Source: Podarcis cretensis
Taxonomy: Eukaryota
DNA: 64,000 bases
Assembly: GCA_951804945.1 (NCBI GenBank)
Contig: OX638162.1
Location: 25,358,001 to 25,422,000 of the forward strand
Reading direction: 5' to 3'
A program made the translations under genes and the position numbers. Shown piece after piece: positions 1-64,000 of the stretch; the first letter of the stretch is position 1; each line of letters starts with the position of its first letter. The notes beneath the pieces were generated by a model that was given only the letters and a program-made list of their open reading frames with translations, did not search any database and was not told the DNA's origin.

Positions 1-378
1 AAGAAGGCAATGTTGGAGCTTACTGCTGTATCATTTTGTGCTCCTCTGCTGGGGCCAAGGGAGAGAGAGGTAGTTTTGGAAAATCCACGAGCACAGGTCT
101 CAAAACAGTTTCCAGAGAGACTGGAAACAATGTCCAGAGATAAACCGAAGCATGCTTTTTCAGAAGCTTCCATGCATAATTTGCATGAAAGAGACCGAAA
201 GAGAAATGAATGAATTGTTACAACGATGGGTGTCATCACCAGTGAACTGAAAACACAGTGCAATAAATGAGTATTCTGCCATTTGATATTTGCTTCCAGC
301 ACTTCCCAGTTCAATCTTTTGTTTTCAGTCATGGCATTCAGAAACATTTCAGAGCATGGGAGCAACACTTGCACTTAC

Positions 379-488
379 TTCTTTATCCTCTCTGCAAAAG
401 ATGCGATTTCCTCCAAAAGTGTTTGGACTGTTATAACAATGTCTTGAACCATGTGGATTCTTTCTATCAAGCCTTTTTTATCAGATTC
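379..488 (-). CDS. MCTP2: MCTP2 window-exon 12 (110 nt, phase 0-2), C-terminal region
   Basis: Acceptor ctcccag|GAA, donor AAG AA|gtaagt. Translates to [36 protein letters not shown](N). Confidence 0.97.
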
Positions 489-1433
489 CTGGGAGGATTA
501 AGGAAAAGAAAGGCAAGGGGGTGGGGGAGAAAAGAAAAACACAAATGCATAAGGTTTGTATGTCCTAAAATTGTCCCAGACAATGTGGGTTGTAGGAAGA
601 TTATTGTAAGATGTTTGGTAATATCTTTCAGCACAGCAAAGTTTGAAATTCAGGCACTCAAACCGTCTGGAGAGGTAACCTGGAAACCTATGGTATTCAT
701 TATGAATATTCTATTTCAAGACTTAAAACAACAGAAACCTACACTTCTGCTTTTAGCACTTTGGTGGAAGGTTCCTTCAGGTCACTTGAAAGTTCTTGGA
801 ACTGCAAAGCTGCTTATAAGAGAGGCAAAATATAGCACAGAAAGAGACATTTTCAGAAATTCATATCCTTTGAAACAGGCTCCCCCATCCTGGGGCCCCT
901 CTAGATGTTTTGAACTACAACTTCCATCAGCAACAGTCCACACAGCCATATCACTAAGGATGGAAATAAACCAAGGATTAGCAATATGGTGTCCTCTACA
1001 TGTGGCAGGCCACAATTCCCATCAGCTCCAGCTAGTCAGGGACGATGGGAATTGTCACCCAGGACACCCAGCCCAGGACACAACACTGGCTACTTCAAAA
1101 CTATACACTACAAGGCAAACACAGGCTGCTCATCCATGTGTTTTCCCCATAAGAACATCCTAGCAGATGGCTGGGGATGCTGAACCCTCCCAATCATTGT
1201 TTGTTCCCTACAAATGCTTCCCTCCCTAGATGTTATCTCTGTACACACAGGTTTGGGCACATGTGCTTGCCAGCTTGTAGCTCCATGTAGCCTTCTCCTG
1301 CCTTGGCACAGGTCACAGCACACTGCTTCCAATGAGGAAAAGTGAGGCCTATGCTTAGAGATCTAGTAGGGTCACCCAGTGCTTTGCCTGGCTCTCTCTT
1401 ACTTCTGGCCAATTCTTCATGGCAACAGAATTT

Positions 1434-1436
<3 letters not shown>

Positions 1437-1476
<40 letters not shown>
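1437..1476. repeat. (AC)n microsatellite
   Basis: About 20 perfect dinucleotide units. Confidence 0.97.
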
Positions 1477-1481
<5 letters not shown>

Positions 1482-1945
1482 ACCAAGATATTCTAGGGCA
1501 AGCCTGTTCTTGCAACCTGGAACTGTGAAGAATATCATCTGGCAGCTGGATATGCATCCTGCTGACTTTGTTTACACATCTTAGATTGTGCTACAAAAAC
1601 GTGGTGATGACACACTTTAGCAAACACAACATTAAATCTTCTTGTTGCAGACTATCTGGACTGCCTGCGACTCAGAGATCAAGTTAAAATGAAGTCACCG
1701 ATTTATGCTGAAGGACATCCTAAGAGTCATATGGGGGTCCGTATCTATATTAATAGCCATATGAATCTACATCTGTCTCTATCAATCTGTATATAACATA
1801 ACAAGGGCTAAGAAATCCAGTGAACATATGAGTGGACTGCTGGTTAATCTGGGTTAGCTTCTGGCCTAAACTATAATTTATCAGAGTGATGGGAAACTAC
1901 TGTATTCTTACATGACCACTGTGCTCTCCTAGTAGAGGCCTAGGG

Positions 1946-2145
1946 CGGAGATTTCCAAACTGTGTGTTGCAACACATTAGTGTGTCGGCTGCAGTGTGTA
2001 GGTGTGTCACCTGAATGCTCTCCGTGCTTCTCCTGGGGCTGGAAAGGGGTTAGTTTAACCTCTGGTTTGCTAATAAAACAGAATTATTGTGTCAAGAATA
2101 TGTCTAAAAAGTGTGTCACCAACATGAAAAGTTTGGAAAGCTCTG
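1946..2145. mobile_element. non-autonomous hAT-type MITE, 200 bp
   Basis: Terminal inverted repeats (TIRs) CGGAGATTTCCAAACT / AGTTTGGAAAGCTCTG. 8-bp TSD gcctaggg/gtctaggg (7/8 match). Confidence 0.8.
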
Positions 2146-2289
2146 GTCTAGGGGCTAGAAATAAGCTGCAAGACTGAAGATCTGTCTCCCATACACTTTT
2201 AAAATTGGACACAAGCCTCATATTTGTACATGATTAGGCAGGGGAAAGTTTAAGCCTATGGACTTGCCTGTCTTTTCTTGGATCACACT

Positions 2290-2835
2290 GCATTTTATTT
2301 ATTTACCTAAGCATTTATAATTTGCATTTTCATGCAAGTATAACAAGGCGGTATACAACATAGATTATACCATTCTTAAAAAGAAAAATATTGCAAAGGC
2401 ATGTCAAAATTGTAGTTTTCAGAGAAGTTCTAAAAGAAGACATGGATGAATCCTGCCCAGTGTCTATGGGTAGGGACTTCTACAGGGCAGGGCCTGCCAC
2501 ACTTGGTTCCTAACAAAGGTTGACTGAACCTTAGGGATGTAGGAAACCACAAGAAGTGCCTCATCAGAGGATCTCAGTGATTGAAGTGGAGCATAAGGAA
2601 TTATACGTTCCTTAAGATACTTTGGGTCCAACTTGTTTAGAGCTTTGTGAATGAACACAAGAACCTTGAACCAGACCCAATAGCAAATCGGCAAACACAT
2701 GTGGAGTAGCCCATTGTCAGTAACCTGCCCCTTTGAGCAGTCTGTCTACTGTGTTCTGCACTAGTTGAAGCTTCTGGACTAGATACCAGGGCAGCTTCAC
2801 ACAACGTGCATTTTGGTAAGAGTCTCAAGGCTGCA
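2290..2835 (-). mobile_element. degenerate L2-clade LINE 3' fragment
   Basis: Minus-strand remnants VQYNAALRLL and FKVLVFIHKALNKLDPKYLKERIIPYAPLQSLRS, plus an A/T-rich tail. Confidence 0.75.
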
Positions 2836-4550
2836 TTGTATTGAACAATCCATTTCACTCCAGTTGTTCTGCATTCCACTTTTGGTGAATATTATTATTT
2901 TGATTGCGACTTCTTTGGCAACGTGGTCCTCTTAAGCCAATTTTCAACTGGCTCACTCAAGATGGGCATCAGTGACTTGATACCCTGAGCTCAGAAGCCT
3001 TTGTTTAAAATTAAGGCGAAAATTCCCTGCCTGTATGACAAATCTGTCCTCTCAACCTTTCCTTCTCATCCTGAACTAAGCAGAGGGAGGAGACCCCTTT
3101 TTCTTCACAGCCCCTTTCTTACTTCAACTGTTTCTCACCCGGCTGTGCTACTCGGTGTAGAATAAAAGCAGCCCTCTTCCTCTGGGAAAGCATTAAAACC
3201 ATCAAAACGAATTTACAACTGAGAATTAATTACATGATCAGTGTGTTGCTTAAAATCTTCCCTGCATATTCTGAGCTAAGAAAAGACCTTGCTTCTCCAT
3301 TAATTGCTTAAGCAAAACTACAAAAGAGGGTCTTGGCGAAGATTAAGCATGTCAGAGAAAAAGAACTAAGAGAGGGGTGGAGGAAAGTTGAACAGAGTCG
3401 GAATTTAAAGGCTTTTGTGTCTGAGTAATTCACCTCAGCTTGAACTTGGAAAATGAATAAGATGTGTAGCTCTTGCCCAAGGGAGGCCAAAATGTTCAAC
3501 ATCTAACGTTTGTCAAGCACCCATCACCCAATGGCTTACAATGAACACGCTGGGTGTTCACTCCAAGAGGCCAAGGTTTTGTGACATTGTGCAACAGTGT
3601 GTCCCACTTTCAGCACCTCTGACCCTAGAGACAGGGTTATGCACATTGCCTGCAAAGCTGTCTAAAAATATATTTAATAAATAAAATGAGCCTCTGCAGA
3701 GCTAGCCCCCTGGAGAACAGGAAGCAGAGAAAATTGGGGTTATCTGTACAGGCTCCACCAGGAAAACAGGATGGATCAAAGACTTTGGTGAGAGGGTTAA
3801 TTGGGCCTATGGCTGGACAGCCATACTGAGAGTAGCTTCCAAACAACTCAAGTTGGAGCGTAGGGCACAATGGTAGTTTTAACAGATTTCAATATTTGGT
3901 AGTTGTTGTTTTGGTAAAGAAAAAGTTATGCTACAGCCAGGGATCATTCAATACAGGGTGTATCTCGGTGACATCATAAACACAGTTTCTCAAGTCTCAA
4001 TTAAAGAAAATTCCACTTGATTCCACTTGATATAGATGAAAGATCAAGACAACCATCAGCAATGCAAGGCTAAGTTGGCCACACCCACCAAGAAAAGTAT
4101 AGGTTGTATCCAGCTAAATTTTACTCAGAATAGACCCAATGAAATTAGTGGGCTAAGTGAGTTATGTCCTTCAATACCAAGTGGGTCTACAACCCAATGC
4201 CTTTTGAATTTAGATCCAAAAGCTTCTGGAGCTGATTTTACAGTATCAGGTGGTTTTGTGCTCGAGTCTCCAGAAGAAAGGCAAATTTAAGATCGGGAAA
4301 ATCAGAAATGACACTAAAATGCAATTTGCTGCTTTATACAGGATGGACGAAAACTCAGCACTGTCCTCCAGCTGAGGGGCACTCCTATCCCCTTTTGGGA
4401 AGTCAAAGCTAAGAAGTTATTCTGGTTTCGTAAGCGGAGCTGGACTGTGGGTTGGCATTCCCTTGCCCATATCCCCAGGAAGTTTGGATGAAGCTCAAGC
4501 AAATTAGATGACAGGTTTAAAACTGATCAATGCAATCAGGTTTTTAATGT

Positions 4551-4873
4551 GCGGGTGGCACTGTGGGTTAAACCACAGAGCCTAGGACTTGCCGATCAGA
4601 AGGTCGGAGGTTCGAATCCCCGCGATGGGGTGAGCTCCCGTTGCTCGGTCCCTACTCCTGCCAACCTAGCAGTTCGAAAGCACCTCAAAGTGCAAGTAGA
4701 TAAATAGGTATCGCTCCAGTGGGAAGGTAAACGGCGTGTCCGTGCAATGCTCTGGTTCGCCAGAAGCGGCTTAGTCATGCTGGCCACATGACCCAGAAGC
4801 TGTATGCCGGCTCCCTCGGCCAATAAAGCGAGATGAGCACCGCAACCCCAGAGTCGGTCACGACTTTACCTTA
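4551..4873 (+). mobile_element. Sauria SINE (type A), short deletion before the tail
   Basis: tRNA-like head GGTGGCACTGTGGGTTAA..GGTTCGAATCC, conserved body GTGCAAGTAGATAAATAGG, and a TTTACC tail remnant. Confidence 0.93.
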
Positions 4874-5729
4874 CAAATAAACTTCCCCAGCCAACATGAA
4901 AATGTTTAGATTGTTTAATTGGTATGCGGTATGTAATATGTTTCTTTATAGTTTCATTCATTATAATATATTTCCTTTATAGTTTTCTAACATTTTTACT
5001 GTAAGCTGCCCTAGGATTCCTATTGTTCAGCTTTAGTACAGGATACTAAATATCCCCCACACATAGGGATGGATGAAATAAGTTCTTCAATGGAAATGTC
5101 TAAAACAAGCCATAGGTCAGACTGCCACTGCTTGGCAGGGGATGAAACATTAATTAGCAAAGGTTTGGGAGGTGCTGCTTTCAGCATGAGGGTCACATTT
5201 TCTTCTGGGCAATCTTTGGTGGGGGAGCACACACTAGTGGTGGGTGCAGGCAAAAATGGGCATACCAATGGGTGCAAATTTCACCTTACAAGAGGGGATG
5301 GTGTGCTATAGCACTCTCAAAATTCCAAATACGCCCACAGACCTCAAAGCATTGGTGGCACCCTGATACAGATGGTCTAGTGCAGGGGTTGGAAACCAAG
5401 GGTTACCTCCCCCCCCCCGAATGTTTTCCAAGAGCCTCACACCAATGGTAGGTAGAAACAGAGGCTGAAGTGGGTTGGGGGCTGTGCCTTTCCCCTTCTA
5501 GAGTGAGAATTCCCAGAGTGGTTTAACAATCAGTTCCCCTTTCCAGGGATCTAGGCAAACTGTCAATCTAAGAGGGGAATTTGGGTCTCCTAACAACTTT
5601 CAACACCCTCAAGAAACTACACTTCCCAGGATTCTTTGGGGAGAAGCCTGTGATTCTTTACAGCAGTAGCATAGTGCTTTAAATGTATGATGTGGATGTG
5701 GTCAAATACTCTGGGCCAAATGGGGAAAC

Positions 5730-5875
5730 CATAGAATCAGAGAATGGTAGAGTTGGAAGGGACCCCCAAGGGCCATCTAGTCCAACCCCCTGCAAGGCAG
5801 GAATCTTTGGCCCCAAGTGGGGCTCAAACTCCCAACCCTGAGATTAAGAGACTTCTGCTCTACCGAGTGAGCTAT
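5730..5875 (-). mobile_element. short SINE: tRNA-Lys(CTT)-like head fused to a CR1 3' tail
   Basis: Minus strand reads TAGCTCACTCGGTAGAGC..CTCTTAATCTCAGGGT..TTTGAGCCCCAC, then GGGTTGGACTAGATG..ATTCTCTGATTCTATG. Confidence 0.8.
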
Positions 5876-6486
5876 GCGAAGAGCCCAAAATATATTCTGC
5901 CTCATCTTCAGTTTACAGAGATTATATGTTGCTGCAGGAGCTGGTGCTTAGTCAGACAAACTCAGAGATGCTCTTCCAGACCCAAGGATCAAGGCCTTCT
6001 TTGAGCTATGCTATGTGAGTCGATACTTCAGGACCAGCTCAGTTCCCTTGAGCCTTATTCTAAGCTTCCTTGGCAGGCTTTTCCACAGCTGTGTCTGACT
6101 CAAGACCGGAGTCTAGGACTCACATGAGAAAGCTGAAAAATCAGCCATTCTCTCTCACTGAACAAACACAGAGCAAACACAAAGCAATAGAGCTCATGAA
6201 CACTTGGCTCCTACACAGATATTGAATGATGCAGGGACATGTTAAGACTGCATGGTCACTCAACAAGCTATGGCTCATACCTGGAAGGCCTTACAAGGAC
6301 TACCCTTGGAGTTACAGTGTAAAAATATTTGGTGTTCAGCCATGGCTGAGAAAATAATTCACAACTCAAAAGTGAAAAAGGAACAGAAAAACCAGATAAA
6401 TTTTATGCAATATGGTAGCCGTTTGTTACGAAAATGGTCTTAAGGATACATTCTCCAAATTATCTTTGCAGATACGTCTATCCTGA

Positions 6487-6847
6487 AAGTGGGTGGCACT
6501 GTGGGTTAAACCACAGAGCCTAGGACTTGCCAATCAGAAGGTCGGCGGTTCGAATCCCCGCAACGGGGTGAGCTCCCATTGCTCGGTCCCTGCTCCTGCC
6601 AACCTAGCAGTTTGAAAGCACGTCGAAGTGCAAGTAGATAAATAGGTACCGCTCTGGCGGGAAGGTAAATAGCATTTCCGTGCACTACTCTGGTTTGCCA
6701 GAAGTGGCTTAGTCATGCTGGCCACATGACCCGGAAGCTGTACGTCGGCTCCCTTGGCCAATGAAGCGAGATGAGCGCTGCAACCCCAGAGTCGGCCACG
6801 ACTGGACCTAATGGTTAGGGGGCCCTTTACCTTTACCTTTACCTTTA
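6487..6847 (+). mobile_element. Sauria SINE (type A), full length
   Basis: Head, body and (ACCTTT)n tail present. 9-bp TSD ctatcctga at 6478-6486 and 6848-6856. Confidence 0.95.
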
Positions 6848-8683
6848 CTATCCTGAGCAGTACAGCTCGAACAACATTCTTCCTGGGCAACAACTGTCTG
6901 TGTCAGATAGAAAACATTTTTTGTACTGTCCCTAGGACATTAAAGCTGGAAATTTGGATAATGTGTATGGATTCATAAGAAGTATCCATGTTATATAGAA
7001 TTTTTTTTTTTTTTTTAAAAAAAAGACCCTCTGTGTTTATGCAGTCCTTGTTGTAGAAGTAGAGCCCTTGTTGTAGAATCAGAGTTTCAGAGCTCTTACA
7101 ATTTTACGTAAGAAGTTGAAATATACATTTAAAATGGCAATGCTATGGAGCGAGCATTCAAGAAAGGAAAAGTGCCCTGGGAATGAACCACTGTTATCTT
7201 CTGCTGCTGTCTCCTCTGTTGGAAAAGGGGGAGCTGGAAGCTCAGCCCTTCCATTTTTAAAGATTGATCATTCAGATGGAAGGGAGTTAATCTGCTCTTC
7301 TGTTTTTGAACTAAGTGTCTATGTGTTTCTAAGTCGTAAACAGTTAGTCTCTGAGGGTGTGTTACAATTCCCAGAAGCGAGGTCTGTTATGTCTGACATG
7401 CAACAGAATCCCAGAAAGCTCCCTCTCCCCCTCTTTTCTCTGTATACTTTTGATAAAACACGCACACATTTGATAGAAACCATGACCTTCTGTGTCAGAT
7501 CCCAGCCAACAGCTTTTCCAAGTTTTAGGAGTCATTTCATTGGGGGGTGGGATGTATTTTAGAAAGTTTACTTTTGTGTGTTTCGGTGACACAATACTAA
7601 AATGTAATAATTATCCCAATGTTTCTGTGCAACAAGCAGTATGCTTGGACCTCACCAGTACTCTTCTAAAGCACCATCCTTGGAAATCTAAATGGCCAGC
7701 AAAGATTCTAGGGCTGAAATGATGCCATTCATACATGTAGCAATGGTGTGAATGCTACTTTAAGAGGGCCAGCCCCCCTGTCAAGGTGGTTTGTGAAGGT
7801 TAGGGGATGTTGGGATCTGGCTGGCTAGTCTGATCCAGTTCCCCAGCCCGGGAATCAAAATATTGTTTCACCATCTCTTTACAGATTCACCACTGTCCCA
7901 ATAGACCAACATGGCTGCCTCTCTGTGTATGTGTGTTACATTTAGAGATGCTTGAAGACCTAGTTTGGTCTTCGTTTTTAAATGGAACAACCTGATTTGT
8001 GCCTCCTGGATGGAACACAATTGTCTTGCAGTTTCGCAATTCACTGAAATTTACGAGACAGTTCTTGGCTCCAGAAAAAAAGTCTATGAGGCTAAAGTGT
8101 ATATTTTAGGATAAAATGTGAACAAAAGTGTGTATTTTGTGGGGTGAAACACAATAAGTAATATTCAAGTCCTACGCAGAACAGACCCATGAAAATAAAT
8201 GAACGTTAGTCCTGTCTACTAGCTTCAGTGGGTCTACTCTGAGAAGGACAAGCATTGAATACCACCCACTGAAGTTAACAGACATGCCTAACTTAGGTCC
8301 AATAATTTTGGTGAGTCTACTTCAAGTAAAATGCAGTTGGCTATAACCCTATAATATTAATTTTGGGCTTTTTAAAAAAAGTTGATGGCTACAGAAATGG
8401 GACTGAGGTCACTTCCAGATGACCTGTTTTATGTCAGTGGAGAGATTAGACAACACGGGCTGTTTAGTGAGCATTCATTGTGGTTTGCATGTGGGGAAAT
8501 CAAACTATGTTGCATCAAGCATCATCCCACACTTTTTCATGCATTTCCCTGCTACTTTCCTTTGCCATGTTGTGAACGAATCTCAACTGAAAATAATGAC
8601 AACTTGGAAGTGCCCTGAATGGACTCAGCAATGAACACATGGGACACTTGCTTTTATGCAATCTGCTCTATATTGCATCTTAC

Positions 8684-8725
8684 CTTGTCGTCGTCATCTT
8701 CATCCTCCTCTACATCAATGCAGTC
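8684..8725 (-). CDS. MCTP2: MCTP2 window-exon 11 (42-nt acidic micro-exon, phase 0-0)
   Basis: Acceptor ttttttaag|GAC, donor AAG|gtaaga. Translates to DCIDVEEDEDDDDK (recalled human equivalent ESTDIDDEEDEDDK). Confidence 0.94.
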
Positions 8726-8944
8726 CTTAAAAAAACAAAACAGAAAATTAATCCAAATTCCAAATTGCTTAGCATAATTAATATCATTCTATTTATTTAA
8801 ACATTTAAGGGGAACCCTGCTGGATCAGCCCAAAGGTGAATCAAGTCTATCATTCCACTGTGGTCAAACTGGATGTCTATGGGATCCCATAAACAATATA
8901 TAAAGGCAACTAGCCCTTTCCTGATGTTTGTTCCTGGGCAACTG

Positions 8945-9140
8945 AGAACATGAGAAGAGGCCGCTGGATCAGGCCAAGAGCTCATCTAATCCAGCATCCT
9001 GTTCCCACAGTGGCCACCCAGAGGCCTGTGGGAAACCCTCAAGCAGGGCCAGAGCACCATGTGGTTTCCAGCAAATGGCATTCAGAAGCATTACTGTTGC
9101 CAACCATAGAAGCAGAGCATAGCCATCATGGCTAGTAGCC
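8945..9140 (-). mobile_element. CR1 LINE 3' end; further copies near 8810, 17978, 30037, 30275 and 32160 (minus) and 22270 and 31600 (plus)
   Basis: Reverse complement of a CR1 3'UTR: AACAGGATGCTGGA(C/T)TAGATG..CCTGATCCAGC..TTCT(T/C)ATGTTCT octamer-type tail. Confidence 0.75.
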
Positions 9141-10394
9141 ATGATCATCACCAGTTGCATTTTGCCTCTAGTGCTATAGGTCCAGACTAGGTAACAAGTA
9201 GCCCTCTAGATGTTGCTTAGTTACAATTCCCATCCTCCAAGATTACTAGCCAGCCTGGCTGAGGCTGATGGAAGTTGGAGAGTCCAACACATTTGGAGGA
9301 TCACAGGCTCCCTAACACTGCTGTCGGCATTCGCTCAACTAGGCTTGCTATTAGTGTGAAGTGTTATATCCAATGTCAGACCTGCTCCAAGTTGACCCTT
9401 GAAATTAATTAACTTGGGTTTATTACTTTCAGTAGCTCTGCTCTGAGTAAACCCCATTTAGATAAAGCTCAATGTCTTTATAATGGTCCATCAATAATGG
9501 CTAATCAAAAATGGCTGGTAATCATCAATTCATTTGATTTCCTACTCCACACAACATAGGGTAATTCCAGAGTCACAACTTCCTTTAAAAAAAATAATAA
9601 TTAAGACCTTGGATTATGACATTTTAAAACAATTGCTTTTTAATCCTCAAGGACTCTTCCCATCCTTTGGTCCATGTTCAGAAAACGGTAACAGAAATAA
9701 CTCTCAACCATGACACAGTTTTATGTTGGAACAAAGCTATCAGCAGCAGATGCAAGCCAAACCGTTCTAAAGGCAAGAAGGTTCAATTCTTGTTTTTTTC
9801 TTTTTTTCTTTTTTTAATGCTATTTTAATCCATTGCCAAGTTCTACTCTCAGTAAGCAGCTTTGTTCTTCCTCTGACAAATGAACCAGTTGGAATGTCAA
9901 GGCTGAGAATTCTTCTACACTCAGTTTATTCTATTCTCATTGCTTGTTTCAATGGCTGTTCGCTCCCTTTAGGGCCATTACCGAAACATTAGGGGGCAGA
10001 AAATACATTAGCACACACATAATCAATCTTAAGAATCAGATACAAAATTCTATACAGCATTATCACTCCACTTGCTAAGAAAAATGGGAGGGGCGGTGGG
10101 GGAAAGGTTATGATTGAAGTGTAGGGGTAACAGGCATTTCAACACAGGTTCTTTGCTAGCAACACATAAAAAAAAGATTCTCCAGGTCAGCAGGAACATT
10201 TCTTTTGAATAGGCAGATTTATTTATTTATTTTTAAATACAATAAGTGGAATGGAGGAAATGTTGAAGTGCAGAATTAAAAGTTGAGTTGGTAAATAAAA
10301 TAAAATAAAATCCATTTTCAGGGCACAGGACTAAGCTCTTGAAAAGATTCAACTTGCATTCATTTTCCAGAAGGTGGAAGATGCAACAATGAGA

Positions 10395-11590
10395 TTGATG
10401 ATCTTGGACCTGATCCTCACCAACAGGGAAGAACTGGTCAATAAGGTGGAAGTAGTGGGGACCTTGAGAGGAAGTGACCACATCCCTTTGGTATTCATTA
10501 TACAGAGGAAAAGGAAAGCCAAGTGTAGTCAGACATCCATTTTAGATTTCTAGAAAGCGGACATCAAAAAGCTGGGTTAGATTCCACGGTCAGAAATACT
10601 CAAAGAGAAGGGAGTCCATGGTAGATGGGGGTTTCTTAAAGGTGAGATACAGAAGGCACAATCTCAAACAATTCCAACAAGACAGAAAAGTGGGATGCAT
10701 CTAAAGAAACTGGTGTGGTTGCACAATGAGCTTACGGATGAGCTTAGAGTTAAGAAGGGCATGTATAAGAAATGGAAGAAGAGGTATCTCATGAAGGAAG
10801 AGTATAAACGAGCAGCCGACACTTGCAGGGGGAAGGTCTGGTAGGCTAAAGCTCAGAATGAGCTCAGACTTACAAGAGAGGTTGAAAATAATAATAAATG
10901 TTGTTTTTTTCTTGGCTATGTTCAAAGCAAGAGAAATAACAAAAATATTGTGTTCTTTGTGTGGAGAAGATGGAGAATATTGGGTGATGGAAAGCTAGTG
11001 AAAGTGCTCAATACCTACTTTCTCTCTGCCTTCTTCCAAAAGAAAAAATAGTGCCCAACCGGGTGATAATAAAATAAATGATGCAGAGAGGGAGTTGCAG
11101 CCCAAAAGAGAGAAAAAAGAGGTGGTAAAGGAACAGCTGGCTACTTTGAATGGATTCAAATATCCAGTGCCTGATGAACTGCAACCAAGGGTACTAAAGG
11201 AACTTGCAGATGCAATTGTAGAGCTTCTGTCTATAATCTTAAGAGAATTCTTAGGGAATTCTATGGACTGGAGGTGGGCAAATGTTGTCCCCATCTTCAA
11301 AAAGTGGGAGAAAGAGGACACAGGCAGCTTCCAGCTGGTCAGCTTGATGCTAATAGCAGGAAAGGTCCAGAAACAGAACATTAAAGAGTTGTGTGTGATC
11401 AGTTAAAAAGGGATGTCATGATTACTAAGAGCCTGCATGGGTTTCTGAAAAGCAAGTCATGCCAGACCCTTATTTTGATAAGGGTTCAAAGCTTGGTGGA
11501 TCAGGGAAATGCTGTGTATGCAATGTATCTTACTTTGAGCAAGGCTTTGGACAAAGCCCCTCAAGATTTTCTTGTGGAGAAGCTGGTGAG
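10395..11590 (+). mobile_element. degenerate CR1 LINE ORF2 fragment (end of endonuclease to early reverse transcriptase)
   Basis: Frameshifted motifs ILDLILTNREEL, PDELQPRVLKELA, DWRWANVVPIFKK, HGFLKSKSCQT and SKALDKAP. Confidence 0.9.
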
Positions 11591-11739
11591 GGGTTGGAAA
11601 TGGTGACATCTGGAATCAAAACGAAGTCATGGGGTCATGTTATGGATGTATTGGTGCACTGACAATGCACACAGCTGCCTGCAGGTTTGGAGGGAGTATG
11701 AAATGCCCCTAGGTGCATACAAGTGTACACAGGAATAGC

Positions 11740-12545
11740 CCTCCTGGAACAGGCCAATGGACCATCAAGTCCAGCATCCTCTTCTCACAGTGGCCAACCA
11801 GATGCCCATGGGAAGCCTTGAAAGCAGAATCTGAGTACAACAGGACTCTCCACAGTTGTGCTCCCCAGCAAGTGGCACTCATGATCATACTGAAAGTGGA
11901 GGTAGAACATAGCCATCTTGGCTAGTAGCTATTGATAGCCTTATCTCTTATAAATCTGTCTAATTTCCCATTAAATCCATTTAGGCTGGTGGCCAAGGCT
12001 GCCAATTGTGGGAGCAAATTCCATAGTTTAACAATGCACTTTCTTTTGTCTGTCCTGAATCTTCCAAAATGCAGCTCATTGGATGGCCTTAAGTTCAAGT
12101 ATCACAAGGGGAAAATACCTTCCCCTATCCATGAATCCCATCTTCCACGAATTTGTCAAATCCTCTTTTAAAGCTATCCAGGTCACTGGCTGTTGTGGAA
12201 GCAAATTCCATAATTTAACTATGCACAGTGCAAATAAATACTTTTTTGGTGTATCTGCCTTGAATTCCCCCAAAGTTCAGTTTCATTGGATGTCCATGAA
12301 TTCTATTGTTATAAGAGAGGGAGAAAAGCTTTTCTCTATCCACTCTTACCACGCCGTACATAATTTTGCACACTTCTATCGTGTTACTTCTTACTTGCCA
12401 TTTCTCTAAACTAGAAAGCCCCAAATCTCATAGCATTTCTTCACAGGGACGTTGCTCCTTTCCCTGGATCATCTGCCCTTTTCCAAGCCTGTTCCAGCTC
12501 TACAATATCCTTTTTGAAGTAGGGTGACCAGAACGGTACACAGTG
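11740..12545 (-). mobile_element. CR1 3' fragments (two adjacent, partly duplicated pieces)
   Basis: Minus-strand remnants GLSSLEKWQVR..IEVCKIM..GHPMKL and VKLWNLLP, followed by the CR1 3'UTR. Confidence 0.85.
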
Positions 12546-15303
12546 TAAATGTAAATCTTACATGCGCAAGGCCTCCCGTATGTGAGAGGGAATCAGCCTA
12601 GGCTAATTGGGATTTCGCCTCATGTAGGTCCCTTTCACACGGTCCCTGAAAGTGGGCATGGCTAGTCAGTGTGAACCCCTGTTCCAGCCCCTCACACATG
12701 CTTTCAATGGCATAAGAAGGTTCCTATGAACCCTCCTAAAATGAACTTTTGAAAATAGTATGTGATGGGGAAAGGAGGCTGTAAAGAAAAACAGTGTGCT
12801 CAACAAGACGAATGGCAAATCGCAACATCCATCACCCGCTTAGCATCAGTGGACAGAATCCTTGGGATTTCAGTGGGACAGCAACGTGTCATCAGAGAAT
12901 GAGTGATGGAGAGGGGTTGTTTTTAACTCTGTGTCCTCAGCCATCATCAGGTTTGCTGGATTTCACTATACCATTTTATCCCCCATAAAAACCCAATACA
13001 AACCTATCCCCTTTGCATTCGATAATGACTTGTTTGTCCCAAATTCCACCTAGAGAGTAAAACTTCAATTTTCCAGATGTAATAAAAGCCATGTTAAATG
13101 TTTTTACGGCTCCATCTGTAGGGATTAGGACTTCACTCTGATTACTTGGCCTCTAACCATTCGTCTTTGTATTTGATGTGCCTGAAATGGCCAGCTAACT
13201 GAAAATGCCATTTGCCCCAATCTGCAACTCTTTTCTCTCAAGTGGCGGTGGGGGGTGGGGTGGAGAGCAGACTCTGAACAGAACCAGAAAAGTTAAAAAA
13301 AAATGGCAGGAAGATGCTTGAATATAACTTAATTAATAACCACAGTGCTTTTATAATTGTTGCTATTGTTGTTCTCAGCATGGCATACATGATCTGCCTC
13401 CTCCTCATTTAACCCACACAGCAACCCTGTGAGGTAGGTTAGGCTGAGTGACAATCAATAGCCCAAAGATCAGCATGGATTTATAGATGAGTGAGGATTT
13501 GGGGCCTGGGTTTCACAATCCAACTAACCAATACACCAAACTGATTATTGCTTCCCCCAAGGTCCTATTCATATTGAAAGTAACATAAAGGTGCTCATAA
13601 GATTTGCTCTCTTTGAAGTTTCACAAGGCGAATCACAGAGAGTTGCATTTTGACAGGTTTAAAAACAGAGCCCTGCACGTTATGAAGAAGCATCCTGTTC
13701 CTTTCTAACTCCACAGACTTTCTGAACTTTGTTTTTTAATGTGCAGGAAAGAATTCCTCTTCAGAGCCCCCTCGCCTCATTTTGCCACCTTAAGGCTCTC
13801 GTGTAAAAGGATTTGGCCCGCTTCAAAAGGGCAAGAGTACCAAGCAAAGTTACTTCAACTGAAGGTGAAAGAAGAGAAGGCAAAACCCTCAAGCAAAGTT
13901 TAAAAGCTGACCCGAATTAATCTTAGTTTGATTCAAACTGATGACAAAAGCAGCTCGTTTTAAGAATATCTGTTGTGGTTTTGTATATAATGACTATAGC
14001 AATGTTACAGCTGGACACAAGCAATTGTGTTCAAGATGGATGAAGTTACTATGATAGATTTTCTGTGGTGTACCATATCCATCTCTCTTATCTCACAGTC
14101 GTATTGGGTCAAATGGGACTGGCAGGCTTGTGAGGCATTATGCCACCTTTTCCAACATTCCTGGCGCCCTCCAGATCTATTTTGGACTGTAACTCTTTAT
14201 CAGCCCCAGTTGAGTCCTTCCCAGTCTCATCTAACCCATGGAAGTTGTAAGTCCAAAACATCCGACAGGTTCCAGGTGGGATACAGCTGCATTGCAAAAA
14301 AAATCTGCAAATCCCCCATATCTCTTGTTTTGACTTATTTTGTTGTTGTTTTATGGTTTCAGGTTGCATTTTGGTTTTAATGGATATTGTTTTGCCATTT
14401 TATATAGTGTCCATGACTTAGAGATTTCAAAAATAAATACATAAGTGGTTTAGATGCACTTTTAAACAGATGCATTATGGGGCAGAGTGTGCTCAACATA
14501 GGCCTGTCTCGTAACACCTCCAACAACTATCCTAAATTGATAGATTGAATTTGTACTGAAGACTTGTCCGAACAAGCTATGTGCTGCCTGTGGGGTTTGC
14601 TTTTAAGGAAACGCATATAGGGCCGTATTCAACAATAGCCCTACTCATGGGATATGTACTGAAATTAGAGGACATGGCTAAGTTAGGTCAACACATTTCT
14701 AAGGGTACAAACATAGTTGGACCTAGCTGAAAATAACCCATAGGACTGTTATAAAGAAACTTGGCACAACAAGCAATGATAGGGCTGCCATACGTCCAGT
14801 GTTTTGTCCTGGATCAACGCTTGTTTGGCGTTTGTGTAGAAAACACTCAACAACTTTAAAGTCGCTCTTTTTGCTTTGGCTGCCAAAGAGCTAAGAAAGA
14901 ACACCTTAGACAATATAGCAGTGAACTGTAAGGGAGACACAGGGATCTAAACAGAGACCATTATTTGTGGTGTGACACCCCTTTTACTTCTTAACACCCT
15001 TATGTATATTTGATTCAGATTTTTCATGGCCAATGGCTAGTACAAGAAAGTTATTTGAATTGGAAATAAAAAAAGCTCAACAACTTTCAGGGTGTCCTGG
15101 TTTTTACTTTTTGAAGTATGGCACCCTAAGCAATGAATGCAGGGAAACAATTCAGAGAAACTTTGGTTTTGATTCAAGCTATGTGTGTGAATGGTAGGGG
15201 TGGAAGGCCCTATGAATTCCAGTTTTCCTGGGTTTCTGATTTTTCTAATCCTAAAGTCCCCTCTTCACATTTTACAGCAATTTGTTTTTTCTGCAATATA
15301 ATA

Positions 15304-15545
15304 CAGTGGTACCTCTGGAAGTGAATGGGATCCGTTCCGGAGCCCCGTTCACATCATGAGCAGAACACAACCCACATCTGCATGTGCACGGGTCGCGGGT
15401 CGCTGCATCTGCACATGCGTGTGACGTCATTGTGAGTGTCTGTGCATGTGCAAGCGGTGAAACCCGGAAGTAATCCATTCCGTTACTTCCGGGACACAAC
15501 CTGAAAAGATTCAACCTGAAGCAAACGTAACAAGAGGTAAGACTG
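15304..15545. mobile_element. Tc1/mariner (pogo/Tigger-like) MITE
   Basis: TA|CAGTGGTACCTC ... GAGGTAAGACTG|TA. Confidence 0.85.
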
Positions 15546-15547
15546 TA

Positions 15548-15903
15548 CAGTGGTGCCTCGCAAGACGCAATTAATCCGTTCCGTGAGGCTCTTCGTATAG
15601 CGGTTTTTTCGTCTTGCGAAGCAAGCCCATTGACAGCTTAGCGGATTAGCGCTATTAGCGGTTTAGCGGCTTTTAGCAGATCAGCTGATAAGCGGCTTAT
15701 CAGCGGATCAGCTGATAAGTGGCTTAGGGCTTAGGAAAAGGGGGGGGAAGGGGAAAACACCTCGCAGGAACTCGCAAGACATTTTCGTCTTGCGAAGCAA
15801 GCCCATAGGGAAATTTGTTTTGCGAAGCGCCTCCAAAACGGAAAACCCTTTCGTCTAGCGGGTTTTCCGTCTTGTGAGGCGTTTGTCTTCCGAGGCACCA
15901 CTG
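15548..15903. mobile_element. second pogo/Tigger-like MITE abutting the first
   Basis: TA|CAGTGGTGCCTCGCAAGAC ... GTCTTCCGAGGCACCACTG|TA, with internal TTAGCGG-like repeats. Confidence 0.9.
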
Positions 15904-16479
15904 TATAATGCATATCTTAGTGCTATCTACACTGATATCTTCATTTTCACGCACCCTTTCCTCTAACCTGTGTGTTTTTTTAGACATTGTTGGCTGGAAA
16001 ACTGCACTGCAAAATTCAACTAAGTGTGAATTTTGAAGGATAGTTGTGTTTGGGTGTGCGTATTGCACATTTGAAAGATTTGGCTTTAAATGTGTACTAA
16101 TTCAAATTCCTCCTCCATCCCTAGTAAAGACCAAGGGGTTAAGCCTTAATCAAGGTAAACTAGAAGTGAGGACTCTTTGGTCTTCCAGATGCTGTTGGAA
16201 TCCCAACACACATCAGCCCCAGCAAGCTGATGGTGTCAGGAATGATAGGAACTGTAGTCCATCGACACCAGGGGACCCAAGGAAGTACAACTCAAATCAG
16301 CCCCAGCTATCATGACCAGTGGTCAAGGATCATGGGAGTTGTAGTCTATTAACATCTGGAGGGTCACAAGCTCCCCATCCCTGGATTCACCTATATGACA
16401 ATGCATAAATGCAACACACACCACTGTTCCATACTAAATTACAACCAGAACCTGAAATATTAAGCACAACTTAACTTAC

Positions 16480-16602
16480 CTGGGGGTCTTGTGCACTGGA
16501 CACTTTCTCTGGAGAGATGAGGGAGAAGTTGTAAGCAAAAAGGAGCAGTAAAGCCAAGGGCACCATGTACAAATCAAAATGCCAAACCGTGACAACGAAT
16601 AC
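16480..16602 (-). CDS. MCTP2: MCTP2 window-exon 10 (123 nt, phase 0-0), hydrophobic membrane segment
   Basis: Acceptor catttag|GTA, donor CAG|gtaagt. Translates to [41 protein letters not shown]. Confidence 0.96.
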
Positions 16603-17025
16603 CTAAATGAGACAAAGGAAGACAGAAGGGGCTATTTACATCATTTGATGAAAAGAAAAGAGGGGAAGGAAGAAAAGGGAGGTGTGAAGAACAAAGCTTC
16701 TGACTCTTCATTCCTATGTGCATCCTTGAAGCTCCGCTAACCTCTGATCTCTCCCACTTTTGCATTCATGGGAAGATAATCACCTTGTATATTTCCATGT
16801 TCCAAGTGCACCATGTCATCCGTTAGAATTGCTAGCATTACCTTCTACTTTTGATTTTATTCTCATTGTAGGGATGTACAATTATGTAAACAAACAAGAA
16901 AAGAGAGACCTTGATGAAAGCTGAAAAAAACAAGAGAGAGAAAAGGAAGAAGGGGGGGATGGAACACTCATTGAAACTGGATAGAAGAAATGCCTGTCAC
17001 CTGCAGAACCACAGTACAAAAAGGA

Positions 17026-17492
17026 TGTCAGGAGCCAGGCCACCATCTTGATAACACAGCACTCAAGTTGTAATTAGCTTAAAGATTTATTGCAATACAA
17101 ACACTCAGCCTCGGACACCTATCTGTATGTCCATGACTTATGAATCGGTTGACCCTTCTGGGGAGTGATTCCGGTTATGGCAGAATATCCGGACCCTATG
17201 CCCTTTCTGTTTCCAGCTTTGTTTTCTAAGACCTTTCCCATATGTCTGCTCCTTGGATGAATTAACTCCCCTTACGGTGTGGAACTGCTTTCCCTCTCGC
17301 CTTCTGACACTGCCTGTCTTGAGAGAGTTGGTTGCTCTCTAGCACACTCTCTGCATTCCTGTCATTCTCAAAGCAAGGGGAGTTGATAAACTTCCGTTCA
17401 CAGCTGTCTGGGAAGAATGAGAGCCTCTCTCTTGTTGGCTGCTTCCTGACTCCTCTTGAGCTCTTATACCTTGGGGAGAAGTGTTCATGACA
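17026..17492 (-). mobile_element. solo LTR, 467 bp
   Basis: TGTCA...TGACA termini, 5-bp TSD aagga (17021-25 and 17493-97), AATAAA on the minus strand at 17086-17091. Confidence 0.8.
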
Positions 17493-17539
17493 AAGGATGT
17501 CTCCTATCTGGTTGTTTTCGTTAGACATGAGCCATGCTG

Positions 17540-17946
17540 TTATAATAATAATAATTTATTATTTATACCCCACCCATCTGGCTGAGTTTCCCCAGCCACT
17601 CTGGGCAGCTCCCAATCGAGTGTTAAAAACAATACAGCATTAAATACTAAAAACTTCCCTAAACAGGGCTGTCTTTTAAAAATAGGATAGCTGCTTATTT
17701 CCTTGACATCTGATGGGAGGGCGGTCCACAGGGCGGGTGCCACTACCGAGAAGGCCCCCTGTCTGGTTCCCTGTAACCTCACTTCTCGCAATGAGGGAAC
17801 TGTCAGAAGGCCCTCGGCGCTGGATCTCAGTGTCCAGGCTGAACGATGGGGGTGGAGACGTTCCTTCAGGTATACAGGACCGAGGCTTTAAAGGTCAGCA
17901 CCAACACTTTGAATTGTGCTCGGAAAAGTACTGGGAGCCAATGCAG
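17540..17946 (-). mobile_element. L2-clade LINE 3' end
   Basis: Minus-strand motif GAFSVVAPALWTALP, then the 3'UTR and a (TTA)n tail. Confidence 0.85.
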
Positions 17947-19596
17947 ATCTCTCTGCATTACTCGTTCAGGGCCAAGAGCATAAGAAGAACCTGCTTGGAT
18001 CAGGCCCATGCCACATCTACTCTAGCATCCTATTCTCACAGTGATACCCATGGGAAGCCCACAAGCAGGACCCAAGAGCCCTCTCCCTCCTCTGTGGTTT
18101 CTAGCAACTGCTTTGCAGAAGCATTACTAGCCTCCGCCATGGCTGGGACCAATTAATAGCCATGAGTTTGCCCCTGTTCTCTTATAAAGCCATCCAAGCT
18201 GGTGAGAGTGAGTTCCATAGTCATGTTTGTTCTGCTTCCCAAAGTAGCCATTATTGAAGATCCATCTCCAGTTCCCAAAGTAGCCAGTATTGGAGAGCCA
18301 GTATGGGGAACCTCAGGTCTGGGGGCCACGTGGAGCTGATCATACCTATCTGGCCTTTGGGACTTCCCCACAAGACGTACTCCTTCTTGAGACACACCCC
18401 TCACCAGGCCACCCTCCTCCGGTGCTTTCGCCTGTGTGCAATTTGTCCTTGAACTCCAAGAGTACTTCTTGTTGGGAGGGTAGAGAGGGGAGTATGAGTT
18501 TCTGTAGAAATTGTACAAAAGATAGCAATCACGTTCGGTGTTCTTTCCACTTCTGCCTCTGGACCCAAGCACCCCATGGCATATGGCCTCCAAATGGTTG
18601 CCCTGGAAGAATGGGGCTCTCTGGCTGAAAATGGTTCTCTCCCTAACCCCCACGTTACCTGATTGCCCATCTCTTTTAATATTTTTTTGCATAAAGCAGC
18701 CACGGCAGGTCCCAATTCAAATCAGGACCTGCAACACTGGTGAAAAGCATGCCCTCCAAACTTCTCTAATGAAGCCAAGGATAGTTGTTTGGTTGTGGGT
18801 TTTATTGTGGGGGTTTTTTGCAAGGGAGGGGAAGCGCAAGTTTTTCTCTGGCAAAAGGAATGAAAGGAAAATAAGATACACAAGGGAAGAGTTCAGGATC
18901 TAGAGAAGGGATGGCTAACACGGTGTCCTTCAGCTGTTACTGGACTCCAGTTCCCATCAGAGGTGGTTATAGGGTAGCGCAGGAGGTGTAGTCCGACAAT
19001 GTCTTGAGGGTACCACACATTGACTAGAGTAATAAGGTTTTGTGTTGGCACAAGGGCTGGTGTAAATGTCTCCCTGTTTGGGGATTCACCCAATTTGAAG
19101 GGGTACTTTGGGCAAATTTTGAAATCCTTACAATGGCAGCAAGCGGGTTGAATTATTGCCATGCCTTTTTCCAAAAGGGGGGGAAAAATGATGTAGGATT
19201 TGCTTTAGAAAGCTTTAGAAAGACAAATGCATAAAAAGTTTTTTTAAAATCCTCCTTCTCACTGAAAGATGCCTCCCCTAAATGCAGTTGAAATGGCAAC
19301 ATAGTGGCAACTTCAAATTGTCTACCTGTGTACAGAGGTGCATGCTGTAGGCAGCTGTTTTCATCTTCCAGGTCTTAACACAAGAAACGAATAGCATCTA
19401 TGCATAGCAGAGGGTGGGAGATAGAGCATAATAAGAAAAGGGGGAAGAAATCTGTTGACATCAGCTGCCTTTGCCACTACTTGGCCTCTCCTCCCAGTCA
19501 GCAGCATCAACGCAGGCAATGGGAAGTCAACTGAAGCACCTAGAGGTGGCTATAGACAAAGCAGAAGACTGGGGGAGGGAAAAGTGTTTCTACACA

Positions 19597-19700
19597 TGAA
19601 TCATAGAGTTGGAAAGGACCACAAAGGTCATCTAGTCATCATGCAGGAATCTTTTGCCCAATGTGTGCAGCTCGAACCCACAACCCTGAGATTAAGAGTT
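19597..19700 (-). mobile_element. second, 5'-truncated tRNA-Lys/CR1-tail SINE
   Basis: Shares CTCTTAATCTCAGGGTTG..GGTTCGAGC..AAAGATTCCTGC..CTAGATG..TTCCAACTCTA with 5730-5875. Confidence 0.7.
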
Positions 19701-19731
19701 ATCCCTACTCACAAAGGCACTCGCCTTAACC

Positions 19732-19867
19732 CAGGCACAGGCAAACTCAGCCCTCCAGATGTTTTGGGACTACAACTCCCATCATCCCTAGCTAACAGGA
19801 CAAGTGGTCAGGGGTGATGGGAGTTGTAGTCCCAAAACATCTGGAGGGCTGAGTTTGCCTATGCCTG
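19732..19867. mobile_element. fold-back hAT MITE, 136 bp; decayed copies near 900, 1010, 9190, 14150, 16170, 18910, 24300, 24530, 29460, 50820 and 53780
   Basis: Near-perfect inverted arms of about 57 bp and a perfect 8-bp TSD ccttaacc (19724-31 and 19868-75). Confidence 0.92.
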
Positions 19868-21384
19868 CCTTAACCTGTTCCTCTCCATACATTTCAGTCC
19901 ACTGCTGCTTTTCAAGATAAAAAAAAAAGGCTGGTATAGTTGTTATCTTTCAGGGATTAAACCAGATTGGCAGGTACAGTTCTGAGCAGTCAAATAGCCG
20001 GGGAGAACGCATTAGACAGTTGCTCCCTCTGCTCTGTCTGAAACCAGCTGCTTTGCCTGGTAAGAGAGTTGTATGCAATGCCAGCTATAATGCACAGAAC
20101 TGACTTAAGTTCATTAATTTCAGTGGGTGTCTCTGACTAGAACTAGAACAGGATAAACCTAGAGTGTCTGATGGCAGGAGGACGAATTCTTGGAACTATA
20201 TTTTACATGTAGTTTTGCATTTAGGAAGGAAACTTCTGATTTGGGTGCATGTATAGATTTGCTGAGTTCTCTTTCACATGCACCAGTTTTAATCCTGTTG
20301 ATTCTCTCATGCAGCTTTTATCATTTTTTGCTTTTGCAGTTTTATTTTAATTGCTTAATTCGTTTTGAGAATGTGATTTAAGGGCAATATAGCATTGCTT
20401 TGAAACAAAGAAATAAATAAAACTAACATGCATGTTTCCCATTTGAATTTTCAGCAAAAAGAAAAAAGAAAGAGAGAGAAAGAAACGTCGCACCTACAAT
20501 TTTATGAGAAACGAAGCTGAAATCCCCACGCGGCTGTTCCAAAATTTCTGAGCTGGAGAACAGATCCAACTTGCAAGTTGAAAGGAAGGGCAGGCCAGAG
20601 AGTCATCCCGGGTGTTTTAGTAATTAAAGAAAAGTGCATAATGAACCATATGCCCAAAAGGGGCCTGTTTTTCATGCAGGACAGATTTTTGTTTGAATTT
20701 TTAATTTTTATATACAGATGAAACACTGGGTGGGATGAAGTAACTGTGTGAGGTAACACACCATGCAGTAGAGGAAGAAGAGGAGACAGTCGATGTGAGG
20801 ATGAGCCGAGCATCCTTCGATGATTATGTGTCTATATTTCACTATTTTGAGACAAAGAATTTTTTTTTAAAAAAAATGCATCCTTCTCTCCTTTGAGCAA
20901 CTGTTTTAGGCATCTGTTCAAAGTCTCCATGAAAGAGATATTGACAGCTTTTTAGGCTGAACAGTCCAAGAAGAAAAGAACAGAATGCTGCCTGCCAATT
21001 TTTTTATTTTTTTTTTAAATCAGGCTGACCCCACGGGACAAACAACAAGGATTCTTCTGCTATTTGTTGGACCCACCGCGTTGCCTCAACCACTCTGGTT
21101 TGGTGGAAAACCTGCCTTTGAAGCTCTAGCCAACACATTGAACAACAGCAAGCCCAGCGCTTAAGCTCTGGAGTCTCTAAACTTCATTTGTTGTCATTTT
21201 CATTCCGCGGCTTCCCTATTCCAAGGGAAGCAAGGAGTGTTTTACAAAGCTAAAAATAAAAGCCACAAACCTATCAATACCAATTAAGTAAAATACACAA
21301 TAAAACACCAAGTTACCCCGCTTATTTTTATTGTTACGATGTTAAATACAGCTAAATTCCCAGTGAAGGCTGTCCAGCTTTGAC

Positions 21385-22060
21385 CATATGCACACTGCAT
21401 ATTTGAACCACTATGATAACACTTTAAACATTCATGGCTCCCCACAAATAATTTTGGGCTCTGTAGTTAGTTAAGAGTGCTGAGACTTTGGGGGAGAGCC
21501 CCTCCCAAAGCTGTAGTTCCCAGAGTTCCCTGTGAAGAGGGATTTATAGCTCTGTGGTGGGAATAGGGGTCTCCTAACGGCTGGCAGGTGGCGCTGTGGG
21601 TTAAAGCCTCAGCGCCTAGGGCTTGCCGATCGAAAGGTCGGCGGTTCGAATCCCTGCGGCGGGGTGCGCTCCCGCTGCTCGGTCCCAGCGCCTGCCAACC
21701 TAGCAGTTCGAAAGCACCTCCGGGTGCAAGTAGATAAATAGGGACCGCTTACCAGCGGGAAGGTAAACGGCGTTTCCGTGTGCGGCTCTGGCTCTGGCTC
21801 TGGCTCTGGCCAGAGCAGCGATGTCACGCTGGCCACGTGACCCGGAAGTGTCTCCGGACAGCGCTGGCCCCTGGCCTCTTAAGTGAGATGGGCGCACAAC
21901 CCCAGAGTCTGTCAAGACTGGCCCGTACGGGCAGGGGTACCTTTACCTTTTTAACAACTCTCAGAACCCTTAACAAACTACAACTCCCAAAATTCTTTGG
22001 GGGAAGCCATGTCTGCTTAAAGTGATACCACAGTTTTCTGAAATTATAGTGCAAACATGG
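21385..22060. mobile_element. palindromic dispersed repeat (MITE-like) interrupted by a SINE; other copies near 5480, 41410, 43780, 56850 and 62640
   Basis: Inverted arms CATGGCT(T)CCCC..TGTAGTT..TTAAG.GTGCTGAGA / TCTCAG.ACCCTTAACAAACTACA..GGGGAAGCCATG. Confidence 0.7.
21579..21951 (+). mobile_element. Sauria SINE (type B)
   Basis: Head GGTGGCGCTGTGGGTTAAAGCCTCAGCG, internal (GGCTCT)4, ACCTTT tail. Confidence 0.93.
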
Positions 22061-25025
22061 CTCTAGATAAGGTCATGTGGCCTCCTTTGAGATTTAAGAT
22101 TTTGGGGGTATTGTATGTTTTGTTTACTGTATAGGTCAAGTTTTTATTTGTATGTATAATTCTTATGTATATGTTTTGAGTTGCCCACAACCTGACCTTG
22201 GTTGCCATATGATTACTGATTTATCAGCTTCTCTATATGTCCTGAGGTGACACAAAAATATTAAAAAAGCATGATGGAGGTATATAAAATTAGGTATGAT
22301 GTAGAGAAGGTGGATAAAGAACAGCTTTTCTCTCTCTAATAACACTAGAACTCGGGGACATCCAATGAAGATTCGGGATACTGGAAGATTCGGGACATTC
22401 AAAAGGAAGTCCTGCACACAGAACATTGTTAAACTATAAAATTTGCTCCCCCCAATTGGAATGGCCTTCAAAAAAAAAAAAAGGATTAGAAAAAGTTATG
22501 GGTGTGGGATTCAAAGAAAGAGAGGAGTTTTTTCTCCTTCCTAATACCAGAACATTGGCCCTTGTGACTCTCCATAGGCAACTCCCCTCTACAGCCACAT
22601 AAATTTTCCCCAAGCAGTATCCGTATCCATCACCAGCCAGTGTGTAGAAACTATCCTGTTCTGCAAAGGGGAAAGGCATATTTGTTGCTCTGCCTCTGGA
22701 CTCACCCACCCCTGGCATGTGGACCCTGGAAGGTTGCCCAGAAGAATATGTGGCCCTCAGGCTGAAAAAGGTTCCACACTGTGTGTCTTATGGGGCTGAT
22801 GCGAACTGAAGCCCAACATCTAGAGGACATCATGTTGGCTGACCCTGAGTTTCAAGCGTACTTAGGAGAATATTCTCCCTCTATTTCTGCAAGACAATGA
22901 AGGTGATATATGAGAGACACCCAATATGTCTCCACCTTTGGGAAGCAGTCTAGGGGACTGCTTAACACTTGAGACTTTGTCTCATCAGGCAATGGCTTTT
23001 TCCACCTGCTTTGCCCCACCCCAGCCCTAGGAGCCTTCAGAATGGAGCTGTTGCCATGGGCATTATGTGTATGTGTCTTTTGATGAACTGAGTGGAATAT
23101 TATGAATCATGGAGGTGGGGAGTGTGTGTGTGTGTGTGTGTGTGAATTTCCACAGTGCTTAGTTTGTTAGTCTGTTAATTGTTAATGCTGTTAATATTAT
23201 TTTGTGGATTATGAGTGCTGTAGTGCTTTGTGAATCTCATAATATGACTTTTGTTGTGGTTGTGCTGTTTAACTTAATTTTTTAGTTGTTTTGTTAATGG
23301 TGTTTTATAGAAGGTGGTTGTTTTACAGATAATTTGTTCGTTGTTATACATGGTTTATGTTGTAATTGTGATGTTCTATTATGTTTTTGTTATTTATTGT
23401 TTGTGACTCGGGGAGTGAAAAGCGGCCTAGAAATATAATAAATTAAATTAAATTAATTTACCTCCCTGCTGTTTGCCTGCTCAAAGTCGTCATCAACAGC
23501 AGCTTTTCTCATAGACACAAGGACCCTGTACCATTTCCCTCTCCAGGTAGGAAAGCAGCTTATGAAAAGCAATTTTGAGCAGGAAAAAGTTGGAAGGGAA
23601 AGGGTTTAGCAGCCCTGCTCCTGCTGCTATTCCACTCCCCACTGCTGTATCTGATGCTCCTTTTCATTTAAAAGAAGCCATGGAGAAAGGCAGCTCACAT
23701 TCATCCTTGCTTATTGTCTAGTCTGAACCAAAGTTAACCAAGACTGAAACACTACTTAGTATTCTGATTGTATGCACTTCCACAATCCTTTGCTTTGCTT
23801 GTCACATTATTATTTTTTCTCAACGGCATCTCTCCCCTTTTTTAAATTATGCAGGTGACCAATGTGATAATGAAACACTTTGGCACTGTTTTGATCCTTC
23901 AGATATAATGACAATTAGCACCATGCAGCATCTATCTTAATGCTTGCTCCATTTAATGAAATGCTTATCGTAGTAGAAGGAGTCTCACAGTTTTGGAGGG
24001 ATCTATATATGAATGATTAAAAAGAAACTGGCCCATTTTTTTGTACACACACACAGACACCACTGCTCTGTTTCCAAGACTCAAGGACACTTGACAACAG
24101 TTCTACATTGTACAGGTGGGTCTGTGCACATTAAAGGGATAACACTGGAAAGAAGACATCATTGACTGGCATCAGAACATATGAAGCTACCTCATACTGA
24201 GAAAGACCACTGGCTACTGGTCCACAAATAATGAACTAAAACCAAGGAATTTCACAATTCACTAGAAGTAGCTTGAATCCAATCGCCAATGTTGGGCAAC
24301 CCAATAGTTATGGTTGGACTACAGCTCCTACCATCTCTGACCATTGACCCTACTGGGTGGGTCTGATGGAAGTTTGACTCCAACCATCTCTGGAGGGCTA
24401 CAGATTGCCCACACCTCCTTTAATTAATTGTGTTTATACCATTTGACACATCTTCCAAGGAACTCAGGGCATCCAACTCACCACTTCCAGGCCTGCCTGG
24501 GCAAACTTGTTATCATATAGTTTATTCCAGGGATAGAGAACTTGTGACCCTTCATATGTTGCTAGATGACAACTCCCAGACCATTGGCCATGACAGCTGG
24601 GGCTGATGAGCACTGGAGTTCAACAGCACCCAGAGAGTACCGTCTTATCCACCATGGCATTTTAGAGGCTTGGGTCTAAATGTACAAAGCTACCCCAGCT
24701 ACGGAATCATCTCCTCAATAATACTTGTCTGGAACCAGCTTTGTTAACTTTTAGGCTCCATTAGGGGTACCTTTACCTTTAAGGTGTTTTTTTTAAAAAA
24801 ATTTGCCTATAATTTTATTTATTGATATTGAGGATTTTACTGCTGTTTCTATGAGTTTGATGGGGTTTTTTCTCTTTTATGTTGCACATTGCTATTTTAT
24901 CATTTGTTGCTTAATTTTACTATTCAAATCATATTTATATTGGGTTTTGTTTTCTCCATTCAATTGTAAACTGTCTTGGCAGGTTCTCAAAAGCTTGTCA
25001 GCATTTTAGTGCAGATTATTTCATT

Positions 25026-25027
25026 CA

Positions 25028-25080
<53 letters not shown>
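25026..25080. repeat. compound (CA)n(GA)n microsatellite
   Basis: Read directly from the sequence. Confidence 0.96.
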
Positions 25081-25081
<1 letters not shown>

Positions 25082-26655
25082 CATGCAATTTTGCCCAATG
25101 TACATATTTTTAAATTATTATTATAAGCATTCCTGTGTACATTTATCTGTATTAGATACACTTTGGAGCGTATTGCCTGGTTGGAGAATTGCATTGCAAA
25201 ATTCAAGGAAGTGAGAATTTTAAAGGATGGCTGCATGGCAGTTCACGTATTGTTTCAGGAAGTGCGAATTAGGTAGAGTCACAATATAAATGTGAGCTGA
25301 ACCAAAATTCCCCACCCCACAATCCCACTTACAGGCTGAGCTCTCTGCATAATATCAGTATGAAGAACAATGCACAGTCCTTCCGGATCAGGTCCTGCTT
25401 AACCAGAGGTGCAGCGGCCAAGGGTTAAAGACTTGTTACTATTTCTGCAACAGGGTTCATGTCTCCAGCATCCTAGGGTTGGCCAATCAGCATGAAAGGT
25501 GGAGCCCTTTAGCCACTGAGAAGAAGCCGTCTCACCTTTTGTGCTGGTTGGAACCAAACACAGTGAAAAGAGGTGAGTCAGCCAGTGAGGATTGGCTCCT
25601 TGGGTCAATCTGGAGAAGGCAACCAGGAAAGAAGTTATCCCGTATGCTCCAGAGCTAAGCATTTAGGAACACAGGCAAAAACAAGGTCCTTCGGTTTCCA
25701 GAGAATAGTGTGGCAAGTTATGTCAAATACAATGAAACTTCAAAGCTTCAAAAGAAGATATCTGAGCACTCCAAATCATTTGCCCAGAAAATAGTTGATC
25801 TAGCTGAAAGTCAACCTGTGGAGAGCTGCAATGGTTGTTGCAACGCACCCATAAGTACAATTATTGTGTAATTATAAGATTGTTGTATAATCTTAAAAGG
25901 TTGTATAATGGTATGGCTATGAGAGCACTCAGCTGTGACAATTTCTGAATTTGCCACTACACTACTTGACTTGACTTAAAAGGGCCCAACTTCCTCGCCT
26001 ATTGCAAAAGAGCAGAGTGGTTTCTTATCTTTCTGGGTCTTTTGCAGTTGAGTCCTCCAGGGAAGTTAGGGCCACATCCTGGCTCCCCGGGCTCATCTGA
26101 TAGTAGGGTTTCTGTGTACCCTTCTCCTTCGGGTTATATGTATTATTTATTCTCTACACTCTCCTCCTCTACCTGATGAAGAGAACTCTTGGTCCCTGAC
26201 AAAAACCCTGTCAAGCCTGCTCACTTTTTGTTTGTTTTGGTGCTTTGCTGATCGGTTGGCAAACCCACGCAGCCCCCCATCTATCAGAATTTCAGTAGTT
26301 GTGTGTTAACACAGCTCAAATAGCCTCACAGCTGAAGACGAAACGTGCATCCAGTTATCAAGATTTTGTACAAGTTGTACTGCAGATCAAGGCTGAAGCA
26401 ACAGATAAGCAAACGGGGCTAGAAAATAACTTGGGGGTGGGGGAGAGACGAGAGAGCAATTCTGCTAGAATGAACCAGAAGCAATAACAACAAAAGGTGT
26501 AAGGGATATAATATTTTGGACTTTCCCCCCATTTGTGATTGTATATCGCCACCTACAGGAATTTCCCGCCTCTCCCCTCATTGAAAACTGTATAAAGATT
26601 ATGGCTGATGCTTCTAGACTATTTCACAAAGTTATTTAACAGGGAACTCAATTGG

Positions 26656-26657
<2 letters not shown>

Positions 26658-26690
<33 letters not shown>
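26658..26690. repeat. (GT)n microsatellite
   Basis: Read directly from the sequence. Confidence 0.96.
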
Positions 26691-26694
<4 letters not shown>

Positions 26695-27041
26695 GTGTAA
26701 GGGCCAGGATTTCCCGCCAGACATAGAATGAAGCATTTTGACTAGGCCAGTTGTAATAAATGAACACTTCTTAGCATTGACTCAAGATTCATTTCAAGTG
26801 TTCAGAGCCTTTCATGTGAATTCCCTCAACAATGTGCTCACAACTAGCCCCAAATTGTGGTAGCAAATTATGTGGGGGTGGGGTGGAAGATGTTTATTTA
26901 ACTTCATTAAATAAAAAAAATTAATTATTTTTTTTAAAAAAAAGAATTAAATTTATTAGTCTCTTGTCACCCAAAAGGTTTCCAAATGACTTGCCCTGGG
27001 AAAAAATACATTTTTTTCTGTCATCAACATAGGAATATGTA

Positions 27042-27772
27042 CCGTATTTTTCGCCCTATAGGACGCACCGGCCCATAGGACGCACCTAGTTTTTTGGGGG
27101 GGAAATCAAGGAAAAAATTTTTATTTCCCCCCCAGGTTTGCAGAGCCATCCCCAAGCTAGAAGAGGGAAACGGAGTGCTCTGTCTCCCTCTTCTGCCTTC
27201 AGGGACAGCCTCTCTAGCCTCCGTGGGGCAGCGGCTTACCCCGCTGTCCCCCGTGCTTGTGGGGCTGGCGGGGGGGGGAGAAGCAAACTTGCTCCCCCCC
27301 CCCCGCCAGCCTCCAGATCAGGTCCGGGAACAGCGGGGTGGCGGCGCTCCGCCTCCCCGCTATCCCCCGGGCTTGTGGGGCTGGAGGGGGGGGAGAAGCA
27401 AGCTTGCTTCTCCCCCCCCTGCCAGTCTCCAGATCAGGTCCAGGAATAGCTGGGTGGCGGTGCTCCGCCTCCCCGCTATCCCCCGAGCTTGTGGGGCTGG
27501 AGATGGGGAGAAGCAAGCTTGCTTCTCCCCCCGCGAGCCTCCAGACCAGATCGGGGAATAGTGGGGTGGCAGCGCTGTGCCTCCCAGCTGTCCCCCGAGC
27601 TTGTGGGCTGCAGGCTGCTGCCTGCAAGCCTTGCGAGCCCGTGGGACCTCCCGCCGGCTTGCAAGGCTTGCGAATAGCTTTATGAAGCCTGCATTCGCCC
27701 CATAGGACGCACACACATTTCCCCTTCATTTTTGGAGGGGGAAAAGTGTGTCCTATAGGGCGAAAAATACGG
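27042..27772. mobile_element. Tc1/mariner-type non-autonomous DNA transposon with an internal GC-rich tandem array
   Basis: TIR CCGTATTTTTCGCCCTATAGGAC at both ends, TA TSD, about 3.2 internal copies of a ~115-bp unit. Confidence 0.92.
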
Positions 27773-28256
27773 TAGTTAACTGAGCTACATGGAACTTTTC
27801 CATCAGTTCTGTATAGTTAAGAAAAATAGGCCATAGTCCTGTTAAAGTGTACAGAAATTATTATGGAAATTCCTTTCTTGCAGAAGCCAGAATGAGTAAT
27901 TCTCAGCCTTCTTGACTTTGCCAAGTTGGTGTCCCTCACCTGTTTGGAACTGCAGACTCCCATCAGCCCTGTCAGAGGTATCAAGTTGCCCCCAAGACTG
28001 AGGGGGCGCACACATGACATCACGTTGTCTGGAGGAGGATGAGAGATCTGGAGGAGCGGGCCACTGAAGCCGTGCCTCGCTCAGCTCTGTGCCCGGCCTC
28101 CTCTGGAGGACACTATGTTAACAAAGAAACAGAATCTGGCCTGTGTGAGCAGGTGGTGGGCTAACCCTTACTCGTAGGGTATCCATAGTGGGCTGCACTC
28201 CTCCAAGTCTCCCTCTTACTCTCTGTAAGTTTCCATGTGCATGCACACATACCACT

Positions 28257-29356
28257 TATAAGAACATAACAACAGCCTCCTGGATCAGACCAGTGGCCCA
28301 TCTAGTCCAACATTCTGTTCTCACCATGGTCTGTGGGAAAGCCATAAGCTCCTGCTCCAAGCACAACAGCACCCTCACCCCCTGCAAGCTAGACTTGAGC
28401 ACAACAGCAGTGCTCTGCTCACCTGCGATTCCTAGCCACTGGCATTCAAAGGCATAATGCCTCTGTTGCAGCTAGTAGCCCCTCATCGGGTTCTCCTCCA
28501 TGAATCTGCCTAATCCTCTTTTAAAGCCATCCGAGATGATGACCATCACTACCTCCTGTGGGAATGAATCCCATGGTTTAAGTACACACTGCATAAAGAA
28601 GTACTATGTTTTATTTGTCCTGAAACTTCCAACATTCAGCATCATTGGATGTCCATGAGGAAAAGTGTTACGAGGGAGAAAACCCTTTTTCTACCCATTT
28701 TCTCGATGCCATGCATACTTATATAAACTTCTATCAAGTCACCTCTAACTCAGCTTCTCTCTAAACTTGTTGTTTAGTCGTGTCCGACTCTTTGTGACCC
28801 CATGGACCAGAGCACACCAGGCACGCCTGTCTTCCACTGCCTCACACAATTTGGTCAAACTCATGCTGGTAGCTTCGAGAACACTGTCCAACCATCTTGT
28901 CCTCTGTTGTCCCCTTCTCCTTGTGCCCTCAATCTTTCCCAACATCAGGGTCTTTTCCAGGGAGCACTCAGAGCTGATTTCCTTAAGAATGGATACGTTT
29001 GATCTTCTTGCAGTCCATGGGACTCTTAAGAGTCTCCTACAGCACCATAATTCAAAAGCATCAATTCTTTGGCAATCAGCCTTCTTTATGGTCCAGCTCT
29101 CACTTCCATACATCACTACTGGGAAAACCATAGCTTTAACTATACGGACCTTTGTTGGCAAGGTGATGTCCCTGCTTTTTAAGATGCTGTCTAGGTTTGT
29201 CATTGCTCTCTCTAAACTAGAAGGTCCCAAATGCTGCAACCTTTCCTCCTAGGGTGGACCCTCCACCCCCTTTATCATTTTGGTTGCCCTTTTCTGAATC
29301 CTTTCCAACTCTACTGTATACTTTTGAGTTGTGGCAACCAGAACTGTACACAGCAT
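28257..29356 (-). mobile_element. CR1 3' fragment hosting a Bov-B insertion
   Basis: Tail ATAAGAACATAA at 28257 and CR1 3'UTR. The sequence resumes at 29219 colinear with the copy at 12400-12545. Confidence 0.85.
28768..29206 (-). mobile_element. Bov-B (RTE clade) LINE, 5'-truncated
   Basis: Translates to AMTNLDSILKSRDITLPTKVRIVKAMVFPVVMYGSESWTIKKA..IDAFELWC..HGVTKSRTRL. Has a (CAA) tail and a 12-bp TSD tctctctaaact (28756-67 and 29207-18). Confidence 0.95.
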
Positions 29357-31235
29357 AATGAGGGACATGCTGATAGTTTATACAGAGAAGCCAACAAAAT
29401 ATTTGGTACTGGTAACAAAATATTGGAATATCAGTATCAGAAACATTCCTCCTCCTATGATGGCAGCAATTCTCATTGGCTAGGCTTGTAAGGGCTGATG
29501 GAAGTTGTAGTTCAACAATACCTGGAGGGACAATGATTGTGCACACCTGTCATAGAGCACTCTATCCCCCCCCCTCACATAGGGCATTCTGACCCTTATT
29601 TCCAAAGCTCTCGACAGTTTGCCTGCCTAATGCAGCCACACCACCACTTGGAAGTTCTGCCTTAGCTTTAAGGTTTTAATAAAGAGAGAGGGAAAGAAAG
29701 AGGGAGACCCTGGCTACCTCGTCATATATTAAGAACCCTCACCTAAAAGTGCTGGGACTTTCATGCACCCATAAGGATTTCCTCACAACCACTCCCACAC
29801 TGCAGCCCCAAATATGATGAAAATGGGTGAGCCCAATTTTTTATCAAGTGGTTATCTGATTATCGAGAAACAAGTGGAATGATTTCCCAGGATGGAAAAT
29901 GAACCACCACATAATGTTGTGTTGGAGGAAAATGTGTTGTCAGCCCTAACATCTGGTGGCCCAATGACAAGGAGGGAACCAAAATGCATCTCCTGACACA
30001 AAGCACAGGAAGAATGTAAGAAGAGCCCTGGCAGATCATAAGAACATATCCACAGCCTCCTGGATCAGGCCATTGACCCATCTAGTCCAGCATCCTTGTT
30101 CTCACAGTGGCCAACCAGATGCCTGTGGAGAGCCTGCAAGCAACAGCCACTCTCTCCACTCATGATTCCTGGCAAGTGGGATTCAGAGGCAATCCTGAGA
30201 TACATGGTCTGACTTGGCACACAGCTGTTTCCCATGTCCTAAATCAGCCTCTCCCATGGGAGATGCAATAGCCCATAAGAACACAGGAAGAGTGATGCTG
30301 GACCAGGCCAAAGGCCCAATTAGTGCAACATCCTGTTCTCAGAGTAGCCAACCAGATGCCTCTGGGATTCCTGCAAGCAAGACCTGAGTCCTCTCCACAC
30401 CTGTTATTCTCAGAAAGTGATACTCAGGAGCCTACAGCTGCCAATGGTGGAGGTAAAACATAGCCATCATGGCTAGTATTCCCCATCCATTCTTGTAATA
30501 TAGAAGCTCTCCTCACTGCCACCACAAACATCAATAGGCATTTTATGGGTATTAAAATAAAGAGATGCAGTACATAAAAATAAATTCTGGCAACTATGGT
30601 GAGTAAAAAAAACACAAAACAATTCAAGGCGAGTGAAAAACAGCTCACAGACAGCACTGAGCCACAGAGGTGGGTGAAGGGACCACGATGGGGGGTTTCT
30701 CTCTCCAGAAAACATCGGATCAGGCAGCTAAAATTATTGCCGCCGTTCTCTTGTAACTGTCACCTGTGGTGGGTATAATTACAGGTTACTGCCGCCAGCA
30801 CGCCCACCTCATATGGCAGTAAAAAGGACCCACTGCTTGCCAAGCCCAGGCGCACAATGGAGAAGACGCACCATCTAACTGAGTCCAAAAAAGAGAACAG
30901 CCAGGGAGACTAATAAAAATGACAGCTTAGAAACAAAAGTGATAAAGCTCTGAAGCTTCGGAAACCAACCAACACACACACACACACACGCAAGCTAGCT
31001 AGTTGGCAATGTAAGTACTGAGCTCAGTTCTCTGACAGTTCAGGGCAATGCAAGCAGTTTGAATTGTCTCCTTGTTTCCTTTCTGCTGGGTTTGGGTTTT
31101 TTAGTTCTTCCTTCCTGCTGTAAAATGCTTGCACAAGTTATTAAGAGCCAGGAGGGTGGACCAAATCAGCAAAACAAAATGAAAGGCAGGACTAGCAAGC
31201 CACGAAGAGTATTCAAAATGGAACAAAGGTTAGCT

Positions 31236-31445
31236 TTGGAAAGGCTGTATCTCAGTGGTAGATCATCTGCTTTGCATGAAGAAGGTTCAGTCTCTGACAT
31301 CTCCATGTTCTCTGCATGAAACTTTGAAAAGGCACTGCCGGTCAGTGTAGACCATGGGTAGGCAAACTGAGGGACAGTGGAGCGGCCCCCTGCTGAAAAC
31401 TTTTGCTGACCCCTGCTGTAGACAATACTGAGGTAGTTGGATCAA
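31236..31445 (+). mobile_element. old tRNA-Ala-like SINE with a small nested hAT MITE; related copies near 53427, 57215 and 58360
   Basis: Head TGTATCTCAGTGGTAGATCATCTGCTTTGCATG. The insertion at about 31353-31415 is flanked by gtgtagac/ctgtagac. Confidence 0.6.
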
Positions 31446-32292
31446 AAGCATCACTCCATGTTTCTAAAAGCACCTTATTGCTCTCTCTTCCCAAGCACCA
31501 CAGCATCAATGCGCAAAAATAAAGGTATCCACCATTTGTGGCTCAGCACACTTGAGAGATCATGGGTGGCCAGTGTGGAACACTAGATAAATATGAAAAG
31601 CCTGATCCAGCAGGCTCTCCTTGTGTTCTTATGGGTAAGTTGCAATGTTCAGAGCAGCAAAAATATGACATATATAGGATCTGTACCACTTGTGTGGCCC
31701 ACCCAAGCTACAACTCTGCATGCACAGAAAATATAAATATGTTCATTGGAGGCACCACTTTGTCATGGGAGACAGAACTAGACCTGCCTCCCCCTCCAAA
31801 TCCTGTCCAGCCAGAACCTGGAGATCATCTACCTCCCCAAACTTTGGTGATGCTCACCAGAGGGGAGGGAGGAGCCAGGACTTCAGCCCCCACCAGAGGA
31901 GAAGGGGACCACCGCCTTCCCACTCTGCTCCTGTGTTGTAGCCTCCCTCTCCCATTCCTCCTCACCTTCCACCAGAGTCTGCCCTCCTGGGTATTACCCA
32001 AAGGGGCTGAGACACTCGTGACAGCATGCAAAATAATGGGGGATGACCATATGTTTGTAATGGGGAGAAGGGCTATAATTTATCAAATAGGAAGAGATGT
32101 ACATCAGAGGCCATGTACACAGACCATGACAGACATATAAAGCTTTTTCATATGATACTTATGAAGAGCCCTGCTAAGGGTCCAGCATCCCACAATGCTA
32201 TGGTTTCCCACAATGCCTATGGGAATCCCACAAACAGATGCCTATGGGAAGCCCACAAGGTGATAGCAGTTGAATGGTGGGGTACTAGTTAG

Positions 32293-32816
32293 TGTCAGAG
32301 ACTGGCTAAATGAGGAAGATTGATTGGTGGGAGTTGGGTGGGCTCCGAAGACTTAGATACCAGATTCTGGTGGTGGGAGACTGAAGAGAAATCTGCAGAA
32401 GAGACAAGCTGGGAGGTGGGTTGAGTGATCAAAGGGGGGTCATGAGAAGGAGGCCTTTCCAGGACACAGTTAGAGGCCGAAAGTCACAGCATGAGCACAG
32501 ACTGTCCCAGTCCTGCTGACTCTCCTCCCCCTCTGACACCCCGTTCGAGGAGAGACTTGCACATTTGCTGAGCAACAGATCAGGCAGGCCCAGAGGAGGA
32601 GCTCACCCCATCAATGCAGGTTTCCTCTGCTTGGGAAGGATCCAGACTGAAAGGCTAGAAGGAGAGGGTGCAGCTAGTGGTCAGTTTCAGTAACATCTCA
32701 GCTGGAGGACTCTGCTGCATTGTTATGTTCTGTTAATAAAGAGCTAATTGCATTCTGTGCCTCCCATGTGTGTGCCTGCCCTGTGTTTGACCTGGCTCGC
32801 TGACGGCTCCTTGACA
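32293..32816 (+). mobile_element. solo LTR, 524 bp, inserted in the head of a SINE
   Basis: TGTCA...TGACA termini, 5-bp TSD gttag (32288-92 and 32817-21), AATAAA at 32735-32740. Confidence 0.82.
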
Positions 32817-33018
32817 GTTAGAGTGCTGGACTAGGACCTGAGAGACCAGGGTTCAAATCCTCACTCTGCCATGAAGCTCACTGGGGAACATCAGGCCAGT
32901 CACTGCCTCTCAGTCGAGCTCACAGGGTTATTGTGGGTTAAATGAGGGAAAGAACCATGTGTGCCATATCTTGAGCCCCTTGGAGAAAAACGTGGGACAT
33001 AAACGCCATAAATAAATA
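32817..33018 (+). mobile_element. CORE/MIR-like (Squam3-like) SINE; similar copies at 13375-13520 (minus) and 57295-57476 (plus)
   Basis: GTTAGAGTGCTGGACTAGGAC..GGGTTCAAATCC..GCCATGAAGCTCACTGG..GGCCAGTCAC, with a (TAAA)n tail. Confidence 0.75.
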
Positions 33019-33127
33019 GTGTTCTGCCATAGGTGACCCCACTGTAACTGGTAGTCAGTAGCATGTTGCCTCTGAACTGAGAGGTTTTATATGTGGTCAA
33101 TAGTGATGGCCTTTTCCCTAAACTAAA

Positions 33128-33484
33128 TGTAAAGGTAAAGGGACCCGTGACCATTAGGTCCAGTTGTGGCCGTCTCTGGGGTTGCGGCGCTCATTTCGCT
33201 TTATTGGCCAAGGGACCCGGCGTACAGCTTCCAGGTCATGTGGCCAGCAATGACTAAGCCGCTTCTGGTGAACCAGAACAGTGCACGGAAACACTGTTTA
33301 CCTTCCCGTCGGAGCGGTACCTATTTATCTACATGCACTTTGACGTGCTTTCAAACTGATAGGTTGGCAGGAGCAGGGACCGAGCAACGGGAGCTCACCC
33401 CGTTGCAGGGATTCGAACCTCCGACCTTCTGATCGGCAAGTCGTAGGCTCTGTGGTTTAACCCACAGCGCCACCCACATCTCTC
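33128..33484 (-). mobile_element. Sauria SINE (type A) inserted in a CR1 remnant
   Basis: Full reverse-complement copy with a 15-bp TSD tttccctaaactaaa (33113-27 and 33485-99). Confidence 0.95.
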
Positions 33485-34564
33485 TTTCCCTAAACTAAAA
33501 AGTCCCAAATGCCGCAACTTTTCCACATAGCAGAGTTAGTCCATCCCCTTGAACATTGCCCTTTTCTAAACTTTTCCAATTCTACAGGGGGGTTTTTTCG
33601 AGGTGAGGTGACCAAGTCTATTTTAGGTGATGAACATGATTTTTATTTTGTTTTGTGAGAGTAGGAAATAAAGAAGTCTGCTACCAGATGGTGCCCTCTG
33701 ATTTCACGTTTAGAATTCAGTTGGACTGGTAAAAAAAAAAAAAAAATCTTTGACTTAGTTCAAAATTGGTGATGGGAATATGTCCTCCATCTGAGGGCCC
33801 CACCCTCAATATCTGCTATCTGAGGTGGCTGCCTAATGGTAGAGCTATCACTGTAGAAAACTCACATTGGTTCTCTCTATTTACCCTCCTGCATCATCAA
33901 GGCTGGTGAGGCCGCTTAAGCCTTCATTCAAGAAAGGCATATTTCATAAGAAAAAGCCCCAGCTTGCATACAAACTTGTCTGTACAGACTTTTAAAGGGC
34001 TGGAGTAAGGGTGGAGGAGAGACAGTCGAATACAACGTCCTTTTAATTTCCCTCATATTACAGTAATTGCATTAAGAAAACTGTAATTTCATTAAATGGC
34101 ATAATTACCATTAATACTTGGCAAACTGTCAATAGAAGGGGTAATTATTCCAGAGAAAAAATTATAAGCAGAATGTGCAACGATGCATAATTCCTCACAA
34201 CAGCAATTCAACGCTTAAAATTTACCTTTAAAATGTTTTTAAAATATGTATTACCCAGTGGTAGCAATTAGCTCCATGTGGCAGGCGTAACTTTCAGGAC
34301 CAAAAATCTGCAGAGGGAGCTTTTCAGCAGAGATTTAGAAGGCAATTCAAAGCAACTTCCCAAACACTATTAAAAGGAGGAATCTTGGAATATGTTTCAC
34401 TTTGCAATCATTAGGAGAAGCGCACACAAAAATGTGTATAAATTTTCATGCACTTTTGGGGTTTTTTAAAGAAAAGTTTGCAAACTTAAACAGGAATGCA
34501 ACAGACTGAACTTTTTGCATTGGATCAGATTGTTATTACATGTGTGATCTTTGCTGTCTATTTA

Positions 34565-34959
34565 CCGTATTTTTCGCCCTATAGGACGCACTTTTTCCCC
34601 TCCAAAAATGAAGGGGAAATCTGTGTGCGTCCTATGGGGTGAATGCAAGCTTTCACTGAAGCTTGGAGAGCGAGAGGGGTCGGTGAGCACCGACCCCTCT
34701 CGCTCTCCAGGCTTCAGGAAGCTATCAGCAAGCCTGGGGAGCCCGCGGGAGTTCCTGCAGGGCTCCCTAGCCTGCGGATAGCAGCCCGAAGCACCTACTA
34801 CTACTAGCACCTACTACGGTAGGTGCATTTTTAAAAGCTTGGGCTTCCCCCACCCAGCCCCGCGGCTGGGGGGGGAATAAAAAAAAATTATTTATTTTCC
34901 CCCCCAAAAAACTAGGTGCGTCCTATGGGCCGGTGCGTCCTATAGGGCAAAAAATACGG
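34565..34959. mobile_element. same Tc1/mariner MITE family as 27042-27772, opposite orientation, different interior
   Basis: Same TIRs and subterminal sequence, TA TSD, and an internal hairpin with 30-bp arms at 34656-34717. Confidence 0.92.
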
Positions 34960-35349
34960 TAGTTGTTTCTTCAGCTTGTAAACTGCCTTGGGTATAGTAA
35001 CACAGAAAGGCGGCATACAAATTGAAAGTGAAATGAAAATGAGCTCATGATTGGGGAAAATGAGAAATCGAGAGAAACTGAAAATTTACAGGTTCGGCCA
35101 TCCCTAGATCCTAGTCATGTACCTGCCCACCACCATACTAGCCAGCTGTTTCCATCAGAAGACAGAAAGCATCCTTACAAAAACAACTAAACATTAATAT
35201 ATGATCTATTAAAACAAAGAGATCATGAAAACGTATATGGAATTGTTTTTAATTGTTTTGTCATTGAGGCTCTTAACTGCGAGATTGCTTCAAGATATTT
35301 TGTGGGGTGAGACTCCTAAATGAAATCATATAAATTAAATATATGAATT

Positions 35350-35356
35350 TGTGTGC

Positions 35357-35389
<33 letters not shown>

Positions 35390-35401
35390 CGTGTGTGTGT
35401 G
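35350..35401. repeat. imperfect (TG)n microsatellite
   Basis: Read directly from the sequence. Confidence 0.95.
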
Positions 35402-36059
35402 GATGAGAGCGGAGGGTGTGGATTTGAAGTCACAATTGAAAAAAACAACAGTGGGATTTTGGCTGCTGGGACTTGCTGATGAGACTCTTTCCTATTTTTA
35501 TTTTCAACCAATATAGGCTAAAGAGTGAGAGAACCACCAAAGATGATGAGAATCAGGGCAGAATTATTTCCTGCATAGTTCTGTCAAGTGGCACACCCAA
35601 GAGCTGCTAGGGTGTAACCAAACCGTTAATTTAAAGAAAACGAGGCTTTGCAGAAACTCAGAGATGGAACGGAAAAGGTCTATCAACATATCCTGACAAA
35701 TCAGCCCAGAATCATATCCACCCACTAAGGGCAGGTCACAATTTAGGACCAGAACACAAACTTCTGCAAAATGAGCAAGTGACTCTGAATCAAGACTGAG
35801 AATTTATTTCAATAACACACCAAGATAATTTTATCAGTGGTGAACCATATACAGTTAAGTAATATGAATAATAATTATTAAAAAAAGGACAGTGCTGAAT
35901 TCTCTCTTGTTCTACTGCAGGGGTGAGGAACCCCATTCAGCACAAAGGGTGAGAAGTCTTCTTCTCCATATCTAAAAAGTGCCCCTTTCAGGCTGACTGG
36001 GGGGTTCCAGGACACTGCAAAAAAGGGTCTTGCTGCAGAAATAGTAATGGGTCTGTGAC

Positions 36060-36526
36060 TGTCAGGGACTGGACTGAGGAGGAATGGTGAGGACCACCGA
36101 CCCCTTCCTGAACCTTCCCAAGAACAGGAGGACAGTGTTGATTTAGAATAGTGGTTTGCAAAAGGTCATAGTTCAGAGGCTGCAGAGGGGAAGAGCTAGG
36201 AAATATTGGGAGAGTAGCAGGAAGAAAAAGCACCAGGGGAGAGACAGCTGACAGACTCAGTGTCTTTGGAAAGCATTTCTGAACCCCCCTCCAGGACCGG
36301 ACGTGCATTGAGAGTAGTAGAACAGAAAGCTCAGAGGCAAAAAGCACAGGTCAGCTAGCGCAGGGATGAAGTAGAAGAGGAGAGACAGAGGGATGGAACT
36401 TTACTTGGAGCTACGCCATTATCTGAGAGTCCGTCTCTCTCTGTGAATTTTGAATAAAATAGCATGGTAAGAACTTTTTGTTTTCCCATTGCTGGCTGCC
36501 AGCCGCGAGGGAGGGGGAGCCTGACA
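36060..36526 (+). mobile_element. solo LTR, 467 bp
   Basis: TGTCAGG...CCTGACA termini, 5-bp TSD gtgac (36055-59 and 36527-31), AATAAA at 36453-36458. Confidence 0.85.
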
Positions 36527-38077
36527 GTGACCCCGCTTCCCCCGTGCAACCGCATACTGCTAAACCCCTGACTGCGACACTTCCCAGGCCGTGCTCCCCA
36601 GACTCACAAACCCTCTCTGACCCAGCTCTTAGACTTCCTTCTGTCATTTTACCTGGCTAGAATGTGTCCAAGTGTGGTAACACCTCTTGTTTGCCTGGGT
36701 GAGGGATGGATAGAGATGATTGTGCCTGGTCATACTCTCTTTTCCCACACCGAGCCCCGGTATGTGGTCCTCATGAGGAAATGCATCCCTTGGAATGGAA
36801 AGGGCTCCCCACTGCTGCCTTAGTACTTTATACTATACAAAGGCATATATATATCAAATCTGTTGCTCGTATTAGGCAACGTCCATCACTGAAACATACC
36901 CTCTGCCTCAGAAGGTTACCCACAAGGGAATGTGACCTTCAGGCTGAAAAGGGTCCCATCACCGCTTCCATAACATGGTATTGGTGTCACAGCACAGTGC
37001 AGCTAATCAGATTTGGTGACATGACAACCTTGTTAAGAGCAAACAGAAGACTACCTCTCACTGACTTGGTCAATGGCTGCTGCAGGTAGGGGCTCATAGG
37101 CAAAGCTATCACATTAGGGCCAAGTGCAGGCAAGATATTTGTCTATGATGTGTGACTATGTGCAAAGATTTCAGTGTGTTTGTGTACGTATATTATGTAA
37201 GGCCGCACACCAGATTCTGTAACAAAATGCAATTTTGTTGCTTGCATACAAATAAATAATCAGATTTACCTTTTCCTGATTGTTCTGCACAACTTGGGAA
37301 AGGCCAGCTGCTATATGGATGTTGGTAGACCCATCCCCAAATATTGACAATCTACCAGACACTGCCCACACAATTTCTAGTTCTTACGGCTGCAAATATC
37401 CATTTGGAACTTGTGGTTTTGAATATATGTTATCAGGACATTTGATTCTGCACCTAATACTAGATTTTGTAGCAGGATTTATATGCTTGCCTGGAAATGT
37501 AATGTAAACTTTACCCTAGAGTTAATGGTGACTACTCTTCCATTGCCAAGAAAGGGGACAGATTTGCAAATAATTTGCACATGCTAGTTTATATGCATAT
37601 ATCCCAATGTAGGGAGAATGGTTTTTATCCAACTGAGTTTGACTCACAGTAGACCAATTAAAATTAATGAGTATATCTAATTTAGGCCCCTTGATTTCAA
37701 TAGGTTTACTCTAAGTAAAATGTCATTGGATGCAACCCAATTTCTATAATTTGAACAGAGATTTTGCCACAGTGGGAAAGAATGTGACCAGGAGACCTGT
37801 TTGCTCCCTCAGTCTGCTTTCCAAATGCTGTTAACTGAGGGTGGGGGACAAATTCTAAGCCCAAGCTCTTCCTCCCTATGGTTCTTTATCTCCAAATTAG
37901 ACTTAGACCTCCAAATAGAGGTGCAATTTAACTCCACATGGCTCTCTGAAATATAAATAACCCATTCCTCCAGACACATACACAGCCCATCATAACAAGG
38001 AGCATTTCACAGTCATCTACTGAGAAAAGTCATTTATGAGAACACATTTAATTCTGTGAGAAGGCTTAGCCACTTAC

Positions 38078-38197
38078 CACAAATGCTATCACACTCCTGA
38101 CGGGAGATTCCCACAGAAAGCAGCTTTGGAGAAACTGTATCATGTTCCATATTGCCATAGTGATTCTTTTCACACGGTCAACGTTCCTTGACAAGAT
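38078..38197 (-). CDS. MCTP2: MCTP2 window-exon 9 (120 nt, phase 0-0)
   Basis: Acceptor ctcaccag|ATC, donor GTG|gtaagt. Translates to [40 protein letters not shown]. Confidence 0.97.
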
Positions 38198-38585
38198 CTG
38201 GTGAGCATGAGGTGGGAGGGAAAAGAAGATTCAAAACAAGGAGGACTTGAAAAACAAAACAAAAAGGAACAGGGGCATGGTAAAAAAATTCTAAATAAAT
38301 AAATAAAGCAAGCTCTTGCATATCTATCTAACCTTTCTGCCTGTGGAAATGCCCTCTCTAGTTAAGCCTGTGTGCTTGGAATGCGTCAACAAATCTCTTT
38401 ATTCCTCCCTGACTATTCCACCAACGCTAAAGGACAAAATGATAGGAGACAAATATTGAAGGGAGGCAGGTAGCCACAGCAGGACGATCACTGGCTGGGA
38501 GGTAGGTACCAACGTTAGCCTCCCCAGCCCTTTGCCACCGCACCATTAAAACAGCAGCCTGATGTAGAGGCAAGTTTTGGCTACC

Positions 38586-38822
38586 CAGAGGCAGAGCTAC
38601 CTGCTCCGGCACCCGGAGTGGCGCAGGGGTGGGGCTAGCCAGCCCATGAGCATCCCTAGCTGCCCGCCACCTCCGTGGCGAGCATCGGGGGGCGCTAGCC
38701 TCCCACTGCCCATGGCGAGTGTCCAGGGGGCATGGCAAGCATGGGGGTGTGCCAATGTCGCCCCTCCCGGGATGACACCCAGAGCGGGCCACACCCCCTG
38801 TAACCCCCTTCCTCCGCCAGTG
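38586..38822. mobile_element. GC-rich hAT-type MITE
   Basis: Imperfect TIRs CAGAGGCAGAG / CTCCGCCAGTG, 8-bp TSD tggctacc/tggccacc. Confidence 0.65.
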
Positions 38823-39285
38823 TGGCCACCTAGCCTGACTTGTGAAGAGTAAAAACTTTGCCACAGCTGTAGCTGATTTCAGGGGCAGAGGGCATGGTAT
38901 TTATTTGGAAGCGATTGTGGATGGTGAGTTAACACCAAATGAGCTGTTCGAGAGAGGAGGTCACAGTTTTGGGTCTCGCCTTTGGCATGCGATGAGGCTG
39001 AGGGAACTCCCCGTGGCAACTGGCTGTTGACTTGCTCCTAGGTCAGAGACTGGAGCATGTAATGCATGTAAGTGAGTTAACCCAATCTGCAAGTGAGAGG
39101 TGGATTTCTGGGGAGCCACATCTGTAGTAAGAGCCTGAATGCAGATTCAGGACAACTGGTGAGTTTTTGATGATTTTGCTATTTTATATTGTTTTGATTG
39201 TTTTAGTGCATTTATTGCAGCTCTCTTTCGTATCAATAGGCTGTGCAACTGTCTGGGAGCCCTTAGACCAAAAGCAGTCTATGTA

Positions 39286-39527
39286 CAGTGGTACCTCGGG
39301 CTACAGACGCTTCAAGTTACAAACACTTCAGGTTACAGACTCCGCTAACCCGGAAGTAGTACCTCGGGTTAAGAACTTTGCTTCAGGATGAGAACAGAAA
39401 TCACGCCGTGGCAGCATGGCGGCAGCGGGAGGCCCCATTAGCTAAAGTGGTACCTCAGGTTAAGAACGGTTTCAGGTTAAGAATGGACCTCCAGAATAAA
39501 TTAAGTTCGTAACCAGAGGTACCACTG
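39286..39527. mobile_element. pogo/Tigger-like MITE
   Basis: TA|CAGTGGTACCTC ... GAGGTACCACTG|TA. Confidence 0.9.
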
Positions 39528-39689
39528 TATATCTGAAACAAACTAAAGAGTTCCAATTTGGAACTCTCCTTATGTTTAAAACAAAACCTTCATGTTCTGT
39601 GGCCACAAACTATTGTTCCTTATGTACAAAATTTAGTTAAAACCACAACAAAAAAGTCAAAGACAATCCCAGCTGAGAGACAAACATAC

Positions 39690-39764
39690 CTTCTTTGAAA
39701 ACTTGCGGTTGTCTTCCAGAAACCGCCTTTCGCGTGGAAAAAAGGTTCTGATACTGGCTTTTAC
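39690..39764 (-). CDS. MCTP2: MCTP2 window-exon 8 (75 nt, phase 0-0)
   Basis: Acceptor ctttcaaag|GTA, donor AAG|gtatgt. Translates to VKASIRTFFPRERRFLEDNRKFSKK. Confidence 0.96.
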
Positions 39765-40025
39765 CTTTGAAAGAATATAAATAATTGCATGACTTTGGTG
39801 TTTATGTTCAGATGCTCCATCTTGGTTTGGTACTTCAGCAACCAACTCTTTTAACCCATCCAACTTGTGAAGATTAATAGATCTCCTAGCACCAAACTCC
39901 CCTAACCATTTTATCCAGACAACAAGCCTGCGAGGTAGGCCGGCTCATTGGCAGAGTATCTGCTCTGGAAGGCAGCTCCCTATGTTCCTAGGAAAAGGGC
40001 GATTCTCTGAAGCCATTCAACTTAC

Positions 40026-40127
40026 AGGATTAAATAGAACATCCAGCTCCAAGTAGATGACACCTTTTGAGGGAAGTTCCAGGTCTTTGTTCTTCAGTGT
40101 GTAGCAACTTTGCTCACCATTTCTAAT
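40026..40127 (-). CDS. MCTP2: MCTP2 window-exon 7 (102 nt, phase 0-0), end of C2C
   Basis: Acceptor tttgcag|ATT, donor CCT|gtaagt. Translates to [34 protein letters not shown]. Confidence 0.97.
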
Positions 40128-42189
40128 CTGCAAATTGAAAGAAATAAAAAAAAAAAATGAGAAAAAGATAAGAATCTCAACTGAATATCACTGAGTGCGC
40201 TTCAGTTTTCACAGCAATGCTATAGGGCCCACACTGGAGAGACAGTGCTTTTGTTTTATATGCAAGCAGAGCATGAGCAGAGGCAAAGAGATTCCCATAG
40301 AGCATCCTGCATGAGCATCCTTCATCCTAAGGTGCTATGCGTGCATCCAACTCATAAGCCTCTGAGTGCTGCTCATCACCACAATGGGGTGAATGCTGGC
40401 TGAGAGAAGAGGGAAAGTCCAATTCCTATTTAATAAACAGATTAAATGCCAGCTTTGGGGCTTCTGCACCTCATTCTGCTACAGGCATCAGTTCAACGGC
40501 TAAAGAGTACTCTGCTTGAATTTCTCTTAAACTGGAGAGATCATGCCCTAAAAGAGCGTAATTGGCTAAGAAAACAAAAGCAGAGATTTAAAATATCAGG
40601 GTCCAGCTTCACATTAGGGGTATTATTCTTTACTGAAGCAAGTCTAAAACATAACACAGAGCCAACAAGCAAAACACACTCCAGAACCCCATCAGCCAGT
40701 AGGGAATCATTCGCTCCAGTTATTTACAATTTTAAATAGTTATTTTCCTTCCAAATAGCAATAGGCTGTTTGGCTGGACAACTGATGAAGCAAAGTTACT
40801 ACCAAAAAACCCATAAATTCAATGATGAATTTAGGAAAGCCATCATCTCTCAGTCTCCGAACACCCTACCTCCTCTGTCTCTGCAATACTGAAACCATCC
40901 TTGCAAGATTGCTGTAGATATGGAATGTGAAGCATGTGGAATATTTAAAATGCTGAAGACCACTGTACAATACCTTCCAACTGTTTCTGATACAAAACCA
41001 GAAAATGTGTCTTCCAGGACACACTCCCAGGCTTGTGCACCTTGCTCTGGCCCCCCAAAAGCACTTTTGGGGAGCCAGATATTATGTGGTGTCCAGAAAC
41101 ATGCAGTTCTGGGTGCTATGCATGATCACAGCCCCTTTTTCAGGATGAAAACAAGGTGCGAGAGAGATCGTGAGATTGTGATGGACAAAATGGCCGCCGA
41201 GATCTCATATGAAGAAACAGGATGTCTTGTTTTCTCCCCACAGAACTTGGAAAGTATACACTGTGTTGAGACTTCCAAGCTCCATCGAATACCATGGCCT
41301 ATGGTCCTAGAAGATATCAAAAATCAGCCAACTATATGCCAGATTTCCCAAGGGAGGCTCACTTGGTGCCTACGTTACATATCTTTAGTTGCCAGGAAAG
41401 AAACAGTGAGTCTTGTTAGGGGGCTTTTATTCCCTCACACAGCTACAATTCCCAAAGTTCCCCATGAAGAGGGATTGATAGTTCAGCTACTCTGGAAATT
41501 GTAGCTCTCTGAGGGGTGCAGGTAGGCCTTCTTTCCCCACCCGGAACTCACCACAACCTCTCAGGTGGGCGCCATTGCCATTCTAAAAGAACAGAGGAGG
41601 TATTCAGTGGTGAGAAGGGTATCATAGCCCTTTAAATGTATGGTGTGAATGTGGCCAAAGAAACTAGACGAAATAGTTTGGAATTTTCTCACATCGCAGA
41701 CACACAAGGAGAGACTTCTCCTCCCCTCCCGCTGCCTCCTCTTGCCTGCCTTGTTATGCAAATCCTGAGGGACACTTGACAAATGTCTATAAAATCAAGG
41801 AGGGGGTGTGGAATCAGAATCTAACATCTTCTCACTGTCATCTCACACAGCCGGCTGCCTCTCGCATAGACCATTTGGCAGGCGCCTGCTCTCCAGGAGA
41901 CCAGCTGCTCACACCGCTCCTGTCCAGTAACATCAGGGATACGAGGACTCAGGGAGAAATTAACAGAGTCATCAAAAATTGAATAAAAGATGTTAAGGAG
42001 TTGTTCCTTCCCTGTAAACATCAAACGGCCCGTCACATGATGCAGGCTGTTAAAAAAAAAAAGTCTGAGCAAGCATTGAGCAGCTATAGCCTGTACAGAA
42101 GGGGCTTAATGCAGTCCCAAAGTCAAGGACATTGTGAAAAAGGGGGCGCTGGTGCTGTGTTCAAGGTCGAAAGAGAAATATGAAGCTTG

Positions 42190-43156
42190 ACTGTTAGAAT
42201 CCAATACTAAGAATTTGTCAAAAATGTATAACTTGCTGTTGAAATGGAATACACAAGATGAAACGGTTAAGTCAGCCATGATTAAGTGGGCACAAGATAT
42301 TGGTCATAACATTATGTTTGCTGACTGGGAAAGGTTGTGGACCACCGGTATGAAATTTACGGCATGTAATGCCTTGAGAGAGAATATTATGAAAATGATA
42401 TATAGGTGGTACATGACCCCAGTCAAGCTGGCAAAAATCTATCATTTGCCTGATAATAAATGCTGGAAATGTAAGGAAAGTGAAGGTACATTTTTTCACC
42501 TTTGGTGGACGTGCCCAAAGATTAAGGCTTTCTGGGAGATGATATATAATGAATTGAAAAAGGTATTTAAATATACCTTCTTGAAGAAACCAGAAGCTTT
42601 CCTCTTGGGTATGGTCGGCCAACTGGTGTTAAAGAAGGATAGAACTTTTTTTATGTATGCAACAACAGCAGCAAGAATACTCATCGCAAAGTATTGGAAG
42701 ACACAAGATCTACCCACCTTGGAAGAGTGGCAGTTGAAGATGATAGACTACATGGGACTAGCAGAGATGACTGGCAGAATCCGGGACCAGGGAAAAGAGA
42801 CGGCGGAAGAAGAATGGAAGAAATTTAAGGACTATCTTTGGAAACACTGTAAAATTAATGAGTGCTAGAATGACGTGGGTTCAGAAATTAAGTGGTTTTC
42901 AGCGGTATTGACTAAGAAAAAAGAAAGGAAAAGTGAAAATTACCTTGAAAATAAGGGAGAGGATTTGTTGAATTGATAATACAGAAATTGGAATACAGAA
43001 GGGGGAGGTATGAGGAGGTCGGGGAAGTTAGGTACATGAAAATAAGGGATTGAAATTATACTTGTTTGTTTGTTGTTTGTTTTGTGTTTTTTATTGATGT
43101 GTTTTCTTTTTGTGTAATATTTGAAAATTTAATAAATACCTTTAAAAAAAAAAGAG
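42190..43156 (+). mobile_element. 5'-truncated L1-clade LINE (ORF2 C-terminus, 3'UTR, poly-A)
   Basis: Stop-free frame 42191-42868 with CCHC knuckle CWKC-x8-HLWWTC. AATAAA at 43131, A-tail, 18-bp TSD agagaaatatgaagcttg (42172-89 and 43157-74). Confidence 0.93.
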
Positions 43157-44059
43157 AGAGAAATATGAAGCTTGGAAGTGATAAAACTACCGTTCTAATC
43201 TAAAAAAATTAAGGCTTGCATCCAACCAAGGTACTATACGTATTGTTGAGGAAACCCCAATCTCCATGCAGCAAGAGACTTCAAGGGTACCTGTACGTAA
43301 CCAGGGTTCAGTTTTCCTAGAATGAAGGTCAACAGAGACTGTATCTATAGGACATATGGTTTTATTTACACATATATGCAATCCAAGCATAGGATGGGGG
43401 GGGGGCCCTCAGCATTTACACCCCGGCAGATTTTGCTTTCCCACTGGGGTGAAGCCTTAAGTCACAACACAGAGCATCAGTCAAAACTCCCTCACACAGA
43501 CCCCCTTAGTGTATTGTTCTCCATTCTAGGATGATGCGGCCTCCAGCCAGGTAAGGTAGGGGAAAGTCCATCTGTTTGTCTCTATGGCAACAGGACAACT
43601 CTTCAGATATGCAAGTGATAGTACTTAACTGGCCAGCTAAGGCCATTATCTTTCAAAGCAACTAGTCTGACCAGTTCAGCATGTTTCCACTTATAGATTC
43701 TAACCTCATATACATAGGATCACAGATTTCAAAGGGACTCATGGGTATCATCGAGATGGACCCTCTCAAACCTATAACGTTATAAAGCAGTATCATAACA
43801 CTTTAAACCGTCGTGGTTTCCACCCAAAGAAACTTGGAAACTGTAGCTTGATGAGAGTGCAGAATATTGTTAAGAGACTCCTATTCCCCCTATAGAGCTA
43901 CAATTCCCAGAGTTCCCTGGGAAGATGGATTTACTGTTAAAGCACTCTGGTAATGCCAAATGCCCACCCCACCCCAAAAATACCCCTTGGCATCCCACCA
44001 TAAACACCATCAAAGATAGGCAAGGCTAACTGCTGACCTAGCCTTTGCGTGTTCAGACA

Positions 44060-44950
44060 CAGAAACCTCCCCCCTAAATAAATTCAAACTTGACTCAAAT
44101 TTTTGGTTTGGTTTTTGGCAGAATTTGGGCCACAACTTTTTTGATTACAGAAAATGACTGGTTGCATAGGCTCTGGTTCGACTAGCTCCCTGCCATGCAG
44201 GTAGCGCTGATCCAGGGTTCCACCATAGGTCAGCCAAGGGTGAACACCTGGATAAGCACAAAGCCGGGGATGGGCTAACTCTGCCACCCAAATGTCCCCC
44301 TGGACTCAGCATGGGCACAACCCCCTCTCAGGGGTTGACCAAACCATCAAGTCCCTGGATTCCTTTAACGGAATACCCTTCACATAGGGATGGTAAGAGC
44401 ATTCTCCCATCCCTATCACCTGAACCACAGCCTATCCGCAAACTTACAAGTTGTGACGATTTGCTACACAGCAGGCGAAACCCAAATGGCAACAGCCAAT
44501 CAGCCAAGCAGAGGAAATTGCTGATGTGCCCCTGTCCCAACGACAGACAACACACGACAGCATAACAAGGTTAAGCGCAAGCCCTAAAGGTAGGGAGAGG
44601 TGGGCGGGTGTTTCAATGCATGAGCCAAAAGAGGAAGCTCTGGGTCATGTGCATGGTCATAAATAAGTCCCTCAAACCGTTTGGACTGCGTCCCATTGGC
44701 CAGATTGCACCCAGCTACGAGGGACCTACCAATCGGGTGTTGTGGTTGACCAATCATACCCACTCACAACACAGGGTGTCGGTCTCCAGGTCTCATGGCA
44801 ATACGTGCCCTCTTTAAGGGAGGGCCCGATTTGTGGAACTGAATGCACATCTGTCATGCAAAATGCCACGAAAGGGAAGAAGGTGCCTTCAGAGGTATAG
44901 CGTGGGCGGGGTGAGGGAGTGGTCATTGCCCCAGGCACGGTTTCTTCAAG
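44060..44950 (-). mobile_element. probable DIRS/Ngaro-like or LTR-like non-coding repeat
   Basis: GC-elevated block with CCAAT and GC boxes. Minus-strand AAAAGTTGTGGCCC resembles recalled Ngaro-type terminal repeats. No TSD or ORF found. Confidence 0.35.
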
Positions 44951-45666
44951 GGCGCATTTTGCTCCTCACACTGCCCCCGCCAACCCCACACTGCTTTGCG
45001 AGTCTGATTGCACACCCCAGCTTCGCAAAGCAGCATGGGGCTGGGAGGGCATCAGGAGGACACAACAGGCACACACCCTCCCAATCAGTCCAATCCAGAC
45101 TGATTGGAAAATGCCTGCCTGTCCTGCTGTGTCCTCCTCATATTGCCCTCCATACCCTGCTTCCCCCCCCCAGCACAGCTGTGCACACCTGCCCTGGGCA
45201 CCATGAGGACATGTTCCACCACACAATGAAAGGGAAGAACACTCATGACTTCTCTTTAAATATTAAGTCCATTTTCACTCATAAATTGGCAACAACAGGC
45301 ACCTAAGAGAGTTCTGAAAACACCTGGAGAAAAATGTGTAGCAACTCATTTGGTACTACTCACCTGGAGTACAAAAAAATAAAGGTAAGAAAGAAGAGAT
45401 AGCATAATATTATATTCCAAAGGGAAATCAAGCTGATGAGCCAATGTTATCTCCGTTCTCTTTCTCTCAATTAATCACAGTATTTGACTGAAAGGCTACC
45501 CCACTTGCAACATAAAGGACCATCATAAATACTGACTGAAGCTTATGAATCACAAAGCATTTTGTTCTTTTCAGCACAGTTCCTACATGCAACAGGCTAG
45601 GTAGCTATATCCCACTGAAACCATCAAGACAGGAGCAATAACGCAGAGCCGAAGAGAAAAACTCAC

Positions 45667-45769
45667 AGACAGTAAAGGGATCGCAACTTTGCCCAGGAAA
45701 TCGGGAGGCTTATCTCCATCTTCATCAAACACCGTCACTTCTAGAACATCGTGGATGTCTTTAACGGGG
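45667..45769 (-). CDS. MCTP2: MCTP2 window-exon 6 (103 nt, phase 2-0), C2C
   Basis: Acceptor ctcaccag|C, donor TCT|gtgagt. Translates to [34 protein letters not shown]. Confidence 0.98.
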
Positions 45770-46441
45770 CTGGTGAGATTCACAGATACAAAGGAATGAC
45801 AAAAGTCAAGATCTAAATGAACGTAATGTATGTCTATGTAAGAATTTAAAAGTTCACAAAAAAGAAGTCCATGGCAAGAGGCCAATAGAACATACAATAA
45901 TAACCAAAATACCTTATGTGCTTTACAACATTGCAATGCAAACACAGTGTGCTATGTCACATAAATAATTTCTAAAACTTAAGAGGTGTATCTTTTCAGG
46001 AACCACTCTATTCCTGTAATGGTAATTTGTCTTAATTTGTTTGATATTCTGAGTTTTAAATTACTGTAGCACACTCCAAGCCCTGCTGGTTAAAGGTGGG
46101 GAATAGATAAAGGAGGGTTGCAAAAGATGTATTTTGAAAAAATGCATTTCGACTTAAACATTTTGACATCAGTGGCATCTAAGCTAAATAGCATCATTCT
46201 TTGCATGGCCTCAGTTAATTCTAATAATATATTGTGCTGCTGTAGTTCTAGAAAAAAAAATTATGCAGAACTCCTCTGCAATACAGAAATAGGCAAGCTT
46301 CCATGATTCTTGAATCAATGCTGATCTTAAATTGTCTTGATAAGTTCTGTGAACTGGTTTTAACCCTGCTCTATGGAATCTTTCAATGAAGGCTGGTGAA
46401 TAACTACCTTAAAACAAAGTTTCAGATGCAAATCCACTTAC

Positions 46442-46544
46442 AATGTGAAGACCTGGTTCCATTCTGGATTAAGGTTTTTGTAAACAGTGTAACTCTGAAG
46501 TCTGCCATTCCCCAGCTCCAACACACAAAAGGGGTCACTTTTGC
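46442..46544 (-). CDS. MCTP2: MCTP2 window-exon 5 (103 nt, phase 1-2), C2C
   Basis: Acceptor ttcccag|GC, donor ACA TT|gtaagt. Translates to [33 protein letters not shown](F). Confidence 0.97.
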
Positions 46545-47975
46545 CTGGGAAGGAAAGCCAGATATATAATTTGTTAGTGCATTATTTGACCACTGAAGAA
46601 AAACTTGCCAGTTATCTTGGTAAACTGCTTGACGACACTTTTCCTCATTTCAGAGCTTCCAATATAGCCTTTTCAGTAATGCATTTTTTTGCTTGAGTTG
46701 CAGGAATCGCATATTAGAAAACCTTTCAACTATTGAAAAGTTCTACTCAGCTAGCAGAGGGCTATGTGAGGGCAACTGGAAAATGACTCTGCTGCAGGGA
46801 AATAAGTTATTGCAAAACAAGAAAACAGCGCTGCGCAAATGGTATCCTTTCCTTGCAAAACTCGCTCATTTACTGCCCCAGCACGTTAAAGAGGCAGCAT
46901 TTTCCTTACAACAGTCTGCTCAAAGTTGTGCTGTCGCTGTATGAATAATTTCTGTACTTATTGAAATGTTGTCGTTGCTGAAAAATGTTTTGCAACCTTA
47001 TAATTTTAAAACAGGCTTTATCATGTTTAAATTGTGTACATTTGTTTTTATAAATCGAGTGGGGATCTATGTTAGATGAAAGGCAGCTTAGAAGTTGTGC
47101 AAACTAGTAGCAGCAGCTAAAATAAGTCTTGGGAACTCACGCCCAGGTCTAACTTTTAGAGCGCTATGGCTGTAGGTCATGAGTGGGGAATCTTTATCAG
47201 CCTTATGGGATGCATACCAGTGGTGGGTGGAGCCAGAGGCAAATGTGGGTGGAGCAACAGGTGCGACTCTACTTTGTATAGTACATTCGTAGCTTGGAAG
47301 TCGAACGGAATCCATTCCAAAAGTTTGTTCAGAAGCCCCATCGGACATTCAGCTTCCCAAAAAAATGTTCAAAAACCAGAACACTCACTTCCGGGTTTGT
47401 GGCATTTGGGAGCCAAAACGTCTGAGTTCCAGGGCGTTCAGGATCCAAGGTATGACTGCAGATTGCATTGTACTGTGCCCTGAACATACTATGCCCTGAA
47501 CGTACTATGAAAAAATGAGAATCTCTTCTGCAGAGAAAGTGGAGGACAAATTCCAGCACAACAATATGTTTGCTAGCTTTCGTTCTGTGTTAATGTGTAT
47601 ATGAATCTTACTACACATACTATTGCCAGACTTTCCCTGACCCATAACACTGGGCCCTGGTTTACTGTGTGTGTGGGCCCCCTAAATCAGTTGTATTTGT
47701 TTTTATGTTTTCATACTGTTCTATTGATTGAAACCCATATTTGTTGTTTAGATGACTTGTTAGTATCCGCCTGTCTCAGGAGACCATGGAGGTGTGCCTT
47801 TGCGGGTGAAGTCAACCTGATGGAAGGTTGCAGTGCCTGCTGTGGCTGTAGAGGTCGATACGGGAAAGACATGTTTTGCTGCAGCTGAGGCAGGTGAAGG
47901 TGTCCAGTTGTGTTGATGCAAGCACACCATCGCATTTCTTCTCTTGTTTTTACATTGTACACCGTTTGCAATGCT

Positions 47976-48652
47976 TAATAATAATAATAATAATTTTTTA
48001 TTTATACCCCGCCCTCCCTGGCCAGAGCCAGGCTCAGGGCAGCTAACGCCAGTAAAATTACAATAAAAACATAATAGGAAAAGAAAAAGAAACAATTTGA
48101 AATATGGGTTAAAATACAATTTAAAATGCAGCCTCATTTTAATAGTACATAGATCAAAACCATAAGGGGAGAGAAACATAAGGGTCAGATTGAGTCCAAA
48201 CCAAAGGCCAGGAGGAACAGCTCTGTCTTGCAGGCCCTGCGGAAAGATGTCAAGTCCCGCAGGGCCCTAGTCTCTTGTGACAGTGTTCCACCAAGTTGGG
48301 GCCAGTACTGAAAAGGCCCTGGTCCTAGTTGAGACCAATCTAACCACCTTGCAGCTTGGGACCTCCAAAGAGTTGTCATTTGTGGACCTTAAGGTCCTCC
48401 GCGGGGCATACCAGGAGAGGCAGTCCCATAGGTACGTGTGTCCTAGGCCGCATAGGGCTTTAAAGGTCAAAACCAGCACTTAAAACCTGACCCTGTACTC
48501 CACCGGGAGCCAGTGCAGCTGGTAAAGCACTGGATGAATGTGATCCCATGGCAAGGACCCTGTAAGGAGCCTCGCCGCAGCATTCTGCACCCGCTGGAGT
48601 TTCTGGATTAGCTTCAAGGGCAGCCCCGTGTACAGCGAGTTACAATAATCAA
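47976..48652 (-). mobile_element. L2-clade LINE 3' fragment
   Basis: Remnants VLTFKAL.GLG..YL..CLSWYAPRRTLRS..RAFSVLAPTWWN, FRRACKTELF, and a (TTA)n tail. Confidence 0.88.
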
Positions 48653-48858
48653 ATTAGAGATTTGAAAAATGTTAAGCAGTTTAGAAAAGTTTGAAGTACA
48701 GCATGATCACATCTTACAAGGGGGTTCGGTTCCAAGAGTTCTGCATATGCATGAAAATCACATGTACCCAAACCTTGGTGCAACCCAATGGCTAGCAGGT
48801 GAGGGGAAGAGAGAGAGAATCCTTAGTAGTTCCACAGCCAATGCACCAAGCAAACCTT

Positions 48859-49109
48859 GAGAGCCAGTGTGGTGTAGTGGTTAAGAGCAGTATACTCGTA
48901 ATCTGGTGAACCGGGTTCACGTCCCCGCTCCTCCACATGCAGCTGCTGGGTGACCTTGGGCTAGTCACACTTCTCCGGAGTCTCTCAGACTCACTCACCA
49001 CACAGAGTGTTTGTTGAGGGGGAGGAAGGGAAAGGAGATTGTTAGCCGCGTTGAGACTCCTTAGGGTAGTAATAAAGCGGGATATCAAATCCAAACTCTT
49101 CTTCTTCTT
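48859..49109 (+). mobile_element. Squam3-like tRNA-derived SINE, full length; 3' half copy at 53471-53606 (minus)
   Basis: Head GAGAGCCAGTGTGGTGTAGTGGTTAAGAG, core GCTGGGTGACCTTGGGCTAGTCAC, (CTT)n tail. Confidence 0.85.
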
Positions 49110-49622
49110 GCCCAGCAAGCAAGGTGGAGAGCTTAAAATCTATTTCCATGCTAGCATAGGTGCCAACTCCCTGGGGCCCTTGGTGCCAGAACTCCTACAA
49201 AATTCCCCATGAAGGAGCCAGGCACCCACAAATTTTGGTGCCAGTGCCATGCATAATGCATGGCATCGACAGCCTCAGGTACCCACAGTCATGGGGCCAA
49301 GCTGGCACTCCTGCATGCCAGGTAACCCCCAAAGGAACCCAGAGCAAAAAGAGATTTTTGGATTTAACTTGCATGATTTCAGCCAGCCTGCCTTCAACCA
49401 TGTATCTTTGAAATCACACAAGTTAAACACATGTAAGATGTGATCATGCTGTATAAATAAATATGAAAGACTCATACACTTTTAAAAAATGCCACTATCA
49501 TATATGTATTCTCTTTGGTATTTTCTATTTTTCATAAGATAAAAAAGGGGTCAGCACTGGGAACTTCTACTATAACATGTTGGGGGATATAATCTAAAGT
49601 CTAGATCAGCAATATTTCATAC

Positions 49623-49716
49623 CAGAAAAATCAGCAGCCAACAGATCAGCAGCTTTTAATACTTTGACTTGCAAAAATCCAATATCCTTTATGTTATGGA
49701 AAGAGTTCCTTATGCA
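49623..49716 (-). CDS. MCTP2: MCTP2 window-exon 4 (94 nt, phase 0-1), start of C2C
   Basis: Acceptor ttgcag|TGC, donor TCT G|gtatga. Translates to [31 protein letters not shown](G). Confidence 0.97.
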
Positions 49717-50357
49717 CTGCAACGAAAACATTGTCAGAAGAAGTTAAAATATTTTTAAACATTTATTTTATTTACACATTTGTATTATGCCTTTCTTAAA
49801 GAACAAATTCTATGCAAGGCCAAATAGTGATTTAGACAACAGCTCTGTAAGTAAACTATAAGAAATCATTTAATTATGATCTGCTCAAGGCTCTTCCTTG
49901 CCCTCCCAAATCCCCTGAACAATAAACTCATGACTAATTTATTTTCTGGTGATGACAACATTGCAGTTGAATATCTATAGCTGTTTTAAAATTGCATTCC
50001 TTCTATTTGCATAAAAATAAATGCCTGAAAAGCACAATAGCATGGAACATTTTTAAAAAGAAAGCTGCCATTTTGAACTCCTCCTTGTATTGGAAAGGAA
50101 ATTTCTGGATTGTTTTGTACCCTATGTTTCGCAGAAATCTAAATGTTTCTGGCATTTTCCCCAGCACCACATACAAGTGCACAGAAAAATGCACGGCTGT
50201 CCCATGCTTGCTTGAGATGTTGAAGAATGGAATCTAAATGAATCTATAAATATGCTGTGTCCCAGGATGGCATAGGGAGTCAATCCAATTTCAAGAACCA
50301 GCTGTGTTCACTCTTACAATCCAGGATATTTTCCTGGATTGCAGCAATGCAGGGGAT

Positions 50358-50645
50358 GGTTGGGAGTATTTCATATTTGAATGTTTCCCCTAGTTGGATG
50401 TTATGTACTGAAGTTCTCACCCTGGGCCAGCAGAGGGATACTGTAGATAGTTATGCAAATAAGGGATCGAAAGTGACGTTCAGTGATTGGATAGTTTTAG
50501 AAAATTGTTACAGTTACGTTGTACTGGAGCTCTATATAAGCAGACTGACTGAACCCTTCAGTTCAGTTCTGTTCTGGCCTGTGAATAAACAAGAGCTGTT
50601 TGAAGAATCGCTGTGTCGTCTGATATGTTCACCCACAACTTAACA
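50358..50645 (+). mobile_element. LTR-like fragment
   Basis: TATATAA at about 50534, AATAAA at 50584-89, ends in ..CTTAACA. The 5' end and TSD were not resolved. Confidence 0.45.
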
Positions 50646-51325
50646 TTGGAAGAAAAAAAAGGAAAGGAAAACTCCCTGCATATAGAAAGCAAGCGTGTCA
50701 ATGAGAAGCCTATGCTTTCTACATTTCTGTCCCTCTTTTCCCCACAAGGAGGATGTTTTTAAATCTAGTGACCTACCCTACTTAAGTGGCACAGGCTGCT
50801 CCTGTTCAGTGCTCTAGTGTGACAATGAGCGTCATGTGGCGCTTCAGATATTGTCAGACTGCAACTCCCATTATTATCCCATACCATTGGCCCTGCTGGC
50901 TTCGGCTGATGGGAACTGGAGTCGAATAACATTTGGATGGGAAAGTTTCCCCATTCTCATTCTGTAATTAACTAAACTTGATCTGATAGCCAATTGTCAC
51001 ATCAGAAGTGCAAAACAGAGCTGAAACAAATTTGGGGAAGATGGAGAAAAATCTGTCTGTCTCTCTCTCCTGCTCTGTAATAGTAAAGGAAATTACTGTT
51101 TTGAGAACTATCAAATGCAAACCACCCATATGGCTTGGGGCTAACTGTACAGACAATTGATTAAATCACACCAGCCATAATATTTAGTGTGAGATATATT
51201 TCATTCCCCCATTAACAGACATGTGATTAGGATCTGGGCTTTGACGTCATTTTCTGGTACAATTCCCTTCTACACACACACACTCCTGATTTTCCTTAAG
51301 CAGAAGGGGAGGCCTTCGAACTCAC

Positions 51326-51512
51326 ATAGCGCTGGAAAAGTTGTTTCCTCTCACTGGGGTCTCCCAGAGGGCAAACGCACAAATCAGAGATAGAAACTCC
51401 TGAGCAGGGAATGACAGAGATCACCATCAACAGGGACCCAGGCTGTTTCTCCAAGGGCAATTCCAAATGGTTGGCCTGTTTTCCAGGGAGCGCACTAACA
51501 TCAACTTTACAC
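51326..51512 (-). CDS. MCTP2: MCTP2 window-exon 3 (187 nt, phase 2-0), end of C2B and linker
   Basis: Acceptor ttttag|G TGT, donor TAT|gtgagt. Translates to [62 protein letters not shown]. Confidence 0.97.
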
Positions 51513-54500
51513 CTAAAAACAATAGAATCAAAAGGGGTTGGAATTAATGTGCAATAGCCGTTTCAGAAAACATGCAAACCGTCTTACTAGTGCTGTGCTG
51601 AAATCTGTCCTCCAATTTCACACACACAAGTTTCCTTCATCTGCAGAAGAGTTTACATACCAGTAAACATTTCTCCAGCCTCCCCAGTGGCCCATGCTTC
51701 CTGATCTGGGAAGCACTATGGGAGGAGATATCTCACAATAGCACTACCCTAAGCTGTACATCTGAAGCACAAGCACCCAGGGAGACTGCAGGATGAAGAT
51801 CATTGGTGAGACGATTTGCAGAATGAAAGAACAGACACTCTCAAACACCCCATGGACACTGCATTCAATGTTAGGGTGACTGGTCTAAACATAATATTGG
51901 GAGGGCTGAATGGATACTCTGCTGGAAAGTTAATTTCAATTCTGAACGCACCCCATCAAAGGAGGATTGTTGAGAGCAATAAGACCTTGACAAGTCAGTA
52001 GGTAAGATTCATTCGTTTGGCAGTTCTTCAATCCTTGTTGGCAGATTTATTCAAGCTCCTTCATCAGCCTTCTGCTGGCTGCCATCTTGGATCTGCCCCA
52101 CAATGCATGGGCCAGGCTCCTTGGCAACCACAAAAGGAAGGCGAATTGGAGAGGGAAACCCTGCACTCCACATGTGAGAATTTCACCAACATTTTCTCTC
52201 CCCTTTGATAATTCCTGAATGCAATTTCTTTCTTGTAAATTGATGTTGGGGAAATCGCAGGATAAAACATCAGCACAGTACTATAGATTACTACACACAA
52301 CATCCATTATACACTTCTTGCAATGTGCACAGTTGTCTTTAAAGTGAGTTAGATAAAAAAAAAAAAAGCTCAGATAGTTGGGGGTTCCAGAGAAAGGTCT
52401 CCAACACCTTCTTCATCACACACACAAACAACTTTTAAAGATTTATTTATGTTAGGGTAATATTCCAATCAACATATGCATGTTCCCAAAGACCTGTTGG
52501 AATTATGTATATTAAGCAGAAAATATGCCCAGTTCCCTCTTTATGGGCAGATGATGTGCACATTCCTCGTGAGGCCAGACAATATCAACCACTCAACTTA
52601 CATTACCCCTAATGTATATGGGTCTTACACTTTTTTTGAAAAAAGAGGAGGGCAACAAAAACATTTAAGTATTTTCCAAGAATTGGGAAGGGTGGGACTT
52701 GCATACTTGCAGCTGTGAAAAATCCTGGAGTGAAAGCATTAAAATACATTTTACTCAGAAATACATGGGGCAAACCTTTCAAGAAGCTCTGTAGATGAAA
52801 GTTATTATGGAAGACGTTAAGCAAACATTTGCATTTTCCAACTGAAAGGGACTCAAAGAGGAAGAGTTTTGCTGTCATGGGTTGCAGTGGGACTGAGTTT
52901 CCAAACACAGGCAGAGATGGGAAGATTTTGGAATAGCCTTTCGGTGCTTAAGGCCTGTCGACAGGTTTTCATTTAAACAAAAACTTGTTTAGGTGTTTTC
53001 TTAATGGCCATTTAAAAAAAATCCTCAGAGGTTCCCCTCCAGTTGGGTTCCTTCTAGGTAAATTGGGCACACATTACTCCAGTTTGATCCCTTTCCAGCT
53101 GTAGAAGCTCAGTGGTTGCCAGACATCTGTCTAAATTGCAGAGACTTGCTACTTCTAAATAGCCAGTTTTGGAGAGGAAGGGTGGGCACACAAAACCTCT
53201 GCCTCCTTCCCCCCAAAACATTCAAGCTAACATCATTCCAGGTGGGAAAGACAGTGGCGTACAGTGGGGGCTAAGCAATCCACTAGCAAGTCATTCAAAG
53301 TATTTGCTTTCGTTAAGTGTTTAAACCAAGGGAATGAAGCAACTCTGGCTGATGTCTTTGCAGAACTGGTTGCCAGTTGCTCAAGAAACTGAAAGTTTGC
53401 TCTTAAAAGGCTGCACTTGAGCATACTTGGGGAAGGTGCATAGTTCAGTGGTAGAACATCTGCTTAGCATGAGTTTGAATTTGATATCCCGCTTTATCAC
53501 TACCCGAAGGAGTCTCAAAGCGGCTAACATTCTCCTTTCCCTTCCTCCCCCACAACAAACACTCTGTGAGGTGAGTGGAGCTGAGAGACTTCAGAGAAGT
53601 GTGACTGGTAGGACTGGGAGCAAACCCTGTCTGAAACCTTGGAGAGCCCTAGCCAGCTGGAGAAGACTTTACTGAGCTAGGTGGTCTGACTTGGGCTGCT
53701 CCCTCTGTTTTGTTTCGTCAGCGGAGACATGAAACCAAGTCTTCTTGTGTAACTAAATACTTCTCTCAATCACAAACAACAGGTGTGGAGAACTTGTAGA
53801 CCTTCGGATGCTGATAGACCCCAACTTCCACCAGGTTGAACCAGCATACACAATAGCCAGGGATGATGGGCATTAGAATGGATGGTCAGAGATTCCCCAG
53901 CCCTGGAGAACCCCTGCAGGCTTATCAGTAATGGCTGGCAAACCTCCCAGGAAGCCAATTATCTCATCAATACACTTCCTCCCCCATGAATGCTTGCCAA
54001 GGTGAGAGTGACACACCTCCCTCTTTGTTAGAACTGCATATTATGCAGATTGCCTCTTAATTCTGTAAGTCATCTTGCCCCTGCAACTGTCAATTTCAGT
54101 TCCTCTCCATTTCTCATTTTCCCAATCCTAAATGCAGTTTTTCACATCTTCACATCAGTTTGCAATTTTTTAAAAAAGTCCTCATGAAAAATTCATCTGC
54201 ATTTTAGTGCAAATTTCTCCTAACATGCAGATTTTTTTTCTATGAAATTTTGCTCAATATGCACATTTGCAAAGCCGTTTCCTCTAATGTAATGCATTTT
54301 TGTACCTTTTAAAAAACTGATATATCTATTTTTATACACACTTTACCCCGGTATCTGCATTTTTGTACACATGAGTTTGCTGGAGAACATCATTTTAAAA
54401 TTCAGATAAATGCAAATAAAATGAAAGATCTTGGTTTCAAAAAGTACAAATTGGGGAGCCTTTTCTTTAAATGCAAACTGCTTCGGATTTCTCCGACATC

Positions 54501-55155
54501 CCAACCCCTGATCTGCATGGCTGACATGCCACTAGAGGAGGTCTGAGGAGACGTAACATAGGGGACAACAACTCATACAGTAAACAGTTGTAGACATTAC
54601 AACAGAGTTACGAGTCCCTCGCCTTGGGGGAGACCATTTTGGAACCATCACTGCTGGGTTCTTTGCATTCCATCTGATGCTCACACGGTGGCAGGGGGAG
54701 ATGCGAACGGATTGTAGCATTGCACTGAGATAAACTGCTGTGTAAACAATTAGACACACAAGCAATTAAACAGCTGGATTGCCACATTAAAACTCAATAT
54801 GCGTTCGCATTTCTTAACTCAGTCTTTTCATACCGCTGGATCGCATAAAGTTTAATCACTTATTTTTTAAGCGTGCAAATGTGTTTCGCGTGGGATCTGC
54901 TGTCCCGGTGCAGGTGGGAACTCTGTTGGCAATTCCTTAGCAAAACTGTACAATCAAGTCTGGGCTGTGGTCTGAGTGATCCCAGATGGTTTGAATAGTT
55001 AGTGGCTGTACAAAAATCTTTCAGCCTTGGAGGAAAGCAGCATTTAACCCTGCTTTACCTGATGGTTTCAATCAGCAGGAATATATCAGATGCCACCAAA
55101 CTTGAGATTTCATCTCTCTCTCTCTTGTTTGTTTAAACTTTCACTTAAACTATTT

Positions 55156-55218
55156 AGTTGTTGTTGTTGATGATGATGATGATGATGATTATTATTATTA
55201 TTATTATTATTACTATTA
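55156..55218. repeat. compound (GTT)n(GAT)n(TAT)n trinucleotide repeat at the tail of a decayed minus-strand L2 element (to about 56520)
   Basis: Read directly from the sequence; followed by L2-type 3'UTR sequence. Confidence 0.85.
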
Positions 55219-55668
55219 CATTTATACTTATTAATACCCTGCCTTTTTCCCAGACAGGGACTCAAGGCAGCTTACAGATAAAATAGAAACAGCTAAAAGC
55301 ATAGAAAAAACAATCATTTCAAAGTAATTAAACACTGATATTTTTTAAAATGAGAGAAAGGGAGGGGGGAGAGTAAGATATTAAAACATACAGATAATTA
55401 GAGTTTTTATTTTAACTTGACTTTACATAAATTTATTTCATACCATTGTCTTGCTGATGCCTAGAATCTTATAAATGCTTTTTAAAAAACATTTATGCTC
55501 ATTTCATTATTGATTTGATTTCACTTATGAGTCCCATAAAATATCTCCAAGTGACTGCACAGCAAACACATGGCCTAAAAACACAACTCCATATGTAAAA
55601 ACAATTCCATATATGCAAACAATTACAAATATAAAAACAATTTGAAGTACAGATGCAAACTGGGATAA

Positions 55669-56012
55669 TGGACGCCTGACCATTAGGTCCAGTCGTGACT
55701 GACTCTAGGGTTGCGGCGCTCATTTCGCTTTACTGGCCGAGGGAGCCAGCGTACAGCTTCCGGGTCATGTGGCCAGCATGACTAAGCCACTTCTGGTGAA
55801 CCAGAGCAGCACACGGAAACACCGTTTACCTTCCCGCCAGAGCGATACCTATTTATCTACTTGCACTTTGGCGTGCTTTCGAACTGCTAGGTTGGCAGGA
55901 GCAGGGACCGAGCAACAGGAGCTCACCCTGTCGTGGGGATTTGAACCGCCGACCTTCTGATCGGCAAGTCCTAGGCTCTGTGGTTTAACCCACAGCGCCA
56001 CCTGCGGCACTC
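55669..56012 (-). mobile_element. Sauria SINE (type A), lacking the tail
   Basis: Reverse-complement copy with a 14-bp TSD gcaaactgggataa (55655-68 and 56013-26). Confidence 0.94.
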
Positions 56013-57498
56013 GCAAACTGGGATAAACACCTCCAATTAAAAGGTTTGTTGGAAGAGGAAGGTATTCAGCAGTCGTCAGTCTAATATTCAAGGAAAGGGA
56101 ATTCCAAAGGGCAGGTTCTACACTCCTGAAGCTCTGATTCCTATATTGTATGGAATAGACCTCCTGATACGTTGGTATCTGCAGACGGCCTTGCCATCAA
56201 AGTGCAGTGATCAGTTGGGTATATAGGGGGTGAGACTATCTTTCAGGTATCCTGGTCCCAAGCTATATAGCCTTTGTAGACCTGCACCAACAGCTTGAAC
56301 TCAGATAAGTAGCTCATTAGCAGCCAGTGCAATATTTCCAGTGGCAGTTTAACATGACGGTCATAGTTCACCTGTGCATTTCGAGCTAGTAGGTCCGGCT
56401 ACCCTAGTCCAAAAGCAGCCATAGCTATCTTACCAGCTGACAGGCACTCCTAAACACTGAGGTCACCTTGGCCTCTAGTGATAGAGATGTATCCAGGAGA
56501 ATCCCCACATACTATAGACCAGGGACTCAGTTACAATAGCCCAAAGAACCACATTTTGAATGTGTTATAAACATGCAACACCAGATGGCGCTGGAGAGTA
56601 AAAAAATATTCTATGCAATTTTCCATAGTGTGTTTTTTTTTAACTTTTGTTATAACAATTTAATTTCTGACTTATTTATAGCATTTTCCCCCTGTGTGTA
56701 GATCCACCCCAGCTCTTTTGGTATTTAGGAAATAGCTTATTATACATAGATTGTTGACTGCCACGAGTTGCCCACGGATATGCATGTGCCGGGATATACA
56801 CTTTTAAAACAGAAGGTGTGGGATGTTCTAAATAGGTTATGCGGCATGGGTCACATTCACACCATACATTTAAAGTACTATGATACCACTTTAAACAGTC
56901 AACTCCCAAATAATCCTGGGAGTTGTAGTTAAGGGTATGGAGAGTTGTTAGGAGGCCCCTGTACAATTCTCAGAGTGGCTTCACCATCAATTCCTCTTCC
57001 ACAACCTGGCACCTCCAGCTGTTTTTGACCGCACCCAACACAGCAGTCATTGCGTCCCATGCAAATGCAAGTGGTACAGTTCACAGAATCACATTCTAGA
57101 GTGACAAAGAAGCAGACAAAGAGAGAATGGGGCTATGCAGAAGCAGACTTTATTCCCCATGGCTGGGCTCACTACATATATATGCCTCTAAATAAGAGTA
57201 ATCCCTTGCAGACTGCATGGTTGCAGACCAGTAGTAAAGCATCTGTTTCACAAGCAAAAGGTCCCAGGTTCAATCCCTGATATCTTCAGGTAGGGATAGG
57301 GTTCAAATCCTTACTCAGCCATGAAGCTCACTGGGTGACCTTGGGCCAGTCACCGCCTCTCAGCCTAACCTACCTCACAGGGATGTTGTGGGGGGTTAAA
57401 TGAGAAAGGGGGGAACCACATATGCCACCTTGAGCTTCTTGGAGGAAAAGGTGGGATAAAAACACAACAAATAAATAGACCAACTAAGTTAGTTCTAG

Positions 57499-57536
57499 GT
57501 ATGAGCTTTCGTGTGCATGCACACTTCTTCAGATAC
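57499..57536 (-). ncRNA. minimal type I hammerhead ribozyme motif (sense to MCTP2 pre-mRNA)
   Basis: GUAU-CUGAAGA-A-GUGUGC(AU)GCACAC-GAAA-GC-UC^AUAC: conserved core boxes, 6-bp stem II, palindromic AGCU stem III and 4-bp stem I. Confidence 0.7.
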
Positions 57537-57666
57537 ACTGAAACAGAAGTCACCAGACCCTTCTATATAGTGACAGGCTCATCACAGCTATCTGCCTATC
57601 ACCCATTCCCACCACCCTTCTGAGTAATACCCCTCCCCACCTTCTCACTATATAGAAGGGTCTGGT

Positions 57667-57704
57667 GTATCTGAAGAAGTGTGCATGCACACGAAAGCTC
57701 ATAC
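57667..57704 (+). ncRNA. minimal type I hammerhead ribozyme motif (identical copy, antisense to MCTP2)
   Basis: GTAT CTGAAGA A GTGTGC AT GCACAC GAAA GCTC ATAC. Confidence 0.7.
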
Positions 57705-57945
57705 CTAGAACTAACTTAGTTGGTCTTTAAGGTGCTACTGGAAGGAATTTTTTATTTTGTTTTGACTATGGCAGACCAACACGGCTACCTATCTGTAACT
57801 GGAACAAATAAATAAATACACTGAGAGCGAGTGAACGAGTGAGCAAGAGAGATTATTCCACATTTTGTTCCCCACATCAACTTCATTCATATTCAAGGCT
57901 TTCACAAAACACATATTTAAAGAGAGAGATGGAAAAAAAACTTAC

Positions 57946-58076
57946 ATTCCCAAAACTTCTTCGTGCTTTTTGTTATCCTTTCCCCAGATCTCAATCTCCA
58001 ACACATCCTTCCTGTCAGAGAAGTAGTGAAAATCAAATTGTTCCCTCCACTGTGGATTTGCACTCTTACAAAGTGT
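57946..58076 (-). CDS. MCTP2: MCTP2 window-exon 2 (131 nt, phase 0-2), C2B
   Basis: Acceptor ttttctag|ACA, donor GGAAT|gtaagt. Translates to [43 protein letters not shown]. Not present in the ORF track. Confidence 0.97.
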
Positions 58077-58425
58077 CTAGAAAACATGCAGTTACAAGGT
58101 TTATTTTTCTTTCAAAAGGTTGCTGCTTTCATTAAAACAAACAAATAAATAAAATTCAATCTGCCAAAACAAAAGGGGGAGAGGGGGAAAGAACACAAAT
58201 ACAATCTAAAACAATCAATATTTAGGGCATAAAACACTGGAGCAGGAAAAGGACTTAAATCTTTGACACACAAATTGAACAGGTGTGCAAATGTAAAACA
58301 CGCCGAGAGGTAGCCATATTGAAGCAGGTACGATCAACTGTTGTGTGGCTCCTGAAGGAAAAGGGCCATAACTCAATGGTAGAGCATCGGCTTAGCATGC
58401 AGACTTTACCCTACTACACATATTT

Positions 58426-58576
58426 GTAAAGGTAAAGGTAAAGGACACCTGGACAGTAAAGTCCAGTCAAAGGCGACTATAGGGCTGTGGCGCTCATCTC
58501 GCTTTCAGGCCGAGGGAGCCGGCGTTTGTCCACAGACAGCTTTCCGGGTCATGTGGCCAGCATGACTAAACCGCTT
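58426..58576 (-). mobile_element. 5'-truncated Sauria SINE (third variant)
   Basis: (GTAAAG)n tail and body GGCGCTCATCTCGC..GGGTCATGTGGCCAGCATGACT. Confidence 0.88.
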
Positions 58577-59087
58577 ACACATCATGTGACTAGAGAACTC
58601 CACTGCAAAAGTGCAAATTTTGAAGGAAGGCTTTGGTGTTTCAGTTCACCTATCGTCTTGCAAAGTGCAAAACAGGTGGATTTGTCATTAAATGCCAACT
58701 GAGTCAGACTTCTCCCCCCACCTTCCTAGCCTGAGGACGTGTTATTTTGTGTTTAATCTTGATAATGGGGTGGCAAGGGTTAAATGCCCAGTCCGCTCTA
58801 AAGAAGCTGGCAGCACCCACAATACGAACACAGACACTGAGCTGCATTTCAGTTAAAAAAAAAATTACAGTTGAACATCCATGATTAGCTATCCAGAAAA
58901 TGCTTCATTTGGCCCTTTCATAGTTAGCTTCCTTTGCTGTGTGCTTACATTTCAGAATCAAGGTGTGCTAAATATCTAGTGGAATGAGGTTATTGGAGAA
59001 GCCACACACACAAAACGACCGCCACCAGCACCAGACGCTTAAGAGAAACAAACATCAGTGATTAGCCTTTTCCATTAGCATGCTTAC

Positions 59088-59252
59088 CTTGCTCTTGTAT
59101 TTTTGCTCTCCCATTTTCAACAAAACAAATATCTGTGCCATGCCCCCTGCAGGGATGTGCTTCCCTTCTATTAAGGCAATGGTCACCGTCCCATTCCACA
59201 GCTGGCTCTTCCGCCAGGAATCTGTCAGCCTGAAGGATCGAATGACACTTGC
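59088..59252 (-). CDS. MCTP2: MCTP2 window-exon 1 (165 nt, phase 0-0), start of C2B
   Basis: Acceptor tttttcag|GCA, donor AAG|gtaagc. Translates to ASVIRSFRLTDSWRKSQLWNGTVTIALIEGKHIPAGGMAQIFVLLKMGEQKYKSK. Confidence 0.96.
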
Positions 59253-59353
59253 CTGAAAAAAGGTGAGACGAGCACAATTCCATAAATTCCCCATGTATAC
59301 ATTGGGCATACATTGTTTTCTAAAAAATAAGTATACATATGCAAACATATATC

Positions 59354-59576
59354 CAGTGCTTTTTTTCTGGGGGTACGCATTCCCCTAAACATTTTGTGAA
59401 TCTAATGGGAGAAGAAACTAAATTTTTAAAAATTTTCGTTTCTTCTCTAGCACGGTGAATCATCAGTTCCGTTGCTACCCCCGATGGCGGCTTCCTTTCC
59501 TTTCCCAGTGTTTCCTGAGTCTCAGGAGGAAACAAGAGTACCCCTAAACATTGTTTTTAGGGGGGGGGGAGCACTG
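59354..59576. mobile_element. hAT-type MITE, 223 bp
   Basis: CAGTGCT...AGCACTG termini and a perfect 8-bp TSD catatatc (59346-53 and 59577-84). Confidence 0.85.
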
Positions 59577-59670
59577 CATATATCTATATCTACACACACA
59601 CACACACAGGTTCAGTAGAAGGGCTAGATGAATTAAGTAATTTTAGTTTAGACCAGGCTAAAGATCTAAG

Positions 59671-60028
59671 GGACGCAGGTGGCGCTGTGGGTTAAAGCCT
59701 CAGTGCCTAGGACTTGCCGATTGAAAGGTCGGCGGTTTGAATCCCTGCGGCGGGGTGCGCTCCCGCTGCTCGGTCCCAGCGCCTGCCAACCTAGCAGTTC
59801 GAAAGCACCTCCGGGTGCAAGTAGATAAATAGGGACCGCTTACCGGCGGGAAGGTAAACGGCGTTTCCGTGTGCAGCTCTGGCTCTGGCCAGAGCAGTTT
59901 CGTCACGCTGGCCACGTGACCCGGAAGTGTCTCCGGACAGCGCTGGCCCCTGGCCTCTTAAGTGAGATGGGCGCACAACCCCAGAGTCTGTCAAGACTGG
60001 CCCGTACGGGCAGGGGTACCTTTACCTT
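59671..60028 (+). mobile_element. Sauria SINE (type B), full length
   Basis: Nearly identical to 21579-21951, with a 12-bp TSD taaagatctaag (59659-70 and 60029-40). Confidence 0.95.
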
Positions 60029-60064
60029 TAAAGATCTAAGAGATTTTGCAGTGCCTGTTCTACA

Positions 60065-60320
60065 TTAGAGCACTTCAAGTGTTTTAATTTCTGTGGTGAT
60101 TAAGCAAGTTTCTTGATCATGCATTATTTTCCCCCTTATTGCCTCACCAATGCAGTGCCCTCTCTGGATGGCCTTCACTGTGTCCCACTGCATGGGAACG
60201 CTAGTGTCTAGAAAATCAGTCTCCTTGAAATATTGTTCTAGTGATTTAAATAGGCACTCCTTGGACACTGCATCGGAGAGCAAACTCGGATCAAAGTACA
60301 AATGTTCTGCTCTAGGAGAG
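60065..60320 (-). mobile_element. old L1-clade ORF2 fragment
   Basis: SLEQYFKETD..QWDTVKAIQRG..IRGKI..EIKTLE resembles the WD.LKA..RG linker that follows the endonuclease in L1 ORF2. Confidence 0.6.
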
Positions 60321-63054
60321 AAGGCATACAGAGGTAAATGTAAGTCACTTTGAGTTGCCTTTGGCAAGAAAAAGCGACTAATAAATTTGTTGTTGTTTTG
60401 TTGATAGACACTGGGGCATGGACAGAAAGTGTTATCAAGCCAATATCTGTCAAACTATACCTTTTGGCACCAGTATTAGATTGATATGTTAAAGTGTTTT
60501 AGGCCTTTTAGAAAAGCATGAAAAATCCTGAGATGTGGGGTGTAAAGCTTGCCAAGCATCCCCAAAGTCCCAGTTTTCGAATAAGCTTGTACTGTTTCTG
60601 GAGTTCAAAGGCTTTATTCATGCAGGAACTATGTACAGAGTGAGTGCAGATCAGAGAGCGAAAGCAGCAGACATATTGTCTGGAGAGAACAACAAAGTGG
60701 CTCAGCTTTTTGAGGTGGATTTAACTGAGACACACAGAGGCTCAAGCAGAGTCATCATGTGGTTTAAAGTAACACATGCATTAACTAGAAGCTCAAGAGA
60801 AGGAAATGTATTTGCTTTTCTCCAACATAGACTACATAGCAGTGGGTCTGACTTCTCACTTGGCAAAACATTCAGCAAGTTGGTCACCACCAAATAGAAT
60901 GTCCTAGCCCTAACTGCTGCCAGCCATGGTCCAGGGGCATAGACCAGGGTTGTCAAGATGATGTTCGGAGCCATTACAGAAAATCTCTTTCTCTCTCCCA
61001 CTCTCTCATACACAGTCACCCCTTGATGACTGCAGGTAACATCACATGGTGACCTGCTTATCTGTGATGGCTGACTAACAGCTCCCATCAGAGACAGAAC
61101 TTCTCTAATTGGCTCAAATGCAATGCCTCAGGAAATTTCCACATTAACTTGCCCAGTCATCAAGCATAGAACAAATCAAGCAATGTTTATGCATGTGTGG
61201 ACCACCTCTAGATAAAACGATACCTGCGGAAAAGCTCAGAAAAGAGACTAGCCTTTTTAAACAATTGTTGCTTGACAAACCTTTATCAAAATGTCTTAAT
61301 CAGGAGAATTGTGTGTGCACTCTCTCTCCCAGACACAAGCACATAGCGTGCTGAATTTTTTCTTGTAAACTAAGCATCCATGCCTTCTGCAATCCCACAC
61401 ACAGATCCATTTATTTCTGTACAATCATGACATTCCACTGGAAATACACATCTTGACTTTCCTTGTACCAAGCTAAGAACTCCCACTTTTTTAAAAAAAA
61501 GAGAGAGAGAGATTTCATAAATCCAGCTGCAGAGGGGTTTTTTCTTTTTCTTTTTAAGGTTTTGTCTCACAGGACAAAAAAACCAAAAGCCTGCCCGTTC
61601 CCATGGACATACTTCAAAGTCCCCACTGATCGTTTTCTCCCTAAAAGCAGCAAACTATTTGAAATCCCATTTTCTTTTGCTCTAGCCTTCCCCCCCCCCG
61701 CACCCTTCTACTCCCCCTTGTTAAAAGGAAATGGGGGAAATGTCCCCAAAGGATCAAAGGGCAAGCCTACAATCTGCCAATTGCCAAAGAAAAACAGCCC
61801 CGCTTCCGTGAAATATGCTCTAAAATAATTTTGCGGCTTGGTATGTCCTAATTCCGCTCTTCCCCGCTCCCCCCTCGCAATTGGATGTTTGTCTTGGAAA
61901 GGCTTCTTTCTAACTTGTCCATAAAAACAGGCCCACTTAGGTTCTGTGAGGCCTGCGAAAACGGAATCCGAGGCTGGCCATTAAAAGGGGCTGGGAGATT
62001 GCTTCCATATGGCAGAACAGCATGAGAGAGGAGAGGCCAAGGCCCTCCAGCAGGCTGCACTTGGCTGGGACCTCCTGCTCTATCCGTGGACACTCGTTGC
62101 GTTACAGCAGAACATCTGGATTATTGCTTGCAATGTCCCTGGGAAATATCCACATCCCATCAAAGCCCTTTATCTCTCTCCACCGTACTTTGAACATTTT
62201 AGCGCAAAGCACAGCCCTGTTTGATGTGCGAAGCTCACTGTGTTTAAAATCCAAAGTGAGGCCCCCCTCCCCTCCAAACCTAGCCTGTTTTCCCCTCACC
62301 TTTTTCTCTTCCCCTTTTTCTTTATACTTTTCTTAGGATGGGAGAGGATAGCTGAAACTCACTCCCAGAGAGGCAAAACAACACACACACACACACAGAG
62401 AGACACTAATGTTGTGTCATTTCTTGAAGTAATTTCCTTGTCAGTGAAATCCAGACTCAGAGAACAGGGGAGTGTGAGGGAAAAGAGGGAAGAAGGGGTT
62501 TCATTTAAAAAATAAAAAATTTGACCTCTGATTTGGAGATCATATTGGAGGAACACTGGAGTTCTTCGAGTGCAATTTCATTTTCAACTTGCTCTCCCTC
62601 CTGAACACACTCACACAACATATAAAGTCATATTTGTGCATACTTGCATTTAGGCTGTGTACAGAACATGAATCTAAAGCATATTTAAATGACATTTTGC
62701 CTCCTAAGAATTCTGGGAACTGTAGCTTACTCTTCACAGAGCTATAATTCCCAAGAAGTCAGCAGCCACCAGTTCTAAATAGCTGCTCTCAAGTCTATGG
62801 GAGCTCACAACAAAAAGTTGCAAACAGGGCTAGTAAACAAGGGTGTTTGAGAGAGACTGAGCAGGAGAGTTTAAGGTTGAGGCCCAGAGTGCTGTGTTTC
62901 CACATATGTAGGATCAAGAGACAGGCACAGCAAGGCAGCAGGAGCAGCGGTGAACAACGCCTATGCCTTGTTCATTTACCTGCTTGATGCATGAAGCTAC
63001 ACCTGCAGCAAGTGTAAGGTGGATGCCCTGCTGAAAGAGAAGGTACAGCAGCCA

Positions 63055-64000
63055 GACTAATCTTACAAGTCTGGTGGATCAGGGGAATGCTGTGGATGTA
63101 ACGTATCCAGATTTTAGTATGGCTTTTTGACAAAGTCCCCCATGATTTTCTTGCAGTAAGGCTGGTAAAATGTGGGCTGGTCAATGTTACTGTTAAGTGC
63201 ATTTGTAGCTGGTTGACTGACCCAACTCAAAGACTGCCTACTAATAGTTCCTTGTCATCCCTCAAAAAAAAATGACAAGTGGGGTGTCATGGAGTTCTGT
63301 TCTAGACCTGGAGGTGCTGAATATCTTTATAAATGATTTGGATTACGGAATTGAGGGGATGCTAATAGACTTTGCAGATGACACCAAACTGGGAGGGGTA
63401 GCTAACACCTCAGAAGGTTGAATCAGGCTTCAACATAACCTTAACAAAATGAATTTCAGTAGGGACAAATGTAAAGTTCTGCACTTAGACAGATACACAG
63501 TTATGGGATGTGGGGATACCTGACTTCATAGCAGTACATGTGAAAAGGATCTTAGTAAATCACAAGCTTGACATGTCAATAGTGTGATGCAGCAGCAAAA
63601 AAAAAAAAACTAATGCTATTCTAGGATGCATCAACAGAAGTATAATGTCCAGATCGAGGGATGTCATAGTATTGCTCTAGTCTACCTTGGTCAGACCCCA
63701 CCTGGAATACTGTGTCTAGTTCTGGGAACCACAGTTTAAGGGTACAGTATTGACAAGCTGGAATGGGTGCAGAGAACACCGACCCAAATTATAATGCGTC
63801 GGAAACCTAGTCTGATTAGGAACAGTTCAGAGAGTTGGGTGTGTTTAGCTTGGATAAAAAAATATGGAGAGGTGAGATGATAGCTATCTTCAGATATCTA
63901 AAGGGCTGTCACATGGATGATGGAGCAAGCTTGCTTTCTCCTGTTCCAGAGGGGAGCACCCAAACCAGGGGATTCAAATTACAATAAAGGAGATTCCACC
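63055..64000 (+). mobile_element. degenerate CR1 LINE RT/3' ORF2 fragment running off the window
   Basis: Remnants of LVDQGNAVDV, FDKVPH, IFINDLD.GIEGML..FADDTKLGGVA, DKCKVLHL, LVRPHLEYCV and RGEMIAIFRYLKGCH. Confidence 0.92.

Follow-up and report, generated by a model that had tools for sequence, protein, structure and literature searches.

The 325-bp insert found in an intron of MCTP2 of Podarcis cretensis is very probably a young, 5'-truncated, head-to-head pLTR copy of an abundant Penelope-like retrotransposon. Under this assignment the element's enzyme likely cut AT-rich DNA and the RNA was copied twice in opposite directions, and the hairpin predicted for the insert is most likely a neutral by-product. 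The insert had been noticed in the letters of the window (the whole 64,000-nt stretch of DNA analyzed here) by a sequence-only reading, which described a Penelope-like insertion with two inverted hammerhead ribozyme motifs. It is real, correctly identified and ordinary, with a layout known in print: opposite-strand pairs of minimal hammerheads (min-HHRs) 100-700 bp apart, reported in Schistosoma (PMC4209133), and inverted pLTRs (PMC3846280) have both already been published.

The insert occupies positions 57478-57802 and lies between exact 12-bp direct repeats (57466-57477 and 57803-57814; AACAAATAAATA), so that its size and its 12-bp target-site duplication (TSD) were as first described. The edges are blurred by 1 nt on the left and 3 nt on the right, where the flank overlaps with the element by chance or microhomology. 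The inverted arms, said to be identical but for a 15-bp deletion, indeed consist of two perfectly matching blocks, one of 62 bp (57477-57538 and 57665-57726, 100%) and one of 23 bp (57551-57573 and 57645-57667, 100%). Reverse-complementing the left arm (57478-57573) gives 57645-57725 except for a 15-bp gap in the right arm, which lost the sequence between two GTG copies (around 57665), and the base at the center of the inversion, 57573, is common to the left arm and the direct fragment (Table 1). The deletion was absent from every other fetched locus of the family. It results from slippage at a later time or from a template jump at the hotspot of arm 5' ends described below, where the deletion ends; a splicing product was rejected, as the missing piece is too short and its junction is wrong. 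The insertion is young: at least six other genomic copies match the left arm in 96 of 96 nt, and from 57667 on the insert reaches up to 99% identity to other copies.

Table 1. Coordinates of the insert, its parts and its surroundings in the window
Feature	Position	Strand	Basis
Old SINE-like host repeat, whose A/T-rich tail took the insertion	57298..57465	+	genome copies
Left copy of the 12-bp target-site duplication	57466..57477	+	exact repeat
Inverted tail-less pLTR fragment, L031 unit 2839-2935	57478..57573	-	alignment to full copy
Hammerhead motif (minimal type I) in the sense of MCTP2; cut predicted at 57503/57502	57499..57536	-	
Left-arm TATATAG box (putative promoter role), 31 nt upstream of the 5'-end hotspot 57538-57536	57563..57569	-	
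Direct pLTR fragment with tail, L031 unit 2767-3008	57573..57802	+	alignment to full copy
Complement of the left arm within the direct fragment, with the 15-bp deletion	57645..57725	+	
Hammerhead motif (minimal type I) in antisense to MCTP2; cut predicted at 57700/57701	57667..57704	+	
First codons of the element ORF inside the direct fragment, ATG	57768-57770	+	
Right copy of the 12-bp target-site duplication	57803..57814	+	exact repeat
MCTP2 coding exon, C2-domain stretch	57946..58076	-	Pfam C2 30.9 bits

The target of the insertion, which had been called a SINE tail, is the A/T-rich tail of an old and abundant SINE-like repeat. A genome search with 57298-57462 gave 3,753 candidates, the 40 that were scored had 84-90% identity, and all five copies that were read finish in A/T-rich tails. 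We take this repeat to resemble Squam3/Ther1-type SINEs, on the basis of the descriptions in PMC7983390 and not of a consensus alignment. The neighboring coding exon has a GT donor at 57945-57944; it is assigned to MCTP2 through a different exon of the window that matched MCTP2 in PDB 2EP6 (E 7.9e-14). As this exon (57946-58076) is on the minus strand, the minus-strand hammerhead motif is read in MCTP2 pre-mRNA, and it is located 410-447 nt past the donor, within the intron, in agreement with the earlier estimate of about 410-440 nt.

A genome search with the insert produced 1,279 candidates, of which 40 were scored, and many of the copies run upstream into a shared coding sequence. One copy, L031 (G000:C14:51056132-51059387; L031:633-3888), is a direct tandem with a period of 3,011 bp and identical pLTRs, and it contains an intact ORF of 910 aa (L031:840-3572) with RT followed by a C-terminal GIY-YIG domain (RVT_1, E 9.3e-12; GIY-YIG, 22.6 bits, equal to the Pfam cut-off). 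Both window arms align to both pLTR repeats of L031 with 92-97% identity. The arms are thereby linked to an intact RT and GIY-YIG ORF, which confirms the Penelope-like identity of the insertion and supplies the association with such an ORF whose absence had been named as a way to refute it; the ORF sits in the family copy L031, and the window stump is pLTR-only. A C-x4-C-xx-C linker at residues 770-778 of the ORF agrees with the CX2-5CxxC linker that PMC8557442 defines for the Neptune clade and as shared with Nematis. All the hallmarks of EN+ Penelope-like elements (PLEs) were found: an RT and GIY-YIG ORF, tandem pLTRs, 5' truncation, an inverted 5' copy, the tail (optional in these elements, 30-40 bp) and a TSD. 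With its intact ORF and identical pLTRs, L031 also makes the family look recently active.

The family is very abundant. The 38-nt hammerhead had 6,322 exact matches in the genome (3,134 forward and 3,188 reverse), whereas the reversed motif used as a control had none. Among the first 100 matches listed, 16 neighbor pairs lay within 3.5 kb of each other, all of them minus-then-plus, and no close pair was convergent or tandem. These 100 matches (contig C1, 0.2-12.7 Mb) defined a sample of 84 loci, whose classes were called automatically from BLAST pieces, with a few loci being complex: 47 were head-to-head, 37 had a single orientation and none was tail-to-tail, in a sample that favors two-armed loci because it was chosen by exact motif match. 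Both cores were full in 28 of the head-to-head loci, one was full and one partial in 14, and five had one core. A TSD of at least 10 bp was detected at 38/84 loci, with a peak at 12-13 bp, and at 0/84 shifted controls; together with the reversed-motif control, this excludes chance. Arm 3' ends cluster at unit 2963-2976 and unit 3002-3013, about 40 nt apart, and a head-to-head locus usually has one arm ending in each of the two clusters, so that these two positions define the tail. The 3' end of the window left arm (unit 2935) is about 30 nt short of the usual tail-less end and is the third shortest of 48.

Inverted arms, a target duplication and the lack of coding capacity would also suit a non-autonomous mini-element of its own kind (MITE- or retrozyme-like), moving as an invariable 325-bp unit bounded by terminal inverted repeats. 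However, sizes and inversion points vary at every locus and many copies continue into the ORF. In addition, the junction and the 15-bp deletion of the window insert were shared by no other fetched locus, and both arms were covered in only 2/39 other scored places (40 having been scored of the 1,279 candidates), at 84-86% identity. A fixed repeated unit with common boundaries, by which a non-LTR retrozyme would be recognized, was not found among the loci compared, and we consider a mini-element extremely improbable.

Within 224 kb around the window, one further two-core cassette and one core-less fragment were detected. The cassette (L120, G000:C14:25464367-25464562) is head-to-head, about 190 bp long and 49 kb away towards the 5' side of MCTP2, and its center junction coincides with the 5'-end hotspot. 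In the L123 region (G000:C14:25475514-25475628), a single 115-bp piece of pLTR starts at unit 2903, inside the hammerhead and a few bases before the cut site. At five other loci (L032, L059, L067, L084 and L111), the center junctions contain short repeated or re-copied pieces, such as extra TG units, core fragments and at least three arms, which are suggestive of template jumps or slippage.

For a 5'-truncated head-to-head pLTR copy, a route of insertion can be proposed from the anatomy of the insert and from the Poseidon element PAc of Anolis carolinensis (Frangieh et al. 2024, PMC11167929). According to that paper, the Anolis element in vitro nicks both strands, initiates internally, inserts mainly from RNA that is unprocessed and shows protein-assisted cleavage; we infer that corresponding steps produced the window insert. 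The GIY-YIG domain would nick both strands about 12-13 nt apart at an AT-rich site, each nick would prime copying of the pLTR RNA from one of its two internal sites, which would define the tail, and a single base common to the 5'-truncated ends of the two short cDNAs would join them. Since both arms read through the cut site, the RNA template was uncleaved. In MCTP2 pre-mRNA, the arms would zip into a predicted 85-bp hairpin and be spliced out with the intron. Even without the hairpin, cleavage is unlikely because a partner copy is needed for stem III (plus protein in the Anolis element). For head-to-head junctions, PMC3846280 proposes self-priming on an antisense template, a route that may also apply here, and reports that inverted copies, with TSD and tail, are most often head-to-head; an inverted 5'-truncated copy is described as a typical PLE feature in PMC8557442.

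Published EN+ PLE insertions, namely Pen2a/Pen2 of Adineta vaga (PMC3846280), the scheme in PMC8557442 and form C of D. virilis (PMC2377424), resemble the window insert in having a head-to-head inverted pLTR, a tail on one arm, a short TSD, and a pLTR with a TATA-like box and the first ORF codons. Compared with them, the window copy is pLTR-only (325 bp), its TSD is 12 bp rather than 8-10 bp, and its tail-less arm is about 30 nt short for its own family. PAc, likewise a lizard PLE, has in common with the Podarcis family the RT, the C-terminal GIY-YIG domain, the pLTR hammerhead and AT-rich targets, as well as two preferred 3' ends defining the tail and a hammerhead that is intact in genomic copies (PMC11167929). 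However, the Podarcis family has a Neptune/Nematis-type cysteine linker, a 910-aa ORF and an ATG about 65 nt downstream of the hammerhead, whereas the ATG of PAc is inside stem II.

Each arm contains stem I (GUAU/AUAC), the CUGAAGA core, an extra A, a palindromic stem II, GAAA, GC and UC, and the cores without stem I are located at 57503-57532 (minus strand) and 57671-57700 (plus strand). When the sequence was read against the min-HHR features listed in PMC4209133, the conserved core, the extra nucleotide after A9, G10.1-C11.1, the palindromic 15.2-16.2 and the short stem I were all present. The motifs are thus minimal type I hammerheads by sequence, and the cut predicted between 57503 and 57502 on the minus strand holds at the sequence level. 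Min-HHRs of metazoan PLEs (PMC4209133; Lunse et al. 2016 as cited in PMC6765202) share the CUGANGA and GAAA cores, the extra nucleotide between 9 and 10.1, G10.1-C11.1, the palindromic 15.2-16.2 and a short stem I, and their occurrence in PLE repeats includes turtles and snakes (PMC4209133). The description of stem II stood in part: six bp are as written, but they would close a 2-nt loop, so that the monomer folds with 5 bp and a 4-nt loop. Stem II is a perfect 14-nt palindrome (57679-57692 and 57511-57524), which, in contrast to published min-HHRs, is predicted to be able to pair between molecules. Stem III of a lone motif is only an AGCU palindrome. According to PMC4209133, single min-HHR motifs did not cleave in vitro and dimers cleaved weakly.

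The Rfam search that had been proposed as a check did not recover the motif. No Rfam family reached its gathering score anywhere in the window, and no hammerhead model was present among the eight Rfam matches at E<=10 around the element; therefore, the hammerhead is recognized here by its core pattern and not by Rfam. One of the weak matches, to MIR1222 (50.5 bits, against a gathering score of 90), was dismissed as reflecting the long hairpin only. Elsewhere in the window, the core pattern was loosely matched only at 59428-59466, which is without an evident stem II.

In a head-to-head geometry the antisense arm comes first on either strand. The proposal that the antisense arm is transcribed first and locks the sense motif was thus correct as to order, and the locking is predicted: in the MCTP2 direction, the cassette folds into a long hairpin with P(stem I) near 1e-39, and the penalty for imposing the hammerhead fold is 56.5 kcal/mol (55.8 kcal/mol on the plus strand). 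Without the antisense arm, predicted P(stem I) was 0.0003 when upstream read-through sequence was included, 0.16 for the arm alone and 0.81 for a 60-nt RNA begun at the stem, whereas a 101-nt L031 RNA from the family start site misfolded (P = 0.008). In the folded minus-strand fragment, the upstream UUCAG was paired with the core. Folding analysis allowed stem III only between two copies, and a double-hammerhead dimer had -12.7 kcal/mol compared with -32.2 kcal/mol for the best dimer, which forms through the palindromic stem II, in an energy model that leaves tertiary terms outside. This predicted pairing of stem II could compete with a double hammerhead or hold it together. The masking hairpin itself is a prediction, and it follows from a known and frequent insertion geometry.

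The sequence-only reading had gone further and regarded the insert as a self-masking cassette. According to this model, sense intronic hammerheads would be harmful, masked head-to-head copies would be kept, and editing or helicases would unmask the ribozyme to cut MCTP2 pre-mRNA. If true, this would be the first insertion geometry selected to silence a ribozyme and the first cryptic ribozyme switch in a vertebrate intron. The predicted masking is strong and the core is intact, and the perfect stems of 62 bp and 23 bp would suit ADAR. However, masking on both strands arises from the geometry without selection, 28/84 loci carry both full cores, and 37/84 are unmasked single copies. A special cassette that tolerates intronic insertion found no support. 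A response to editing or unwinding found no support either: the lone motif has nothing but the AGCU palindrome for stem III, its stem I is predicted to be nearly absent in read-through RNA even without the antisense arm (P = 0.0003, as above), and editing would be expected to damage the A-rich core. In addition, the insertion is young, and within 224 kb there is just one further sense-strand core, itself masked, at a distance of 49 kb.

Selection was also assessed with the T/A skew of flanking DNA, a weak and low-power stand-in for host transcription that was used without gene annotation. By this weak proxy, the 37 single-orientation copies showed no orientation bias (mean +0.006, s.e. 0.0075; negative in 17), nor did single and head-to-head loci differ in absolute skew (p = 0.42, at low power). 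Most 10-kb bins of the MCTP2 region have a negative T/A skew, and the expected effect is less than 2 standard errors. The counts point to plain geometry over selected masking, and we regard an editing- or helicase-operated switch as highly unlikely. For MCTP2, the insertion probably matters little, being a young intronic stump and one of thousands.

The 5' ends of the arms revealed an additional regularity. Of 135 arms, 31 end at unit 2872-2876, just before or at the start of stem I, compared with 15 in the preceding 27 nt. None of the 135 (partner and bystander arms only) ended at unit 2910, the first base of the cleavage product; choosing loci by an intact motif leaves ends inside it under-sampled, but this does not account for the excess relative to the upstream side. 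In the window, the hotspot corresponds to 57538-57536 on the minus arm and about 57665-57667 on the plus arm, and a TATATAG box is located 31-33 nt upstream of it. All 14 arms ending at 2874 have an upstream T where the element has A, a non-templated G precedes 2876 in 9/87 distinct contexts (vs one A and no C), and, genome-wide, 1,366 copies have T at the upstream position vs 313 with C or G. That this T stems from a subfamily substitution was rejected for the 14 arms at 2874, whose upstream sequences are all different; the rejection applies to those arms and not to the genome-wide count. Splicing was also considered as a cause of the hotspot, as the site follows CAG and the intron of Drosophila Penelope ends at helix I (PMC4209133), but the 14 arms share only one upstream base and not an exon.

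It is quite possible, if somewhat short of probable, that RNA starts at the first one or two bases of stem I. Judged from the arm sequences, the 90-135-nt arms would then be run-off copies, made from internal priming sites up to a capped 5' end, with a cap-derived G and an added T, or would reflect telomerase-like slippage on GUGU, and the start site would switch the ribozyme fold. With such a start, the ribozyme would be folded in RNA from the pLTR promoter and would be hindered, according to the folding predictions, by the upstream UUCAG or by the antisense arm in read-through or host transcripts. In the openly accessible literature searched, including three text supplements of PMC11167929, no published report of a start-site pile-up was found. 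In Drosophila Penelope, the promoter is TATA-less and internal, with an intron 46 nt after the start (PMC2377424).

It has also to be asked if the left arm is itself a small internal promoter, in which the TATA box fires at 57538-57536 in the MCTP2 direction and gives an RNA that lacks the antisense arm, folds the hammerhead and could cleave as a two-molecule dimer. The left arm keeps TATATAG at the normal 31-nt spacing from the hotspot, and the predicted P(stem I) of the 60-nt RNA from this site is far above the values for the whole arm and for RNA with more upstream sequence (0.81 vs 0.16 and 0.0003). However, just 4 nt of pLTR remain upstream of the box, the 101-nt L031 RNA from the same site is predicted to misfold, the double hammerhead is far from the best dimer (in the energy model without tertiary terms), and the Drosophila Penelope promoter is TATA-less. 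Promoter activity of the left arm therefore appears very doubtful. The family is young, has an intact ORF copy and more than 6,000 identical hammerheads, and the starts and stops of reverse transcription can be read from its arm ends, so that it is good material for two questions about PLEs, namely the origin of the inverted copy and the purpose of the hammerhead.

Several other features of the window were recorded. Perfect inverted-repeat arms of at least 20 bp with a partner within 500 nt are also found at 19739-19784, 27388-27415 and 34664-34685, and are not of the Penelope-like family described here. Long stop-free frames are present at 1-1160 (plus strand, 298 codons) and 42191-42865 (plus strand, 225 codons), the latter of which is presumably the end of a LINE ORF2.
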